Shown: positions 1-64,000 of the stretch, piece after piece
Layout of the letters: each line of letters begins with the position of its first letter
Position numbering within the stretch: the stretch's first letter is position 1
Assembly (NCBI GenBank): GCA_038207085.1
Contig: JBBRAE010000009.1
Coordinates: 43,148 to 107,147, forward strand
Length of the DNA stretch: 64,000 nucleotides
Source: Armatimonadota bacterium
GTDB taxonomy: Bacteria > Armatimonadota > UBA5829 > DTLH01
Direction: 5' to 3'
Made by a program: the position numbers and the translations under genes
The notes under the pieces: generated by a model
What the model saw: the letters and a program-made list of their open reading frames with translations, nothing else
Databases searched by the model: none
Told to the model about the DNA's origin: nothing

Positions 1-1
1 T

Positions 2-583
2 GATGGCAAATGGGCACAGCCGAGTCCTGGCGCAGGATTTGACTACAGCGTGAGCAAGCCGTGGGGGTGGCGGATTAACCCAGCCCTCGGCAGCCTCTGG
101 AAGTACACCAGCAAGTCCCGAAAGATCTTTATATGCCCCTCAGACAAGCACTCGGTTAGTTCTGGCTTTACTAGATATGGAACAGGATTTGGCCTGAGCT
201 ATACTATGAATGCCGCCCTCGTCGAGGATGAAAGCTCATATGGTGACACAAGTGCATGAAGCAAGCTGGCAATTGAGGCTCAGTTACTTCGGCCGACCAA
301 GACGGTGCTGCTTGCCGATCAGGGTGACGGGCCCATAAACCATAACCCTGTGCTCGAGAACAACCTCCAAAAGTACGGTGGGCTCGCTCCAAGCTATGAT
401 GGGATATTTATTTGGTTCCACGCCGGGCCAACAGGGATTCACAACGGCGGGCAGAACTGGTTGTTCTGCGACAGCCATGTCAAGTGGACAAGCATCAAGC
501 AGTTCCGCGGACTTGCGTTCCGTCGAGACGGCATCCCGGGAGCGAGACAAGGTGTGATGGGTCAGTGGTGGTTCGATCTGTAA
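2..583 (+). pseudogene. 3' part of a DUF1559 / prepilin-type H-X9-DG-motif protein, interrupted by an in-frame TGA at 257-259 (5' end outside the window)
   Basis: ORFs 50..259 and 305..583 share a frame that is open from base 2. Motifs IFICPSD, LSYTMN, P-K-TVLLAD and HNGGQNWLFCDSHVK are typical of the family. The only stop is TGA at 257. Confidence 0.75.
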
Positions 584-664
584 TATCGCAATGATGAACA
601 ATGCCACAGGGCTTCCAATTGGGTAAATTTACAAGTGAGGAGCTTTTCTCAAGAGGTGAACGCG

Positions 665-922
665 ATGGAAGTCCAGGTTGGGCATGTGACCCATTATTAC
701 AGTCATCTTGGAGTGGCAGCGGTGGCGGTTGAATCGGACCAGGTGAACGTTGGGGACCTGATCCACATCAAGGGACGCACCACCGATGTCGTGCAGCCGG
801 TCGAGTCTCTGGAGCTCGAACACCACAGTATCGACCATGCTGAGCCCGGCCAAAACGTCGGGGTCAAGGTGAGGCAGCACGTGCGTGAACACGATGCGGT
901 GATGAAAGTTATGGCGGCGTAA
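665..922 (+). CDS. small beta-barrel protein (translation-elongation-factor-like / U32 peptidase C-terminal-like)
   Basis: VGHVTHYYSHLGVAAV..GDLIHIKG.TTD..Q.VES..A.PGQ.VGVK pattern; GAGGTG RBS before ATG 665. Confidence 0.7.
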   Translation: MEVQVGHVTHYYSHLGVAAVAVESDQVNVGDLIHIKGRTTDVVQPVESLELEHHSIDHAEPGQNVGVKVRQHVREHDAVMKVMAA

Positions 923-956
923 GTGGGATGAGGGTGAGGTTCATCCCCATCCCACT
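923..956. terminator. hairpin between convergent genes
   Basis: GTGGGATG...CATCCCAC inverted repeat. Confidence 0.5.
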
Positions 957-966
957 CCCATTGTTG

Positions 967-2721
967 CTACATCGGCGGCGACTGGATAGTGAAAGTGAAG
1001 GTCGTCCCGACACCGGGCTGCGACTCCACTGAAACTCGTCCTCCGTGGGCCTCCACCAGGTGCTTTACGATCGAGAGCCCGAGCCCTGTGCCTCCCGAGT
1101 CGCGGGAGCGCGCCTTGTCTACCCTGTAGAACCGCTCAAATATCCTCGGCAGGTCAGCGGAAGGTATTCCCATCCCAGTGTCCGACACCCGCACCGCCAC
1201 ATGTCCGCCAGCCTCTTCAGCCGAAACAAGCACCCGTCCGCCCTGAGGGGTATATTTGAGTGCGTTGTCGATCAGGTTCGCGAGGACTTGGTGGGTCACC
1301 TCTGAGTCGGCGTTGACCTTTAGGCCCGATGGAATTTCGATGGCGAGCTGAATCTCTTTTCGCTCTGCCCGGTGTGCAAACCCCGAAAGCGTCCGCCCGG
1401 CGACCTCTGAGAGCGCGAACACCTCGGTTCGGATGGCGCGCCGTCCGGATTCTATCTTGGCGAGGTCGAGCAAGTCTTCGGATATTGCTGTCAGGCGGTC
1501 GGCCTCGGTCATGATCTTGCGGGCGAAGTCGTCGGCAATCTGCGGGTCTTTTTTGGCTCGAAGGACGATTGTCTCGGCCATCGCCTTGATCGTCGCAAGC
1601 GGGGTGCGCAGCTCGTGGCTTACGTTTGCGACAAAGTCCCGGCGCAGAATGTCGGTGCGTTTGGCGGCTGTCAGATCGTGCATCACGACGACCACTCCCG
1701 CGTCGCCCAGTGGGGCGACGTAGACGTTCAAAAACGTATCTTTGGGCTGGGTGAGCTCGATCTCAAGGGAGGCGGGTTCGCCACTTTTCAGCACCCGTTC
1801 GACAAGCTTCGCAAGGTCGTGACTAAGCGACGACTCGATGATCGTTTTGCCCTTGAGCTGCCCGAGTGAGGTCTGGAAATACTCCGCGGCGGCGGGGTTT
1901 GCCATACGCACGCAGGCGTCGTGGTCGACGACCATAATGCCGTCGTCGGTGCGGTCGAGGATCGTCTGAAGCTTGCTTTTCTCGCCCGTAAGCTCCTCCA
2001 TCATCCGCGTAAGCTCGATAGCGGATGCGTTCAGCGTTGCGGCGAGGTCGTCGATCTCGTCGTGCGGGCCTTTGGGGATCTTGACGCTGTGTCCGAGCTC
2101 ACCCCGGGCCATCCGCCGGGCTACCATTCCCATCTCGTGGATAGGCGCGCCTATCCGTTTGGCGACCCACGCGCCTGCGATCCCGGCAAGGAGCACAGAG
2201 AGCATTGCGCCAAAGAGAAACACGTGGTGAATCGCGCTGCGGGCTTGGTCAACCTTCTCAAGGCTTTTTGAGACTCGGGAGACCCCGGTTGGGTGGTCTT
2301 CTGAGCCGATCCTGGTCGCGACGTAAAGCATCCGCGTGCGAATCGTCTTGCTGTAGCGAATCGAGGTGCCGACGCCGTGCGCGAGCGCATCACGGACTTC
2401 CGGGCGGCCGCCGTGGTTTTCCATCGTGGTGATGTTGCGATGGCTGTCTGCTGTGACTTTGCCGTCGGGGCGAACTATCGTCACGCGCAGTTGCTCGTCT
2501 TCGCTGACGCTTCTTGCGAGTTTCCCGAGCTTTGGCAGGTCGTTCAGCAGGGGTGAGCTTAGCCTGCCGACGAGCTTGCTGTCGGCGACGAGGTCAGCCG
2601 TAAGCGCGCGCACGTAGTAGCCTTCGGCCCAGTTGGACAGATAAAGCCCAAGGATGCCTATAGCCACCAGCGCAACCAGCAAAAACGCGGCGGTCAGTTT
2701 CCATCTGATTGTATAGAACAT
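967..2721 (-). CDS. phoR: phosphate regulon sensor histidine kinase (TM-HAMP-PAS-HisKA-HATPase)
   Basis: FVANVSHELRTPL H-box, NLIDNALKY, RIFERFYRVDKARSR..GGTGLGL; pst context. Confidence 0.9.
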   Translation of the reverse strand: MFYTIRWKLTAAFLLVALVAIGILGLYLSNWAEGYYVRALTADLVADSKLVGRLSSPLLNDLPKLGKLARSVSEDEQLRVTIVRPDGKVTADSHRNITTMENHGGRPEVRDALAHGVGTSIRYSKTIRTRMLYVATRIGSEDHPTGVSRVSKSLEKVDQARSAIHHVFLFGAMLSVLLAGIAGAWVAKRIGAPIHEMGMVARRMARGELGHSVKIPKGPHDEIDDLAATLNASAIELTRMMEELTGEKSKLQTILDRTDDGIMVVDHDACVRMANPAAAEYFQTSLGQLKGKTIIESSLSHDLAKLVERVLKSGEPASLEIELTQPKDTFLNVYVAPLGDAGVVVVMHDLTAAKRTDILRRDFVANVSHELRTPLATIKAMAETIVLRAKKDPQIADDFARKIMTEADRLTAISEDLLDLAKIESGRRAIRTEVFALSEVAGRTLSGFAHRAERKEIQLAIEIPSGLKVNADSEVTHQVLANLIDNALKYTPQGGRVLVSAEEAGGHVAVRVSDTGMGIPSADLPRIFERFYRVDKARSRDSGGTGLGLSIVKHLVEAHGGRVSVESQPGVGTTFTFTIQSPPM

Positions 2722-2753
2722 AATTGGCGATCAGCTATCAGTATTAATCGGCA

Positions 2754-3431
2754 TTAATCGGCGAACTTGTAGCCCACACCCCTTACTGTGAGGATTCTTA
2801 CTGGGCGGCTTGGGTCCGATTCGACCTTTTCGCGCAGGCGGCGGATGTGGACATCCACGGTGCCGGGGTCGATATACTCGTCCTCTCCCCACACCCGGTC
2901 AAGGAGCGCCGAGCGCTGAAGCACGCGCCCGCGGTTGGACATCAAAACGCATAGCAGATCAAACTCTTTTGGGCGAAGGGAGACGTCCGCGCCATCGATC
3001 TTTACGACGTGGCGGGCGGTGTCAACCTCGATTCCGTGACTGGAGAGCACCTCGGACGCCTGGCTTTCACGTTGGGAGCGGCGAAGGGCCGCTCGCACGC
3101 GGGCTATCAACTCCATCATTCCAAACGGCTTGGTGATGTAGTCGTCCGCGCCGACTTCAAGCCCCACAACCTTGTCTATCTCCCGTGATTTGGCCGTGAG
3201 CATAAGCACAGGCACGTCTGACTCCTTGCGGATCAGGCGGCAGACTTCGAGGCCGTCGATCCCCGGAAGCATCACGTCAAGGAGCACGATGTCGGGCTTC
3301 TCGGTTTTGAGCAGCTCAAGCGCTGAGAGGCCGTCGGGGGCTACATAGACCTTGTAGCCTTCCTCGCGCAAATTGTAGGCGACCGTTTCGGCAAGCGGAG
3401 CTTCGTCTTCAACAATAAGAATTCGTGACAT
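2754..3431 (-). CDS. phoB: OmpR/PhoB-family response regulator
   Basis: Receiver domain (VEDE, LDVMLP, KPF) plus winged helix (TVDVHIRRLREK, TVRGVGY); upstream of phoR. Confidence 0.88.
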   Translation of the reverse strand: MSRILIVEDEAPLAETVAYNLREEGYKVYVAPDGLSALELLKTEKPDIVLLDVMLPGIDGLEVCRLIRKESDVPVLMLTAKSREIDKVVGLEVGADDYITKPFGMMELIARVRAALRRSQRESQASEVLSSHGIEVDTARHVVKIDGADVSLRPKEFDLLCVLMSNRGRVLQRSALLDRVWGEDEYIDPGTVDVHIRRLREKVESDPSRPVRILTVRGVGYKFAD

Positions 3432-3524
3432 ATTTTTGTCTGTAACCTAATCGAATATTCTCGCAGTCTTATTATAACACCCCTATATCTGCCATACAAC
3501 GCGAAACAGTTGTGTTAGCTAACA

Positions 3525-3568
3525 GATAAGTGACGTGTAAGGTGCGTGTAAGGCTGCCTGTATATGCT
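3525..3568 (+). promoter_or_regulatory. Pho-box-like direct repeats and -10 element upstream of the porin-pstS unit
   Basis: TGTAAGG at 3536 and 3547 (11-bp period), weaker GATAAG at 3525, -10 TATGCT at 3563. Confidence 0.7.
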
Positions 3569-3639
3569 GGTATTGTCGCGTTATGAACGCAAGACAAGAG
3601 TGCAGGAGCAAACCAGACACTTAAAAGGAGACTGAACAG

Positions 3640-4776
3640 TTGAAGAAGATTATCATTGGATTGGCAGCAGTAGTGATGGCTGCCGGGCAGACTGCGTGGG
3701 CACAGGACACCAACGACGCAGCATCGATTAGCCAGCAGATGGAGCAGATGAAGGCGCAGCTTGAGGAGCTTCAGCAGAAGCTTAACACTCTTGACGCGGT
3801 CGTCACTGACCCCGAGGGCAAAGTAGAGACCGCGCTCTCCGACCTTTCCAAGGTGAAGAAAGTCACAGTGAGCGGCTACGCTCAGATTCGCTATGAGGCA
3901 GCCGACCAGAAAGAAGACGGCGGTAAGTTCGACGATGGCTACAATCTGCGCCGCGCCCGAATCAAGGTCACCGCAACCCCGACCCAAACGACATCGGCCG
4001 TGCTTCAGTTGGACATGGGCGGCAACAAGTTGAGCGTCAAAGATGCCTACCTCACCTATGCTCCCAAGCCTATTTATCCCTTTACCATCGGCCAGATGAA
4101 CTGGATCTTCGGCTACGAAATTCCCTATTCCTCAAGCCGCAGAGAGACCCCGGAGCGCGCGCTTGTTTTCCGCAGACTCTTTCAGGGCGAGCGCGACCGC
4201 GGCGCAAAGTTGGGTTTCCCGGTGGGCAAGTACGGAACAGGGCAGGTCGGCGCTTTTGACGGCACCGGTATCGAAAGCGGCATCGCAGGCGACTTCGACT
4301 CCAAGAAGGACTATCTCGCGAACGTCTCCTGGGCAAAGGGCGATATGGAGTGGGGCATCTCCGGTTACCTGGGCGGCAACATCCTGAACTCTGGCCGCAC
4401 CGACACCGTCACGGCCGACAAAGACCGCTACGGCGCAGATTTCCGCTACTACGGCGAGAACTGGACGTTCAAGAGCGAGTACGTGCGGGGCAAAGGCGTC
4501 GACACCGCAGACCCGGCTTACACCAACTGGATCGACGGCTACTACACTCAGTTCAACTACAACACCAATGTGCAGAACACGCTCGTCGCGAGGTACTCCT
4601 CGATGTCCGAAGACCCCAAAAAGCTCACCCTGGGCCGCAGAAGCGCCTGGGACCTGGGATGGATTCACTACTTTGACAACAACCTGAAGATGAAGATCTT
4701 CCAGACTATCAATCAGGAGTCGAAGGTGAAACTCCCGAACGACATTACTCGCCTTGAGTTTGTGGTTACTTACTAG
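3640..4776 (+). CDS. phosphate-selective porin (OprO/OprP-like)
   Basis: Signal peptide, coiled coil, VSGYAQIRY, LRRARI, DAYL, IGQ motifs, C-terminal aromatic residue; AGGAG RBS, TTG start; directly before pstS. Confidence 0.8.
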   Translation: MKKIIIGLAAVVMAAGQTAWAQDTNDAASISQQMEQMKAQLEELQQKLNTLDAVVTDPEGKVETALSDLSKVKKVTVSGYAQIRYEAADQKEDGGKFDDGYNLRRARIKVTATPTQTTSAVLQLDMGGNKLSVKDAYLTYAPKPIYPFTIGQMNWIFGYEIPYSSSRRETPERALVFRRLFQGERDRGAKLGFPVGKYGTGQVGAFDGTGIESGIAGDFDSKKDYLANVSWAKGDMEWGISGYLGGNILNSGRTDTVTADKDRYGADFRYYGENWTFKSEYVRGKGVDTADPAYTNWIDGYYTQFNYNTNVQNTLVARYSSMSEDPKKLTLGRRSAWDLGWIHYFDNNLKMKIFQTINQESKVKLPNDITRLEFVVTY

Positions 4777-4790
4777 ACCTGGACGAAAGA

Positions 4791-4816
4791 GGGCGGACAC
4801 ATTGGTCCGCCCCTAC
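4791..4816 (-). repeat. GTAG-type REP palindrome (family A)
   Basis: GGGCGGACACATTGGTCCGCCCCTAC, identical at 24931 and 35827. Confidence 0.85.
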
Positions 4817-4846
4817 ATCCTATATATCGACACAGGAGATAACAAT

Positions 4847-5707
4847 ATGAAACGAATGCTTAGGATTGCTCTTGCCGCGACCGCTTCTCTTGCGATTGTC
4901 GCAGGCGCGGCAGTCGCCGAACCCAAAGGGAGCCTGAAGATCGCGGGCTCCACCACTGTCCTGCCGCTTTCACAGGTGTGGGCGGAGACCTTTATGATGA
5001 AGTATAACGGCGCGCGCATCTCCGTCTCGGGCGGCGGCACCGGCACCGGTATCTCAATGCTGACAAACGGCACCTGCGACATCGCAAACGCCAGCCGAGC
5101 CGCAAAGAAGAAAGAGATCGACGCAGCCCGCACCCGCAACACCAAGCTCGTTGAGACCAAGCTTGCAAAGGACGGCCTCGCAATCATCGTCCACTCGTCA
5201 AGCAACGTCAAGAACCTGACTATGGACCAGCTTCAGGCGATGTATAGCGGCAAGATTCAGAACTGGAAAGAGGTCGGCGGCAACTCCGGCAAGGGGATAG
5301 TGCTGGTCGGTCGAGACACAAGTTCCGGCACCTACGGGTTCTTCCAGGAAGCCGTGCTTGACGGTGGCAACTACGCAAAAGACATGCTCAGCATGCCAAG
5401 TAACGCTGCAATTGCCCAGGCGGTTGCTCAGTCCCGAGACGCGATCGGCTACGTCGGAATCGCCTACGCCGACGACTACGTGAAGAAGGGCAAGGTCAAC
5501 ATTGTCGCCATTTCGCTGAAGAAGGGGCAGAAGGGCATCTTGCCGACCCGATCGACGATCGACGACGGGTCGTACCCGCTCTTCAGATATCTCTACGCAT
5601 ACACCAACGGAACTCCCAAGGGACTCGTCGGCGACTTCCTGAAGTGGTGCACTGGCGCTGAAGGTCAGAGCCTCGTGCACAAGGCCGGTTACGAGCCGCT
5701 CAAGTAA
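4847..5707 (+). CDS. pstS: phosphate ABC transporter substrate-binding protein
   Basis: GSTTVLP, GGGTGTG, GRDTSSGT, YPLFRYLY; AGGAG RBS before ATG 4847. Confidence 0.92.
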   Translation: MKRMLRIALAATASLAIVAGAAVAEPKGSLKIAGSTTVLPLSQVWAETFMMKYNGARISVSGGGTGTGISMLTNGTCDIANASRAAKKKEIDAARTRNTKLVETKLAKDGLAIIVHSSSNVKNLTMDQLQAMYSGKIQNWKEVGGNSGKGIVLVGRDTSSGTYGFFQEAVLDGGNYAKDMLSMPSNAAIAQAVAQSRDAIGYVGIAYADDYVKKGKVNIVAISLKKGQKGILPTRSTIDDGSYPLFRYLYAYTNGTPKGLVGDFLKWCTGAEGQSLVHKAGYEPLK

Positions 5708-5742
5708 AACGCTACACCGAATCGGCTGGTTTTCAGCCGTGA

Positions 5743-5781
5743 TGGGCCTGGCCGATGACTCGCAATCGACCAGGCCTTTTG
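5743..5781. terminator. intrinsic terminator after pstS
   Basis: GGCCTGG...CCAGGCC followed by TTTT. Confidence 0.6.
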
Positions 5782-5785
5782 ACTT

Positions 5786-7588
5786 CTACTGCTGTGTTGA
5801 AAGATCGAACTGCTGCTCGCAGAGCCTGGCGTAGAGCCCGCCCTGCGCGATAAGAGCGTCGTGGGGACCGAGCTCTATAACTCGTCCCTGGTCGACTACC
5901 GCTATCTGGTCGGCGTTTTTGATGGTTGAGAGCCTGTGGGCGACGACGATCGTGGTGCGCTCGACGGTGAGCTCCTCAAGCGCCTGCTGGACGATCCGCT
6001 CGCTTTCAGAGTCAAGTGCGCTTGTCGCTTCGTCAAGGACGATGATCGCGGGGTCTTTTAGAAACGTTCGGGCGATAGAAATCCTCTGGCGCTGGCCGCC
6101 TGAGAGACGCACTCCACGCTCCCCGAGCATCGTTTCGTAGCCGTCCTCCATCTCTTCGATAAACTCCTCGGCGTAGGCGCGCCGGGCGGCGTCGCACACT
6201 TCCTCAAAGCTTGCGTCAGGCCTGCCGTAGAGAATGTTTTCGGCGATCGTGCCGCTGAAGAGCACCGGCTCCTGGGGGACTAGCCCGATCTGGTGGCGGA
6301 GCGAGTAGATAGTATAGTCGCATGTGTCGCGCCCGTCGATCAGGATGCGCCCCGAGTCAAGCTCGTAGAACCTGTTCAGGAGGTGCGTGACGGTCGTCTT
6401 GCCGCCGCCAGAGGGGCCGACCAGGGCAAGTGTCGTCTTTGCCGGGATTACAAGGTCGAGCCTGTCAAAAATCAGGTTGTCCGAGGTCGGGTAGCTGAAG
6501 CAGACGCGCTCAAGGACGATCTCACCGCGGAACCTCGGAGCCCGCACCGCGCCGGGACGGTCGGCGACCTCGGGCTCGGTGTCGAATATCGAGAATATAC
6601 GGTCGGTCGCTCCAAGCGCGCTTGCAGTGATCAGCTGCATCTCGTTCAGCCACTCAAAAGGGGTGTATATCTGCCCCTGCATCAGGATAAACTGGATCAA
6701 AAGCCCGACCGTGATCTCTCCGGGGTGGAAAAGCGCGAGGTGTCCGCCGATCAGCACCACCACTAGCTGGGTACTGTAGCGGACGAAGTTCATGCTCGCC
6801 TCGCTCATCCCTGAGAGCTTGGAGTTTTTCACACCGAGGCCGACGAGCACGTTTGAGTCGTCGCTGAAGCGCTGGATCTCCTCATCTTCGCCCGTAAACG
6901 CCTTGACGACGGTCGCAGCGGCGAGCTTTTCCTGAGCGCTTCCCGAGAGGCGCGCGAGATGGTCGCGGATCGCTGTGGCGTTTCTCTTCACCCTCCAGCC
7001 GATCTTGCGCTGAATCAAAAGCTGCACCGGCAGAAGCGACACTGAAAGCAGGCCGAGGTAGACGCTCTTGGAGAAGAAATAGGTGAGGACCACCGAAATC
7101 AAGGCTATGCAGAGCCAGATCTGCACGAACGCTTTTCCGAGGAATGGCTGGATCATCTCGGTGTCGCCGATGATGCGGCTTGTAAGCGAGCCCGAACGGT
7201 TGGAGTCAAAGAACGAATGTGAGAGCTTCTGGATGTGCGCGTAGAGGTCACAGCGCAGGCTTTTGATCACCTCTTGGGTCGCTCGCGCGGAGACAGCGCT
7301 TCGCCAGTAGACAAATATTGGAGAGGCAAGCACGATCCCTGCGCCGATCAATAGCAGCCGCTTGATCTCGATCCAACCCGCCTGGTTGCTCATCTTGCCA
7401 GCGTTTACCGAGCCCAGTGTGTCCACCGCCTGCCCAACAAGCCACGCAATTGCGACCGGCATCAGAAACTTCACAAGCCCGGCCGCTGTCGCGAGCGCGT
7501 ACTGCGGCCAGTGGGGCTTTACATACGCAAGGAGCCTGCGCAGGTTGCTCGGTTTTCGCTCTTCCCGACTGAGCTTTCGGCCTATCAT
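5786..7588 (-). CDS. ABC exporter, fused permease/ATP-binding (MsbA/Sav1866-like)
   Basis: N-terminal TM domain, GPSGGGKT, LSGGQRQR, LDEATSALD; GGAG RBS before ATG 7588. Confidence 0.88.
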   Translation of the reverse strand: MIGRKLSREERKPSNLRRLLAYVKPHWPQYALATAAGLVKFLMPVAIAWLVGQAVDTLGSVNAGKMSNQAGWIEIKRLLLIGAGIVLASPIFVYWRSAVSARATQEVIKSLRCDLYAHIQKLSHSFFDSNRSGSLTSRIIGDTEMIQPFLGKAFVQIWLCIALISVVLTYFFSKSVYLGLLSVSLLPVQLLIQRKIGWRVKRNATAIRDHLARLSGSAQEKLAAATVVKAFTGEDEEIQRFSDDSNVLVGLGVKNSKLSGMSEASMNFVRYSTQLVVVLIGGHLALFHPGEITVGLLIQFILMQGQIYTPFEWLNEMQLITASALGATDRIFSIFDTEPEVADRPGAVRAPRFRGEIVLERVCFSYPTSDNLIFDRLDLVIPAKTTLALVGPSGGGKTTVTHLLNRFYELDSGRILIDGRDTCDYTIYSLRHQIGLVPQEPVLFSGTIAENILYGRPDASFEEVCDAARRAYAEEFIEEMEDGYETMLGERGVRLSGGQRQRISIARTFLKDPAIIVLDEATSALDSESERIVQQALEELTVERTTIVVAHRLSTIKNADQIAVVDQGRVIELGPHDALIAQGGLYARLCEQQFDLSTQQ

Positions 7589-7694
7589 AAAACTAACTCC
7601 AAGTTGCCTTTGCGCCTGAACGACGCACGTTTTTGGGCATGGCCAGACGCCAGCCATAGTATAGCACTAATCAGCTCGCCTGCGTTTCGGATAT

Positions 7695-7738
7695 GTTAAC
7701 TCCCCTGTAAGGAGGCTGTAAGAAACCGAGCATATAAT
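7695..7738 (+). promoter_or_regulatory. Pho-box-like direct repeats and -10 element upstream of pstC
   Basis: TGTAAG at 7706 and 7717, GTTAAC at 7695 (11-bp period), TATAAT at 7733. Confidence 0.75.
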
Positions 7739-7787
7739 CGATATAGAACGTGATCTAACCTACATCTCCATGGAGATATATGCTTCT

Positions 7788-8738
7788 ATGTCTGACAATC
7801 TGACTGCAGAACCGGAAACCGTGGAGCGAAAAAGCTTTGTGCGGCAGGCCTCACGGGCAAAGAAGACCCGCGACAACCTGATCGCCCGATTTGTCGCGAT
7901 TAACGGCGGGGTGGGGATCCTCGCGATCCTGTTGATCTTCGGCTTCTTGCTGAAAGACGCGATTCCTACTTTTAAGCACGTGTCCCTCTGGAAGTTCCTG
8001 ACCGGCGCGACTTGGCAGCCGGATCAGGATATCTTTGGGATCGTGCCACTTCTGGCCGGTTCGGCTGCTGTGACGATCGGCGCGGTCGTGATAGCAGTTC
8101 CCCTTGGTATTGCATGCGCCGTGTATTTGGCTGAGATCGCCCCCGTCCGGGTGCGCGAGATTCTGAAGCCGACGATTGAGGTGCTAGCGGGTATTCCCTC
8201 GGTTGTGATAGGGTTCATCGGGCTTACCATCGCTGCCCCTTTCATCCAGGAAGCGCTCCATTTGCAGACCGGGCTTACGGCTCTTACCGCCGCGGTAATG
8301 CTTGGGTTTATGGCGGTGCCGACGATCATCACAATCGCGGAAGATGCAATCATCGCCGTTCCGGCGGCTTACCGTGAGGGCTCGCTTGCTCTTGGTTCGA
8401 CCCGCTGGGAGACGATCTCCCGGGTGATCTTTCCAGCTGCAAAGAGCGGGGTCATCGCAGGGTGCATGCTCGGAGTCGGGCGCGCGGTCGGTGAGACTAT
8501 GACCGTCTTGATGGTCGCGGGCAACGCTTCAAACGTGCCTGAAGGGCTGAAGGGGATCGTGCCGTTCTTTCTGGGGTCGGTCAAGACGATGACGGCGCAG
8601 ATCGCAAGTGAAGCGCCCGAGGCCGCAGTCAACTCACCCCATTACCACGCGCTTTTCGCTGTGGGGCTCACGCTATTTCTTATAACGTTTGGGATCAATC
8701 TCGTTGCGGACCTTGCGCTTTCAAAAGGGAGGCACTGA
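7788..8738 (+). CDS. pstC: phosphate ABC transporter permease
   Basis: LAGIPSVV, EGSLALGSTRWET, RAVGETM; alternative start at 7770. Confidence 0.92.
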   Translation: MSDNLTAEPETVERKSFVRQASRAKKTRDNLIARFVAINGGVGILAILLIFGFLLKDAIPTFKHVSLWKFLTGATWQPDQDIFGIVPLLAGSAAVTIGAVVIAVPLGIACAVYLAEIAPVRVREILKPTIEVLAGIPSVVIGFIGLTIAAPFIQEALHLQTGLTALTAAVMLGFMAVPTIITIAEDAIIAVPAAYREGSLALGSTRWETISRVIFPAAKSGVIAGCMLGVGRAVGETMTVLMVAGNASNVPEGLKGIVPFFLGSVKTMTAQIASEAPEAAVNSPHYHALFAVGLTLFLITFGINLVADLALSKGRH

Positions 8739-9595
8739 TGGACGGCCACAAGAAGCGGCTCGCCAAAGAAAGACTCGTTTTTATTCTCCTTGGCCTGTCG
8801 GCGTTTGTGGTGGTCGCACCGGTCGTGGCTGTGATCTACTTTCTGATCGCCCGGGGCGCGTCGGCCATGAGCTGGGAGTTTATCTCGCAGCCACCGAGGA
8901 TGTTCTTCCAAGAAGGCGGCATCTTCCCGGCGATTGTCGGGACGCTGTATCTTCTGGTAGGAACTATCGTCTTTGCGGTGCCGGTCGGGATACTCGCAGC
9001 CGTTTACTTGACCGAATATGCGAACAGAAACGCACTTACGCGCATCATCCGTCTGGCGATTGTGAACCTCGCGGGGGTGCCATCGATCGTCTTTGGGCTG
9101 TTTGGCCTTGGGCTTTTCGTATACTTCCTGCAGTTCGGAAAGTCGATTCTCGCGGGTTCGGCGACCCTTGCGATTCTTATTTTGCCTGTCATAATCACCT
9201 CTGCCGAAGAGGCGCTTTTGACGGTGCCGCAGTCGTTTCGGGAGGCGAGCCTTGCGCTTGGAGCGACCAAGTGGCAGACGATCCAGAAAGTCGTCCTTCC
9301 GAACTCATTTGCCGGGATTCTAACCGGCGTGATACTTGGGGTAGGGCGCGCAGCGGGGGAGACCGCCCCGATTATGCTTACCGCCGCGGCATTCTATATG
9401 CCGACCCTTCCAAAATCGGTCTTTCAGGACTGTATGGCGCTTCCCTATCAGCTTTGGGTGCTGACTTCCGAGTCTTTCAACCCGTCGCCCAAGTTCCAGT
9501 GGGGAACGGCACTTACTCTTTTGATTCTTGTCCTGGGTTTGAACCTGATCGCTTCGATCATCCGAACCCGCTTTAGGAGGAAGAGAGCTTGGTAA
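8738..9595 (+). CDS. pstA: phosphate ABC transporter permease
   Basis: [40 protein letters not shown] overlap with pstC. Confidence 0.92.
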
Positions 9596-10440
9596 TGACT
9601 TATGATCCTCTACTGGCAGTTGAAGTTCCCCGGGATTTCACCTCCGAGACCGGCCCTGTGCCTGAAGATACGGAGCAGGAGAATAACCCCGTGCTTATAA
9701 GCGTGCGGGGGCTGAACTTCTACTACGGGGACTTTCAGGCGCTTACAGGGATCACCGCCGACATCCAGGAGCGGGCGATCACCGCGCTGATCGGGCCATC
9801 GGGATGCGGTAAATCGACCTTTCTGCGCTGCCTGAACCGAATGAACGACCTGATACCCGGCACAAAGTGCGTGGGAGAGGCCCTGATTCACGGCGACGAT
9901 ATCCTCGCCCCAAGCGTGGACGTGGTGGAGCTTAGAAAACGCATTGGGATGGTATTTCAGAGGCCAAACCCATTCCCGATGTCGATATTCGATAACGTCG
10001 CCTATGGCCCACGGATTCACGGGATGCGCGACCGGGGGAAGCTCTCTGAGCTTGTCGAGGAGAGCCTTGTCGGCGCGGCGCTCTGGGATGAAGTGAAGGA
10101 CAAGCTCAAAGCTTCGGCGTTTGCGCTCTCAGGCGGGCAGCAGCAGAGGCTCTGCATCGCACGAGTGCTTGCGGTCGAGCCTGAGATTCTTCTTATGGAC
10201 GAGCCCGCCTCGGCACTTGACCCGATCTCAACCTTGAAGATCGAGGAACTGATGCGCGAGCTTGCCAAGAACTATACGATCATCATCGTCACCCACAACA
10301 TGCAGCAGGCCGCGCGCGTATCTCGCTTTACCGGCTTCTTCCTGAACGGTGAGATGGTGGAGTTTGGCAACACCGACAAGCTCTTTACCCGCCCCGACGA
10401 TCAGAGAACTGAAGACTACATCACCGGCCGGTTCGGCTAG
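9595..10440 (+). CDS. pstB: phosphate ABC transporter ATP-binding protein
   Basis: [43 protein letters not shown] overlap. Confidence 0.95.
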
Positions 10441-10453
10441 AGGAGAGTGCGCA

Positions 10454-11116
10454 TTGGGTGAAGCTGTAAGGATAGCGTTTGCAGACGACATAAGATCGCT
10501 TCAGCAGGATCTGCTCAACATGGCGAGTGTCGTCGAGCAGATGCTGCACAAGTCCATTGAGGGCCTTATGAAGCGCGACGTCTCCCTCGCCCGGGAGGCG
10601 ATTGATATGGACGACATCGTCGACGACTATAACATCTCGATCGAAAACAGGTGTCTGCGCCTGCTCGCGCTCCAGCAGCCGATGGCCAGGGACCTGCGGA
10701 CGATCGCCGCCGCGCTCAAGGTCATAACCGACATCGAGCGAATGGGCGACTACGTGGTCGATATCGCCAAGACCGCGATAAAGGTCGCCGACAAGCCTTT
10801 GTTCAAGCCGCTTGTAGACATCCCGAGGATGGCAGACCTCGTGAAAAAGATGCTTCGGGAGACCCTTGAAGCGTTCGTCAGCCGCGACCTTGCCCTGATC
10901 GAGCATATGATCCACGACGACGACCTGGTCGACGACCTCAATAGAACGCTGCGCGACGAATTGATCGCCTACATGCAGCGCGACTCCGAGGTCATCCCTC
11001 AGGCCGTTCATCTCTTGTTGATCACCCGGTACCTGGAGCGCCTCGCCGACCACGTCACAAACGTCGGCGAGCGGGTCTACTATATGGAAACCGGCGAAAT
11101 GAAGGAGCTTCACTGA
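10454..11116 (+). CDS. phoU: phosphate signalling protein PhoU
   Basis: LQQPMARDLR, DIERMGD, YLERLADHVTNVGE; AGGAG RBS at 10441, TTG start. Confidence 0.92.
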   Translation: MGEAVRIAFADDIRSLQQDLLNMASVVEQMLHKSIEGLMKRDVSLAREAIDMDDIVDDYNISIENRCLRLLALQQPMARDLRTIAAALKVITDIERMGDYVVDIAKTAIKVADKPLFKPLVDIPRMADLVKKMLRETLEAFVSRDLALIEHMIHDDDLVDDLNRTLRDELIAYMQRDSEVIPQAVHLLLITRYLERLADHVTNVGERVYYMETGEMKELH

Positions 11117-11230
11117 GAGTTCTTACAGCTTTTCTTACCGAATCCTGTGCGTAGTACCAGTCTGGCGGGTTTCACAATAGTGGAAACAATAATCGGGCAA
11201 GCTGGATCGTGGGATTCGGGAGGGAATGTT

Positions 11231-11458
11231 ATGAAGATTAAAGTCAAAGGCTCAGTCTGGCTGATTTTAGGGACAGCGGCGATTGCATCGGTTATGTGCT
11301 CGGGTTGTGGTGGTGGAGGCGCTGCCGCGGGGGTTGGATCTCTCGCTGGAGGCTCCAGGATAACTACACCAGCGGACAACGACTACGAGACGCCACCGCC
11401 GCCGCCTGTTGACACACAGGACGAGATCGATGCGCCTCCGCCTCCTCCGGGGCTGTAA
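11231..11458 (+). CDS. small Gly/Pro-rich putative lipoprotein
   Basis: Basic N-terminus, hydrophobic stretch, CSG-C lipobox, two PPPPP tracts; GGAGG RBS; terminator at 11482-11510. Confidence 0.6.
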   Translation: MKIKVKGSVWLILGTAAIASVMCSGCGGGGAAAGVGSLAGGSRITTPADNDYETPPPPPVDTQDEIDAPPPPPGL

Positions 11459-11562
11459 GCGCTTATACAGACAGATAGATCAAACGCCCGGCTTTGTCCG
11501 GGCTTTTCTTATGTGACCAGGAAACCGACACCGGAGCCGGGTAGACTTCTATTTATTGATAC

Positions 11563-11600
11563 AAAAGGCGGCAAGGGAATATTCACCCTTGCCGCCTTTT
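11563..11600. terminator. bidirectional intrinsic terminator
   Basis: AAAAGGCGGCAAGGG...CCCTTGCCGCCTTTT. Confidence 0.75.
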
Positions 11601-11620
11601 GGCGTTGTTGAGTCGAAACC

Positions 11621-11683
11621 GGGCGGAAATGGGTCCGCCCTTGGGAGCATTATTCACGAAATAGCGTGAATAATGCGGGCTAG
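11621..11683. repeat. degenerate family-A REP plus a half copy of the family-B element
   Basis: GGGCGGAAATGGGTCCGCCC; GCATTATTCACG-N5-CGTGAATAATGCGGGCTAG. Confidence 0.7.
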
Positions 11684-11696
11684 CGAGTTACCGGCC

Positions 11697-12314
11697 TCAC
11701 TTAGCTCTTGATGTCTTTCGGCAAGCTTTCAGTTTCTCCTGCTGCTCGGGAGTGAGCACGGAAAGCACCGTCTGGTGGTTGGCCTTGCGGATCTCTTCAA
11801 TCTTCGCGGCCTTCTGCTGCTGCGTCAGGGTCGTGTTGGCCCGGATCGCCTGCACCTGGGTGCGGGTATCTGCGCGGAACGCTTTGATCTGCGCCATCTG
11901 GGAGTCGGTGAGGTTGAGGCTCTTCCAGCACTCGCTCATCTCCTCGCGAGTCTCCTGGCGGCCAGCCCTAATTTCTTTGAGTTTGGCTCTCTGCTCGGTG
12001 GTGAGCACTGCGTCGATCTTTGCTTGTACACCCGTCCGCAGTTCGGCCCTCTTGGCCTTTTTCTGGTCGGGGGTGAGATTTGACTGCATGACCTTCTGGA
12101 CTTCGGCGCGGTGGGCTACCTTGATCGTCTTGATCTCGGCCTTCTGTGCATCGGTCAGGTTCAATTTTTTTGCGAGGCCCTGGAAATACTCGTTGCGTGC
12201 GCCTTGTTTTCCTGCATTGCCCCGTGGTGCGGCAAAGGCGACGGCGGCGATAAGCGCTACGGCGATTGCCAGCAGCATTGCGAATGCAAAGGGTGATCTG
12301 ATTCTTGTTCTCAT
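11697..12314 (-). CDS. Spy/CpxP-family (LTxxQ repeat) periplasmic chaperone-like protein
   Basis: Signal peptide; repeated LNLTDAQ, LTPDQ, VLTTEQ, LNLTDSQ, VLTPEQ. Confidence 0.8.
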   Translation of the reverse strand: MRTRIRSPFAFAMLLAIAVALIAAVAFAAPRGNAGKQGARNEYFQGLAKKLNLTDAQKAEIKTIKVAHRAEVQKVMQSNLTPDQKKAKRAELRTGVQAKIDAVLTTEQRAKLKEIRAGRQETREEMSECWKSLNLTDSQMAQIKAFRADTRTQVQAIRANTTLTQQQKAAKIEEIRKANHQTVLSVLTPEQQEKLKACRKTSRAK

Positions 12315-12363
12315 TCTGATTGTCCTCCAAATAAATAGGTGCTTTTCGAAAAGTCTTCGAAAG

Positions 12364-12393
12364 TATAGACGAGTCGATTCCGGGCCGGTTACA
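12364..12393 (-). promoter_or_regulatory. ECF-sigma-type promoter for the Spy/CpxP-like gene
   Basis: Minus strand TGTAACC-N16-GTCTATA. Confidence 0.6.
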
Positions 12394-12482
12394 CAGCAAT
12401 CTCACAATATTTTTGGCAGATCATGCGGCAAAGGATTACCGCCCGCGCGCGCCTAAGGAGTCTTTGGAGTACAGAACGAACA

Positions 12483-13661
12483 ATGAAAACCACCAAAAGC
12501 CTTTCCATCCGCTGGGCATGCAGGGATATGAAGCTGATCTGGGCGGCTGCGTTTTTTGCACAACTTGGGTTTGGGATCTACATCACAACCTTCAACAACT
12601 TCGCTGTAAACTCGCTTCATATGAGCCAGACGCAGCTTGGACTCCTTGAGTCGATCCGCGAGACGCCGGGTTTTGCGGTAGCGTTTATGCTCGCGCTTGC
12701 GATGCATGTGGCCGAGCCGCTGCTTGCAAGTTCGGCGATGTTTTTGATGGCGCTCGGATTCTACGGCTACTCGAGTCATCCGTCCTACGTCGAGCTTGTG
12801 GCGTTTTCGCTGCTTTGGTCGATCGGGTTGCACTGCTGGATGGCGATCCAGCCCGCGATGACCCTGGCGCTTGCCGAGGAGGGTCACAAGGGCAGGCGGC
12901 TTGGGCAGGTCGGAGCCTTTGGGGGGTTGGGGACGGCTGTGGGGATAGCCGCAGTGCTCATTATCGGGAATGGGGTGAGCTTTCCCGGGTGGTACGTCGT
13001 CACGGCTGGGACGATGCTTGTTTCGTCGGTGTTTGTGTTCTTCATCCGAAGGGATCTCTCGCCTCCGGGCAAGACAGGGCTGGTTTTCAAGCGCAAATAC
13101 GCGTTCTACTACGCGCTTACGTTCCTTGAGGGCTGCCGCAAGCAGGTGTTTATCACTTGGGCGCCTTTTGTGCTTGTGAAGGTCTACGGCACGGAGCTTC
13201 GGATGGTCGCGCTACTTATGCTCATAAACAACATCGTCAACGTCTTTGGAAGCCCGATAGTGGGGAAGATCGTCGACCGGCGCGGCGAAAGCCGGATGCT
13301 GAGTGTAAGCTACGCGCTCTTGATTCTGGTGTTCATAGGCTACGCTACAGTGCGCCAGGCGCCACTGCTTTACGTGCTCTATTGCCTGGACAACCTGCTC
13401 TACTTCTCATCGATCGGCCTTACGAGTTACATCAACCGCATCGCCGAGAAAAACGATCTTAGGCCGAGCATCAGTATGGGGGTCACGACCAATCACCTGG
13501 GCGCAGTAATCGTCCCGATCCTGGGTGGGTTCCTTTGGGTGAAGTCCGACTACCCGATCGTGTTTGTGCTTGGAGCGGGTGTGGTCGCTGTGTCGCTCGT
13601 TCTTGCGATCATGATGAAGGGGCGGCTGCGGCTTGATGGGAATGCGTTGCCCCAAAAGTAA
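12483..13661 (+). CDS. MFS transporter
   Basis: About 12 hydrophobic segments, GKIVDRRGE motif; start uncertain (12423/12483/12528). Confidence 0.85.
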   Translation: MKTTKSLSIRWACRDMKLIWAAAFFAQLGFGIYITTFNNFAVNSLHMSQTQLGLLESIRETPGFAVAFMLALAMHVAEPLLASSAMFLMALGFYGYSSHPSYVELVAFSLLWSIGLHCWMAIQPAMTLALAEEGHKGRRLGQVGAFGGLGTAVGIAAVLIIGNGVSFPGWYVVTAGTMLVSSVFVFFIRRDLSPPGKTGLVFKRKYAFYYALTFLEGCRKQVFITWAPFVLVKVYGTELRMVALLMLINNIVNVFGSPIVGKIVDRRGESRMLSVSYALLILVFIGYATVRQAPLLYVLYCLDNLLYFSSIGLTSYINRIAEKNDLRPSISMGVTTNHLGAVIVPILGGFLWVKSDYPIVFVLGAGVVAVSLVLAIMMKGRLRLDGNALPQK

Positions 13662-13695
13662 TATCGGCGGTGGCATATTCACCGTCGTCGGGTGA

Positions 13696-13721
13696 GGGCG
13701 GACACGCTGGTCCGCCACTAC
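13696..13721 (-). repeat. family-A REP variant
   Basis: GGGCGGACACGCTGGTCCGCCACTAC. Confidence 0.7.
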
Positions 13722-13742
13722 ACCCCTGGCTGACAGCTTTCG

Positions 13743-15551
13743 CTACGGTTTTGCTGTGGGCGCGGCTGCAGGCTTGGGGTTCTGCGGTGTGGAGACCTGC
13801 CAGGTTTTGTCAACGTGGGCAGGGTCCACCACGGTTCCGTCGGGGCGAAGCCACGACAGGGTGAGCATGAATTGCCTCGACTTCGTCTTCTCGTCCACCT
13901 CCATACGCAGCGCATAGCAGGGGATTAGGTCTTCCTGTTTGTCGGTCTGCGGTGTGGTGAGCTTTTTTGCAACCGACGGCTCAAGCGCCGCGAAATACGG
14001 CCACTGCGCGTCTGAGAGAGTCGAGACATTGATGCCTGATTGTGTTTGCAGGGCGGTCTTCTGTCCAGGTGTCAGGGCGGCGTACAGGCGGAGCACGTTT
14101 TTGCTGCGGTTGATTCCAAAACCCATCACGGGCAGAAGCTTCCGCTCAGCCAGGATTGTGTGCTGTATCTGACCGTCGGTGAGGCAGGCGACGGAAACCA
14201 GATCGTCGAAGGTGAACTTTCCTTCCTTGGCGCGTGTCCGCCAGGTCTCAAGCCAGGCCTCAGGGACCTCCCAGCTGCGTTTTTCATACCACTTCGGGTC
14301 TTCAAAAGTGATCAGACCCTCAGAGTATTTTACTTGTTTGCCGTAGGTCGCGGCGATCAGTTTTAGCGCATCGCGAAGCTTGCAGGTGGTCTGAGACATG
14401 CGAGGGCTGCGCGCGTCGATAAAGTAGTCGGATACCACGTTTGTCTTGGCCTCTTTGGCAAGGGTCTCAAGCACCGCCGGCATCGACGGATCTTTGGCCT
14501 CAAGCTTGATCTCTTTGTCGAGCGCTGGGTTGTCCTTGGGCAGATCGTCCTCAGCCTGAACTGTGGGCGGCTGGGAGAAGAGCTTTGTGCTATCGGCCAT
14601 CATCTGGGCCTTGATACTTTCCGGGCTTTGCCCTTCGGATGCCATGATCATCGCCTTGGCTATCATGTTGGCCATGTGGCTTGTGGGGTCGAAAATCGGC
14701 ATGTCGAAGCGTTCGCTGTTTGGAGCAGTCACTTGGATCATGCCTATCATCCCTGCCTGGCGTGCCTCTTCGGGCATATCCTCGCCGGAGAGTTTCATTT
14801 TGATCTCCGCCTGCGAAAGATTGTTCAGAAGCTTGGTGTGTGCGTTGTTGTGGCCGATGTCCAGCTTGGAGACAAGCTCATCAAGGCCGGTGATCAGCCC
14901 TTCGGTCGCGTTCACTCCGTGCTGAGTCATCTTGGAAAGCGGCAGGTTCACGTCGCGGCCATCGGTGAATGCGGCTCGGGCGTCGGGAATCGCGGTGAGC
15001 ATCTGCCCAAGCGATTTGCCGAACGGCTCCGTTGCCATCACATATAGAAACGGCGACTCGTCTTTGAGCTTGGCGATCTCTTCAGGGGAAAGCTTATCGA
15101 GCTGTTCTATCTGGTCGATGACCCCTGTTCGCTTTTCGGCCAGTTTCTTGGCTTCGGCCTCGGCGCTTCCCGCAAGGAGCGCTTCTTCCTCTTTCCTTGA
15201 TTTCAAGTCCTGAAACAGTCGGTAGGTGTGGACCCCATCCTTCTTTCCCCGGGCCCAGGTGAAACGAAGGAGCTTTGCGAGTGTCTTTTGAACGTCGTCG
15301 AGCTTCATGTCGGTTACGAAAAGGGCTACCTTGCGGTCGCGCACCTTCCAGTCTCCGGCGTTCATTCCCGCGGTCATTGCGACATCTGTCTTTTCCGAAA
15401 GCTCCTCAAGGACGACGTGGAGCAGCGTACCTTTGGCTTGGTAGGTGACTTTCTGGTCGAGCCGTGTGTCGGGGGCCGCGGCCTCTTCGGCGCAGGCGGC
15501 GGAAAACAGGCAGAGCAGAACTAACACGGCGGCAGACTTGAGTCTCATCAT
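13743..15551 (-). CDS. exported hypothetical protein with two STN/secretin-N0-like domains; paralog of 28635..30560
   Basis: Signal peptide; PDTRLDQKVTYQAKG..WKVRDRKV.LFV.DM.L and W.EKRSWEV.EA.LE.W shared with the paralog. Confidence 0.75.
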   Translation of the reverse strand: MMRLKSAAVLVLLCLFSAACAEEAAAPDTRLDQKVTYQAKGTLLHVVLEELSEKTDVAMTAGMNAGDWKVRDRKVALFVTDMKLDDVQKTLAKLLRFTWARGKKDGVHTYRLFQDLKSRKEEEALLAGSAEAEAKKLAEKRTGVIDQIEQLDKLSPEEIAKLKDESPFLYVMATEPFGKSLGQMLTAIPDARAAFTDGRDVNLPLSKMTQHGVNATEGLITGLDELVSKLDIGHNNAHTKLLNNLSQAEIKMKLSGEDMPEEARQAGMIGMIQVTAPNSERFDMPIFDPTSHMANMIAKAMIMASEGQSPESIKAQMMADSTKLFSQPPTVQAEDDLPKDNPALDKEIKLEAKDPSMPAVLETLAKEAKTNVVSDYFIDARSPRMSQTTCKLRDALKLIAATYGKQVKYSEGLITFEDPKWYEKRSWEVPEAWLETWRTRAKEGKFTFDDLVSVACLTDGQIQHTILAERKLLPVMGFGINRSKNVLRLYAALTPGQKTALQTQSGINVSTLSDAQWPYFAALEPSVAKKLTTPQTDKQEDLIPCYALRMEVDEKTKSRQFMLTLSWLRPDGTVVDPAHVDKTWQVSTPQNPKPAAAPTAKP

Positions 15552-15596
15552 GTTTCATCCTCGATTCGGTACAGACAAGTATCAGGCACTGTTATC

Positions 15597-15627
15597 TACT
15601 AGACGCAAGAAAGCGGGCCCTGTTACC
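15597..15627 (-). promoter_or_regulatory. ECF-sigma-type promoter
   Basis: Minus strand GGTAACA-N16-GTCTAGTA, ~45 nt before the start codon. Confidence 0.6.
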
Positions 15628-15788
15628 ACCGGGCGAGCTGGTTGATTATACCCAGTAACCAGAAGAGTGTCTCAGAAACGGCGAAAATCCTGTAAGCATT
15701 CCAAAGGAGGGAAAACCGCTATAAAACGCCAAGAGTTTCATGGAAGCGGGACAGGCCCGCCAAATCGTCTAATTATCAGAGGTTAACT

Positions 15789-16913
15789 GTGGATACTATC
15801 ACACCTATTCGCCCGAAGTGGAAGGGCACAATGACGGACCGCGAGCGGTTCAACAACCAGATGCACTACAAGCCGGTTGACCGCAGCTTCAATATGGAGT
15901 TCGGCTACTGGGATGAGAACTTCCACCTGTGGCCGCTTTTCGTCGATAACGGGATCACGAACAACGACGAGGCCGACAAGTTCTTCAACTTCGACCGGAT
16001 CGACGTTTTTGTGCCGAACGTGTGGCTCTACCCCGTGTTTCCCAGCGATACCGTCGGTGAGACCGAGACCAACTACATTCGGATGAACGGTGACGGGCTC
16101 CTTGCAGAGGTCCCTAAGGACGGGCACGACACGATTCCCCACTACATACAGGCGACTGTCGTTACCCCGGAGGACTGGAAGAAGTGCAAAGAGGAGCGCC
16201 TGCGGCTCGATGACCCCGGTCGCGTGATAGATATCCCAGCGCTTCAAGAGCAGTATCCCAGCGACCGCGATTACCCGCTTGGAGTATGGTGCGGCTCGAT
16301 GATCGGGAAAATCCGCGACATGCTCACATTCGAGGGCCTCGCCTACGCGACGTACGACTACCCGGATATGGTCGAGGACATGGTGGAGACCTCCTGCCAG
16401 CTCGTCGAGCACGCGCTTGACCAGGTGCTTCCCCATGTTCAGTTCGACTATGCTTCGGGTTGGGAGGACATCTGCTTCAAGAACGGCCCGATCGTCTCGG
16501 TCGACTTCTTTAACAGCATCGTGGTGCCGAGGTACAAGCGTATCGGCAAGAAGATTCGGGATGCGGGTATCGATATCTGGTACACGGACTGCGACGGCGA
16601 CGTGCGGCCCATTATGAGTGGGTTCCTCGAAGGCGGCATCAACTGCCTGTTCCCCTTTGAAGTGATGGGTTGCGCTCGCCCCGGCGAGCTTTTGGACCAG
16701 TATGGCGAGCAGCTCCGAATTATGGGCGGGGTCGACAAGATCCAGCTCGGGAACGGCCGGGAGGCTATCAAGGCATACCTTGAGACGCTTGTGCCCTACG
16801 TCGAGCGAGGCGGGTATATCCCGTTCTGTGACCACCGCTGCCCTCCAAACGTTACACCTGATGATTATCTCTACTATCTCGACCTCAAAGAGAAGATGTT
16901 TGGAATGAAGTAG
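15789..16913 (+). CDS. uroporphyrinogen decarboxylase (UroD/MtaA) superfamily protein, function unknown
   Basis: MTDRERF, WEDICFKNGP, DCDGDV, GGVDK, GGYIPFCDH. Confidence 0.8.
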   Translation: MDTITPIRPKWKGTMTDRERFNNQMHYKPVDRSFNMEFGYWDENFHLWPLFVDNGITNNDEADKFFNFDRIDVFVPNVWLYPVFPSDTVGETETNYIRMNGDGLLAEVPKDGHDTIPHYIQATVVTPEDWKKCKEERLRLDDPGRVIDIPALQEQYPSDRDYPLGVWCGSMIGKIRDMLTFEGLAYATYDYPDMVEDMVETSCQLVEHALDQVLPHVQFDYASGWEDICFKNGPIVSVDFFNSIVVPRYKRIGKKIRDAGIDIWYTDCDGDVRPIMSGFLEGGINCLFPFEVMGCARPGELLDQYGEQLRIMGGVDKIQLGNGREAIKAYLETLVPYVERGGYIPFCDHRCPPNVTPDDYLYYLDLKEKMFGMK

Positions 16914-17037
16914 TTCTTATCAAAGATCGCGCCAAGCATAGTGCTCGGCGCGATCTTTGTTTGTACGCTTGTCGAGCGGGTTTCGGGGTATACTAAGATT
17001 ACAATGGGATCAGCGCTTTGTTCGGAGAGGCGGTTCT

Positions 17038-17496
17038 ATGAAGCAACGAGTGTGGAACCTGACCCTTGGGCTGGCGGGGGCGGGACTTGTCGACTCGCTC
17101 TACCTGCTGCTCTTTCAGACCGGCAAGATAGAGCACTTGGCGTGCCCGGTGTTTCGAGGTGGGTGCGAGACGGTGGCGAGTTCGGCGGTCGCTTATCCAA
17201 GGGGCATACCAGACGCCGTCTTTGGGGTCATCGGCTACTCAGCCGCGGCGTTGACGGCGTTTGCGATACCGCGGTCGGGAGGCAGGGTCAGAAGGACGCT
17301 TGCAGGGTTCGCAGTAGCAGGCTCGATCGGCGCGCTCGCAATATCGGCGTTTCTCACATACGCCCAGCCCAAGTTGACCGGCGCGTGGTGCTTCTGGTGC
17401 CTCAGTTCTGCTGTGATATCCTCCGCAATGGCTTTCACCGCTATCTACGGAGCGAGCATAATCCTCAAAGATTCGCAGGGGGAACCCACAATATGA
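17038..17496 (+). CDS. vitamin K epoxide reductase (VKOR) family protein
   Basis: CPVFRGGCETV loop cysteines, GIP..G..GY, WCFWC active site, 4 TM. Confidence 0.85.
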   Translation: MKQRVWNLTLGLAGAGLVDSLYLLLFQTGKIEHLACPVFRGGCETVASSAVAYPRGIPDAVFGVIGYSAAALTAFAIPRSGGRVRRTLAGFAVAGSIGALAISAFLTYAQPKLTGAWCFWCLSSAVISSAMAFTAIYGASIILKDSQGEPTI

Positions 17497-18182
17497 AAGA
17501 TCGCCACGAACCTGAGATAGACAAGTCCGATGTGCCGTCGCACAACCTGATTGGCGCGGTTAGATACGTCCTTGCAGGCAGCCCGGAGGTGAACGCGGGG
17601 AGCATCACTGTGAATGCGTCAAACGGTGTCGTGTACCTGACCGGGGCCGTAGACACGCTTCGGGAAAAAGAGATGGCAAGCGCGCTTGCGACGAAATCTT
17701 CGGGGGTTACATACGTCGAAAACGACCTTGTGGTCTCTCCTGCCAAGCCCTCAAGTGACCATGAACTCCTCTCGCGTGCCCAGCAGGCTCTTGGAGGTTT
17801 CGTCGAGCCAAAGATTGGGGTTCGGATGGTCGAAAGCGGGCAGGCATATGTAACTGGGACTGCGGAAAGCGCATACATCGCAGAGGCGGCGGTGCGGGTT
17901 GTGGAGTCGGTGCCGGGGATCAGTCAGGTCATAAACGAAATCGACATCGCCTCGGGTGAGCCGATCGACGACATCGACATCGCAAACCGCGTCCTTGATC
18001 GCCTCGCCGACGACCCTCGCCTTCACTACGCAGGTATCGCTGTCCGCGCCGACCGGGGTGAAGTTATCCTCGACGGTGAAGTCGACAACCATAGCATGGT
18101 CGAGTCGGCGGGGGACCTCGCGAACCGCGCTGAGGGTGTGCGCCGCGTCGTCAACAGACTAACCCGCATTATTCACGAGTAG
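17493..18182 (+). CDS. triple BON-domain protein
   Basis: Three repeats ending GV..V.N.L (GVVYLTGAV, GISQVINEI, GVRRVVNRL); ATGA overlap with VKOR. Confidence 0.85.
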   Translation: MKDRHEPEIDKSDVPSHNLIGAVRYVLAGSPEVNAGSITVNASNGVVYLTGAVDTLREKEMASALATKSSGVTYVENDLVVSPAKPSSDHELLSRAQQALGGFVEPKIGVRMVESGQAYVTGTAESAYIAEAAVRVVESVPGISQVINEIDIASGEPIDDIDIANRVLDRLADDPRLHYAGIAVRADRGEVILDGEVDNHSMVESAGDLANRAEGVRRVVNRLTRIIHE

Positions 18183-18239
18183 CGTGAATAATGCTCTGTT
18201 AGCGAAAGCTTTATTCACTTCACGAATAAAGCGGGCTAA
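18159..18239. mobile_element. 73-bp MITE/REPIN-like element (family B) with CTAA direct repeats
   Basis: CTAA-CCCGCATTATTC...GAATAAAGCGGG-CTAA; near-identical at 31845 and 57703. Confidence 0.8.
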
Positions 18240-18309
18240 AGGCCAGGGGGTCGCATTGATATTGATATTGATCGTGCCAAGTCTCCCGACTTGGCACGCA
18301 TTCTTTACT

Positions 18310-18963
18310 TTAGTCGGCTTTCTTTTTCGCGAGCGCTATCCAGTGGACGGGTCGCCCTGGCTCCATGCTTTCTTCGAGCGCCATTATCTCGAAGTCCGCG
18401 AGCAGATCGTCGCGCACCTCAGTTTCGTCTGAGAAGTGGTGGGAGATGCCCGCGTCGGGGACGTCGCCGCCCTTGATCAGGGTAAAGGGCTCGATCTCCT
18501 CGGCTCCGGGAAGATTCTTCTCACTCTCCCACTCCTTGCGCGAGAGCAGCCAGACCAGAAAATACCCACCGGGGCGAAGCGCTCGGGCCACCTCGGCGAT
18601 CGAACGCCGAAGGCCGTCGAGCTTGTTGTGATATATCGCGAGGACGCTTATCACCGCATCGAAGCTTGCGTCGGGGAAGGGGATCTGCTCCATATCGGCC
18701 TCGACAAGCTCAGCACTGACGGCGTGGCGTGCCATCGCCTTTCTGGAGAGATGAAGCGCGGTGTCCGAGGAGTCCTGCCCCGTCACCTCAAAGCCTTCGC
18801 GTGCGAGCCAAACCACGTGCCGACCCGCGCCGCAACCGAGGTCGAGAATCCGCGTTGTGTCGTTTCCGTGCAGGATCGGGATCACCCCGACCACATGCCA
18901 GTCCGGGTCCTCCCACCTCATATCTTGTCGTTCAAAAACATCGTTCCAGGTCTGCTGGGGCAA
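18310..18963 (-). CDS. class I SAM-dependent methyltransferase
   Basis: ILDLGCGAGRH, ADM..IPFPDASFD, LRPGG; AAGGAGG RBS, TTG start; sigma70 TTGACT-17-TATATT upstream. Confidence 0.88.
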   Translation of the reverse strand: MPQQTWNDVFERQDMRWEDPDWHVVGVIPILHGNDTTRILDLGCGAGRHVVWLAREGFEVTGQDSSDTALHLSRKAMARHAVSAELVEADMEQIPFPDASFDAVISVLAIYHNKLDGLRRSIAEVARALRPGGYFLVWLLSRKEWESEKNLPGAEEIEPFTLIKGGDVPDAGISHHFSDETEVRDDLLADFEIMALEESMEPGRPVHWIALAKKKAD

Positions 18964-19054
18964 GTTCTTCGTCCTCCTTGATCGTGTGCAGTGTCAAATA
19001 TACGGCATGGAGACTTTTGAGTCAAGGAGATGCGCGAAGTGGATGCATGTAGTA

Positions 19055-19093
19055 AGAGATACCCACGCCCTTGTGGCGGTGGAGTTGGCTCAC
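19055..19093 (+). mobile_element. possible IS200/IS605 (tnpB-type) right-end remnant
   Basis: CCCACGCCCTTGTGGCGGTGGAGTTGGCTCAC: subterminal hairpin ending in TCAC. Confidence 0.4.
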
Positions 19094-19097
19094 CTTT

Positions 19098-19514
19098 CTA
19101 CCACCCCAGCAGCCGATACGACGCCCCGGCCCACCACTGTTCGCTCCCGACGATGCCGGTGATCCAGTTGAAGCCGTCGTAGATTGCGGTGATGTTCCAG
19201 CCGCCGACGGAGATGTCTGGGAGCTCGCGCGTCTCTTTCAATACCTTGTAGTAGAACGAAACGAGCGTGGAGTCCTTGTCGCCGTCGGCGTCGATGTAGA
19301 GCGCGTCGATCTCAAGCTTGCCGGTCACTCCCACGGCGAGCTCCTCAAGATATGCGTGCTGGGGGAAAGATGGGGGTGTCTGGAGCTTTACGTAGTATGT
19401 GCCAAGCTCAACCTCGCCGCCTCTGAGCTGGTTCGCGGCCGGCATAGTGACGATATCGATCGCAAAAGCTCCCTGGCATAGAGCGACACAGGCCAAGGCA
19501 ACAACCCAACGCAT
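19098..19514 (-). CDS. exported beta-strand-rich protein (short outer-membrane barrel-like, possibly internally deleted)
   Basis: Signal peptide, MPAANQL..GEVEL, alternating beta pattern, terminal W; GGAGG RBS. Confidence 0.6.
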   Translation of the reverse strand: MRWVVALACVALCQGAFAIDIVTMPAANQLRGGEVELGTYYVKLQTPPSFPQHAYLEELAVGVTGKLEIDALYIDADGDKDSTLVSFYYKVLKETRELPDISVGGWNITAIYDGFNWITGIVGSEQWWAGASYRLLGW

Positions 19515-19569
19515 CTCACAGCCTCCAGACAATAAGATGTGCTATGAGATACCCGCTGGGGGCGAAACT

Positions 19570-20571
19570 CTAACCCCGTTTGGCAAGTGGCTCGGAGGCT
19601 CTCGCGTCCATATCAAGGGCCGAGCGCTCTCCACCAATGAATCTGTAATACCCGGCGGCGGCGGCCATCGCGGCGTTGTCGGTGCAGAGCTTTGGAGGCG
19701 GAGCGCTCACGGTGATCCCAAGCTCCGCGCCTCGCTCCTTCATTCTCGCCTGAAGCCCGCGGTTTGCGGCGACTCCACCGGCGATCAAGACCCGCTTTGC
19801 GCCCTTCATCTCGGCGGCTTTAAATGTGTTGTTGACGAGCACGTCGATCACGGCTGCCTGGAAGCTCGCCGCCACGTCCTCTACGGGCACAGAGTCACCC
19901 GCTTTCTCGATGTGGCGCACGACGGAGGTCTTGAGTCCCGAAAAGCTGAAGTCGAGCGTCCCATCGATCCTGGCGCGCGGGAACCTGATCGCTTTGGGGT
20001 TCCCCTGGCTTGCGAGCTTGTCGATGATCGGGCCGCCGGGGTAGCCGAGGCCCATCGCACGTGCGGACTTGTCAAACGCCTCACCGGCGGCGTCGTCGCG
20101 CGTGCGGGCGATCATCTCATACTCACCGTGACCGGTCATATAGACGATATCGGAGTGCCCGCCTGAGACTATCAGGCAGATAAAGGGGAACTCGATCTCA
20201 GTGTCTGTCAGGAAGTTTGCGTAGATGTGGCCTTCGAGGTGATGCACCCCGATGATCGGGAGCCCCGCCGCCCACGCGATCGCCTTTGCAGCCGACACCC
20301 CGACGATCAGCGCGGGGATCAGCCCGGGGCGGTTGATGATCGCGATTGCGTCGATGTCTGAGAGCGCGCACCCGGCTTCGTCGAGCGCCTGGCTGACGGT
20401 CGGGCAGATCAGCTCCACGTGCCTGCGCGAAGCGATTTCCGGGACTACTCCGCCGAACTTCTGGAAAAGGTCGATCTGGGAGGCGACTATGTTGGAGAGG
20501 ATTGTCCTGCCGTCCTCGACGACTGCGGCGCTGGTCTCGTCGCAGCTCGTCTCAATACCTAAAATCTTCAT
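19570..20571 (-). CDS. tsaD: tRNA N6-threonylcarbamoyltransferase
   Basis: ILGIETSCDET, GGVVPEIASR, HHLEGH, VSGGH, DDAAGEAFDK, CTDNAAM; TGATG overlap with rimI. Confidence 0.95.
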   Translation of the reverse strand: MKILGIETSCDETSAAVVEDGRTILSNIVASQIDLFQKFGGVVPEIASRRHVELICPTVSQALDEAGCALSDIDAIAIINRPGLIPALIVGVSAAKAIAWAAGLPIIGVHHLEGHIYANFLTDTEIEFPFICLIVSGGHSDIVYMTGHGEYEMIARTRDDAAGEAFDKSARAMGLGYPGGPIIDKLASQGNPKAIRFPRARIDGTLDFSFSGLKTSVVRHIEKAGDSVPVEDVAASFQAAVIDVLVNNTFKAAEMKGAKRVLIAGGVAANRGLQARMKERGAELGITVSAPPPKLCTDNAAMAAAAGYYRFIGGERSALDMDARASEPLAKRG

Positions 20572-21122
20572 CAGCAAACGTGTGTCCTTGTCTTTTCGGT
20601 TTCGTCGGGCACTTCGGTGTTCTCGATCAGGCGCTGTTTCAGCTCGGAGAAGCATCGCTGGTAGTCCGGGGAGTGGATGTCGTCCACCCACATCACGATC
20701 GCGTTTTCGTTGTTGTCGCTGTAGTATCCGCGCCGGATAGCCGCCGCGACAAAGCCGTATTTTCGATACAGCCCCTGGGCGACGTTGTTGCTTTCGCGCA
20801 CTTCGAGGGTTGCGCGCCTGGCTCTGCGGCGATGGGCCTCTTCGAGCATCGAAAAGAGAATCTGCTCGCCGATCTTTCGCCCGCGGTAGTCCGGGTCGAC
20901 TCCAATCGTGGTGATGTGCGCCTCATCTATGATGATCCACATGCCCGAGAACCCGACGATCTTGTCGCCGATTCGCGCCACGATGTAATGCGCCGAGCGG
21001 TTGGCAAGCTCGGTGAGGTACGCGCTCTCACTCCAGGGAGTTGTGAAGCACTGTCTCTCGATTTCCATTACCCTGGTAACATCCTCGCGCTGCATCTTAT
21101 CTATTTTGACGAGCTCGATCAC
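20571..21122 (-). CDS. rimI: ribosomal protein S18 alanine N-acetyltransferase
   Basis: EAHITTIGV, RGRKIG, LEVRESN, RRGYY..NENAIVM. Confidence 0.92.
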   Translation of the reverse strand: MIELVKIDKMQREDVTRVMEIERQCFTTPWSESAYLTELANRSAHYIVARIGDKIVGFSGMWIIIDEAHITTIGVDPDYRGRKIGEQILFSMLEEAHRRRARRATLEVRESNNVAQGLYRKYGFVAAAIRRGYYSDNNENAIVMWVDDIHSPDYQRCFSELKQRLIENTEVPDETEKTRTHVC

Positions 21123-21318
21123 TCCCCACGCACCTCTAAATATAATGCCTACCTAACAGGAGTATACCCGATTGTTATAGGGGAAAACAAGCTTGGTAGG
21201 TATCAGCTGGATATGCCCGGTGGTAGTTGAAAAAACTTGGGCCATATTGTAAAGTTAAGGGTGTTATATCACTTATATCATTATTGAGGAAAAATCACTT
21301 GAAAGGAGGTGAGAACGT

Positions 21319-22485
21319 ATGTCTAAACGAACAGTCTGGCCGATCATCGCGATCCTTTTTGCGGGAGCGGGTGTGATCGGCGGCATCTGGCTTGCTCAGA
21401 GCTACATTACCATGCTCGATCAGGGGCAGGTATGGGGGCTTGATGTATCAGCCGGCAAGAGGTTTACCGGCTCCGAAAGGTTCCTCGCCAAGCTCGCATT
21501 CGCCGTTGGAGGCATGCTGCTCGGGTTTTTGTCATCCACAATCGTTTATACCGAGCTTCAGCGGCTGCGAGTGGCTATTGAGAAGATGTCCGTTCAGGAC
21601 AAGCTTGCGGGCGTCGCAGGGCTTATCGTCGGGTTGCTCTTGACGGTGCTTATTGCGATCAGTATGAGGCCACCGACCTGGGCGAACCTCGCTATTGCTG
21701 TATTTCTATGCTATCTTGGCGTAACTGCCACACTTTCTATGAAAGAACAGTTGCGCATCTACTTCCCAGGCAGTAACATGCCGGGCAAATATCCGACCGC
21801 AAGCCCGATGATGCCCAAGATTCTTGATACCAACGTCATCATAGACGGGCGTATTGCCGACATTTGTAAAGCCGGATTCGTTGACGGGCCCATTTATATC
21901 CCGCGCTTCGTGCTGGAAGAGCTGCAGCAGATCGCTGACTCAAGCGATTCATTGAAGCGCGCCCGGGGACGGCGCGGGCTCGACATTCTAAACCAAATGC
22001 GGGTTGAGATGAGTTTGCAGGTCGAGACTTATGAGTCAGCTCTTAGCATCATGCCCGACGAGGTGGATGCCAAACTCGTGCAGCTCGCAAAAGAGCTCGG
22101 CGGGTCCATCGTCACCAACGATTACAACCTGAACAAGGTCGCAGCGATCCAGGGGATCAAGGTGCTGAACGTAAACGAGCTCGCAAACGCCCTGAAGCCG
22201 GTCGTGCTTCCGGGCGAAGAGATGATCGTCATGATCGTCAAAGAGGGCAAGGAGTCGAACCAGGGCGTCGGCTATCTCGACGACGGCACGATGATCGTAG
22301 TCGAGCGCGGGCGGCGCAATATGGGCGACACGGTCAACGTCATTGTAACGAGCATCCTGCAGACCGCCGCGGGGAAGATGATCTTCGCGAACATCAAGCA
22401 GGACCATCAGCAGGAAGAGGAAGACGATGTTGAGCGGAGCGTCCGCGGTTATTCCGGCGGCAGGCCGAGGCGAAAGATTCGGTAG
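21319..22485 (+). CDS. membrane-anchored PIN/TRAM-domain protein (YacL-like)
   Basis: TM segments, [36 protein letters not shown]; precedes ispD as in Bacillota. Confidence 0.9.
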
Positions 22486-23599
22486 GGGGCAGAACAAGGT
22501 CTTTACCCCCGCCGCAGGGATCCCCTTGCTTGGCCACACACTGGGCGCGTTCGAGCGCTCGGAATCGATTAGTGAGATAGTCGTCGTAGTCGGCGCGCAT
22601 GAGCTGGACGAAGCGCGCGCGGTTATCGAGGGCTTTGGATTGAAAAAGATAAAGGCGGTGGTTGCCGGTGGCGGCCACCGCCAGGACTCCGTACGCCTGG
22701 GGATCGAGGCCGCGAGCCCCGACACGGAGATCATCGCGGTGCACGACGGCGCGCGGTGTCTCGTCACTCCCGAGGTGATAGAGTCGACGATCGCCGAAGC
22801 TCGCGCAAGCGGCGCGGCTGTCGCGGCGGTCCCTGTGATCGACACGATCAAGACCGCCACCCCGGACGGGCTCGTCGATCAGACGCTTGACCGCGACAGG
22901 CTCTGGGCGATCCAGACCCCCCAGACGTTTTGCCGCGACCTGATCACCCGCGCAATGCGGGAGGCGACCGAGGCAGGGTTCTACGCAACCGACGACGCGG
23001 CCCTGGTCGAGCGCGTCGGGCACGGCGTGAAGCTTGTGATGGGAAGCTACGACAACATCAAGGTGACGACTCCGCGCGACCTGGAGTACGTCGAGTCAAA
23101 GCTTGGAGGACGCGTGAAGGGTGAGATTCGCACCGGGTTCGGTTACGATATACACAGGTTTTTGGAGGGGCGAAGGCTCTTCCTCGGCGGCGTAGAGTTT
23201 CCGGGCGAGACGGGCCTTGACGGCCACTCCGACGCGGACGTGATCCTCCACGCCATAGCCGACGCGATGCTAGGCGCGGCAGCCCTCGGCGACATCGGCG
23301 TTCATTTCCCGAACACCGACCCGCGCTTCAAAGGCAGCTCCAGCCTGCTCTTGCTCGAACACACCGCAGGGGTCCTGAAATCCGCAGGCTGGCAGGTGGT
23401 AAATGTCGATTCAACCCTTGTCTCGGAGCGCCCCAAGATCATGGGCCGCGCGCTTGAGATGCGTGAGAAGATCGGCGCGTCGCTCGGGATAGACTCGGGG
23501 CGGGTGAGCATCAAGGCGACTACGGCGGAGAAGCTCGGGGATATCGGCAGAGGCGACGGGGCGGCGTGTTACGCAATTGCGACGATTGAGAGGATCTGA
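22427..23599 (+). CDS. ispDF: bifunctional IspD/IspF
   Basis: [26 protein letters not shown], then [28 protein letters not shown]. Confidence 0.93.
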
Positions 23600-23624
23600 C
23601 GGCTGGTAGCTGCAATATAATACA

Positions 23625-24587
23625 ATGATCAAAACCTACTTATTTACAAAACAAGACACGCGGGAAGACGTTTCGCTTGAGGACTGGAAGTCACTCGCCA
23701 AGGACGAAGGGGCGATGATCTGGGTGGACGTTCGCTCGGTGAAGAAAGATGAGCTCGACCAGCTTGCGGGGCTCTTTGGGCTGCATCCGATCGCGCTCGA
23801 TTCGTGCCTGGACGGCTACCGGCGGCCGCACCTGTTTGAGTTTGGCGATCACCTCTACGTCAACCTGACAGTCATCGCGTCCGGCGGGCACAACGGGCTG
23901 CACCCATCGGAACTGAACCTGTTTGCGGGTGAAAAGTTCATCATCACGGTCTCAAAGCAGGGGAAGTCCGAGGCTGTCGACCGGGCGCTATCTGAGTTCA
24001 AAGCTGAGCCAAAACTCTGCGAACGGGGAACGATCTATGCAGTCTATCTACTTACAGAAGACCTGGTCGAGACATATTTCCCAGTGGTCGAAAAGCTCGA
24101 CGACGCAGCCGATCAGCTTGAAACCGAAATGCTCGATGGAGCCGATCAAAAATCGCTCAAACGCCAGCTTGAACTGAAACGAAAAGTCTTTGAGCTTCGA
24201 AAGATCCTCGGGCCGCAGCGCGATATCCTGAACGAACTCTCCCGGCGCGATTTCCCGTTTATGCAGGGAGAGAACACCGTCTACTTTCAGGATATCTATA
24301 ACCGGATGATCAGGCTCTTCGACATGCTCGACACCATCCGGGAGATTCTCTCCGGCAGCCTCGACATCTACCTCTCAAGCGTCTCAAACAGGCTAAACGA
24401 GGTCATGAAGGTGCTGACGGGCGTTGCGACGATACTTGTTATCCTCTCGGTCGTCACGGGGTTCTTCGGGATGAATGTGCCCATCCCCGGGCAGAACTCG
24501 CCGTGGGCGTGGGTCGGCATCACAGGCGGAATGGCGGCGATTGTCGGCTACCTCGGCTGGTATCTGCATCGTAAGGGGTGGCTGTGA
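23625..24587 (+). CDS. corA: CorA-family Mg/Co transporter
   Basis: FGLHPIA, LNEVMKVLT, GFFGMN signature, 2 C-terminal TM. Confidence 0.9.
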   Translation: MIKTYLFTKQDTREDVSLEDWKSLAKDEGAMIWVDVRSVKKDELDQLAGLFGLHPIALDSCLDGYRRPHLFEFGDHLYVNLTVIASGGHNGLHPSELNLFAGEKFIITVSKQGKSEAVDRALSEFKAEPKLCERGTIYAVYLLTEDLVETYFPVVEKLDDAADQLETEMLDGADQKSLKRQLELKRKVFELRKILGPQRDILNELSRRDFPFMQGENTVYFQDIYNRMIRLFDMLDTIREILSGSLDIYLSSVSNRLNEVMKVLTGVATILVILSVVTGFFGMNVPIPGQNSPWAWVGITGGMAAIVGYLGWYLHRKGWL

Positions 24588-24665
24588 GGTTGTGGGATGT
24601 GTGATCCCTATATTGTGATCGGACGGGAGATTGCTCCCGATCGAAATAGAACAACGAGGACCTTG

Positions 24666-24849
24666 GAGCATGTCTGAGAAGTGTAGTGGCCGTCCGCCGT
24701 GACGGCTATCGGCTCCGAAGGAGCCGGAAAACGGTGGGATTTCGTGCCAATTGAGCATTGATACGAGATTGCGCCGTAGGGCAGCGCCTACGGCGCTGAT
24801 GGCCGGCACGGCGACCGGCCACTACAATCGAGATTTCTTAGACACGCTC
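24666..24849. mobile_element. 184-bp MITE with terminal inverted repeats and TTG target duplication, containing an inverted GTAG-REP pair
   Basis: TTG|GAGCATGTCTGAGAA...TTCTTAGACACGCTC|TTG; internal TGTAGTGGCCG...CGGCCACTACA. Confidence 0.65.
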
Positions 24850-24930
24850 TTGGTCCGGGGCAAGGGTTTGAGTCGACAGAGCGGGAGCTAAGCTCCCTTA
24901 TTCTTCTTTGCGTGCGCGATAAATATAAAA

Positions 24931-24956
24931 GGGCGGACACATTGGTCCGCCCCTAC
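24931..24956 (-). repeat. family-A REP
   Basis: Identical to 4791-4816. Confidence 0.85.
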
Positions 24957-24962
24957 GTTAGT

Positions 24963-25925
24963 CTAGGCCCACCACATTTCGCCGGTGGCTTCGCTTGTCA
25001 TGACCTGCTTCAGGAACGAGACGGCCTTCTGGAAGCCTTCGTTCACCGACATCAAGCTGTCCTCATGCTCGATTGAGAGCACGTCGTCGTAGCCTACCAT
25101 CCTAAGAGCACTTATGATGTCTTTCCAGACCGAATAATCGTGGCCGTAGCCGCAGGTGCGGAATATCCAGCTGCGGTTGATCTCGTCGCCGTAACTCTTG
25201 GTGTCGAGGACGCCGTTTACGCTGGTGTTGATCGCGTCGACTTTGGTGTCTTTGGCGTGGAAGTGATAGATCGCGTCGCCGAGCTTGCGGATCGAGGCGA
25301 CAGGGTCCATCCCCTGCCAGAACAGGTGGCTTGGGTCGAAGTTTGCGCCGATGGTGTCGCCGCAGGCCTCGCGGATTCTTAGCATCGTCTCGGTGTTGTA
25401 GACCATAAAGCCGGGGTGCATCTCAAAACATATCTTTACGCCGTGCTCTTTGGCAAACGCCGCCTCTTCTTTCCAGTAGGGGATCGCGATCTCGTTCCAC
25501 TGCCAGTCGAGGATTTCAGTGAAGTCCGGCGGCCAGGGGCAAGTGACCCAGTTCGGGCGCTCGGAGTTCGGCCCGTCGCCGGGGCAGCCGGAGAAATCGA
25601 TCACGCGGTCGATATCGAGCATCTCTGCGAGCTCTATCGTCTTGCGGCGAATCTCGTGGTGCGCGCGGGCTATCTCTTTGTTAGGATGAAGCGAGTTGCC
25701 GTGGCAGGAGAGCGCGCTGATCGAAAGCCCCCTGGACTCCACAGCGTGAATGAGCGCCTTGCGCTCAGAATCGCTCTCAAGCATCTGGTCAACTGCCACA
25801 TGCGCGCCGCCGGGATAGTTTCCCGTGCCAAGCTCCACGGCCGCAACGCCGGACGCGGCGATGTAGTCAAACGCCTGCTCGCGCGACTGCTGGCTAAACA
25901 GTGCGGTAAACACACCTATCTTCAT
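24963..25925 (-). CDS. sugar phosphate isomerase/epimerase (xylose-isomerase-like TIM barrel)
   Basis: ELGTG, FEMHPG, NFDPSHL, HFHAKD, SIEHED. Confidence 0.88.
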   Translation of the reverse strand: MKIGVFTALFSQQSREQAFDYIAASGVAAVELGTGNYPGGAHVAVDQMLESDSERKALIHAVESRGLSISALSCHGNSLHPNKEIARAHHEIRRKTIELAEMLDIDRVIDFSGCPGDGPNSERPNWVTCPWPPDFTEILDWQWNEIAIPYWKEEAAFAKEHGVKICFEMHPGFMVYNTETMLRIREACGDTIGANFDPSHLFWQGMDPVASIRKLGDAIYHFHAKDTKVDAINTSVNGVLDTKSYGDEINRSWIFRTCGYGHDYSVWKDIISALRMVGYDDVLSIEHEDSLMSVNEGFQKAVSFLKQVMTSEATGEMWWA

Positions 25926-26339
25926 TTGTATCGTCTCCCTTGTAAATGGCGGTTTGTGCCATTTACATTCCCGTTGTGATGACGACGACAGTAGCGCGGG
26001 TTTTGCGCTGCGAGAGTCTTCAACACAACTCCCTTGTAATTGTTTTTGTCTATCTTCGGCATTATAGAGGGCGACGTTAAAGCAGTCAAGCGAAATGCGG
26101 GAACATTTAGCAGTCGAGCGACGTATAATATATATCAGACGACAAGAAATCTATTCACCAAGAATGAGCCGATCGTTGAATGGGCCAATTTTGTAGTGGC
26201 AGTGGTTGCGGGTAGTTCGGCAATCGTTGTGTTTTTCCCTGAGGGTCGATCGCACCGGATAGCGATTGGCCCTCTTTTGGTTTGTATCAGGCAGCCAGCA
26301 AACAGTTCGCAATTTATTTCACATTTTTGAGTTCTGACC

Positions 26340-26370
26340 GGAACAATCCGCCCGCTTCGGCAGTCTAGTA
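26340..26370 (+). promoter_or_regulatory. sigmaE/ECF-type promoter
   Basis: GGAACAA-N16-GTCTAGTA. Confidence 0.65.
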
Positions 26371-26373
26371 ACT

Positions 26374-26462
26374 AGACGACCCTATGGGGTCGGATATTTC
26401 TCCTTTCTATCTCCTTTGGAGCCCGGACGGACACTACGCAAGCCTGCCGGGCTTCCTCTTTT
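26374..26462 (+). ncRNA. candidate small regulatory RNA with two anti-SD UCUCCUUU motifs
   Basis: ECF promoter, 5' hairpin CGACCC/GGGUCG, TCTCCTTT twice, terminator GGAGCCCGG/CCGGGCTTCC plus T-tract; no ORF. Confidence 0.6.
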
Positions 26463-28400
26463 CTATCCCTCAAGAAACTCCCCAATTCGCCCGAGGTCGT
26501 GCGTCCCCTTGCAGTGTGGCAGGTATTTCAAGAACTCTTTGCCGTAGTGTTTTTTGACGATGCGGGAGTCGAGGATCGCTACGATGCCCCGGTCGGTCTT
26601 GGTGCGGATAAGGCGACCGAAACCCTGTTTTAGCCGAATCTGCGCCTGCGGGACGGCGTAATCGCGGAACCAGTCGCCCCCGGCGGCAACGATTGCGTCG
26701 CAGCGGGCCTTGTTGATCGGGCTGTCGGGCACGGCGAATGGCAGCTTGTCGATGATCACGCAGGAAAGCGCCTCGCCCTTTACGTCGACCCCTTCCCAGA
26801 AGCTGTGGACCCCCAGAAGGCACGCGCCGTCGGATGTGCGAAACTCTTCAAGAAGCTTGTCGTTTGACATATCGCCCTGCTTGAGAAGCTTGTAGTCGAG
26901 CCTGTCTATCAACAGGTCGTAGACTGAGTTTAGCATCCGGTAGCTTGTGAAGAGCAAGAATGCGCGGCCGCCAGAGAGCTTGACGATCTCCTCGATGCGA
27001 CCCGCGACACGCTCGGTGTACTCGGGCGTGGTCGAGGGAAACTCAAAGTCCTTGGGCACGTAAATAAGCGCCTGCTCTTTGTAGTTGAATGGTGAGCCAA
27101 GCACCCGCTCGATCGCCTCATCAGGAGTCCCAAGGCGCTTTCGTATGTAGGTGAAGCCACCTGAGTTCGAAAGCGTCGCAGATGTCATGACGACCGACTC
27201 AAGCCGGTTCCAGAGCGAGTCGCGAAACGCGGTGGAGATGTCTACCGGAGTCAGGTGCAGACAGCAGTTGACGTGCCTGCCTCCCGTGGGACGGTCGCAC
27301 CACTTGAAATAGTTGTCGTGATCGCGCAGAAAGAGGTTCATAAGGTCGTCTTTGATGCGCGCGAGGATCCTTCGGAAGCCTTCTATCCGAAACTTCAGGT
27401 CTTCGTCTTCGGCGGGGTCCTGGTCGGCAAGCTCGCGGGCCAGTCCGTCGACAAGCGACATAAGCTCTTCGGCCTTGGTGCGGGTTTGGGCGAGTTTGGC
27501 GACGCTCAGCTCCTCGTCCAAAAAGAACTCAGAGCGGCGGATCTCTTCAAACGCGGTGAAAAGCTCTTTATTTGCCTGGTCGATCACGTCGAGTTCCGAG
27601 GCCGTCACTGCGATGTCGCGGCGCTTTTTGATGCGGTTTAGAATATGCTGCACCCGGTAGTTGCTGAACTCGACTCCAAACACCTTGCTTGCGACGTCTT
27701 CGAGGTGGTGTGCCTCGTCGAATATGACCGAGCTGTAATCGGGCAGGATCGCGGCCTTTGGGTCGCTCATCCTGATACCGAGGTCGGCGAAGAAAAGCGA
27801 ATGGTTTGCGATGACGATATCGGCCTCGGCTGCGGCGCGGCGCATCTTGTAGTAGAAGCACCTCTGGTGGTAGTAGCACTCCTGATGGCGGCAGGTGTCC
27901 TGGTTGCTGCAGACCTCGCCCCAGCCCGGAAACGAGAAGCCTAGCTCTGAGACATCGCCCGTTTCGGTGGTCGATGCCCATTTGAGGAGCTTGTTGAAGA
28001 TCGGGTCGCCCTGGAAGGTGATGTCCCCGCGCGCCTGATCGAGCTCCCACTGGCAGAGGTAGTTGGACCTGCCCTTGACGAGCATCGCCTTGAACGGTGT
28101 GTCGGGCATCGCCAGGCGCATCATCGGGATGTCTTTGCCGACGAGCTGCTCCTGAAGGTTGATGGTGTGGGTCGATATGATGACGGGCCTGCCGCGCAGG
28201 CTGTGGATGATCGCCGGGGCGAGGTAGGCGACCGTCTTGCCGACTCCGGTGCCCGCCTCGATCAGACAGTGTTTTCGCTCATCAAGAGCCTCCGCGACGG
28301 CGTTTGCCATCTCGATCTGCTCCTCGCGGTATTCATACGCGTCGCATATCCGCGAAAACGCGCCATCTTCTCCGATTATTTCACTTACCCAGTCATTCAC
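26463..28400 (-). CDS. dinG: ATP-dependent DNA helicase, DinG/YoaA family
   Basis: EAGTGVGKT, KGRSNYLC, Fe-S cysteines, DEAHH, TSATL, FWEGVDV, QGFGRLIR. Confidence 0.9.
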   Translation of the reverse strand: MNDWVSEIIGEDGAFSRICDAYEYREEQIEMANAVAEALDERKHCLIEAGTGVGKTVAYLAPAIIHSLRGRPVIISTHTINLQEQLVGKDIPMMRLAMPDTPFKAMLVKGRSNYLCQWELDQARGDITFQGDPIFNKLLKWASTTETGDVSELGFSFPGWGEVCSNQDTCRHQECYYHQRCFYYKMRRAAAEADIVIANHSLFFADLGIRMSDPKAAILPDYSSVIFDEAHHLEDVASKVFGVEFSNYRVQHILNRIKKRRDIAVTASELDVIDQANKELFTAFEEIRRSEFFLDEELSVAKLAQTRTKAEELMSLVDGLARELADQDPAEDEDLKFRIEGFRRILARIKDDLMNLFLRDHDNYFKWCDRPTGGRHVNCCLHLTPVDISTAFRDSLWNRLESVVMTSATLSNSGGFTYIRKRLGTPDEAIERVLGSPFNYKEQALIYVPKDFEFPSTTPEYTERVAGRIEEIVKLSGGRAFLLFTSYRMLNSVYDLLIDRLDYKLLKQGDMSNDKLLEEFRTSDGACLLGVHSFWEGVDVKGEALSCVIIDKLPFAVPDSPINKARCDAIVAAGGDWFRDYAVPQAQIRLKQGFGRLIRTKTDRGIVAILDSRIVKKHYGKEFLKYLPHCKGTHDLGRIGEFLEG

Positions 28401-28634
28401 ACCTGAATTCTAACCGATGTATAGCGCTCGGCGCAAGGGGCGGGTTTTTACGCGCGGAAACATTTGGAGTGTTTGCGGCGTCTAGCCTTCGGCTGGCTGC
28501 TAAGGTCGAGGCTGCTTGTGTCATTTGGTCTGCAGATACAGAATGGAGCATCTGGCTTCGGTAAAGCATCATCCCGGAGGAATGCCGGGTTGCTACGTCG
28601 AACTACACAATTAGCTGTTACAGGGGGACTTGCT

Positions 28635-30560
28635 ATGCGACTGCACATTTTCTTTCTTGCCACACTGGTTCTCACGACCACACTTGTCGCCGCTGAGGAC
28701 GCACCTGACGCTCGCCTCGACCAGAAGGTCACCTACCAGGCCAAAGGCGCACTGCTCCACACCGTTTGCGAGGAACTCACCCAAAAGACCGGCGTCGCAA
28801 TGCGCTCGGGGTCTAGCCTGAAAGACTGGCAGGTGCGCGACCGCAAGGTGACTCTATTCGTCAAAGACATGCCGCTTCGGGATGTGCATGCCAACCTCGC
28901 TAAGCTTTTGCGCTTCCGGTGGACCAAGTTCGACTCCAAGGGGTTGACCAGCTACAGGATCATCCAGGACGCCAAAGCGCGGACCGAGGAGGAGTCGCTG
29001 CGAGTGGCGGCGGCTGAAGAAAAGACGCAGAAGAGAACCAAAGCGCTCGCAAACGCTCTTGGTGAGATCCATTCTATCGGGTCGCTCAAGCCCGAAGATA
29101 TCGACAAGCTCAAGGAGACAAACCCCTGGCTGCATGTGCTTGCGACCCAGCCCATCGGGCGGTCTCTCTCTCAGCTTATCAAGCAGGTGCCGGAGGTGCG
29201 CGCAGCGCTTCAGGAGCGGAGAAAAGCGAGTATCGAGGTATCGAGCCTTTCGCCTGAAGCCCAGGAAGCAGTGCAGGCCTACGCCAAGGCATCAATGGAG
29301 CTTATGGGCAAATTGGTTTCCGGGCACCAAGGCGAACCCGGGTTCGAGCTCGTGAAGCTGACCCGGCTTGAGGTGAACAAGATGGTGGTTGCCGACCCTG
29401 ATGGGCAGGAAGCCGACTTCTTCCTGGGCGATGTGTCGACGGATCAGGGTCCCGGGATTCCCCTGTTCGACAGTACAAGCCAGGTCGGCAGGTTCACCGG
29501 TAAGCTTTTTCAACACGTCATAGACACAGACCAGACCCCTGATCAGGCCGAAAACCAGCGGCTCAACACTGAGATGGAAGCCCTGATGCAGAAACAGTGG
29601 GCGGGGTGGCTCGTCAAACTGCCTGAGGACGACCCCGACCTTGTGAAGACGATCGACTACAAAGACGTCAAAAAGCGGCTCGTCACACTGCCCGACTATC
29701 TTGAGATACTGGCAGAGAAGTCCGACCTGCAGCTATTCTCAGACCACTTCCGACCCGAATACGGCACGGGAAACCAGCCCACCCTGGCAGAGTCCAAGCT
29801 AAAAGCGATCATCGAGGCGATCGCTATTTCGTTTGAGAAGCAGCCAACAAAGACGGGCAAGATCATTCGCCTGGAGGATCACCGCTGGTTCGAAAAGCGC
29901 AGTTGGGAGGTCTCCGAGGCGCAGCTTGAGCGGTGGAAGAAGCTTGCCAAGCAGTACAAGCTGACTCTTTCAGAGCTTGTGGAGATGGCGAGCCTATCCG
30001 ACGCACAGATCGAGCATACGCTCTATGGGGATGGGGAGATGGGTGAGTATATTGATGTTTGCGTTTTTTGTGATGAACGGAATCGGCAAGTCCTGCGTTT
30101 CTTCGGGGCGCTCAGCTCGGCACAGCAACTTGCCTCTCAGGCCGAACAGGGGCTGTCGATCGAGGCGCTCACCCCGGCGCAGCTTGTGAGCCTGCAGGGT
30201 ATGGCCAAGTTCGATCCCGCCAAGCCGCTTGTCTTTAGACTGGGAAGCGATGAGATCGACGGCTACAGATGGCATACCTTTACCCTTGTTGACTTATCCC
30301 TATACCTGGAGCCGTCTTCGGAGCCGCAGGAAGATACCGTGGAAGCTCCCGCCGAAGACACGGATACGGATGACGAGACACATGTGGTCCCTGATGGGGA
30401 TGATTCGTGGAAAGAGGAACTTGCGCAGGGTGTGGCCGGAGAGTGGTCGATTCGCATCCCGACCAAAGCCCCCGAGCCTTGCGACGAGAGTTACGAACCG
30501 GAGCCAGGCGAGGATGTGCCGGAGATCAGTCCCGCGCCGGATGCGGCTCCCTCAGAGTAG
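28635..30560 (+). CDS. exported hypothetical protein with two STN-like domains and an acidic tail; paralog of 13743..15551
   Basis: Signal peptide MRLHIFFLATLVL; PDARLDQKVTYQAKG; WFEKRSWEVSEA; AGGGGGA RBS. Confidence 0.75.
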   Translation: MRLHIFFLATLVLTTTLVAAEDAPDARLDQKVTYQAKGALLHTVCEELTQKTGVAMRSGSSLKDWQVRDRKVTLFVKDMPLRDVHANLAKLLRFRWTKFDSKGLTSYRIIQDAKARTEEESLRVAAAEEKTQKRTKALANALGEIHSIGSLKPEDIDKLKETNPWLHVLATQPIGRSLSQLIKQVPEVRAALQERRKASIEVSSLSPEAQEAVQAYAKASMELMGKLVSGHQGEPGFELVKLTRLEVNKMVVADPDGQEADFFLGDVSTDQGPGIPLFDSTSQVGRFTGKLFQHVIDTDQTPDQAENQRLNTEMEALMQKQWAGWLVKLPEDDPDLVKTIDYKDVKKRLVTLPDYLEILAEKSDLQLFSDHFRPEYGTGNQPTLAESKLKAIIEAIAISFEKQPTKTGKIIRLEDHRWFEKRSWEVSEAQLERWKKLAKQYKLTLSELVEMASLSDAQIEHTLYGDGEMGEYIDVCVFCDERNRQVLRFFGALSSAQQLASQAEQGLSIEALTPAQLVSLQGMAKFDPAKPLVFRLGSDEIDGYRWHTFTLVDLSLYLEPSSEPQEDTVEAPAEDTDTDDETHVVPDGDDSWKEELAQGVAGEWSIRIPTKAPEPCDESYEPEPGEDVPEISPAPDAAPSE

Positions 30561-30617
30561 CTTTTCCATCTCGGCGCACAAAAAGTCGAGTCCTGAGGCG
30601 CTTCTCGGACCGGGGGG

Positions 30618-31820
30618 CTACTGCTCAAGCTTGAACCCCTCGGGCCAGAGTGTTGCGTCGCTCGCGTTTACACCGTTCATCGACGCCTCCCCGATCCCCC
30701 CGGAGCCCCGGAAGTCGGCGCCTTCCACATTTGCCGAGTCAAGAGTCGCATCGTCGAGGTCGACTGAGGCAAGAGTCGCGCCTGAGAGATTGGCCCCGGC
30801 GAGGTTCGCGCCACGGAGATCGCAGTTTGACATCACGGCGTTTGAGAGATCGGTGTTTTCGAAGCGGACGCCTCTTAGATCGGCTCCGCGGAGGCTTGAG
30901 CCGGGCATGACGGCGTTTGTGAAGTCGGCGGCGTTTGAGTCGCCGTGGAGGTCGGCGTCATCGAAGCGCGCGCGGGAGAGTTGAGCGCCCGAGAAGTCCG
31001 CGCCACGGAGGTTTGCACCTCGGAAATCGGCGCGTTCGAGGTCGGAATTGGCGAAGTTTGCGCCTACCAGGCTCGATCCCGCAAAGTTTACGCCCCCGAG
31101 GTCCTGGCCTGAGAAATCTCGGCCGTTCAGGTTCTTGCCACGGTAGCTTTTGGGGGCCTGAGAAGCTTTCACGCGCGCAGGTTTTTTGGACTTGCCATAC
31201 TCCGGATGCTTGCTCCAGACCTTGTGTTCGTCATGTGATGCGGCAGTCGTCGCCGCCTTGGTCTTTGCGACGGGCTCGACGGCGTTCTTCTTAAGAAGCA
31301 CTGGAAGTCCGACACCGGCGCACACCGCGAGTGTGATGCAGAGGAATATCGCGGTCCCGCGCCAGCCGTTCTTCTCGGACTGAACCGGCACGCCTCGCTT
31401 GAGCGCTGTAACACGCGAAGGCGGCGGTTGATGTGCGGCCGACCACCCCGGGGACTTTCCTCCAACGAGCGCTCGGACCTCGTGAAGGAGCTTGCGTGCT
31501 TTGTCGTAGCCGGGGTCGATGTGGATCGCGGCGTTCAGCCGCTCAATCGAGTCTTCGAGCTCTCCCGCCTGATACAGCAGTTTGCCGAAGTTATACTGCA
31601 CCTGTGCGGAGTGGGGGTTCAGACTTGCAGCCTGGTTCATTGCGCGCATCCCCTCGGTGATGCGCCCGGTGCGCCCGAGGCACGCGCCAAGGAGCATATA
31701 CCCCTCGTAGCCCTCAGGGGAGTATATGACGATATCTTTCAGTATCTTGACGGCGTGCGCGAAGTCCTCACGCGCGATCGCCTCTTTTGCAGTGTTGATC
31801 AAACGGACATCTTCGCTCAA
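30618..31820 (-). CDS. TPR - transmembrane - pentapeptide-repeat protein
   Basis: N-terminal TPRs (YNFGKLLYQAGELEDSI), one TM (AIFLCITLAVCAGVGLPVLL), A(D/N)(L/F)xx repeats. Confidence 0.85.
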   Translation of the reverse strand: MSEDVRLINTAKEAIAREDFAHAVKILKDIVIYSPEGYEGYMLLGACLGRTGRITEGMRAMNQAASLNPHSAQVQYNFGKLLYQAGELEDSIERLNAAIHIDPGYDKARKLLHEVRALVGGKSPGWSAAHQPPPSRVTALKRGVPVQSEKNGWRGTAIFLCITLAVCAGVGLPVLLKKNAVEPVAKTKAATTAASHDEHKVWSKHPEYGKSKKPARVKASQAPKSYRGKNLNGRDFSGQDLGGVNFAGSSLVGANFANSDLERADFRGANLRGADFSGAQLSRARFDDADLHGDSNAADFTNAVMPGSSLRGADLRGVRFENTDLSNAVMSNCDLRGANLAGANLSGATLASVDLDDATLDSANVEGADFRGSGGIGEASMNGVNASDATLWPEGFKLEQ

Positions 31821-31844
31821 CTCTTGGCCCTCCCGGGCGCGTGG

Positions 31845-31925
31845 CTAACCCGCATTATTCACGAGAAGCGTGAATGATGCTCTCTTAGCAAGAGCTTTAT
31901 TCGCTTCACGAATAAAGCGGGCTAA
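31845..31925. mobile_element. family-B MITE/REPIN-like element
   Basis: CTAA-CCCGC...GCGGG-CTAA, between the dnaE stop and the downstream RBS. Confidence 0.8.
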
Positions 31926-31926
31926 G

Positions 31927-34900
31927 CTACTCCGTCCACACTCTTTCCGCTCCTACAAGGTCTCGGATAGCGGCCAGAAATTGCGGAGAAGGAGCCACGC
32001 AGCACCCCGTGCATACCTTCGCAGTGTCGCCTCGATCAGGAACATGTATATATACCGGCAGTTGGCCGGGATGACTCGATATTGCAGATCTCAGGCCCGG
32101 GAGCCTGTTTCGCAGCTCCTCAGAGAGCCTTATGTGCACCTCGCTTGCGGTGTGCGCCATAGACGAGCCTGCTGCAGTGATGGGCCGCACGCTCTCGGCG
32201 GAAAACGCAGTCGTCGGAACGCCCCAGGACGCAATCTGAGGCTGCGCCGTTTCCTCTAAGGGAGCCGGTTTGTAGCCGTTTTTGAGCACGCTGATGCTGT
32301 CGGCCAGAACTTCGACCGTGTATGATCTCTCTTCGTCGTCGCCCGAGCTCTTTCCTCCCATGCGTTCACGGTGGCTCGCTTTGCCCCGGATAATAACGAT
32401 GCGGTCGGCCTCAAGCGTCTGTCCGAACTCTTTGAAGACCTTGGGGAAGATCGTGACTGAGATCGTGCCGGTCAGGTCTTCGATGCGCACAAACGCCATC
32501 TTATCCTGGTTGCGCTTGGTCAGGTGGTGCTTGACCTCGCAAATCAGGCCGCCGACCACGCAGTCCTGCTCGTCGGCAAGCTCCTGGAGCCGCTCGCTTG
32601 TGACAGAGACTCGCCGCTCCAGCTGCTCGCGCACATGCATAAGCGGATGGTCGGAAACAAAGAGCCCGAGGAGATCTTTTTCCATCGCCAAAAGTTCGTC
32701 GTTATGAAACTCCGGGACGTTTTCGTATTTGGACGCGTCCATCGCGTGGGAATGGTCCTCGTCGTCGTGCGAGCCGCCAAAGAGCGCAGCCTGGCCGTTT
32801 AGCTTGTCGCGGTTGATCGCCGTTGCGATCGACATCGCCTCGTCGAGCATCTCAAGGCCCATCTTGCGCCCCGGGATAATCGATGCAAACGCGCCTGCGC
32901 GAATAAGTGTGTCGACGACGCTTTTTCCTACCTGTCCAGTTTCCATCACCCGCACGCAGAAGTCAAGCAGGCTCAAGAACGGCCCACCGCTTTCTCGCGC
33001 GGCGACGATCGCCTCGACCACGCCTTTGCCGACGTTTTTGATAGCTGCCAGGCCAAAGCGCACCTTGCCGTCTTCTACGCGGAAGTCGACCGCGCTTGCG
33101 TTTACATCAGGAGGCAGCACCTCGATCTTGAGCCTGCGGCACTCTTCGATGTAGAGCGCGATTTTTTCTTTGTTGTCAAAATGCGTGGCAAGCATCGCGG
33201 CGAAGTATTCGACTGGGTAGTTTGCCTTGAGGTACGCTGTCTGGTAAGCTACATGGGCGTAGCAGACCGCGTGGGCTTTGTTGAAACCATAGCCTGCGAA
33301 CGGCTCGACCAAGTCAAAGATGGAGGCGGCGATTTTCTTCGAGATGCCCTTGGCCTGGGCGCCTTCGAAGAACTTGGCCTTCATTTTGTCCATCTCTTCT
33401 TTTTTCTTCTTACCCATAGCCCGGCGCAGAATGTCCGCCTGACCGAGAGAGAAGCCCGCAACGGCGCGCGCGATATACATGACGTCGTCCTGATAAACGA
33501 CTACGCCGTAGGAGTCCTTGAGCAGCGGCTCAAGACAGGGATGGAGGAATTCGATCTTCTCCTGGCCGTTCTTACACCTGATATACTGCGGGATGTTCGC
33601 CATCGGGCCTGGCCGGTAAAGCGCGATCATAGCCGCGAGTTCTTTGATCGAGGTGGGCCGCAGTTCCTGGATATACTTGCGCATCCCCGCGCTTTCAAGC
33701 TGAAAGACGCCTGTGGTGTCGCCTTTGCTCAGCATCTCAAAGGCACTCCGGTCGTCGTGGGGGATATTCAGGATATCGATATGCTCCCCACGGCTCTGCT
33801 TGACGTTTTTGATGCAGCGGGCAAGGATCGTCAGGTTGGCTAAGCCAAGGAAGTCCATCTTGAGCAGGCCGACCATTTCAAGGCCGTGGGCGTCAAACTG
33901 GGAGATGATTTCTCCGCGTGACCCCTTCATCACCGGGCTGCTCTCTACAAGTGGGTCGCCTGAGATGATGATGCCCGCCGCGTGCGTGCTGGAGTGACGC
34001 GACACCCCTTCGAGCATCTTCGCGGTGTCGATCAGCTTCTTTACAGCCGGGTCGGCCTTGTAAGCCGCGTCAAACTCGGGGTTTTCTCTCATCGCCTTGC
34101 TGATAGAGATACCAACTGGGATGCTTGGGATCATCTTACAGATCTTGTCGACGTCAGCAAGCGGCATGCCAAGAGCGCGCCCAACGTCACGGACAGCAGC
34201 TTTTGCGCCGAGCGTTCCAAAAGTGATAATCTGGGAGACGTGGTCCGCGCCGTACTTCTCGGTGACGTAGCGGATAACCTCGTCGCGGCGGTCGTCCTGA
34301 AAGTCCATATCGATATCAGGCATGGACACGCGCTCGATGTTAAGGAATCGCTCGAAAGGTAGCGCATACTCGATCGGGTCGACGTCTGTAATCCCCAGGC
34401 AATACCCGACGATCGCTCCCGCCGCGGAACCTCTGACACCGATACAAATCCCCTGCTGGCGCGAGAACAGGGCAAAGTCGCGCACGATCAGGAAATACTT
34501 GGGGTAGCCCATCGTCTTGATGACGTCGAGCTCCATTTTGACGCGCTCCCTGATCTCGTCGGTAGGCTCCGCGTAGCGCTCGTTCATCCCTTCCCACGCG
34601 AGCTGTTCGAGGTAATCGTCGGCGCTCATCCCCTCGGGGATGCCGGGCTCAGGCATCTGACTTCGCGAGAAATCGAGCTCCACGTTGCAGCGTTCAGCGA
34701 TCTCAAGCGTGTTTTCAAGCGCGCCGGGGATGTGGCCGAAGCGCTCGGCCATCTCTGCCTGGCTTTTGAAATAGAACTCCTGGCTGCCGAACCTGAATCG
34801 CTTGGGGTCGTCGATCGTCGTGCTGGTCTGGATGCAAAGCAGCACGTCGTGTGCGGATGCGTCGGCTTTGGTCAGATAATGGTTGTCGTTGGTGCAGATC

Positions 34901-35508
34901 AGTTTGACGTCGAGCTCCTGGCTCATCCTGATGATCGCTTCGTTGACGGCTTTTTGCTCGGGCAGGTCGTGGTCCTGAAGCTCGAGGTAGATGTTGTCTT
35001 TGCCGAATATCTCGCGGTACTCGCAGAACGACTTGACCGCCGCGTCGTAGTCGCCGCGGTTGATCATCTCAGGGACCTCGCCTCCAAGGCACGCCGTAGC
35101 GGCGATTATCCCTTTGGAGTGGCGTGAGAGAAACTCTTTGTCGACGCGGGGCTTGTAGTAGAACCCGTCCGTCCACCCGACCGAGCAGATCTTGAGCAGG
35201 TTCTGGTAGCCTTCCAGGTTTTCGGCAAGGAGCAGGAGGTGAAACTGTTTTTTGTCTTTGCCGGGGTTGCGGTCGCTCATCTTGCGCGGGGCGACGTAGA
35301 CCTCGCAGCCGAGGATCGGCTTGATCCCTTCCCTCAGGCACGTCTCGTAGAAGTTGATCGTGCCGAACATCACCCCGTGGTCAGTGAGCGCCAGAGCAGA
35401 CATGCCGTATTCTTTGGCGAGCCTGACCATATCCCTGATGCGGGTCGCCCCGTCAAGGAGACTAAACTCGGAGTGTGTATGAAGATGAACGAAGTTAGAC
35501 GTGCTCAC
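31927..35508 (-). CDS. dnaE: DNA polymerase III alpha subunit
   Basis: FVHLHTHSEFSLLDG PHP domain, RGSAAG, MPDIDMDF, YGFNKAH, OB fold; likely GTG start at 35508; no intein seen. Confidence 0.96.
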   Translation of the reverse strand: MSTSNFVHLHTHSEFSLLDGATRIRDMVRLAKEYGMSALALTDHGVMFGTINFYETCLREGIKPILGCEVYVAPRKMSDRNPGKDKKQFHLLLLAENLEGYQNLLKICSVGWTDGFYYKPRVDKEFLSRHSKGIIAATACLGGEVPEMINRGDYDAAVKSFCEYREIFGKDNIYLELQDHDLPEQKAVNEAIIRMSQELDVKLICTNDNHYLTKADASAHDVLLCIQTSTTIDDPKRFRFGSQEFYFKSQAEMAERFGHIPGALENTLEIAERCNVELDFSRSQMPEPGIPEGMSADDYLEQLAWEGMNERYAEPTDEIRERVKMELDVIKTMGYPKYFLIVRDFALFSRQQGICIGVRGSAAGAIVGYCLGITDVDPIEYALPFERFLNIERVSMPDIDMDFQDDRRDEVIRYVTEKYGADHVSQIITFGTLGAKAAVRDVGRALGMPLADVDKICKMIPSIPVGISISKAMRENPEFDAAYKADPAVKKLIDTAKMLEGVSRHSSTHAAGIIISGDPLVESSPVMKGSRGEIISQFDAHGLEMVGLLKMDFLGLANLTILARCIKNVKQSRGEHIDILNIPHDDRSAFEMLSKGDTTGVFQLESAGMRKYIQELRPTSIKELAAMIALYRPGPMANIPQYIRCKNGQEKIEFLHPCLEPLLKDSYGVVVYQDDVMYIARAVAGFSLGQADILRRAMGKKKKEEMDKMKAKFFEGAQAKGISKKIAASIFDLVEPFAGYGFNKAHAVCYAHVAYQTAYLKANYPVEYFAAMLATHFDNKEKIALYIEECRRLKIEVLPPDVNASAVDFRVEDGKVRFGLAAIKNVGKGVVEAIVAARESGGPFLSLLDFCVRVMETGQVGKSVVDTLIRAGAFASIIPGRKMGLEMLDEAMSIATAINRDKLNGQAALFGGSHDDEDHSHAMDASKYENVPEFHNDELLAMEKDLLGLFVSDHPLMHVREQLERRVSVTSERLQELADEQDCVVGGLICEVKHHLTKRNQDKMAFVRIEDLTGTISVTIFPKVFKEFGQTLEADRIVIIRGKASHRERMGGKSSGDDEERSYTVEVLADSISVLKNGYKPAPLEETAQPQIASWGVPTTAFSAESVRPITAAGSSMAHTASEVHIRLSEELRNRLPGLRSAISSHPGQLPVYIHVPDRGDTAKVCTGCCVAPSPQFLAAIRDLVGAERVWTE

Positions 35509-35699
35509 AGTTCCGCGCTTCCTGTCCGGTGGCGCAAGCGCCACTGGATCTACGGCGCTATCTGCGCCGTCTCTTAAAGACTGGCGCTATGCGCCACGGG
35601 TATCGCGAGCTTACGCGCAGGCAAATGCGCCCACGCAACCCAAGATATGGTGCTCGCCGGGGAACAATCACCAACATATTGTGCCAGCAAGCAACTTAG

Positions 35700-35728
35700 A
35701 TTGTACACCAAGCAGACGGTGATTTCAA
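35700..35728 (-). promoter_or_regulatory. sigma70 promoter for dnaE
   Basis: Minus strand TTGAAA-N17-TACAAT. Confidence 0.6.
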
Positions 35729-35826
35729 GCGCGGGAGGGCCATTCCAGCCCGTTTGGTATGGTGAGTTTTTACCCAGCGGAGGAGCTTGTGAAGCTTGTT
35801 TGTGGAAAGTGGAATACTTGCGGAAA

Positions 35827-35852
35827 GGGCGGACACATTGGTCCGCCCCTAC
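35827..35852 (-). repeat. family-A REP
   Basis: Identical to 4791-4816. Confidence 0.85.
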
Positions 35853-35869
35853 GATAGCGTCCGCACCAT

Positions 35870-36646
35870 TTAGAACATCGCCGCCATTCCCTTGGGCTCT
35901 GTGATTTCGCCCTGCAGGGATACGGTCCTGACGATCACGGGAATGCTCTTGCCGGAGGCCTCGACAGCCTGTTTGGCCGCGGCGACTATCCCAAAGCAGC
36001 AGGGGACCTCCATGTGGAGCACCGTGACACTCTTGATGTTGTTCTGCGTGACTATTGCGTGTAGTTTTGCGACGTAGGCGTCGATGTCATCGAACTTCGG
36101 GCAGCCGATCACAAGTGCTTTGCCACGCAAAAAGTCGGGATGAAGCGAGCCGTAGGCAAACGCTGTGCAGTCGGCTGCGACAAGCAGGTCGGCGTCCTGG
36201 AAGTAGGGCGCTCCCGGGTTGACGAGGTTCAGCTTGACCGGCCACTGCCGAAGTTCGCTTTCGATCTGGACGCTCTCGCCTGCGGGCTTGGCCACTTCGT
36301 CTTTGGCGCGGAAATCGAACATCTTTGCGGACGGGCAGCCGCCTCCGCCGTGATGGGCGTGGGGTTTGGGCGCGGCGTGAGGCTGCGGGGCGCGACCGAT
36401 CTTCTTCAGGTGCTCCTCTACCGCGGACTCATCGTACTCCTCAGTATCGCGTTCTTCGAAAGAAAGCGCTCCCTGCGGGCACTCGCCAAGGCAGGCGCCG
36501 AGCCCGTCGCAGTAGCGGTCCTGCACAAGCTTCGCCTTGCCGTCTATGATCTGAATAGCCCCTTCGGCGCAACTCGGAACGCACAGACCGCACCCGTTGC
36601 AGAGCTCCTCGTCAATTTTGATAACCTGCCTTGTAACCTTTGCCAT
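35870..36646 (-). CDS. 2x[4Fe-4S] ferredoxin-domain protein (FrdX-like, hcp-associated family)
   Basis: CNGCGLCVPSC, CDGLGACLGECP, GCPS, QWPVKL, AADCTA, GCPK, MEVPCC. Confidence 0.85.
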   Translation of the reverse strand: MAKVTRQVIKIDEELCNGCGLCVPSCAEGAIQIIDGKAKLVQDRYCDGLGACLGECPQGALSFEERDTEEYDESAVEEHLKKIGRAPQPHAAPKPHAHHGGGGCPSAKMFDFRAKDEVAKPAGESVQIESELRQWPVKLNLVNPGAPYFQDADLLVAADCTAFAYGSLHPDFLRGKALVIGCPKFDDIDAYVAKLHAIVTQNNIKSVTVLHMEVPCCFGIVAAAKQAVEASGKSIPVIVRTVSLQGEITEPKGMAAMF

Positions 36647-36714
36647 TTTCGATGTCCTCGCTTCTTGTATAATCACTTTCTAATACGATTATAGACCAGG
36701 CGGAGTCGCAAAAC

Positions 36715-36730
36715 CTTGACCCAGGTCAAG
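36715..36730. promoter_or_regulatory. CRP/FNR-family (HcpR-like) binding site
   Basis: CTTGAC-CCAG-GTCAAG, centred about -41.5 from the start implied by minus-strand TATAAT at 36688-36693. Confidence 0.7.
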
Positions 36731-36821
36731 AACAGTAAATATCTCGATCTATTTTCCTGGGAGCAGGTCTCTGGAAATACTTATGGAGATTTGCGCCTGT
36801 AAGTTACTGCTGAGGTAGTAA

Positions 36822-36837
36822 TGGCACGATTCTTGCA
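36822..36837 (+). promoter_or_regulatory. sigma54 (-24/-12) promoter
   Basis: TGGCACG-ATTC-TTGCA, exact GG-N10-GC consensus. Confidence 0.75.
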
Positions 36838-36891
36838 CCAATCACCAGTAACACGCCCCTCAGGTAATGGGCACGAGGAGGGACATCCGAA

Positions 36892-37014
36892 ATGAGTAAG
36901 TTTAGCAAGGCAATAAGAACAACCGCCCATATAGCGGTGCTCTGCCCCGTGACAATCGCGATGGGAACCTATATGCTCTTCGCCCGCAAAAGGCTGTTCG
37001 AGCAGTTCCTGTGA
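36892..37014 (+). CDS. 40-aa small protein with one hydrophobic segment (MSKFSKAIRTTAHIAVLCPVTIAMGTYMLFARKRLFEQFL)
   Basis: GAGGAGG RBS, upstream sigma54 promoter, downstream terminator; below the ORF-track cutoff. Confidence 0.65.
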   Translation: MSKFSKAIRTTAHIAVLCPVTIAMGTYMLFARKRLFEQFL

Positions 37015-37052
37015 TATCGAAGTAACAATGCAATTTTGAGAGGGAAATTCCA

Positions 37053-37088
37053 GCCGCGCCTGATGATTTCAGGCGCGGTTTGTTCTTG
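37053..37088 (+). terminator. intrinsic terminator after the small ORF
   Basis: GCCGCGCCTGA...TCAGGCGCGGT followed by TTGTTCTT. Confidence 0.65.
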
Positions 37089-37302
37089 TACCGGCCGCCA
37101 TCTGTTAAGCTTGACGCTTGCCGGCAAGATACGGAACGAAGAAAGCTGGAAAGATGAGAAACCGAAAAAGTCTTCTTTCGTGTTTCTCCCGTTTCGTAAT
37201 TTCATAGTCAAGACTTGTTGGGTGGCGATTTTCGAATCGCCACCCCAAAGCTAAGACGGGGTTTCCGAATCCCGAAGGGCGTAATGCATGGCAATTGACC
37301 CA

Positions 37303-37890
37303 CTAGAGCGTACCCTTGGTGCTCGGAATGCCCTTCACTCGGTCGCTCTTTGAGACAGCCTCGCCGAGAGCGCGTGCGAACGACTTGAACGCCCCTTCTA
37401 CAATGTGATGTGCGTTGGAGCCGACGATCTGCCTGATGTGGACGGTCATCTTGGCGTTTCGGGCAAGGGCCGTGAAAAACTCCTCAACAAGCTCGCTTGG
37501 AAACTCGCCGATCATCTCCGCTGGGACATCAAGCGACAATTCAAGGAGTCCCCGACCGCTGATGTCGATCGAGGTCATCACAAGCGCCTCGTCCATCGGC
37601 ACTGTTGCTGTGCCGTAGCGGCAAATGCCTTCTTTGGAGCCAAGCGCCTGGTCTATCACCTGCCCGAGCGCTATTCCCACGTCCTCAACTGTGTGGTGGG
37701 CGTCGATCTCAAGGTCGCCTTTGGCAGAGATATCGAGGTCGATCAGGCTGTGACGCCCGATCTGGTCGAGCATGTGGTCGAAGAATCCGATGCCGGTCGA
37801 GACAGAGGTGTTCCCCTCGCCGTCGAGGTTCACTTTGACCCGGATGTCGGTCTCTTTGGTTTTTCGCGCGATTTCAGCGGTTCGTGACAT
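37303..37890 (-). CDS. hisB: imidazoleglycerol-phosphate dehydratase
   Basis: RKTKETDI, TGIGFFDHML, HHTVED, PMDEAL, NAHHIVE, PSTKG. Confidence 0.96.
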   Translation of the reverse strand: MSRTAEIARKTKETDIRVKVNLDGEGNTSVSTGIGFFDHMLDQIGRHSLIDLDISAKGDLEIDAHHTVEDVGIALGQVIDQALGSKEGICRYGTATVPMDEALVMTSIDISGRGLLELSLDVPAEMIGEFPSELVEEFFTALARNAKMTVHIRQIVGSNAHHIVEGAFKSFARALGEAVSKSDRVKGIPSTKGTL

Positions 37891-37891
37891 G

Positions 37892-39187
37892 TTAGCTCTC
37901 CTGCCCGGGCCGGACCCTGGCCTTGATCGTCTCTGCGTGAGCGTAGAAGCCTTCAGCCTCAGCGATATTGATCACGGTGTCTGCGATATCCTCAAGCGAC
38001 TTTTTGTCGTAGCAAACGAGGCTGCTCTTCTTTAGAAAATCGTCTACGGTCACAGGCGAACTAAATCTTGCCGTGCCGCCCGTCGGGAGCGTGTGGCTCG
38101 GGCCCGCGGCGTAGTCTCCAAGCGGGACCGGCGAGTTAGCGCCGAGCATGATCGCGCCTGCGTTTTTGATCAGAGGAAGCACGCCCCAGGGGTCTGCAAC
38201 CAGGAGTTCAAGGTGCTCTGGCGCGAAACGGTTTACCATCTCAGCGGCCTCTTCGATGCTTCGGGCGATGATCACAGCGCCTGAGGCATCAAGCGACTGC
38301 TCTATGATCTCCCGTCGAGGCGATGTGGCCTTCAGGCGTTTCACTTCAATGAGCACTTTGTCGGCAAGCTGTCTGTCGGTCGTGACGAGCACGGTTCTGG
38401 AGTCGTCGGCGTGCTCGGCCTGAGAGAGCACGTCGGCTGCGACGTAGGTCGGGTTGGCTGTGGAGTCGGCGACGATCATAATCTCGCTCGGCCCCGCCAT
38501 CATATCGATCCCGATGATCCCGTAGAGCTGGCGCTTGGCCTCGGTGACAAACGGGTTCCCCGGCCCGACTACCTTGTCGACCTTGGGGACGCTTGCGGTG
38601 CCGTAGGCCATCGCTGCGACAGCCTGAGCGCCACCGACCTTGAACACGGCGTCGATCCCCGACTCGCGCGCGGCGACAAGCATCAGTGGGTCGATGCCTC
38701 CGTCGGCCTGCGCGGGGGAGCACATCACGAAAAACGGCACGCCTGCGACCTTGGCCGGAATCGCGGTCATCAAAACAGAGCTTGGGTAAACAGCCTTGCC
38801 GCCGGGGGCGTAAAGCCCGACCCGCTCGATCGGTCGGATGATCTGGCCTAGGGTGATACCGCCCTGAATATCGATCCACGAAGTGCGAAGCTGCTTTTTG
38901 TGGTATTCCTCGATGTTGGTCTTCGCGCGTCGGATCGCCTCGACGAGTTTCGGGTCGGCTGAAGCGTACGCCGCCTCAAACTCGGTTTCGGTCACTTTGA
39001 GCGCGGAAAGCTTGGGGGAATCAAACTTCTGTCCAAGCTCAAAGAGCGCTTCATCGCCCCGCGTGTGAACGTCGGCGATTATCCCGCGAACGGTGTCCTC
39101 GACGGACTGGGTCGATGGCTGCTCTGGCGGAGCAAGCACCGCGTCGATCGCCTCCCGAGGGTCCCTACCGGATTCAAATATCTTCAT
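37892..39187 (-). CDS. hisD: histidinol dehydrogenase
   Basis: YAPGGKAVYPSS, GGAQAVAA, GPGN, AGPSE, SQAEH, APEHL, HTLPT; start at ATG 39187. Confidence 0.95.
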   Translation of the reverse strand: MKIFESGRDPREAIDAVLAPPEQPSTQSVEDTVRGIIADVHTRGDEALFELGQKFDSPKLSALKVTETEFEAAYASADPKLVEAIRRAKTNIEEYHKKQLRTSWIDIQGGITLGQIIRPIERVGLYAPGGKAVYPSSVLMTAIPAKVAGVPFFVMCSPAQADGGIDPLMLVAARESGIDAVFKVGGAQAVAAMAYGTASVPKVDKVVGPGNPFVTEAKRQLYGIIGIDMMAGPSEIMIVADSTANPTYVAADVLSQAEHADDSRTVLVTTDRQLADKVLIEVKRLKATSPRREIIEQSLDASGAVIIARSIEEAAEMVNRFAPEHLELLVADPWGVLPLIKNAGAIMLGANSPVPLGDYAAGPSHTLPTGGTARFSSPVTVDDFLKKSSLVCYDKKSLEDIADTVINIAEAEGFYAHAETIKARVRPGQES

Positions 39188-39347
39188 AAGGCCAAGATCT
39201 CCTGTAACTGCTGCCAAATTATACCAAGCAGGAGGGCCAAGGGCAAGTCGTGAGTTTGAACGGGGGCAGGTGAGGTGGAATCGGCTCGTTCGATCGCGCC
39301 GCGTCAGGAGACACGGCGCGATCCAATCCCAATTTGCGAATCGTCCG

Positions 39348-39575
39348 CTACTTGCTCTGTGGGATGTCGGTGTGCCGGTGGAGTCCCATTTCGGTCGGGG
39401 TCTCTTCGTCGGGCTCCGGCGGCTCTTCCAGTTCTTCGTGCTGTGTGAAGACGGGAGTATCGTCGTCCACGTCGTTTCGGACGCTGTCTTCGAGCACGCG
39501 TTCGCGCTCATCGGCGGACAGGACATTTTGGAGTCTGCTGCTTATGTTGGTTCGGATAGGTTTTCGAGTTGCCAT
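39348..39575 (-). CDS. small acidic hypothetical protein
   Basis: AAAGGGTG RBS, TATAAT upstream, host-like codons. Confidence 0.6.
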   Translation of the reverse strand: MATRKPIRTNISSRLQNVLSADERERVLEDSVRNDVDDDTPVFTQHEELEEPPEPDEETPTEMGLHRHTDIPQSK

Positions 39576-40161
39576 GGTATCACACCCTTTTGCTAGACTA
39601 CTCAAGTTGTGCTGGGATTATACCGCCGTGCACCCTGCGCCAATCTTTTTTCAGAATAATTCTCTAAAACACTTGACGAGCAGGCATATACCTAGTAAAA
39701 TTACTAGTGCTTCTTTTTCTCCTTTCACTACCTCTGTAGGGCTTGGCTGGCCGCCCTCTAGCCAAGTCTTTTTTTCCAAATCCACGTAATAAAGGCCCCT
39801 CTGCGTACTGTTGAATGGGTAGCTGTGGGAGTCTGTAGTAAGCACTTTGATTTGTGGAGCGCACCCTTCGAGAGCCTCAGGGTGAGGGGTTTGGCTTGGG
39901 TGGATGTATGAGAAGATTGTGCCTCCACCCAAACCATCGACACAGGCCAATCCCCCGAAGCTAATTCCAAACCATAAGCACAAGCCAGCCCCCGAACAAA
40001 CAATGGCCCCGCACCTGCGCTTGGGTTTTACTCGCTTCGTACCCAACCCTGGCTTAACCAGAGCCGACTAATGGCGAAGAACCATACGCAGATGCGGGAC
40101 CATATTCAATCTCTCTTTATCAGTATATCCCTATTGTACCATGCACAAACATTCACCGGCA

Positions 40162-40202
40162 CAAAAAAACGGCCGCCTGAACAATGGGCGGCCGTTTTTT
40201 TG
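40162..40202. terminator. strong bidirectional terminator
   Basis: AAAAAAACGGCCGCC...GGCGGCCGTTTTTT. Confidence 0.85.
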
Positions 40203-40220
40203 TGGCTCTGTTAGCTGTGA

Positions 40221-43200
40221 CTACTTAACGTTCGCGGTGACCTTGTCCGCGGCTGAGTTGCCTGCGGCGTCGATCGCCTTCACTTCGATCGTGTGCGCGC
40301 CTTTGGAGAGCGCATCGGTCGTGATTGTAAACGCTTCGGAGGTCGTGTCGAAGATACCGTCCGTGGCCGACGCAGACATCCAATCTCCGCTGTCGACTTT
40401 GAACTGCACTCCGGCAAGGGCGACGTTGTTGCCGTAGGCGTAACCCTCCACCGACACCGTGCCGTCAACTGCGACTGTGACCGTCTTCTTGAAGACCGAC
40501 ACCCGCGGTGGGGTGTTTGCGACCACTACCGGCCCGACCACCTTCTCGCCGGTCTGGAAGCCGCTGGCGTTGCTTACGCGGTCGGTTGCGACTACTTTGA
40601 TCATATAGCTGCCGTCGGGCACTTTGGTCGTATCCCAGTTATAGCTCGTCTGCTTGATCGAAGCGCCGCCGTTTGACGCTGGCGCGGTGTCTGCGGGCTC
40701 GGACTCGTCACCTGACGCCGAAACCGCCTTGTCGATCGCTGAGGGCGCGTCCTCGATCATCTGGTCTTTGACTTCCTGAGGGATCTCAGGGTGCTGATCG
40801 AGCTCGGTCCTTAGCTGCGCCATCATATCCGCCTTGCTCGGCTGCGCAGCCGCGGCGACTTTCTTAGGCTCGATGGGCTTTGCTGCGGCTTTGGCTTCAG
40901 ACTTGGGCGCGAGAGCCGCAAGCGGGGCAGTCGACGCGGACGCCGACTTGACGCCACTTCCGATCCTCTGCCAGGTCTTACCTGAGTCCGCCGAGTAGTA
41001 GATATCGTAAGTGAGCGTGTCTTTGTCCGGGTCGCTTCCCGACCACCGGATGCTCTGATTGTGGGAGATGACCGCGCCCAACTGAGGCTCACTTATGGTC
41101 ACCTTCGGGCCGCGGTTCTCCGGCAGATATGCGACCGTCACCTGCTGAAGCGCAGGGGAGGCTTCGTTTGTGCCTGAGAGTATCGCCCGGTACTGAATAT
41201 ACCGCGCAGCCGGGCTTGTAACGCTCTGACCGGGGCCACGCGCCTCTGACCAGGTGTTCCAAGAGCTGTCGGGCTCTGAAACGTTGCCGGTGCGGGTCAA
41301 AAGCCGGGTCGCCGCCCCCTCGGGGGTGCTTGCGATCCAGTTGATGACGCCCCATCGGCTGGTCGTCCCTGCGTCCCGAACGCTCGACTCATAGGTCGAC
41401 TGAGCGGCGGGCTTGCCGACGTAAAGCGCGGCGGAGTTGGCTGTGCCTGCGAGCACTGTGCCGTCGCCGGCGACCGCGACGCTCACGAACTGAGCTCCCG
41501 CGCGACCGCTGTCAAGCGTCATCACTTTCTCGTCCGGCGTGATCTTGATGATCTGCTCGTCGCTTGCCACATATATGTTGTCGTGCGAGTCGACGGCCAT
41601 CGAGAGCGCCTTGGGGGCCTTGTCGTAGACCGTGCTGACCTCACCCGAGGGCTTGATCTTGTAGACGTTGCCTTTGGCAGTGCCTGTCGCCGCGTAGACG
41701 TTGCCGCGCGAGTCGACCGCAACGCTTGCAATCGAGTCCTCAGCCGCGTTATAGAGCGGGCTCGCCTTGCCGTCCGGGCTGATCTTGTAGACCACCCCGT
41801 CGCGTCCTGCCCCTGCGTAGATGTTACCTGAAGCGTCGATCGCAAGCGCAAGGATCGAAGCGTCGTTCACGCTCGCGAACAGCTCACCCTTGCCGCCGGG
41901 GCTGATCTTGTAGACCTTGCCCGCGTCGCCCACGCCCGCGAAGATATTTTCACCGGACGCTGCGAGTGCGAGCACATACTTTTCGCTCGTGGTAAAGAGC
42001 AGGCTCCCTTTGCCCGAGGAGTCGATCTTGAACACCTTGCCGTGGGGGCTCGTTCCTGCGTAGAGGTTCCCCGAGCCGTCTCGCGCAAGCGACTGAACAG
42101 CGATCTCGCCGGTCTTGAACACCACCGACGCCTTGCCGTCCCCGCTCACATGATAGACGTTTCCGTTGGAGCCTGTGCCGATATATGCGCCGCCCGTCCC
42201 GTCGGGGAGGACCTTCCAAGCGTACATCTCAGGAAGCTCCGCGAGCTTGGCGAGCGCCGGAACCATTACAACCTCGTCCGAGGTCGAAACCGCCGTGCCA
42301 CTGAAAGTCCCGTTTGCAAAGTCCTTGTAGGTGGTCTGCTTCCAGACCGCTGGCTGGCGTCCTACGGGCTTTTCTGCGGGTTTGGCGTCACTGCCTGCGT
42401 TTGGCGTGACAGGGGCGTCTACGGGGTTGGCAGGTGTTGCTACGCCTGCCGGTGGCGCGTCCACGGGTGACTCGTCGACCGAAACTGACGGCTGAGCCGG
42501 CGTTGCGAGCTGAACGGGTGTGCTCGCCGAGTAGCCGCCGAAGTCATCGTTCATCATCTCATCGCCGTCGGGTGGCTGAGGAGGCGTGGGCTGGCTGTCG
42601 GGTGGGCCGTCGGGGCCGCCTGATGGCGGCTGCATTGCTCGTTTCTCACCGTGGCGCACGCGCTCGATCTTGATCGGCACGCTCTGCTCGCCCATCATAA
42701 CGTAGTCCATCGGGACGACGGTCTTCACTTCCTCGCGCTCGGTGCGCCCGGCGCTCGCTCGCGGGTTTTTCATCACCCCGGCGATCGCGTCAGGGAGCCC
42801 CGAGAGCTTCTCACCGCCGACACTGACCGAGCTTGAGGGCAACAGAAGCTTTGCGACGAGGTCGTTGTTCTTCTCGCGCTCAAGGAACTTGTCGATCACC
42901 TGCTGGACGTTGTCCGCCGAGCTTCCGCCGCCCGAAGACATTCTAGGAGCGCCGTCTGCTGCGATGACGATCATCGGCCCATCACCGCCGCCGGACATGC
43001 CGCCCTTGACCTGCAGGGTGACCCGTCCGTCGGGCGCGTTTTCGGGGATCTTGATCGCAATCGTCTTGGTGAATCGGTCACCCTTGTACGGCCTCATCTC
43101 GACCGCAACTTTGACGGTGTCGCCCGGCTCATATTTGCTCCGGTCGACGATAATGCGTTCCACGCTCGCCGTCTTGCGCCCGGACCGAATCGTAACCGAC

Positions 43201-44516
43201 ATATTGACCGATTTGACGTTAATCGGATGGAACTTGTTGTTGGAGAGAATATTGACGAGCCCCTGCATATCATCGAGCGCCGCCGCTTCGATGGTTGTGG
43301 GGTCGAAGAACTCGTTTTCGCGGACGATCTTGCCGACCTCGTCTGCGTTGATCTCTGTTCGGACCTCGGCCATCGCGTCGTTCGGGATGCCGTTTAGCTC
43401 GGTGATCGCTTCAGCCGCCGAAAGGACGATCAGCTTGGGCGCGAGCATGGGGTGGTTGATCACGTTGACGTGCAGCGTCTTTTTTCGCCCGATCGCCTGG
43501 TTGTCGACGTTGATCGTAAGCGGGATGGTGTCGGCCATCTTGCCGATCTCGCCGCCCACCGACCAGGGCCTGTCCTGTGTGATGTGCCCGACGACCTTCA
43601 TCGGCATTGCGAGCTTGAACGACACCTGGTAGCTCGGGAACACGTCTAGGACGTAAGCGGTTGAAAGCGGTGCGTCGATCGGCCCGATGTTGAACATCGG
43701 GTGACCGAAGCCGACCATCTTGTTCCCTCGCCTGTATGTGAGCGTTCCGGTCGCGGTCATATCGATATCGCCTGTTGTAAGCGACAGACCAAATGCGCTT
43801 CCGGGCCTAAGCTCTGTCGGGACGATGTCTGTCTTGCCACCGGGGCCTGCCACGGGCTGGAGGCCGAACGGCTCGAATATCTCAGCGAGCTTGTTCAGTC
43901 CGCGCGCGCTTATGCCGCTCACCGAGACCGGGGTCATAAGCGGGGTCATGACAAGCGTGCCGACGCCCGCTGCCGTGCCTGCGTCCGCGGGATTTCTGAT
44001 CTCGATCCTGTTATAGGTGCTCGCGCCGCTTTTGACCGGCGTGTCGAGTGTAGATAGTCCCGAGGGCTTTGACGGAAGCTTGGGGTCGAGTGAGTCGAGC
44101 ATATCCTCGATCGGCGTCAGCATAGCAAGCGGTTCTTTGGAGAACCCGCCGGGGCCGTAGGCGACCGCGCCGATGATCTTGCCGTTGATGTACACCGGGC
44201 TTCCGCTCATCCCCTGCATGATGTTGGCCTGGCGTTCAGTGATCGGCCCGCCTGACATGCGAGCGAGGATGAGGTCCTTGCCGTTGTTCATCTTGCGCAT
44301 CAGGCCGATGATCTCGACGTTGAACTTCTCGATTTTTGTGCCTTTGAATACGGTCAGGCCATAGGCTTTCATGCCCGGCTTGACCTGCGACAAGGGCATA
44401 ATATCCTTGTAGTCTGCCTGGACAACGCCCGGGGGCAGTGCGGCCGCCGGAAGAACAGCAGCAAGCGATGCCACCATCGCCACTGCGATAAACAATCTGA
44501 TTGGCTTTCGCAACAT
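40221..44516 (-). CDS. exported SpoIVB-type (S55) peptidase fused to beta-propeller and Ig-like domains
   Basis: QGMSGSPVY and GFGHPM motifs; Pro-rich linker; repeated D..GN.YAGT...G.VYKI blades; C-terminal HTIEVKAIDAAGN. Confidence 0.85.
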   Translation of the reverse strand: MLRKPIRLFIAVAMVASLAAVLPAAALPPGVVQADYKDIMPLSQVKPGMKAYGLTVFKGTKIEKFNVEIIGLMRKMNNGKDLILARMSGGPITERQANIMQGMSGSPVYINGKIIGAVAYGPGGFSKEPLAMLTPIEDMLDSLDPKLPSKPSGLSTLDTPVKSGASTYNRIEIRNPADAGTAAGVGTLVMTPLMTPVSVSGISARGLNKLAEIFEPFGLQPVAGPGGKTDIVPTELRPGSAFGLSLTTGDIDMTATGTLTYRRGNKMVGFGHPMFNIGPIDAPLSTAYVLDVFPSYQVSFKLAMPMKVVGHITQDRPWSVGGEIGKMADTIPLTINVDNQAIGRKKTLHVNVINHPMLAPKLIVLSAAEAITELNGIPNDAMAEVRTEINADEVGKIVRENEFFDPTTIEAAALDDMQGLVNILSNNKFHPINVKSVNMSVTIRSGRKTASVERIIVDRSKYEPGDTVKVAVEMRPYKGDRFTKTIAIKIPENAPDGRVTLQVKGGMSGGGDGPMIVIAADGAPRMSSGGGSSADNVQQVIDKFLEREKNNDLVAKLLLPSSSVSVGGEKLSGLPDAIAGVMKNPRASAGRTEREEVKTVVPMDYVMMGEQSVPIKIERVRHGEKRAMQPPSGGPDGPPDSQPTPPQPPDGDEMMNDDFGGYSASTPVQLATPAQPSVSVDESPVDAPPAGVATPANPVDAPVTPNAGSDAKPAEKPVGRQPAVWKQTTYKDFANGTFSGTAVSTSDEVVMVPALAKLAELPEMYAWKVLPDGTGGAYIGTGSNGNVYHVSGDGKASVVFKTGEIAVQSLARDGSGNLYAGTSPHGKVFKIDSSGKGSLLFTTSEKYVLALAASGENIFAGVGDAGKVYKISPGGKGELFASVNDASILALAIDASGNIYAGAGRDGVVYKISPDGKASPLYNAAEDSIASVAVDSRGNVYAATGTAKGNVYKIKPSGEVSTVYDKAPKALSMAVDSHDNIYVASDEQIIKITPDEKVMTLDSGRAGAQFVSVAVAGDGTVLAGTANSAALYVGKPAAQSTYESSVRDAGTTSRWGVINWIASTPEGAATRLLTRTGNVSEPDSSWNTWSEARGPGQSVTSPAARYIQYRAILSGTNEASPALQQVTVAYLPENRGPKVTISEPQLGAVISHNQSIRWSGSDPDKDTLTYDIYYSADSGKTWQRIGSGVKSASASTAPLAALAPKSEAKAAAKPIEPKKVAAAAQPSKADMMAQLRTELDQHPEIPQEVKDQMIEDAPSAIDKAVSASGDESEPADTAPASNGGASIKQTSYNWDTTKVPDGSYMIKVVATDRVSNASGFQTGEKVVGPVVVANTPPRVSVFKKTVTVAVDGTVSVEGYAYGNNVALAGVQFKVDSGDWMSASATDGIFDTTSEAFTITTDALSKGAHTIEVKAIDAAGNSAADKVTANVK

Positions 44517-45031
44517 GAGTCTGTACGTCTCCTGATTTAACGCCGAAGCGGGGATTTCGCGACCACCCCGTCATAACTAAGTGTCGGTTCCCTTAGACCT
44601 TATCTATAAAATAATACGCGCGACGGCGACAAAACGGCACCGTCCCGCAAAAATTTCGCGCGCCTGCCACTGCGGCGCTAGTATATGATAAATTATATCA
44701 CGTTTCGTTCACGGGGGGTATTGGGAGCTGTTAGCTGTTAATTATTAGCTTCGTGATCGCGCCGGTTCTCCAGAACCGGTGTGGACATTCCATGGGTCTC
44801 TGACCCCGCACGGATGTTTCATATTTGGCCGAATTGTTGGGGGATGGCGCAACTCGTTCGCTCTGGTTAATTGTTGTGAGCTTGGGCGGTGGTATATTCG
44901 TTAGGGCCGCACGTGAAGCTAAATCATCACGCTAAAGATTCAGAAAGCAAGCTGAAGCAAGCTCGGGATTCATAATGTCAAGCTTGCTTGATGGTTTGCC
45001 AGCCTGATCCTTTACGGTCAGGTGCTCTACG

Positions 45032-45060
45032 TTGACACCCCTTTCGCCCCTTGCTATACT
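45032..45060 (+). promoter_or_regulatory. sigma70 promoter for hemL
   Basis: TTGACA-N17-TATACT. Confidence 0.75.
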
Positions 45061-45075
45061 TGCCACGGTGATAAT

Positions 45076-46359
45076 ATGAACTTTACTCGCTCGGAAGAGC
45101 TTTTCGAAAAGGCCAAGCGCCTGATTCCCGGTGGGGTGAACAGCCCTGTGCGGGCATTTAAATCGGTCGGTGGGACGCCGGTGTTCATTGAACGCGGGCA
45201 GGGGGCCAGGGTGACCGATGTCGACGGCAACGAGTTTGTCGACTACGTCTGCTCGTGGGGGCCGCTCATCTTCGGGCATGCGCACCCCAGGATCGTCGAG
45301 GCCGTCAAACGCGCCGCAGAGTGGGGGTCGACCTTTGGCGCGCCGACCGAGGCCGAGGTGACGCTTGCGCAGATGATCGTCGACGCGGTGCCGTCGGTCG
45401 AGATGGTGCGCCTCGTTAGCTCCGGCACTGAGGCCGTGATGAGCGCGATCAGGCTTGCCCGCGGGTTCACCCGGCGAGACAAGATCATCAAGTTTGAAGG
45501 CGGATACCACGGGCACAGCGACAGCCTGCTTGCGAAGGCGGGTTCAGGCATTGCGACCCTTGGGATGCCCGACAGTGCGGGCGTCTCACCGAACCTCACC
45601 GTCGACACGATCACCGTCCCCTATAACAACTCCGACGCCGTGCGCGCCGCGGTCGCTATGAACGGCAAGAGCGTCGCGGCGATCATCGTCGAGCCGATCG
45701 CGGGAAATATGGGAGTCGTTGCGCCCAAGCCGGGGTTCTTAGAGGAGCTTCGGGCGGTCGCCGACGAATACGGGATCGTTTTGATATTTGACGAGGTCAT
45801 CTCAGGCTTTCGGGCGTCCTACGGCGGGGCCCAGGCGCGCCTTGGGGTGCTGCCGGACCTGACGACGATGGGCAAGATCATCGGCGGTGGGCTCCCGATG
45901 GGCGCTTACGGCGGTCGCCGCGAGATTATGGATTATGTCGCGCCATCAGGCCCCGTCTACCAGGCGGGGACGCTTTCCGGGAACCCCGTCGCGGTCGCAG
46001 CGGGGATCGAGACGCTTCGCATGCTCGCCGAGCCCGGCGTGTACGACCAACTTGAGGCAAAAGCCCTGATGCTTGAGGATGGTCTGAGGGACGCGGCGGA
46101 GTCATCCGGCGTCGACGTGCGCTTGAACCGGGTAGGCTCGCTTTCCACGGTGTTTTTCACCTCCGAAGAGGTGACGGACTACGCATCGGCCAAGACTTCC
46201 GACACCACAAAATACGGCGCATTTTTCCACGGCATGCTCCAGCGCGGCTTCTACTTTGCCCCGTCACAGTTTGAGGCGGCGTTTGTGTCGACCGCTCACA
46301 GCAGCGAGGACATCGCGGGCACCATCGAAGCGGCAAGAGACGTTTTTGGAAAGCTTTAG
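45076..46359 (+). CDS. hemL: glutamate-1-semialdehyde 2,1-aminomutase
   Basis: [44 protein letters not shown]. Confidence 0.96.
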
Positions 46360-46368
46360 GCAGCCCAA

Positions 46369-47487
46369 CTAACTCCTAACCCCAGCGGGCCCCGTAGACC
46401 TTCGCACGATGAGTTCCGGCGCAAGCTTGATGTTCTTGTCCTGGGTCTCTTTGCCGAGAATTCGGTCGACCAGGAGCAGCGTCCCCTGCCGTCCCACCTC
46501 AAAAAGCGGCATTTTGACGGTGGTCAGGATGTTGTTGCTCCGATCATTGAGGATGACCTCGGTGTCGTCGTAGCTTACCAGGCTGATATCCTCCGGGACA
46601 CGCAGCCCCATCTTGACCAGCCGTTCGTGAATCTGAACTGCCTGCTCATCGTTGTGGGTGATCATCGCCGTGATATCTTTGCGCTCCGCTAGAAGCTTCA
46701 CAAGCGCCTGTTCCTCGTCCTGGGGTGACTCCGGGGAGTAGACCCCTTTGATCAGGCACTCGTTCTCATCGAGTCCGCGCTCGCGGATCGCCCTGATGTA
46801 GGTAGCGAGGCGCGAATCGTGGGTTTGTGTGGACTGGAACAAGTCTCCATCGTGGACAGGAGTGTGAAAATGGACTATTCTCTTGTGCCCGAGGTCCAGC
46901 AGATGATCTATCACAGCCCGCGCCGCTGCCGCATTGTCAGGATACACCGCCGAGCACCCCGCCAGTGGCTCGACGAGCCCGACGATGGGACGAGTGCCGT
47001 AGTTCGGTTCGGCTCGGAGCATCTTGCAGGTGTTTTCCCACGCGTAGCCCTCGATTATCGCAAGAATTCCATCGATATCGGCGCGCCTGTAGGCTCCCGG
47101 CAGTTCTCCGCGCTTTTCGGCCTTGCACTGGTCGCTTGTAAATATCTCGAAGTCCACTTCGTTGATCGCGTGCAGAACGCCCTGGTTGACTTTGGTAAAG
47201 TAGTTGGACTGGGTGAACCCGAGGTGGGTGAAGAAATACCCGATGGTATTGTTCAGCATCGGCTGGCCCCATTTGATGCTTGCGAGGCGGCGGGCGACCT
47301 GGTTACGCATTGGGTCATACCCAAGCTCACGGGCGGCGGTGCGGATCCTCTCGATGGTGTCTTTCCCGAGTCTGCTGTCGTTTCTGAGCCCCCGCGACAC
47401 TGTCGACTGGTTTACACCGCAGACTCTTGCGACATCTCTCATCGTTGGTGTCTTGCTTCCGTTGTTGTCCAGGCCAGTTGGTTTCAT
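46369..47487 (-). CDS. LacI-family transcriptional regulator
   Basis: TMRDVARVCGVNQSTVSR HTH, LGHKRI, VPEDISLVSYDD, LIVRRST. Confidence 0.92.
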   Translation of the reverse strand: MKPTGLDNNGSKTPTMRDVARVCGVNQSTVSRGLRNDSRLGKDTIERIRTAARELGYDPMRNQVARRLASIKWGQPMLNNTIGYFFTHLGFTQSNYFTKVNQGVLHAINEVDFEIFTSDQCKAEKRGELPGAYRRADIDGILAIIEGYAWENTCKMLRAEPNYGTRPIVGLVEPLAGCSAVYPDNAAAARAVIDHLLDLGHKRIVHFHTPVHDGDLFQSTQTHDSRLATYIRAIRERGLDENECLIKGVYSPESPQDEEQALVKLLAERKDITAMITHNDEQAVQIHERLVKMGLRVPEDISLVSYDDTEVILNDRSNNILTTVKMPLFEVGRQGTLLLVDRILGKETQDKNIKLAPELIVRRSTGPAGVRS

Positions 47488-47737
47488 TTATTATGGTATC
47501 CTCGCGTCAAAAGGTCATAAGCTCGCCATACTATCAGCTTGCTTGGTAGGATGTTATTAGAATTGTAACAGACACAACTATCATAGTCAAGGTTAAGCAA
47601 TCGTATGCGCAAACATACTGTAGCCAATATGCTCGGCAATAACTCTGCTTTGGGGGCGTCCATATAGCATGTGAGGTGCGCCGGTTTTTGCAAGGCATGG
47701 AACCGGTGGACCAGAGAGCATAAGGAGGAGTTCAATC

Positions 47738-50700
47738 GTGATATCAAGGATTTTCAAGCTGACTTTGTCAGCCGCAGTGGGGCTTTCGCTGCTGACTGCA
47801 ACGGGGGCTTTCGCCGCAGACCGGCACTGGGTCGCAAAAGAGGCCGGGAAATGGTCAGAACCAGCCAACTGGACCGGAGGAGTGCCCGGGCCCAAAGACA
47901 CCGCCGTGTTTGACGCAGGCGGCGCGGGCAACGCGACCGTCGACGCGGCATCTTCCGGGGCTGTCGGAAGCGTAAGCGTCCTTGCCGGCTACAAAGGGAC
48001 AATCACCCAGGAGCGCGGCCTCTCCGTCAATGGCAATATGAAACTTGCGGGCGGCTCAGCTACGGGTTGGACGTTTGCCGAAGACAAGCCCGCCGGGCTT
48101 GCCGTAAAGGGGAACCTTTCTATCGCTCTTGGCAGATCTATCACCTGCACCCGCTCCTCTACCAACAGTTTTGGCGCTGGCCGGCTGATCACCGTGGGCG
48201 GCAACCTGACCGTCGACGGCGCGATCACAGCCGACGGCAAGGGCTTTATGCGCGGTCCCGGCACTCCGGTCCTCCCGGTTGTGGCGGAGACCAAGGATCC
48301 TTCTGGCGTGCAGGACAGATACGTGTCTGGTGCGGACATTGAGCAGTACAAAAACGCCGCTCCGATCTCCCCTGCGGGCCCGGGCCACGGTGGCCGCGGG
48401 GCAGGCATCCACCACAACCCCAACGGCCAGTACACCGTGCAGCCTCACTCCTACTATTGGACAGAACCCCTCGGCTCAGGCACCTGGAAGTTCCCGGGTG
48501 GCGACACCTACGGCTCTGTTACCGCTCCGACAAGCCTCGGAAGCGGGACCGACGCCGACACCAGCTTCGACCCGAGGAACTCCTATCCATTTGACGCTGA
48601 GAACACCTTTTGGACCCACAAGGGCGCGTTCGGCGGCGGGGCGATCAAGCTCGTAGTCGGCGGTGTGACCACAGTAACCGGGCGCATCAGCGCAAACGGC
48701 GCGCCTTCAGGTGAAACTGGCGCAAGCGGCGGCTCGGTATACATTATTACCGGAAAGCTCGCGGGCGACGGCCTAGTCCGCGCCAACGGAAGCGACGGCC
48801 CCGGCCAGGGGCACGGACGGGGCGCAGGCGGCGGCGGACGCGTCGCAGTGGTGCTGAAGAACGCATCGAGCGTATTGGGCGTCATCCTGCAGGCCTACGG
48901 CGGCGAGGGCAGATGGTCCCCGGCCGCCGCAGCAGGCACGATCTACCTCGAAGGCCCGAAAGACAAGGGGCACGGCACGCTCGTCGTCGACAACCGCAAC
49001 AGCCTGGTGCGCAGTATGTTCGACATTTGCACCTCGCTTTCCGACAAAGAAAAAGCAAGCTACACTTTTAAAAGCGTCGAGCTCAAAAACCACGCAGTCT
49101 TATACGTCGGCAAGGACGACTCGCTCACCTCATCATCCGTATCGAGCCGCAACGCAAACTTGCTTGTAGAAGGCAAGCTCGCAAGCCCGAAACTAGTCGG
49201 GCTTAAGTCAAAGCAGCTTGTCAAACCCCAGGACGAGATCACTCGCACGTCCGGCGCGGCTGTGACTGAGCTTACCTTTGGCTCGGCCTACACGATGAAG
49301 CAGGAGCTCCTCAACCGAAGCTTTCAGATGTCGCTTTACCCCTACAAGGGCAAGATCGACGTTGCGGGCGACCTCAGCACCTACGCTTACCAAAACGAAG
49401 TCGCGGGCGTCAAGACCGCCGACGTTGCGCTCGTTGCAAAGTCCGGTGAAGTCGTCTCAACCGGCAGGCTCGTCTTCAACGACAAACGCTTCGGCGAGAC
49501 CTCGCTTGATGCGAACATGAAAGAGGGCGCTTACCAGATCAAGATCACCCTGGACAACGGCCTCACCATGCGTCCGCTCGTCTTTGACCGCAAGGTCTTC
49601 CCGTGGGAGCGCAACACGCTTGGCCTGACGGATAAGATCTACCCGCCGTTTGCCCCGATTACGGTATCCGGGCGCGACATCAACCTTTGCGCCGACCGGG
49701 TCTACACGATGAACGGCTTTGGCCTGTTCGACAAGATCGTAAGCCAGGGGAAAGTCATCTCAAGCGGGCCTGCCGTGGTCAAACTTGTGACCGCAAGCGG
49801 TGAAAAGAGCTGGAAGCTCACCCAGGGCAGCTTCACAAGCGTCAAGCCTAATGTCGTCGAGTATGTCGCACAGGCCGACGGAGGAGCTGCAAAGCTCTCA
49901 ACCAAGTCGACAACCGAGTTCGACGGCTGCGCCAAGGTCGAGATGGACATCACCCCCGGCACGACAGGTGAAACTATCGAGTCGATGTACATTGAGATCC
50001 CTTTGAAGGACTCCGAAACGCCACTCATGCACGCCTGCCAGCCTCAGGCTATGAGATTCAACTATGCCGGCAAGACCCCCCGCGGAGGACAAATCGCCTG
50101 GGAGGACGGCGTCTGCCCGTGGAACGACCGTCGCCCACCGCTTTGGAGCGTCAAACCCGGCACCGAAGGGCAGAACGACGGCGTCATCTGGGACTCGCGC
50201 AACATCCGAAACGTAGCATTCTGGACCGCGATCCCCTGGATACCATACTTCTGGGTAGGCGGCGGCGAGCGCGGACTCTCCTACTTTGCCGACAGCTCAA
50301 GCGGCTGCGTTCTCGACCCCGAAAAGCCGAGTCAGCAGATCGTCCGGCAGGGCGACCAACTGATTCTGCGCATTTATCTCGTCAACAAACCAAGCGTCGT
50401 CACAAGCGCGCGCCGTGTCGTCTTCGGCCTGCAGGCAAGCCCCGCCAAGCCGATGATGCCGGACTGGAGGCAGGTCGACCGCTTCGCCATCTGGGGCTAC
50501 ATGACCCCGGCGATGGGCATGTTCTGCTGCACCAAGTACCCGGTAGACCGGGATATGTCCTTGGTCGACAAACTCATCCAGAACGGCCGCGACACCAAGG
50601 CAGGCAAAGAGGTCAACTCGCAGTTTATCTACGACAAGGTGGACACGCTTACGGCCAGGGGATGGAATGAGAGCATGACCCCCGACGCCTACATCCGCCG

Positions 50701-51802
50701 CTGGGCGCAAGACCCCTGGAACCAGGCATGGAAGAACGGGCCGATGAAGAGCGTCTACTTTGAGGAGCACTGGACCGATCCCGGTCACTCAGACGTAGAC
50801 ATGTTCGGTAACGAGTGGGCCGCGCGCAGGTATCTGGGCTACTGGCCGATCCGCGACAAGGACCGCGTCGTCTACGACTCTCCCTACGCCGTGGAAATGG
50901 GCCTGACAGGCAAGTTCATAAACGGCGTCTACCCCGAGAGCCTGGTCGACTACTCGGTTTACTACGGCAACGAGTATCTGAAGCGCGGGATAGGGCTCTA
51001 CTTCGACAACACCTACCCGCACATCAGCATGAACCCGAGCGTCTCCGACGCCTACATAACCGACGAGGGCAAGATTCAGCCCGCCGATAACATCTGGAAC
51101 CAGCGCGATTACTACAAGCGCATCTGGAACCTGATCAACTACTACAACGAGCGTGGGATGAACCCGCCGGTGTGGTTCAGTCAGCACATGACCAACACGA
51201 TGATCATCCCCTGGACCGAGTGGACGACGTGTAATCTCGATAACGAGAACACCTGGACAGATGTCGCCCGCGGCATACGTCCGGCGATGTTCCCCTGGGA
51301 CTATGCGCTCACCGAGACCGCAGGCCGCCAGGCCGGGACCCCCTGCCACAGCCACTACGCGATGGCGGGCAAGGACGGAACGCCACTCCGCGAGTGGGGA
51401 ATTCGCATGGTCCATGAGATCACCAACCGGGAGAACACTGAATACGAGAAGATGATTCGGGAGTTCGGCTACGGCCGGGACGGCGTTCAGGTGATCAACT
51501 ACTGGTCGGGCGACCTGTCGGTTAAGGTCTCAAACGAGGACGTGAAGTGGCTTGCGGTGGTTCGTAAGAGTGACCCGACGACTATGCTCGTCCTTCAAAG
51601 CTGGTCATTTGACCCAACCACCACCAAGATCAGCCTGCCCGGCTGCCGCGTGTGGAAAAATGCCCTGACCGGCGAGACGATCCACGCAAATTACTATGGG
51701 GCAGCCGAGGTAAGCTTCAAGGATAGCTACGGCACGCTGATACTCGTAGGCGCGGAGACCTCCTACGACCTCGCAGACTGGAAAACCCCTCTGGCCAAGT
51801 AG
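47738..51802 (+). CDS. large secreted protein: Gly-rich beta-solenoid-like N-terminus plus putative glycoside-hydrolase (DUF6067-like) region
   Basis: Signal peptide; GGGAIKL/GASGGSV/GGGGRVAV repeats; FPWE.NTLG, WVGGGERGL, QASPAKP, GLYFDNT, HMTN; divergent from LacI. Confidence 0.7.
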   Translation: MISRIFKLTLSAAVGLSLLTATGAFAADRHWVAKEAGKWSEPANWTGGVPGPKDTAVFDAGGAGNATVDAASSGAVGSVSVLAGYKGTITQERGLSVNGNMKLAGGSATGWTFAEDKPAGLAVKGNLSIALGRSITCTRSSTNSFGAGRLITVGGNLTVDGAITADGKGFMRGPGTPVLPVVAETKDPSGVQDRYVSGADIEQYKNAAPISPAGPGHGGRGAGIHHNPNGQYTVQPHSYYWTEPLGSGTWKFPGGDTYGSVTAPTSLGSGTDADTSFDPRNSYPFDAENTFWTHKGAFGGGAIKLVVGGVTTVTGRISANGAPSGETGASGGSVYIITGKLAGDGLVRANGSDGPGQGHGRGAGGGGRVAVVLKNASSVLGVILQAYGGEGRWSPAAAAGTIYLEGPKDKGHGTLVVDNRNSLVRSMFDICTSLSDKEKASYTFKSVELKNHAVLYVGKDDSLTSSSVSSRNANLLVEGKLASPKLVGLKSKQLVKPQDEITRTSGAAVTELTFGSAYTMKQELLNRSFQMSLYPYKGKIDVAGDLSTYAYQNEVAGVKTADVALVAKSGEVVSTGRLVFNDKRFGETSLDANMKEGAYQIKITLDNGLTMRPLVFDRKVFPWERNTLGLTDKIYPPFAPITVSGRDINLCADRVYTMNGFGLFDKIVSQGKVISSGPAVVKLVTASGEKSWKLTQGSFTSVKPNVVEYVAQADGGAAKLSTKSTTEFDGCAKVEMDITPGTTGETIESMYIEIPLKDSETPLMHACQPQAMRFNYAGKTPRGGQIAWEDGVCPWNDRRPPLWSVKPGTEGQNDGVIWDSRNIRNVAFWTAIPWIPYFWVGGGERGLSYFADSSSGCVLDPEKPSQQIVRQGDQLILRIYLVNKPSVVTSARRVVFGLQASPAKPMMPDWRQVDRFAIWGYMTPAMGMFCCTKYPVDRDMSLVDKLIQNGRDTKAGKEVNSQFIYDKVDTLTARGWNESMTPDAYIRRWAQDPWNQAWKNGPMKSVYFEEHWTDPGHSDVDMFGNEWAARRYLGYWPIRDKDRVVYDSPYAVEMGLTGKFINGVYPESLVDYSVYYGNEYLKRGIGLYFDNTYPHISMNPSVSDAYITDEGKIQPADNIWNQRDYYKRIWNLINYYNERGMNPPVWFSQHMTNTMIIPWTEWTTCNLDNENTWTDVARGIRPAMFPWDYALTETAGRQAGTPCHSHYAMAGKDGTPLREWGIRMVHEITNRENTEYEKMIREFGYGRDGVQVINYWSGDLSVKVSNEDVKWLAVVRKSDPTTMLVLQSWSFDPTTTKISLPGCRVWKNALTGETIHANYYGAAEVSFKDSYGTLILVGAETSYDLADWKTPLAK

Positions 51803-51857
51803 AGCTTGGGGTTCTAGCGATTGGGGGCCGGCAAGCGTCGGCCCCCATACAACAAGT

Positions 51858-52745
51858 CTACTGGTTACTTGCCTCTGCCTGCATTTCCTTCGCGATCTCC
51901 TGCATCTCTTCATTGAGCTGCTTCATTTGCTCCGGTGACATCGACTTCATCGACTCCTGCTGCTGGGTCATCTGTTGTTTGAGAAGCTTCTTTCGGGATT
52001 CCGGGGGGAGGTTCATCATCGCCGTCACTGCGCGTTTGCTGACGTCTGAGAGATACTGCGGGTCAAGCTCTGTCATTGAGCTCATCATCTCCTGCATAAG
52101 CTCAGGGCTGACCTGGCTTGACATTGCCATACCCTCCTTGAGCGCCGCCATGCGCTCCTCCGGGGTCATTTCGATGAACGTGTTCATCATCTTCTTCTGC
52201 TCATCGATATAGCCCGCGACTTTCTTCTTGGACGCGTCGGCGAGATCTTTTTTGTAGGCCTTGGCGTCATCGGTCACCAGGTACACGGCGACCATTCCCG
52301 CCGAGGCCGGAACGGTCTTCGTAAGCTCGTTTGCGGCCGTCGCTTTCTGCACATGCATAAACGACCCGCCCGAGCCCTCTTGGCCTATGATGATATCTGG
52401 AAATCGAAGCGCGAGCACCGTTCTCATCTGAGCCGCGAGCGCGTCGGCGTCTTTGGCGAGAGACGACCCCTGAAGCACATAGATTCTCCTCCACTGCAGC
52501 CTTGAGGCCTTTGTGATAGCGTCGATCGCGTCCTCTGCTGTGAGTTCCTTCACATTGGCGGTCACAGTCCCGCCGACAAGCTTTTCGACGAGCACCGTCT
52601 CCCCGCTTGTCTCAGCGATCTGTTTCAGCACCTCAACCACGGGCTTGTTGGCGGCGTCAAGGGTAACGGTCTTTGTTTCAGTCGGCACGGCAAACGCGCT
52701 CATGCTTACAAGTAGCAGTGGCAGTGTGACAAGTGGCAATCTCAT
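51858..52745 (-). CDS. exported protein with an N-terminal STN/secretin-N0-like domain and a Met/Gln-rich helical C-terminus
   Basis: VTLDAANKPVVEVLKQIAETSG..GTVTANVKELTAEDAIDAI; MTPEER/MSPEQ repeats. Confidence 0.7.
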   Translation of the reverse strand: MRLPLVTLPLLLVSMSAFAVPTETKTVTLDAANKPVVEVLKQIAETSGETVLVEKLVGGTVTANVKELTAEDAIDAITKASRLQWRRIYVLQGSSLAKDADALAAQMRTVLALRFPDIIIGQEGSGGSFMHVQKATAANELTKTVPASAGMVAVYLVTDDAKAYKKDLADASKKKVAGYIDEQKKMMNTFIEMTPEERMAALKEGMAMSSQVSPELMQEMMSSMTELDPQYLSDVSKRAVTAMMNLPPESRKKLLKQQMTQQQESMKSMSPEQMKQLNEEMQEIAKEMQAEASNQ

Positions 52746-52828
52746 GTTTATCCCTCATTCTTCTGAATCAACGTTCAGCGTCTGGCTTTTAGATCAAAGG
52801 GGTGCATGTAAAGATTGTCGGCTTTATG

Positions 52829-52941
52829 TGGAGTGCGGCGAGCAATCGCCGCTTTGCTCTTGGGCGACAGCAAGGCGCGCAAGCGCCAAATAATCGGCAG
52901 TCGGAAGATTTGTGAAAGCGGCTCTCGCAAGCCGCACTCCA
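52829..52941. repeat. palindromic repeat family C (TGGAGTGCGGC ends)
   Basis: TGGAGTGCGGC...GCCGCACTCCA; partial inverted copy at 57796-57863. Confidence 0.7.
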
Positions 52942-53131
52942 AAGCTAGCTCGATTGCTTCCGATAGTCTCTACACTTACCCAAATCAGAGTTCCATATTG
53001 CACAGCCCTATTCCTGCGTGCCGCCATAAGCAGGGTGACTTGTGGGAGGCACGTCTTTTGAGCCGAACTCCTGACGTTCTGATGGCGTCCCGCCATTCAC
53101 TCAAATGCCCCTAAAGTTCACGATGTCAACA

Positions 53132-53160
53132 TTGACCTCGCTCGCTCGCCCGACTATAAT
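53132..53160 (+). promoter_or_regulatory. sigma70 promoter
   Basis: TTGACC-N17-TATAAT, ~215 nt before the start codon. Confidence 0.7.
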
Positions 53161-53259
53161 ACTACTATGCCGATCGGCTTAGTTTAGTATATCGAGATCC
53201 AGCACCCGTGAAAATTACAGGTATTTTGTAATCAAGATCAGCATGTTTCGTGGAATAGA

Positions 53260-53352
53260 GCCTACGGGAGCCAAAAGTCAGCGGGCAAAGGACTTCGGCG
53301 CCCAAACACTGGGCAAAAAGTCGACCGAATGAGTCGACTATGTCCCGTAGGC
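53260..53352 (+). ncRNA. candidate cis-regulatory structured leader RNA (four-way junction)
   Basis: Perfect 10-bp P1 GCCTACGGGA/TCCCGTAGGC enclosing three hairpins; ends 9 nt before AGGAGG. Confidence 0.55.
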
Positions 53353-53373
53353 AACTGGCATAGGAGGATACAA

Positions 53374-54084
53374 TTGAACAATCGTAAGTTTTTCGCACTG
53401 GCAGCCGCTTCGGCGCTGCTCGCAGGCGCGCCTGTCTTTGGCGCACTGAACCTTGAGGGTCAGTCGGGCGTTTTCCTGAACTCGCTCGCGTACACTCTCC
53501 CGGCAAACCAGATGGAAGTCGCAAGCCACTACGTCAACCTGGACGTCTTGGGCGATGTTGCGACCTACAACTTCTCACTTGGCGTCAAAGACAACCTGGA
53601 ATTCGGCTTCACCCAGATCACAAGCGACGTCGGTTCGGTTGCTGACCAGAGCGTGCTTCTGGCAAAGTACAACGTCGCCAAGGAGTCCAAAAAGTCCCCC
53701 GCGGTGTCCCTTTGGACCATCCGCAGGGAGCTTGAGGGCGGTTCCTCTGCCCTGGACCTCGGAGTCATCGCCACCAAGGTCTACACAGTCGGCAAGCGCC
53801 CGCTGATCGTCGACATCGGCGTTCGCTCCACCAAGGCCCTTGGGCTTGGCCTCTTCGGTATCGGCGATGACCGCGAGCTCAAATGGGAAGGCGCCGTTGG
53901 CTATATGGTCACCCCCAAGCTCTGCATTGCGACCGAGCAGAAGCAGCAGATCGATGGTGAGACCTGGAAGGACATCGCCGTACGCTATCATGCGAGCAAG
54001 CACCTGAACATCGACGCTGGAGTTGCCGACCTCGGCCCCGGCATCGACAACCAGGTCGCATTCGCCCTTACCTGGAAGAAGTAA
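53374..54084 (+). CDS. outer-membrane beta-barrel-like protein (DUF3034-like)
   Basis: Signal peptide, NLEGQSG, alternating beta strands, TEQKQQ, AGVADLG; AGGAGG RBS, TTG start. Confidence 0.65.
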   Translation: MNNRKFFALAAASALLAGAPVFGALNLEGQSGVFLNSLAYTLPANQMEVASHYVNLDVLGDVATYNFSLGVKDNLEFGFTQITSDVGSVADQSVLLAKYNVAKESKKSPAVSLWTIRRELEGGSSALDLGVIATKVYTVGKRPLIVDIGVRSTKALGLGLFGIGDDRELKWEGAVGYMVTPKLCIATEQKQQIDGETWKDIAVRYHASKHLNIDAGVADLGPGIDNQVAFALTWKK

Positions 54085-54090
54085 ACAGCA

Positions 54091-54693
54091 TTATCGGGGC
54101 GAGGCGACCGCTTCGCCCCTTGATTTTATCAGTCCCTTAACCCGGTTCAAGTTGTTCGTAACCGCCGGGTCGTCCGGTTCCCGCTTCAGCATCACTTCCC
54201 ATGTCTCAAGCGACTTCTCAAGATTCCCCGAGCGTTCATAGGCGTGGGCAAGCGAGTGCCAGATGAGGTCCGGGCAATCGATCTGCTTAACCGCCGACGC
54301 GAAGTACCCAACAGCCGTAGCGTAATCTTTGTCGAAGAAATACATGCGCCCAAGCTCCGTGTAGAGCCTGTAGCGGGTGGGGTTTCGCGCAAGTCCAAGC
54401 TTCAGGTAGTCTGTCGCCTCAGACTTTCGCCCTTTGCTGTCCATAAGCCAGGCGGCAAGCGAGTAGGCTTCAACGTCGAAGGGGTCATTTTCAGCAACGA
54501 GCTTTAGCGTGGCGATCGCCCGTTCGTAGTTTCCCCTGTGGAAGAAGACGTCCGTCTTCTCCCAGAGTATCTCGTCCATCCTCCCAAGCGTCTCCGTGAT
54601 CAGGTCATAGGACTTGGCAGGCACGTCGCGCACGGTGTCTGCAACGACGGGGGAACCCAAAAGAACCAGCGCTATCAGAACAATCGGTTTCAT
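54091..54693 (-). CDS. exported TPR protein
   Basis: Signal peptide, FHRGNYERAI, TPR helices. Confidence 0.8.
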   Translation of the reverse strand: MKPIVLIALVLLGSPVVADTVRDVPAKSYDLITETLGRMDEILWEKTDVFFHRGNYERAIATLKLVAENDPFDVEAYSLAAWLMDSKGRKSEATDYLKLGLARNPTRYRLYTELGRMYFFDKDYATAVGYFASAVKQIDCPDLIWHSLAHAYERSGNLEKSLETWEVMLKREPDDPAVTNNLNRVKGLIKSRGEAVASPR

Positions 54694-54719
54694 CGACAAC
54701 CCCCTTTTCCTGGTCGAGG

Positions 54720-55694
54720 CTACCCTTCCAGCATCTCCAAAAAGCTCTCGATCCTAACCCTGGTACGTGCGTCAAGCGGCCCCGGGCTCTCCCCTTCAAG
54801 CGTCAGAATAGGAATATGTATGTCCTTGCGCACGATCAGGTCCTGAATCTGCCTGAAGCAGAAGCTCTGTGTATAGTGAACGAGCCCGCGGATATTTCGC
54901 CGCTCGATCTCGCGCTTGATGTCGGCGATCCGCCCAAAAATATCATAGGGATATGTGTAAAGTGCGTACTGCTCGACGATGTCGCCCGTGTCAAAGGGCA
55001 TCGCAAACTGTCGCTGTACCTCGTTTAGGACGATTTGTGCTCCCCGCTCACTAAGCACCTCGTAAAAGTCCGAAAAGATCGGCGGAATGCCAATATACCC
55101 GAGCCTGATCCCGCCCGCCTTCGGTGCCCGTTCCCTCGCCTCGGCAAGAAACGCGTCAAGCTCCCGCTCAAATCGCAGGGGATCTCCCCAGAAGTCGCTA
55201 GCCGATATCTGCCAGGTGTGGTTTTCCCGTGCTGTAACCAAGCCGTCGCGCCAGGTAAGCAGATCCAGCTCTCGCAGCTTGAGGCGTATCGCGTCGAGCT
55301 GGGCTTTCCAGTCCATCACGTCCGCCCAATTTGCCCCAAGCCGCGCGGCAAGTTTTTCTATCTGAAGCCGCAGCATGTCCCGGTCCCGCCCGTATGGAAA
55401 CGCAAACGGGATCACTTCAAGCCCGTGCATCTCGAACGTCTCCATCATCGCCTGTGTCTGGCTGCAGTCACCCTCCACCGCCGCGATCACCCGCCCGATG
55501 CCCGAGGATATAGCAGTCGAGTAGATCCCCTTTATCCAGCTGCAGACGTTTCTGGGGTAGCCGTCGTGCTCAGCCTGGCGGACAAGTTCCTGTGGGTCTG
55601 GGGAGGCGACAAAGACGTTGTTCAGGTCGACGGGCGTGTGTCCCGCCGCAAACACGGCCTCAACGGGGATTGTGGTGGTGATTCCGACTTCCAC
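54720..55694 (-). CDS. 2-hydroxyacyl-CoA dehydratase / benzoyl-CoA reductase (HgdB/FldC-type) family Fe-S protein
   Basis: TTIPVE.VFAAG..P, NVCSWIK, GDCSQT, QSFCFR, IPILTLEGE, RTRVRIESFLEML. Confidence 0.85.
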   Translation of the reverse strand: MEVGITTTIPVEAVFAAGHTPVDLNNVFVASPDPQELVRQAEHDGYPRNVCSWIKGIYSTAISSGIGRVIAAVEGDCSQTQAMMETFEMHGLEVIPFAFPYGRDRDMLRLQIEKLAARLGANWADVMDWKAQLDAIRLKLRELDLLTWRDGLVTARENHTWQISASDFWGDPLRFERELDAFLAEARERAPKAGGIRLGYIGIPPIFSDFYEVLSERGAQIVLNEVQRQFAMPFDTGDIVEQYALYTYPYDIFGRIADIKREIERRNIRGLVHYTQSFCFRQIQDLIVRKDIHIPILTLEGESPGPLDARTRVRIESFLEMLEG

Positions 55695-55696
55695 GG

Positions 55697-56449
55697 CTAT
55701 CTGATGCCAAGCAGCTTGTGCATCTGTGGGATGATCCGAACCTCGTCGACGTACTCGGTGGCGATCCTGTGCAGCTGCAGAAGTCTGATAAGTGTCGGAG
55801 GCTCGCGCCCGTCGTCGGGGTTCGGAGTGATCGGTTGGATAATAATCGGCGCGGTCTTCCCCGAGCCCGCGATGATCTGCGCGCTCCTTCTGATCTCCTC
55901 ATCGGTCACGTCCGAGGTCACGATCAGCTTGACGAACACCTTGGCGCGCTGGGTCGACTTCAGAAACGTTTCGTGCACCTCGAAAAAGTCGTCGTAGGCG
56001 GTGGAGGAGGGCAGTTTGAAGTCCATTGCGACCACATCTAGCTGTCCGGCGAGCCTTGTGATCGCCTCTGGTAGCGTCCCGTTGGTCTCAAGATGCACCC
56101 TGTAGCCTTTGCTTCTTAGCGCGGGCAGGAGTTTTACGAGGAAATCGATCTGCAGCAGCGGTTCTCCTCCGGTGATCGAGATATCGCCGTGCTTGGCAAG
56201 GGGCGCGATCGCTTCGACCACATCGGGCACTTCAAGCGGGTTCTGCATAAAGGCGAAGTCGCCGTGTCCCGCTGTCTTTTCGACCGAGCAGAACGACCTG
56301 TGCGCCTCGCGAGAGGCTCCGGTGTCGCAATAGTCGCAATCGAGGTTGCACCCCGCGAAGCGAACGAACGCGTGCGGCTTGCCTACGTAGATACCTTCGC
56401 CCTGTATCGATGCAAAAATTTCGGTTATGTTTGCGGTCACTGAAGACAT
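55697..56449 (-). CDS. queE: 7-carboxy-7-deazaguanine synthase (radical SAM)
   Basis: EIFASIQGEG, FVRFAGCNLDCDYCDT, TGGEPLLQ, ETNGT, IPQMHK. Confidence 0.92.
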   Translation of the reverse strand: MSSVTANITEIFASIQGEGIYVGKPHAFVRFAGCNLDCDYCDTGASREAHRSFCSVEKTAGHGDFAFMQNPLEVPDVVEAIAPLAKHGDISITGGEPLLQIDFLVKLLPALRSKGYRVHLETNGTLPEAITRLAGQLDVVAMDFKLPSSTAYDDFFEVHETFLKSTQRAKVFVKLIVTSDVTDEEIRRSAQIIAGSGKTAPIIIQPITPNPDDGREPPTLIRLLQLHRIATEYVDEVRIIPQMHKLLGIR

Positions 56450-56491
56450 TGTTTTCCCTTTTTACTACAAATCAACAGCGCTGCGTTTCTT

Positions 56492-56854
56492 CTAATCTTC
56501 CCAATAGCTCGCTGCCGAGCCTTCTGTTTCCCAAACCGTCACTTTTTCAAGCGGACCTGTGTACTTTTCCGCCAGCTTGCCGTATATATATCTAGCAATG
56601 TTCTCTGCGGATGGGTTAATATCGACGAATTCGGGTAGTTCATTCATATAGGTGTGGTCGAGATATTTCAGTATATCACGCAGATCATTGCGGACGTTAC
56701 GAAAATCGATCGCCACTCCAATGGAGTCGAGGATTTCCGTTTGCAAAAGCGCCTGAACGCGGTACGTATGACCGTGCAGCCGCTCGCAGTTTCCAGGGTA
56801 ACCGCGGAGGCAGTGTGCGGAGTCAAATTTCTCTTCAATTAGTATTTCAAACAT
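56492..56854 (-). CDS. queD: 6-carboxytetrahydropterin synthase
   Basis: FDSAHCL, CERLHGHTY, LDHTYMN, NPSAENIA, VWET. Confidence 0.93.
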   Translation of the reverse strand: MFEILIEEKFDSAHCLRGYPGNCERLHGHTYRVQALLQTEILDSIGVAIDFRNVRNDLRDILKYLDHTYMNELPEFVDINPSAENIARYIYGKLAEKYTGPLEKVTVWETEGSAASYWED

Positions 56855-56901
56855 ATATAGACCACCGACAAGTCAAACATATCGCTCGCCCAGACTGTGT
56901 C

Positions 56902-56931
56902 ATTATACCGGTGCGAGGCTGCAGGCGTCAA
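56902..56931 (-). promoter_or_regulatory. sigma70 promoter for the queD operon
   Basis: Minus strand TTGACG-N18-TATAAT. Confidence 0.65.
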
Positions 56932-56989
56932 GCGACGAGCGTGCCTAAAGACTTAGGTCTCACTCTCCGATAATGGGGTGTAGGCAATT

Positions 56990-57706
56990 ATGGCAACAAA
57001 AATAGACATCCGAACAAACTACGCAACCCGGCGCGGATCCTGTGAGATCAACGAGGACTATACGCTCGTCCTTTCGGGCGACTATGCGCCCTGTGGCACG
57101 CTTGCGCTCCTGACCGTCGCCGACGGCATCGGCGGGCGTGGCAACGGGGCCGAGGCAAGTAGCCTTGCTCTTAAGATGACAGTCGATGTCTTTGCCGCAA
57201 GTTGCTCAATCTCAATGGGCACGATGTCCGACGTCCCGCACCTCTTGCGGTTCGCCGTCCAGAAAGCCAACGCCGCCGCGTTCACCGCTCAGTCCGAGAA
57301 TGAACTGCTCCGCGGCATGGGTTCAACATGCGTCGCCGCCGCGATCACCACAGACGCAGTGCATCTGGTCTCCGTCGGAGACAGCCGAGCCTACATATTC
57401 CGCGCGGGCGAGTTGATCCCCCTCACCAAGGACGAGTGGCAAAAGTCCCAGGACGGCATCACCTACGTCACCCGTGCGATAGGCTGGCAGCCCATCCTGC
57501 CTACCGAGCCGATCAGCGCCACAGTCCGAAGCGGCGACCTCGTCCTGCTTTGCACCGACGGCCTGACCGACGCCCTGTCAGAAGAAGAAATCGCCGAAAT
57601 ACTCAATTCCACCTGTTTCACCCAGTCAGCCGAAGTCCTTGCCGACGCCGCTGCTGCGACTCCAGGCTCAGACAACGTCACAGTCGCGCTTGCGAAGATC
57701 GGCTAA
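56990..57706 (+). CDS. PP2C-family Ser/Thr protein phosphatase
   Basis: NED, VADGIGG, GMGST, VGDSRAY, LCTDGL, DNVT. Confidence 0.9.
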   Translation: MATKIDIRTNYATRRGSCEINEDYTLVLSGDYAPCGTLALLTVADGIGGRGNGAEASSLALKMTVDVFAASCSISMGTMSDVPHLLRFAVQKANAAAFTAQSENELLRGMGSTCVAAAITTDAVHLVSVGDSRAYIFRAGELIPLTKDEWQKSQDGITYVTRAIGWQPILPTEPISATVRSGDLVLLCTDGLTDALSEEEIAEILNSTCFTQSAEVLADAAAATPGSDNVTVALAKIG

Positions 57707-57783
57707 CCTGCATTATTCACGAGGGGCGTGAATAATGCTTTGCTAGCGAGAGCTTTATTCGCTTCACGAATAAAGCGGGCTAA
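57703..57783. mobile_element. family-B MITE/REPIN-like element
   Basis: CTAA-CCTGC...GCGGG-CTAA, overlapping the PP2C stop codon. Confidence 0.8.
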
Positions 57784-57795
57784 TCATCCCGGTCT

Positions 57796-57863
57796 CGGAA
57801 TGCGGCGTGCAAGAGCCGCTTTCACAAATCTTCCGGCTGATACAGACTCGGCGCTTGCGCGCC
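57796..57863 (-). repeat. partial family-C repeat
   Basis: Reverse complement matches 52874-52941 (GGCGCGCAAGCGCC..CGGAAGATTTGTGAAAGCGGCTCT). Confidence 0.7.
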
Positions 57864-58038
57864 GCGGCCCCAAATAGAGATCGCCCGTCGCTAACTCTTT
57901 TTGCATACATCCATTGACTCTGCCCGCGAAGTGACATAACTCCTGCAAAAGTGGTAAAATACCCCATACGTTTGCTCGCTCCGAGCTGACAGCTGAAAGC
58001 TGAAAGCCCAAAGCCGACGACTTACCCAGGAGTTAACA

Positions 58039-59148
58039 ATGGCAGATTTTAAAGCGAAATACTTCCGCCGGACCGAGGGCAACTGGCCCGATGAAGTCGT
58101 AATACTCGGTGAGAAATACGTCAAGGTCGAGGACCTGCGCTACGGGACCAACCCCCACCAGTCCGCAGCCTACTACAAACCCAAGGTAGACGAGGCGCTT
58201 CCCTTTGCCGATATGCAGATTCTGAAGACCGGCAAGTCCGGCCTTTCGGAGACCAACCTTTCGGACATCCACCACGGCATCTCGATCGTCAAGTATTTCG
58301 TGCGCCCCGCGTGCTCTGTTATGAAGCACATGAACCCGAGCGGCGCGGCGGTAGGTCAGGCAGGTGAAACCCAGCTCGACGCCTACATCCACGCCCGCGA
58401 CGCCGACGCCCGCGCAGCATTTGGCGGCACGGTCTGCTTCAACACCCCGCTCGAAGTCGCGACCGCCGAAGAGATCATGACAAGCGTGATTGAGGTTGTG
58501 GCAGCACCGGGGTACGAGGACGGCGCGCTTGAGGTGCTCTCCGACTATGACCGCTTCAAGATGAACCGCGAGATTCGCGCGATCATGTGCCCGGGCATAG
58601 CCTCGCTCCCGAAGTTTGTAGGCGACCCCTCTGCCCCGACCATCAAAGTGCTGGGCGATGGCTCGTTAATCGTAGCCGAGCCGCTCCTGACCAAGATCAA
58701 GAGCGACGAAGACCTGATCCCCGCGATCACCGAGCACTCCAAGCACGGCAAGTTCGAGATATCCCGCATCCCGACCGAGCAGGAGTATGACGACCTGCTC
58801 TTCAGTTGGTACGTCAACCTGAACGTCCGATCAAACGGCGTAGTAATCGCCAAAGACGGCGTCACACTCGCAGTCGGAACCGGCGAGCAGGACAGGGTAG
58901 GGGCAGTCGATCAGGCAATCGAGAAAGCCAAGCGCAAGTTCAGCGGCGACCAGACCCTTGCGGGGAGCGTCCTTTCAAGCGACGGCTTCTTCCCCCAGCG
59001 CGACTCCATCGACGCCTGCGCCGCCGCCGGAATCACCGCGATAGTCCAGCCTGGAGGCTCTATAAAAGACTGGGAAGTAATCCAGGCCGCCAACGAGCAC
59101 GGAATCGCGATGGTCTTCACCGACGAGCGAATCTTCTCGCACCACTAA
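58039..59148 (+). CDS. purH: AICAR transformylase domain only (short PurH)
   Basis: LRYGTNPHQ, MKHMNP, AAFGG, VRSNG, SDGFFP, QPGGS, RIFSH; no N-terminal cyclohydrolase domain. Confidence 0.85.
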   Translation: MADFKAKYFRRTEGNWPDEVVILGEKYVKVEDLRYGTNPHQSAAYYKPKVDEALPFADMQILKTGKSGLSETNLSDIHHGISIVKYFVRPACSVMKHMNPSGAAVGQAGETQLDAYIHARDADARAAFGGTVCFNTPLEVATAEEIMTSVIEVVAAPGYEDGALEVLSDYDRFKMNREIRAIMCPGIASLPKFVGDPSAPTIKVLGDGSLIVAEPLLTKIKSDEDLIPAITEHSKHGKFEISRIPTEQEYDDLLFSWYVNLNVRSNGVVIAKDGVTLAVGTGEQDRVGAVDQAIEKAKRKFSGDQTLAGSVLSSDGFFPQRDSIDACAAAGITAIVQPGGSIKDWEVIQAANEHGIAMVFTDERIFSHH

Positions 59149-59170
59149 AACATTCGGGGAACAATATGCT

Positions 59171-59208
59171 GATACGCTTCGGGACAAGTTTTCGTCCCGA
59201 AGCGTATC
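59171..59208. terminator. long palindrome after purH
   Basis: GATACGCTTCGGGAC...GTCCCGAAGCGTATC. Confidence 0.55.
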
Positions 59209-59244
59209 CCCATCGGAGCCTCTATGACCGACACTGATCAATGT

Positions 59245-59340
59245 AGTTTCAGAGAAGTCCAATACATGGTCTTCCTGCAAGCCATACTTATCCCTCAAGC
59301 TCTTCGGTATCGTTATCTGTCCTCGATGGCTGACTTTCAT
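59245..59340 (-). pseudogene. AbrB/MazE-type antitoxin/regulator remnant
   Basis: MKVSHRGQITIPKSLRDKYGLQEDHVLDF with GAGG RBS, then decays and runs antisense into purH. Confidence 0.65.
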
Positions 59341-59434
59341 TGTCACTATCCTCTACTGCAAAAGGCTACAATAGAATAATACAACAAAAAGGCGCCCCAG
59401 GCTGCCCCGGGACGCCCTTCTATAGGAAACGTTC

Positions 59435-60235
59435 TTACAGAGCGGCTTTGACGATTGCTACAAAGTCCTCAGCCTTAAGAGCCGCGCCGCCGACCAGTGC
59501 GCCGTCGATGTCGCTCTGGTGGAGCAGTTCTGAGGCGTTGTCGGGCTTGACGCTGCCGCCGTACTGGATTCGCACAGCCTCAGCCGCCGCGTCGCCGTAC
59601 ATGTCTTTCACGACGCCACGGATCATCCCGCAGACTCGGTTTGCCTCGGGGGTGTCGCAGACCTCACCGGTCCCGATCGCCCACACGGGCTCGTAAGCGA
59701 TGACGAGGTTCAAAGCCTGCTCGTCGGTGAGCCCGGCGATGTCGGCCTTGATCTGTGCGGCGATTACTTCATCGGTCTTGCCGGCTTTGCGCTCTTCGAG
59801 CATCTCGCCGCAGCATACGATCGGAAGCAGTCCGGCCTCAAAAGCCTTCTTGACCTTCTTGTTGATCGTCGCGTCGCTTTCGCCGAAGTAGCTCAGGTTC
59901 TTCGCAAGCTCAGCGTCGACAGTTCCGAAGCGTCCGCGGGTCTCGGAGTGACCGATGATCACGTACTTGCAGCCGACATCAATCAGCATACCCGGTGCGA
60001 TCTGGCTCGTCCAAGCGCCCTTGTCCTCCCAGAACATATTCTGAGCGGCGAGCTCGACGTTGGTGTCGGCGAGCGCCTGACGGACTCCCCAAAGCGCCGT
60101 AAACGGCGGCGCAACCACAACATCTACGCCATGCAGTCCATCAACCGCCTCGATGACCGCATTGGTCAGCTCGACGCCCTCAAGGACCGTCTTGTGCATC
60201 TTCCAGTTTCCTGCAATTATAGGTGTTCTTGCCAT
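59435..60235 (-). CDS. tpiA: triosephosphate isomerase
   Basis: IAGNWKM, GHSE, AYEPVWAIGTG, YGGSVKP, LVGGA. Confidence 0.96.
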   Translation of the reverse strand: MARTPIIAGNWKMHKTVLEGVELTNAVIEAVDGLHGVDVVVAPPFTALWGVRQALADTNVELAAQNMFWEDKGAWTSQIAPGMLIDVGCKYVIIGHSETRGRFGTVDAELAKNLSYFGESDATINKKVKKAFEAGLLPIVCCGEMLEERKAGKTDEVIAAQIKADIAGLTDEQALNLVIAYEPVWAIGTGEVCDTPEANRVCGMIRGVVKDMYGDAAAEAVRIQYGGSVKPDNASELLHQSDIDGALVGGAALKAEDFVAIVKAAL

Positions 60236-60789
60236 TATGTCTCCTCAATCAATTTATCGTAGAGGTCCTGTACACCAAGCCTATGCGCCCAGTGCTTCAT
60301 ATATTCATAGTCAAGCAGCCCTTTTTCGACTATCAGTATGTCCCTGATGTCGGACAGCTGCCGGTCAGAAGGAGTTATCTTATACCAAAGCAATTTAGAG
60401 AGGACCGTGTCCTCTGGGGTCGCCACATACCCTGTAACTCCCCAAGTGGGGGTCGATCTGCGTCGGGCAAACTGATTTCGCGCAAAGTCTTTGTCACCGA
60501 GAATCCAGAAGTCTACCTTGAGTCCGCTGTCCATATGCAAGACGTTGAACATATCGGATCGTCCGACGGCCTCAGCGGCTGCGACTTCATCAAAGAAGAA
60601 CTCAGGCCCGAGCGCCTTCTGAAGACGTGGTATTTCTTCGAGCCTGAGAGCTACAACCACATCAATGGCATGTGTCACCCGCGAAACTCCGTATACGGAA
60701 GCCGCAAAGGAGCCGACAACCATATACTCGACCCCTGAAGTGTCGAGTGCGGAAATTACTTCACGGACTACATCAGAGTAAGAGGTCAC
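60235..60789 (-). CDS. nucleotidyltransferase-fold protein (MenT1/DUF6036-like toxin family)
   Basis: YMVVGS.A...G..R.T.(A)ID, KVDF, ATPEDTVLSKL, RQLSDI, LDYEYMKHWA..LG. Confidence 0.75.
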   Translation of the reverse strand: MTSYSDVVREVISALDTSGVEYMVVGSFAASVYGVSRVTHAIDVVVALRLEEIPRLQKALGPEFFFDEVAAAEAVGRSDMFNVLHMDSGLKVDFWILGDKDFARNQFARRRSTPTWGVTGYVATPEDTVLSKLLWYKITPSDRQLSDIRDILIVEKGLLDYEYMKHWAHRLGVQDLYDKLIEET

Positions 60790-60799
60790 TGTGATTCTC

Positions 60800-61042
60800 C
60801 TACCAACCGTAGGCCTTCTTGCGAAGATCTTCAGGCACGGTCATTCGTATCAACTCCCGGCGCACGTCTTCTTCGCCGAACTCCGGGTGCCTTCGGCGAA
60901 TCCCGGCGGCCATGTTCTCCCGAACCGTGTCGCATAGCTCCGCCGTAATCTCGAACCTGCGTCCAATCGGTATGGCGCGCAGAATCTCGATATACTTTGC
61001 CCGAGCTTTCTCAGACATCCTGTCCCATTCGGGATCACCCAT
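60800..61042 (-). CDS. small helical partner protein (MenA1-like putative antitoxin)
   Basis: AGIRRRHPEFGEEDVRREL; GAGGT RBS before ATG 61042; stop overlaps the RBS of the NTase. Confidence 0.7.
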   Translation of the reverse strand: MGDPEWDRMSEKARAKYIEILRAIPIGRRFEITAELCDTVRENMAAGIRRRHPEFGEEDVRRELIRMTVPEDLRKKAYGW

Positions 61043-61069
61043 TTCGACCTCACAAGCCATCAGCAGACA

Positions 61070-61149
61070 GCATTCAGCCGTCAGCGTTCCAATCGATGCC
61101 GGAACCTGACGGCTGAATGCTAAGAGCTAACAGCTAATAGCTAATAGCT
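61070..61149. repeat. palindrome plus AGCTAAT heptamer tandem repeat
   Basis: GCATTCAGCCGTCAG...CTGACGGCTGAATGC; AGCTAAC AGCTAAT AGCTAAT AGCT. Confidence 0.7.
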
Positions 61150-62333
61150 TACTTGTCGTTCAGCGCCGCGACGCCCGGAAGCACCTTGCCCTCAAGGAAC
61201 TCAAGGGAAGCGCCGCCGCCGGTCGATACGTGGCTCATCTCGGCTGCGTAACCCATCTGCTCGACGGCCGCAGCGGAGTCTCCACCGCCGACAATCGTTG
61301 TTGCAGAGGACTCTGCCATCGCCTCGGCGATCGCCTTGGTGCCGACCGCGAACTTGGGCATCTCAAAAACGCCCATCGGGCCGTTCCATACAACGGTCTT
61401 TGCGTCCATGATCGCCTTCGAGAACGTCTCGATGCTCTTAGGCCCGATGTCCATTCCGAGCATATCAGCGGGCATCTGGTCTGCGGGGACGACCTTGCTG
61501 TCCGCGTCGGCTTTGAACTCGGTTGCGACCATAATGTCCTCAGGCAGAAGAAGCTTGACGCCCTTTGCCTCAGCTTTTGCAATCGCGTTCTTGGCAAGCT
61601 CGAGCCCCGGCTCGTCAAGAAGCGACTTGCCGATCTCGTATCCCTTGGCCTTTAGGAACGTGAAAACCATTCCTCCGCCGATGATAAGCGTGTCGACCTT
61701 GTCGAGCAGGTGATCGATCACGGGGATCTTGTCGGCGACTTTCGCCCCGCCGAGGATCGCGACAAACGGCTTCTTAGGGTCGGCGATCGCGCCTCCGAGG
61801 TAGTCGAGCTCTTTTTCCATAAGGAACCCGGCGACCGCGGGCATATACTTTGCGACGCCCTCAGTTGAAGCATGCGCCCTGTGGGCCGTGCCGAACGCGT
61901 CGTTTACGTAGATTTCACCCAAAACGGCGAGCTGCTTTGCAAACTCGGGGTCGTTCTTCTCTTCCTGAGCATAGAAGCGAACGTTTTCGAGCATGACGAT
62001 GCTGCAGATCGGCATTCCGTTCACCGCGCCCTGCACCATCTCGCCGATGCAGTCGGCCATCTTGGTGATGGGCATGTCAAGCAGAATCTCAAGGCGCTCG
62101 GCTGCGGGGGTCAGGCTGTATTTCGCGACGGCGGTGCCTTTGGGGCGTCCGAGGTGGCTCATCAGCACGACTTTCGCGCCTTTGTCGAGGAGATACTTGA
62201 TGGTGGGGAGCGCCGCCTGGATGCGGCGGTCGTCGGTGATGTTTTTGTTTTCATCGAGCGGAACGTTGAAGTCCACGCGGACGAGGACCCGCTTTCCCGC
62301 TACGTCGATATCCTTGATGGTCTTCTTGTTCAT
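61149..62333 (-). CDS. pgk: phosphoglycerate kinase
   Basis: [46 protein letters not shown]. Confidence 0.97.
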
Positions 62334-62352
62334 ATGAAACCTCACAAAGACA

Positions 62353-62480
62353 GAGCAATGAGCAACGAGCTATGGGTATTGTGACTCATAGCTCATCGCC
62401 CGCTGCTTAACTATATGAAAAAATGAGCAATGAGCCGTCGGAGATATACCCCTATAGCTCACTGCTCATCACTCATTGCT
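62353..62480. repeat. inverted heptamer (AGCAATG-type) repeat blocks
   Basis: AGCAATG AGCAACG AGCTATG...CATAGCT CATCGCC; AATGAGCAATGAGC...GCTCACTGCTCATCACTCATTGCT. Confidence 0.6.
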
Positions 62481-62483
62481 TGA

Positions 62484-63497
62484 TTAGAGGCCCTTCTTGA
62501 CCATGAAGTCGATCAGGTCGCCGACTCTCTCGGAGTAAGCCCACTCGTTGTCATACCAGGAGACAACCTTGGCGAACTTGTCGCCGAGCATCATCGTGCA
62601 CTGAGCATCGAAGATGGAGCTGCGGGAGTCGCCCCTGAAGTCGCTTGAGACAACCGGGTCCTCGGTGTAACCGAATATGCCCTTCATAGGGCCATCAGCG
62701 GCAGCCTTCATTGCGGCGTTGATCTCCTCAACCGTGGTACCCTTTGCAAGGTTTACGGTGAGGTCGACGCAGGAGACCGTGGTGGTCGGGACGCGTAGCG
62801 CGTAGCCGTGCATCTTGCCCTTGAGCGCGGGGATAACGAGGGCGATTGCCTTTGCGGCGCCGGTCGTGGTCGGGATGATGTTTGCTGCGGCTGCGCGTGA
62901 TCTGCGAAGATCCTTGTGAGCCTGGTCAGCGATCTTCTGATCGTTGGTGTAAGCATGCACGGTGGTCATGAAGCCGCTCTCGATGCCGAAGCTGTCCTGG
63001 AGGACCTTGGCAAACGGGGCAAGGCAGTTGGTGGTGCAGCTTGCGTTGGAGACGATGTTGTGCTTTGCAGCATCGTACTCGTTGTCGTTGACGCCCATGA
63101 CGATGGTGATGTCCTCATTCTTCGCAGGTGCGGAGATGATGACCTTCTTCACGGTGTCATGCTTGTGCAGGCCGGCCTTTGCGGCATCGGTGAAGATACC
63201 TGTAGCCTCGACGACGATCTGCACGCCGAGATCCTGCCACGGAATCTGTGCCGGATCCTTCTCAGCGTAGACCTTGATCTTCTTGCCGTCGATGACGATA
63301 CCGTCGTCCTCGGCCTTGACCTCGCCGGGCCACACGCCGTAGTTGGTGTCATACTTGAAAAGGTGGGCATTGGTTTTGGAATCGCACAGGTCGTTGATTG
63401 CAACAACCTCGATGTCGTTCGGATATTTCTGAAGCATCGCTCTAAGTGAGAGGCGTCCGATTCGTCCGAAACCGTTAATACCAACTTTTACTGCCAT
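62484..63497 (-). CDS. gap: glyceraldehyde-3-phosphate dehydrogenase type I
   Basis: [37 protein letters not shown]. Confidence 0.97.
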
Positions 63498-63687
63498 TCT
63501 GGTTCCTCCTGTGTGCTATTCGCCCCGCCGCTAGCAGGGCATATCTGCTGTCGGGGGCTTGGTCACTCCCAACATTTTACCCAAAACACAAGTTTAGCCT
63601 GGTCCGGTAAGGATCAGGCCGTCTTGCCCGGTATTTGAGCGTGAAACAGCCACTTACGACTAATCACTCGCCTCAAAAACCCCATTA

Positions 63688-63717
63688 ATTGTAACTGGCA
63701 TGCGCGCACAATGTCAA
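63688..63717 (-). promoter_or_regulatory. sigma70 promoter upstream of gap
   Basis: Minus strand TTGACA-N18-TACAAT. Confidence 0.55.
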
Positions 63718-64000
63718 TGTTTTTCTCTTAAGAGCACGGAGCAGCTGAGCGTTTTTGCCACAGGGCTGAGTCTCTCATCCACATAACCGTCTTTTGCGCC
63801 TGCTCTTTCCATTATTATGTATCAATTGCTCGATATTGGGAGGAATGAACCAGGCACAGAAGTAAGGGGTAAATGGTTTACGGTGCGTCTGGCCAAGCTG
63901 CATCGATACCGGTAAAGGCAAAGCCAGTTAGTGAATAGTCGCAAGTGCCTGGTGCAAAAGCACCTGAAACACAATTTCATAGTTCATGCCATAGACGGCA

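Follow-up and report, generated by a model that had tools for sequence, protein, structure and literature searches.

A three-cysteine protein of the 2-hydroxyacyl-CoA dehydratase superfamily as a candidate replacement for the nitrile reductase QueF in queuosine biosynthesis

In this work we describe a protein of the 2-hydroxyacyl-CoA dehydratase type (hereafter the HGD-D protein) that is quite likely an ATP- and activator-driven reductase converting preQ0 to preQ1 in place of QueF, a proposal that we base on comparative genomics. As the HGD-D protein occurs, among the genomes searched, only in bacteria without QueF, the conversion of the nitrile to the amine in many anaerobes is probably its task. 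Its gene order, family, fold, three-cysteine site, link to an activator, and phyletic pattern complementary to that of QueF are laid out below, and from these we infer its substrate and chemistry. More broadly, it would represent a second biological nitrile reductase, namely a QueF-unrelated, archerase-dependent [4Fe-4S] enzyme that turns preQ0 into preQ1 in anaerobes devoid of QueF from eight or more phyla (examples being Armatimonadota, Planctomycetota, Geobacter, and Bacillota of the Desulfotomaculum type), and also the first single-subunit three-cysteine member of its superfamily with an assigned physiological substrate; we regard this wider reading as fairly likely. A search of the literature, mostly outside the subscription journals, returned nothing linking the HGD-D superfamily to queuosine or preQ0 reduction.

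The protein is encoded in a window of 64,000 nucleotides (the whole stretch of DNA that was analyzed) from an Armatimonadota bacterium, in a gene cluster on the minus strand. A promoter-like site (TTGACG-18-TATAAT, 56902..56931) is followed by queD (56492..56854), encoding a 6-carboxytetrahydropterin synthase of 120 amino acids (PF01242, 124.7 bits; TIGR03367, 93.3 bits vs. a cut-off of 89.25), queE (55697..56449), encoding a radical SAM 7-carboxy-7-deazaguanine synthase of 250 amino acids, the HGD-D gene (54720..55694; HgdB/BcrC/DCCP family), encoding 324 amino acids, and finally a TPR gene (54091..54699) with an N-terminal signal-like segment. All the elements of the order that a sequence-only reading of the window had described are thus in place, with the promoter as a consensus match only (11 of 12 positions), since the region contains three such sites, and shuffled sequence would be expected to give 1.7. 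The assignment of queE relies on profile matches and genome context, its best score with the NCBIfam QueE models being about 82 bits, which is under their cut-offs of 200-300. Genome-wide, tblastn finds a single homolog each of queD and queE and no second copy of either. The HGD-D gene starts, as had been read, 2 nt past the queE stop (TAG-CC-GTG).

For the TPR gene, which is assigned by TPR family matches, the likelier start is the ATG at 54693, preceded by a AAAGGGGG ribosome-binding site. No TPR homolog was found (tblastn) at any of 80 related loci, the set that we used for the analysis of gene neighborhoods (homologs 46-75% identical), so the gene was rejected as a component of the system. 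The open reading frames within about 3 kb of the cluster encode a PP2C phosphatase, a DUF3034 protein, and secreted proteins. Neither a second dehydratase subunit, nor an activator, nor queC, queF, queG, or queH is present on the window's contig, which extends what had been stated for the window.

The HGD-D protein is a member of the superfamily of 2-hydroxyacyl-CoA dehydratases, benzoyl-CoA reductases, and double-cubane proteins (PF06050, IPR010327). The PF06050 match (120.9 bits vs. a cut-off of 28.4) covers residues 7-322, and no other family was matched. No NCBIfam model is passed by the subfamily proteins of the window, Geobacter, or Desulfotomaculum, and public annotation of the subfamily reads just '2-hydroxyacyl-CoA dehydratase' or 'BcrC/BadD/HgdB'. 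The AF2 model (pLDDT 93.0, pTM 0.90) displays the two-domain Rossmann-like fold of the solved superfamily members. Foldseek TMq values are 0.79 for DCCP (6ENO), 0.79 for HadC (3O3N_B), 0.77 for BzdN (8S02_B), and 0.80 for MbdN (9G87_B), with a reported range of 0.76-0.80; the next matches, which are unrelated, reach at most 0.26. The closest solved relatives are ATP-driven low-potential reductases.

Three cysteine motifs had been picked out from the sequence (CSWIK, GDCS, and SFCF), and these are found as VCSWIKG (C51), GDCS (C77), and SFCF (C279). They hold the sole invariant cysteines across 38 subfamily members, align with three cysteines of DCCP, and would suit a [4Fe-4S] cluster in which one iron is left open, the cluster type being predicted from this conservation. 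Three cysteines and one open iron are also what the accessible part of PMC7317905 describes for the clusters of HadBC. Homologs with 46-75% identity to the window protein occur in at least eight phyla; identity between phyla amounts to 50-60% and the clades track taxonomy, a combination that would suit a housekeeping enzyme.

Within the superfamily, DCCP/DCCP-R (6ENO, 7YYL; NF040772) gives the best match in both sequence and fold (profile E 6e-12, TMq 0.79), and shares the combination of one kind of subunit with an HgdC-type ATPase. The available part of PMC7317905 presents DCCP as a homodimer that reduces small unsaturated molecules in an ATP-dependent manner, including the triple bond of acetylene, and that is inhibited by cyanide. 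Nonetheless, membership of the HGD-D protein in the DCCP group was rejected. NF040772 yields only 28.5 bits for the window protein, and 43.6 and 47.6 bits for its Geobacter and Desulfotomaculum homologs, vs. a cut-off of 350, and the subfamily has just three invariant cysteines, whereas DCCP has a 7-Cys motif with six cluster ligands (PMC7317905, available part). The HGD-D protein is also some 100 residues shorter, the further cysteines of DCCP sit in insertions that are absent from the subfamily, and DCCP has neither a known physiological substrate nor a reported linkage to que genes.

Similar common features and differences emerge for the other relatives. With the 2-hydroxyacyl-CoA dehydratases (HgdAB, HadBC, and FldBC, activated by HgdC/HadI) the HGD-D protein shares PF06050, the three-cysteine [4Fe-4S] site with an open iron, and an ATP-dependent archerase (a candidate in our case). 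These dehydratases are alpha/beta heterodimers whose substrates are CoA thioesters; CoA-transferase genes lie close to theirs, and one electron is recycled catalytically. In contrast, the PF06050 gene of the HGD-D protein is the only one in its whole genome, so that the two subunits of a dehydratase are not there, the HGD-D loci are without CoA-related neighbors (no CoA-transferase among the neighbor clusters of at least three members at the 80 loci), and the proposed reaction would use four electrons. The class I benzoyl-CoA reductases (BcrABCD, BzdNOPQ, and MbdONPQ) match in fold (BzdN/MbdN, TMq 0.77-0.80) and catalyze, at very low potential, reductions that are driven stoichiometrically by ATP. 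They differ by their four subunits (two of which are HGD-D-type), their heterodimeric ATPase, and their aromatic CoA esters, none of which has a counterpart at the HGD-D locus.

The genome to which the window belongs (100% complete, 83 contigs) encodes folE, queD, queE, queC, tgt, queA, and queG, with queC on contig C44 and queG on contig C20. QueF was not found in it: PF14489 has no match, and the weak TIGR03139 match on contig C47 (just 16 bits) was rejected because it falls within folE. No queH was found in this genome either. The sequence-only reading had suggested a non-orthologous, ATP-driven replacement for either QueF or QueG/QueH, or else a new deazapurine tailoring step. The QueG/QueH branch was rejected since QueG is present (283.6 bits vs. 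a cut-off of 200), while the QueF branch is strengthened by gene linkage, the activator, and the exclusion of QueF. BcrAD/HgdC-type matches lie on contigs C25, C12, C10, C3, and C23, among them a stand-alone activase at G000:C25:29029-29844 (PF01869, E 1e-61; TIGR00241, 271 bits vs. a cut-off of 125). Searches for a preQ1 riboswitch found none in the 50-60 kb part of the window (E up to 1), at 12 related loci (gathering score), or in seven queC regions of carrier genomes.

QueF (PF14489, TIGR03138/TIGR03139), a T-fold enzyme, depends on NADPH and forms a covalent cysteine thioimide. The HGD-D protein shows no kinship to it in sequence or fold and is proposed as a functional analogue, not as a family member; it has the HGD-D fold, three cysteines for an Fe-S cluster, and a predicted dependence on an ATPase activator. 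What they have in common is the proposed slot in the pathway (preQ0 to preQ1) and their company: co-occurrence with QueC, Tgt, and QueA, clustering with queD and queE, and some genomes that lack QueC.

The distribution of the two proteins is complementary in the genomes that we searched. QueF scored above the cut-off in none of 80 carrier genomes (0/50 and 0/30), which are mostly MAGs whose completeness is unknown. In three taxon samples (301, 121, and 91 genomes; 513 in total), 176 genomes have the subfamily, 212 have QueF, and none has both, although related genomes are not independent, so Fisher values for the own phylum exaggerate the association. The anti-correlation with queF that had been predicted is thus borne out. 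In the own phylum (301 genomes) we counted 49 genomes with the HGD-D protein and 139 with QueF. The order of Geobacter hydrogenophilus (121 genomes) is split into 48 and 72, respectively, leaving one with neither. In the Desulfotomaculum-containing order of the Bacillota (91 genomes), 79 have the HGD-D protein, one has QueF, and 11 have neither; co-occurrence is zero in each of the three samples.

The rest of the pathway accompanies the HGD-D protein: QueC is found in 48 of the 49 carriers of the own phylum and QueA in 48 of 50 carriers. Nine carriers are without QueC, yet QueA is kept in all nine; QueC is likewise absent from 16 of the 139 QueF-containing genomes, mirroring these QueC-less carriers. 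One genus (G167, G212) lacks QueC, the HGD-D protein, and the activator together. Among the 196 QueC-containing genomes of the phylum, 48 have only the HGD-D protein, 123 only QueF, and none both. The remaining 25 have neither (7/7 genomes of family f4, 12/15 of family f26, and six others), so these genomes must either rely on at least one additional route from preQ0 or use preQ0 for something else.

Alternatively, another protein could be the true QueF substitute, with the HGD-D protein merely an accessory. Candidates would be DUF366, an unnamed 301-aa protein encoded downstream of the HGD-D gene at 20 of the 80 loci, and a PF12831 flavoprotein. DUF366 is encoded inside the que operons of Bacillota, between queC and queE, is linked to queE at 21 of the 80 loci, and occurs in family f26, without QueF and the HGD-D protein; PF12831 is found beside queD in two of the three f4 genomes examined. 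However, the window's own genome has the full pathway without QueF and yet no homolog of DUF366 or the 301-aa protein (tblastn), which weakens DUF366 as a general QueF substitute. It does have a homolog of the PF12831 protein (43.5% identity), hence this flavoprotein is not specific to f4 and is weakened as a third reductase. Taken together, we hold a substitute other than the HGD-D protein to be very unlikely. A role of DUF366 as a QueD substitute was rejected as well, PTPS/QueD being present in 5/5 DUF366 genomes tested; we found no literature on DUF366 or PF04017 in a search that again lay mostly outside subscription journals.

Gene neighborhoods also connect the HGD-D protein to queuosine biosynthesis. 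Neighbor clusters at the 80 loci comprise que genes, the activator, DUF366, TyrRS, RNase PH, Ham1, TatD, and RtcA. The que genes that had been expected there are represented by a queE ortholog directly upstream of the HGD-D gene at 42 of the 80 loci and by queD at 21; tgt is nearby at one. The HGD-D gene itself is single, with no second HGD-D-type subunit gene at the related loci. As the adjacency is specifically to queE, the protein might instead serve another deazapurine step, either as a dedicated low-potential reductant or repair partner of QueE or through a novel tailoring reaction, while the function of QueF would be supplied otherwise. Radical SAM enzymes such as QueE indeed require a reduced [4Fe-4S] cluster, and DUF366, also uncharacterized, travels with queE too. 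We nevertheless consider such a role unlikely: it leaves the exclusion of QueF unexplained (both proteins in 0/513 sampled genomes, QueF in 0/80 carriers), QueF-containing relatives have QueE without the HGD-D protein, the nine QueC-less carriers retain the HGD-D protein along with QueA, and the own genome is without DUF366.

We propose the HgdC-type activator (BcrAD_BadFG, TIGR00241) as the candidate partner of the HGD-D protein. In agreement with the expectation that such a gene would be found, it lies directly downstream of the HGD-D gene at 21 of the 80 loci and is truly fused to it in 13 of the 18 long representatives tested, with linkers of 15-60 residues. Within the own phylum, 48 of 49 carriers encode the activator vs. 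24 of 252 non-carriers. The two cluster cysteines of the activator are both invariant. Four 'open frames' of 580-618 amino acids that we examined (L107-L110) were rejected as fusions; they are coupled genes, given the in-frame TGA within the TTGAGGTGA junction and the start of the activator 2-3 codons later.

Outside Armatimonadota and their allies, the HGD-D gene is not beside que genes, and no que clustering was seen at the loci of Bacillota and Thermodesulfobacteriota. Its neighbors there include a glutamate-racemase-type gene, RNase PH, Ham1, TatD, thioredoxin, RtcA, and a PNP-family gene. This could speak for a function unrelated to queuosine (e.g., an ATP-driven reduction in anaerobes), in which case the QueF pattern would reflect lineage history, and the position beside queE would have been fixed by chance in a single phylum. 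Kin do share gene content, so clade-level patterns are possible without a functional link, and single-subunit members of the superfamily have no known physiological substrates according to the accessible part of PMC7317905. Still, an unrelated function seems quite improbable, as the exclusion repeats in three unrelated taxon samples, the partition of the Geobacter order is near-complete (48 + 72 of 121, neither in one), the carriers span at least eight phyla with QueF in 0/80, QueC occurs in 48/49 carriers, and the HGD-D protein and QueC were lost together in one genus.

As a replacement for QueF, the HGD-D protein and its activator would reduce preQ0 (7-cyano-7-deazaguanine) to preQ1 with four electrons, turning its nitrile into an aminomethyl group. 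Reduced ferredoxin or flavodoxin would first load the activator's bridging [4Fe-4S] cluster, after which ATP hydrolysis would drive single low-potential electrons successively into the [4Fe-4S] cluster on C51, C77, and C279. The nitrile nitrogen would bind to the fourth, cysteine-free iron of this cluster, and four electron/proton steps would then yield the amine. Tgt, QueA, and QueG would complete queuosine on the tRNA. The substrate is most likely free-base preQ0; preQ0 already inserted into tRNA is less likely. The cost counts against a replacement of QueF, since a stoichiometric four-electron ATP-driven reduction is expensive compared with the NADPH-dependent reaction.

The nitrile reduction by QueF has been termed a biologically unique reaction (PMC7317782, accessible part). 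If our proposal is true, nature would have solved nitrile reduction a second time, with an unrelated enzyme using nitrogenase-like, ATP-energized electrons. A gap in the reconstruction of queuosine biosynthesis would be closed as well, as whole lineages that have QueC, Tgt, and QueA in the absence of QueF would otherwise be wrongly scored as incapable of making preQ1. Furthermore, a single-subunit protein of the superfamily would gain a first physiological substrate, which its small-molecule reductases lack as far as the available part of PMC7317905 goes. Two cultured carriers, Geobacter hydrogenophilus DSM 13691 (L022) and a Desulfotomaculum sp. (L021), make our hypothesis amenable to direct tests.

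The window (G000:C9:43148-107147) is part of a 3.35-Mb assembly of 83 contigs that is rated 100% complete. Besides queD and queE, whose sole copies lie in the window, this genome encodes folE, queC (232.7 bits), tgt (542.7 bits), queA (412.1 bits), and queG (283.6 bits). QueH was not found in it, and neither was QueF, the known enzyme converting preQ0 to preQ1: PF14489 had no match, and the QueF model TIGR03139 reached just 16.3 bits, at a position within folE. Judging from this gene inventory, the organism is therefore equipped for preQ0 and has enzymes requiring preQ1-tRNA, with the known enzyme between them missing.

The candidate for this step is the third gene of a cluster on the minus strand, which contains all four genes described in the sequence-only reading. 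It begins with queD (56492-56854; PF01242, 124.7 bits; TIGR03367, 93.3 bits, cut-off 89.25) and queE (55697-56449), a radical SAM gene scoring about 82 bits with the QueE models, under their cut-offs. The third gene (54720-55694), here called HGD-D, indeed starts with a GTG 2 bases past the queE stop (TAG-CC-GTG); its 324-aa product matches PF06050 at 120.9 bits (cut-off 28.4). Last comes a TPR gene (54091-54699, with the ATG at 54693 as the likelier start), which was found in none of the 80 related loci. At the place of the single promoter proposed for the cluster, a TTGACG-18-TATAAT match occurs at 56931..56902 (minus strand), promoter-like by consensus match only.

HGD-D is the only PF06050 match across its genome, its homologs carry generic names in public databases, and NCBIfam has no model that fits it. 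When a profile built from 38 subfamily members was searched against solved structures, the nearest relatives were DCCP (6ENO/7YYL, E 6e-12), HadC (3O3M_B, 6e-9), and BzdN (8S02_B, 6e-4). The AlphaFold model (pLDDT 93, pTM 0.90) superposes on DCCP, HadC, BzdN, and MbdN with TMq values of 0.76-0.80, compared with at most 0.26 for unrelated folds. The three Cys motifs noticed earlier are all present, and exactly three cysteines (C51, C77, and C279) are invariant in the subfamily, aligning with three cysteines of DCCP. From profile, fold, and cysteines, HGD-D is therefore a member of the dehydratase/benzoyl-CoA reductase/DCCP superfamily. In HadB and HadC, three cysteines hold one [4Fe-4S] cluster per protein with one iron unliganded, whereas DCCP has a 7-Cys motif (both from PMC7317905); the further DCCP cysteines sit in insertions that the HGD-D subfamily lacks. 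We rejected an identity as DCCP because the protein scores 28.5 bits with the DCCP model against a cut-off of 350 and has only three invariant cysteines, and as a classical dehydratase or benzoyl-CoA reductase because it is a single subunit outside any CoA context.

Enzymes of this kind were expected to be linked to an HgdC-type activator, and such a link emerged repeatedly. In the window's own genome, the gene for a stand-alone ATPase of the HgdC type lies on contig C25, flanked by unrelated genes (PF01869, E 1e-61; TIGR00241, 271 bits, cut-off 125). In 21 of the 80 related loci the activator gene lies immediately downstream of HGD-D, and in the own-phylum sample an activator (E up to 1e-40) occurs in 48/49 carriers of the subfamily versus 24/252 other genomes. 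Both domains, PF06050 followed by PF01869, even share a single chain with linkers of 15-60 residues in 13 of 18 long representatives tested, drawn from 150 matches listed in a library-wide profile search. All four examined loci from Desulfotomaculum-order genomes (L107-L110), which the genome search had first shown as ~600-aa open frames, proved to be two genes translationally coupled over an in-frame TGA: HGD-D ends in ...TTG AGG TGA, its stop lying within a Shine-Dalgarno-like AGGTGA, and the activator starts 2-3 codons on in the same frame. Both cluster cysteines of the activator are strictly conserved across 17 sequences. A separate 1427-aa open frame of the fused "CoA-enzyme activase" type, with two BcrAD_BadFG ATPase domains, lies outside the window (G000:C12:46692-48416); the PF06050 model gave no second match in the genome.

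The 80 related loci, with HGD-D homologs at 46-75% identity, come from Armatimonadota (including WS1 and Zipacnadia), Vulcanimicrobiota, Cloacimonadota, Planctomycetota, Zixibacteria, WOR-3, several Bacillota families, and Thermodesulfobacteriota, including Geobacter hydrogenophilus. As to the predicted neighborhood of que genes and tgt, a queE ortholog lies immediately upstream in 42/80 loci, queD is present in 21/80, and tgt is nearby in one; in Bacillota and Thermodesulfobacteriota, HGD-D and its activator are paired amid housekeeping genes (a glutamate-racemase-type gene, RNase PH, Ham1, TatD, thioredoxin, RtcA, and tRNA genes). The HGD-D module is real and conserved. Downstream of HGD-D, 20 of the 80 loci (L068:6576-7478 and 19 more, from WS1/Zipacnadia-type Armatimonadota) encode a protein of about 301 aa without a match in Pfam or NCBIfam; genes for an M48 peptidase-TPR protein and tyrosyl-tRNA synthetase often come next.

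The anticipated anti-correlation with queF was pronounced. QueF was above cut-off in 0/50 and 0/30 carrier genomes, which are mostly MAGs; QueA was present in 48 and QueC in 40 of the first 50. HGD-D and QueF never occurred together among 301 genomes of the own phylum (HGD-D 49, QueF 139, neither 113), 121 of the order of G. hydrogenophilus (48, 72, and 1), and 91 of the order holding a Desulfotomaculum sp. (79, 1, and 11), although kin genomes are not independent and Fisher values for this complementarity overstate the case. Own-phylum families are all-or-none: f2 has HGD-D in 14/16 genomes and QueF in none, and f13 has HGD-D in 0/31 and QueF in 31/31. Most families with neither likewise lack QueC (f16, 0/13; f29, 0/19), and one f2 genus is without QueC, HGD-D, and activator alike. 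Restricting the phylum to its 196 QueC-positive genomes leaves 48 with HGD-D only, 123 with QueF only, none with both, and 25 with neither. All nine carriers without QueC keep QueA, and a comparable 16/139 QueF-positive genomes lack QueC; these presumably salvage preQ0.

Among the roles first proposed, the QueF branch is supported by a genome without QueF and by three samples in which the two proteins exclude each other: judged from sequence, the likeliest role of HGD-D is to stand in for QueF as a non-orthologous enzyme dependent on the activator, a reading that we consider probable. Ferredoxin or flavodoxin would reduce the activator dimer, whose ATP hydrolysis would drive electrons into the three-Cys [4Fe-4S] cluster; its open iron would bind the nitrile nitrogen of preQ0, and four electron and proton transfers would yield the aminomethyl group of preQ1. 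The substrate may be the free base or preQ0-tRNA, the latter being worth considering because of the RNA-related neighbors in some phyla. One precedent for such chemistry is nitrogenase, which reduces nitriles. Another is DCCP, which reduces acetylene in an ATP-dependent manner and is inhibited by cyanide (PMC7317905). A search of openly accessible full texts found no paper that ties this superfamily to queuosine. The module would then give a known kind of enzyme a new function, and the existence of cultured carriers (Geobacter, Desulfotomaculum) makes the QueF-replacement reading directly testable.

Two own-phylum families, f4 (QueC 7/7) and f26 (QueC 12/15), have QueE orthologs, and neither QueF nor the HGD-D subfamily was found in them, which implies a third solution for preQ0 reduction or another fate for preQ0. 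In their loci (L103-L106; genomes G272, G070, and G248 of f4, G183 and G108 of f26), a PF12831 FAD oxidoreductase gene lies between gatB and queD in two of the three f4 genomes; a homolog exists in the window's genome. A preQ1 riboswitch was searched for in the window (50-60 kb), 12 related loci, and seven queC regions of carriers, and none was found.

The uncharacterized DUF366 (PF04017) is closely tied to queE (L072:4542-5096, L119:4557-5111, L103:7361-7945, and 24 further loci); it occurs in 21/80 HGD-D loci, upstream of queE where queD is lacking. It is part of queD-queC-DUF366-queE-folE operons in carrier Bacillota and of a DUF366-PaaK-like-queE cluster in f26, and is absent from the window's genome. 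A role as QueD replacement was rejected, as 5/5 DUF366 genomes tested have PTPS/QueD; the literature search returned no paper on DUF366. Just upstream of the queD-queC-DUF366-queE-folE operon, two Bacillota carriers (L118:8110-10898 and L119:6701-9706) encode a second BcrAD ATPase together with a regulator of the Fur family and two DUF2229/HGD-D-like proteins.

Around the cluster itself, a gene upstream of the region (47738-51802, plus strand) encodes a 1354-aa protein that has Gly-rich repeats and whose N-terminus is signal-like. Among the closest relatives, L015-L017, L031, L035, and L104 (G070) have PF02574 homocysteine S-methyltransferase and PF02219 MTHFR genes between queD and queE, an insertion absent in the window's genome. 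A PP2C-type Ser/Thr phosphatase gene (Stp1-like, 141.9 bits, under cut-off; 56990-57706, plus strand) diverges from the queD promoter region, an arrangement that L015 and L016, the two closest relatives, share.
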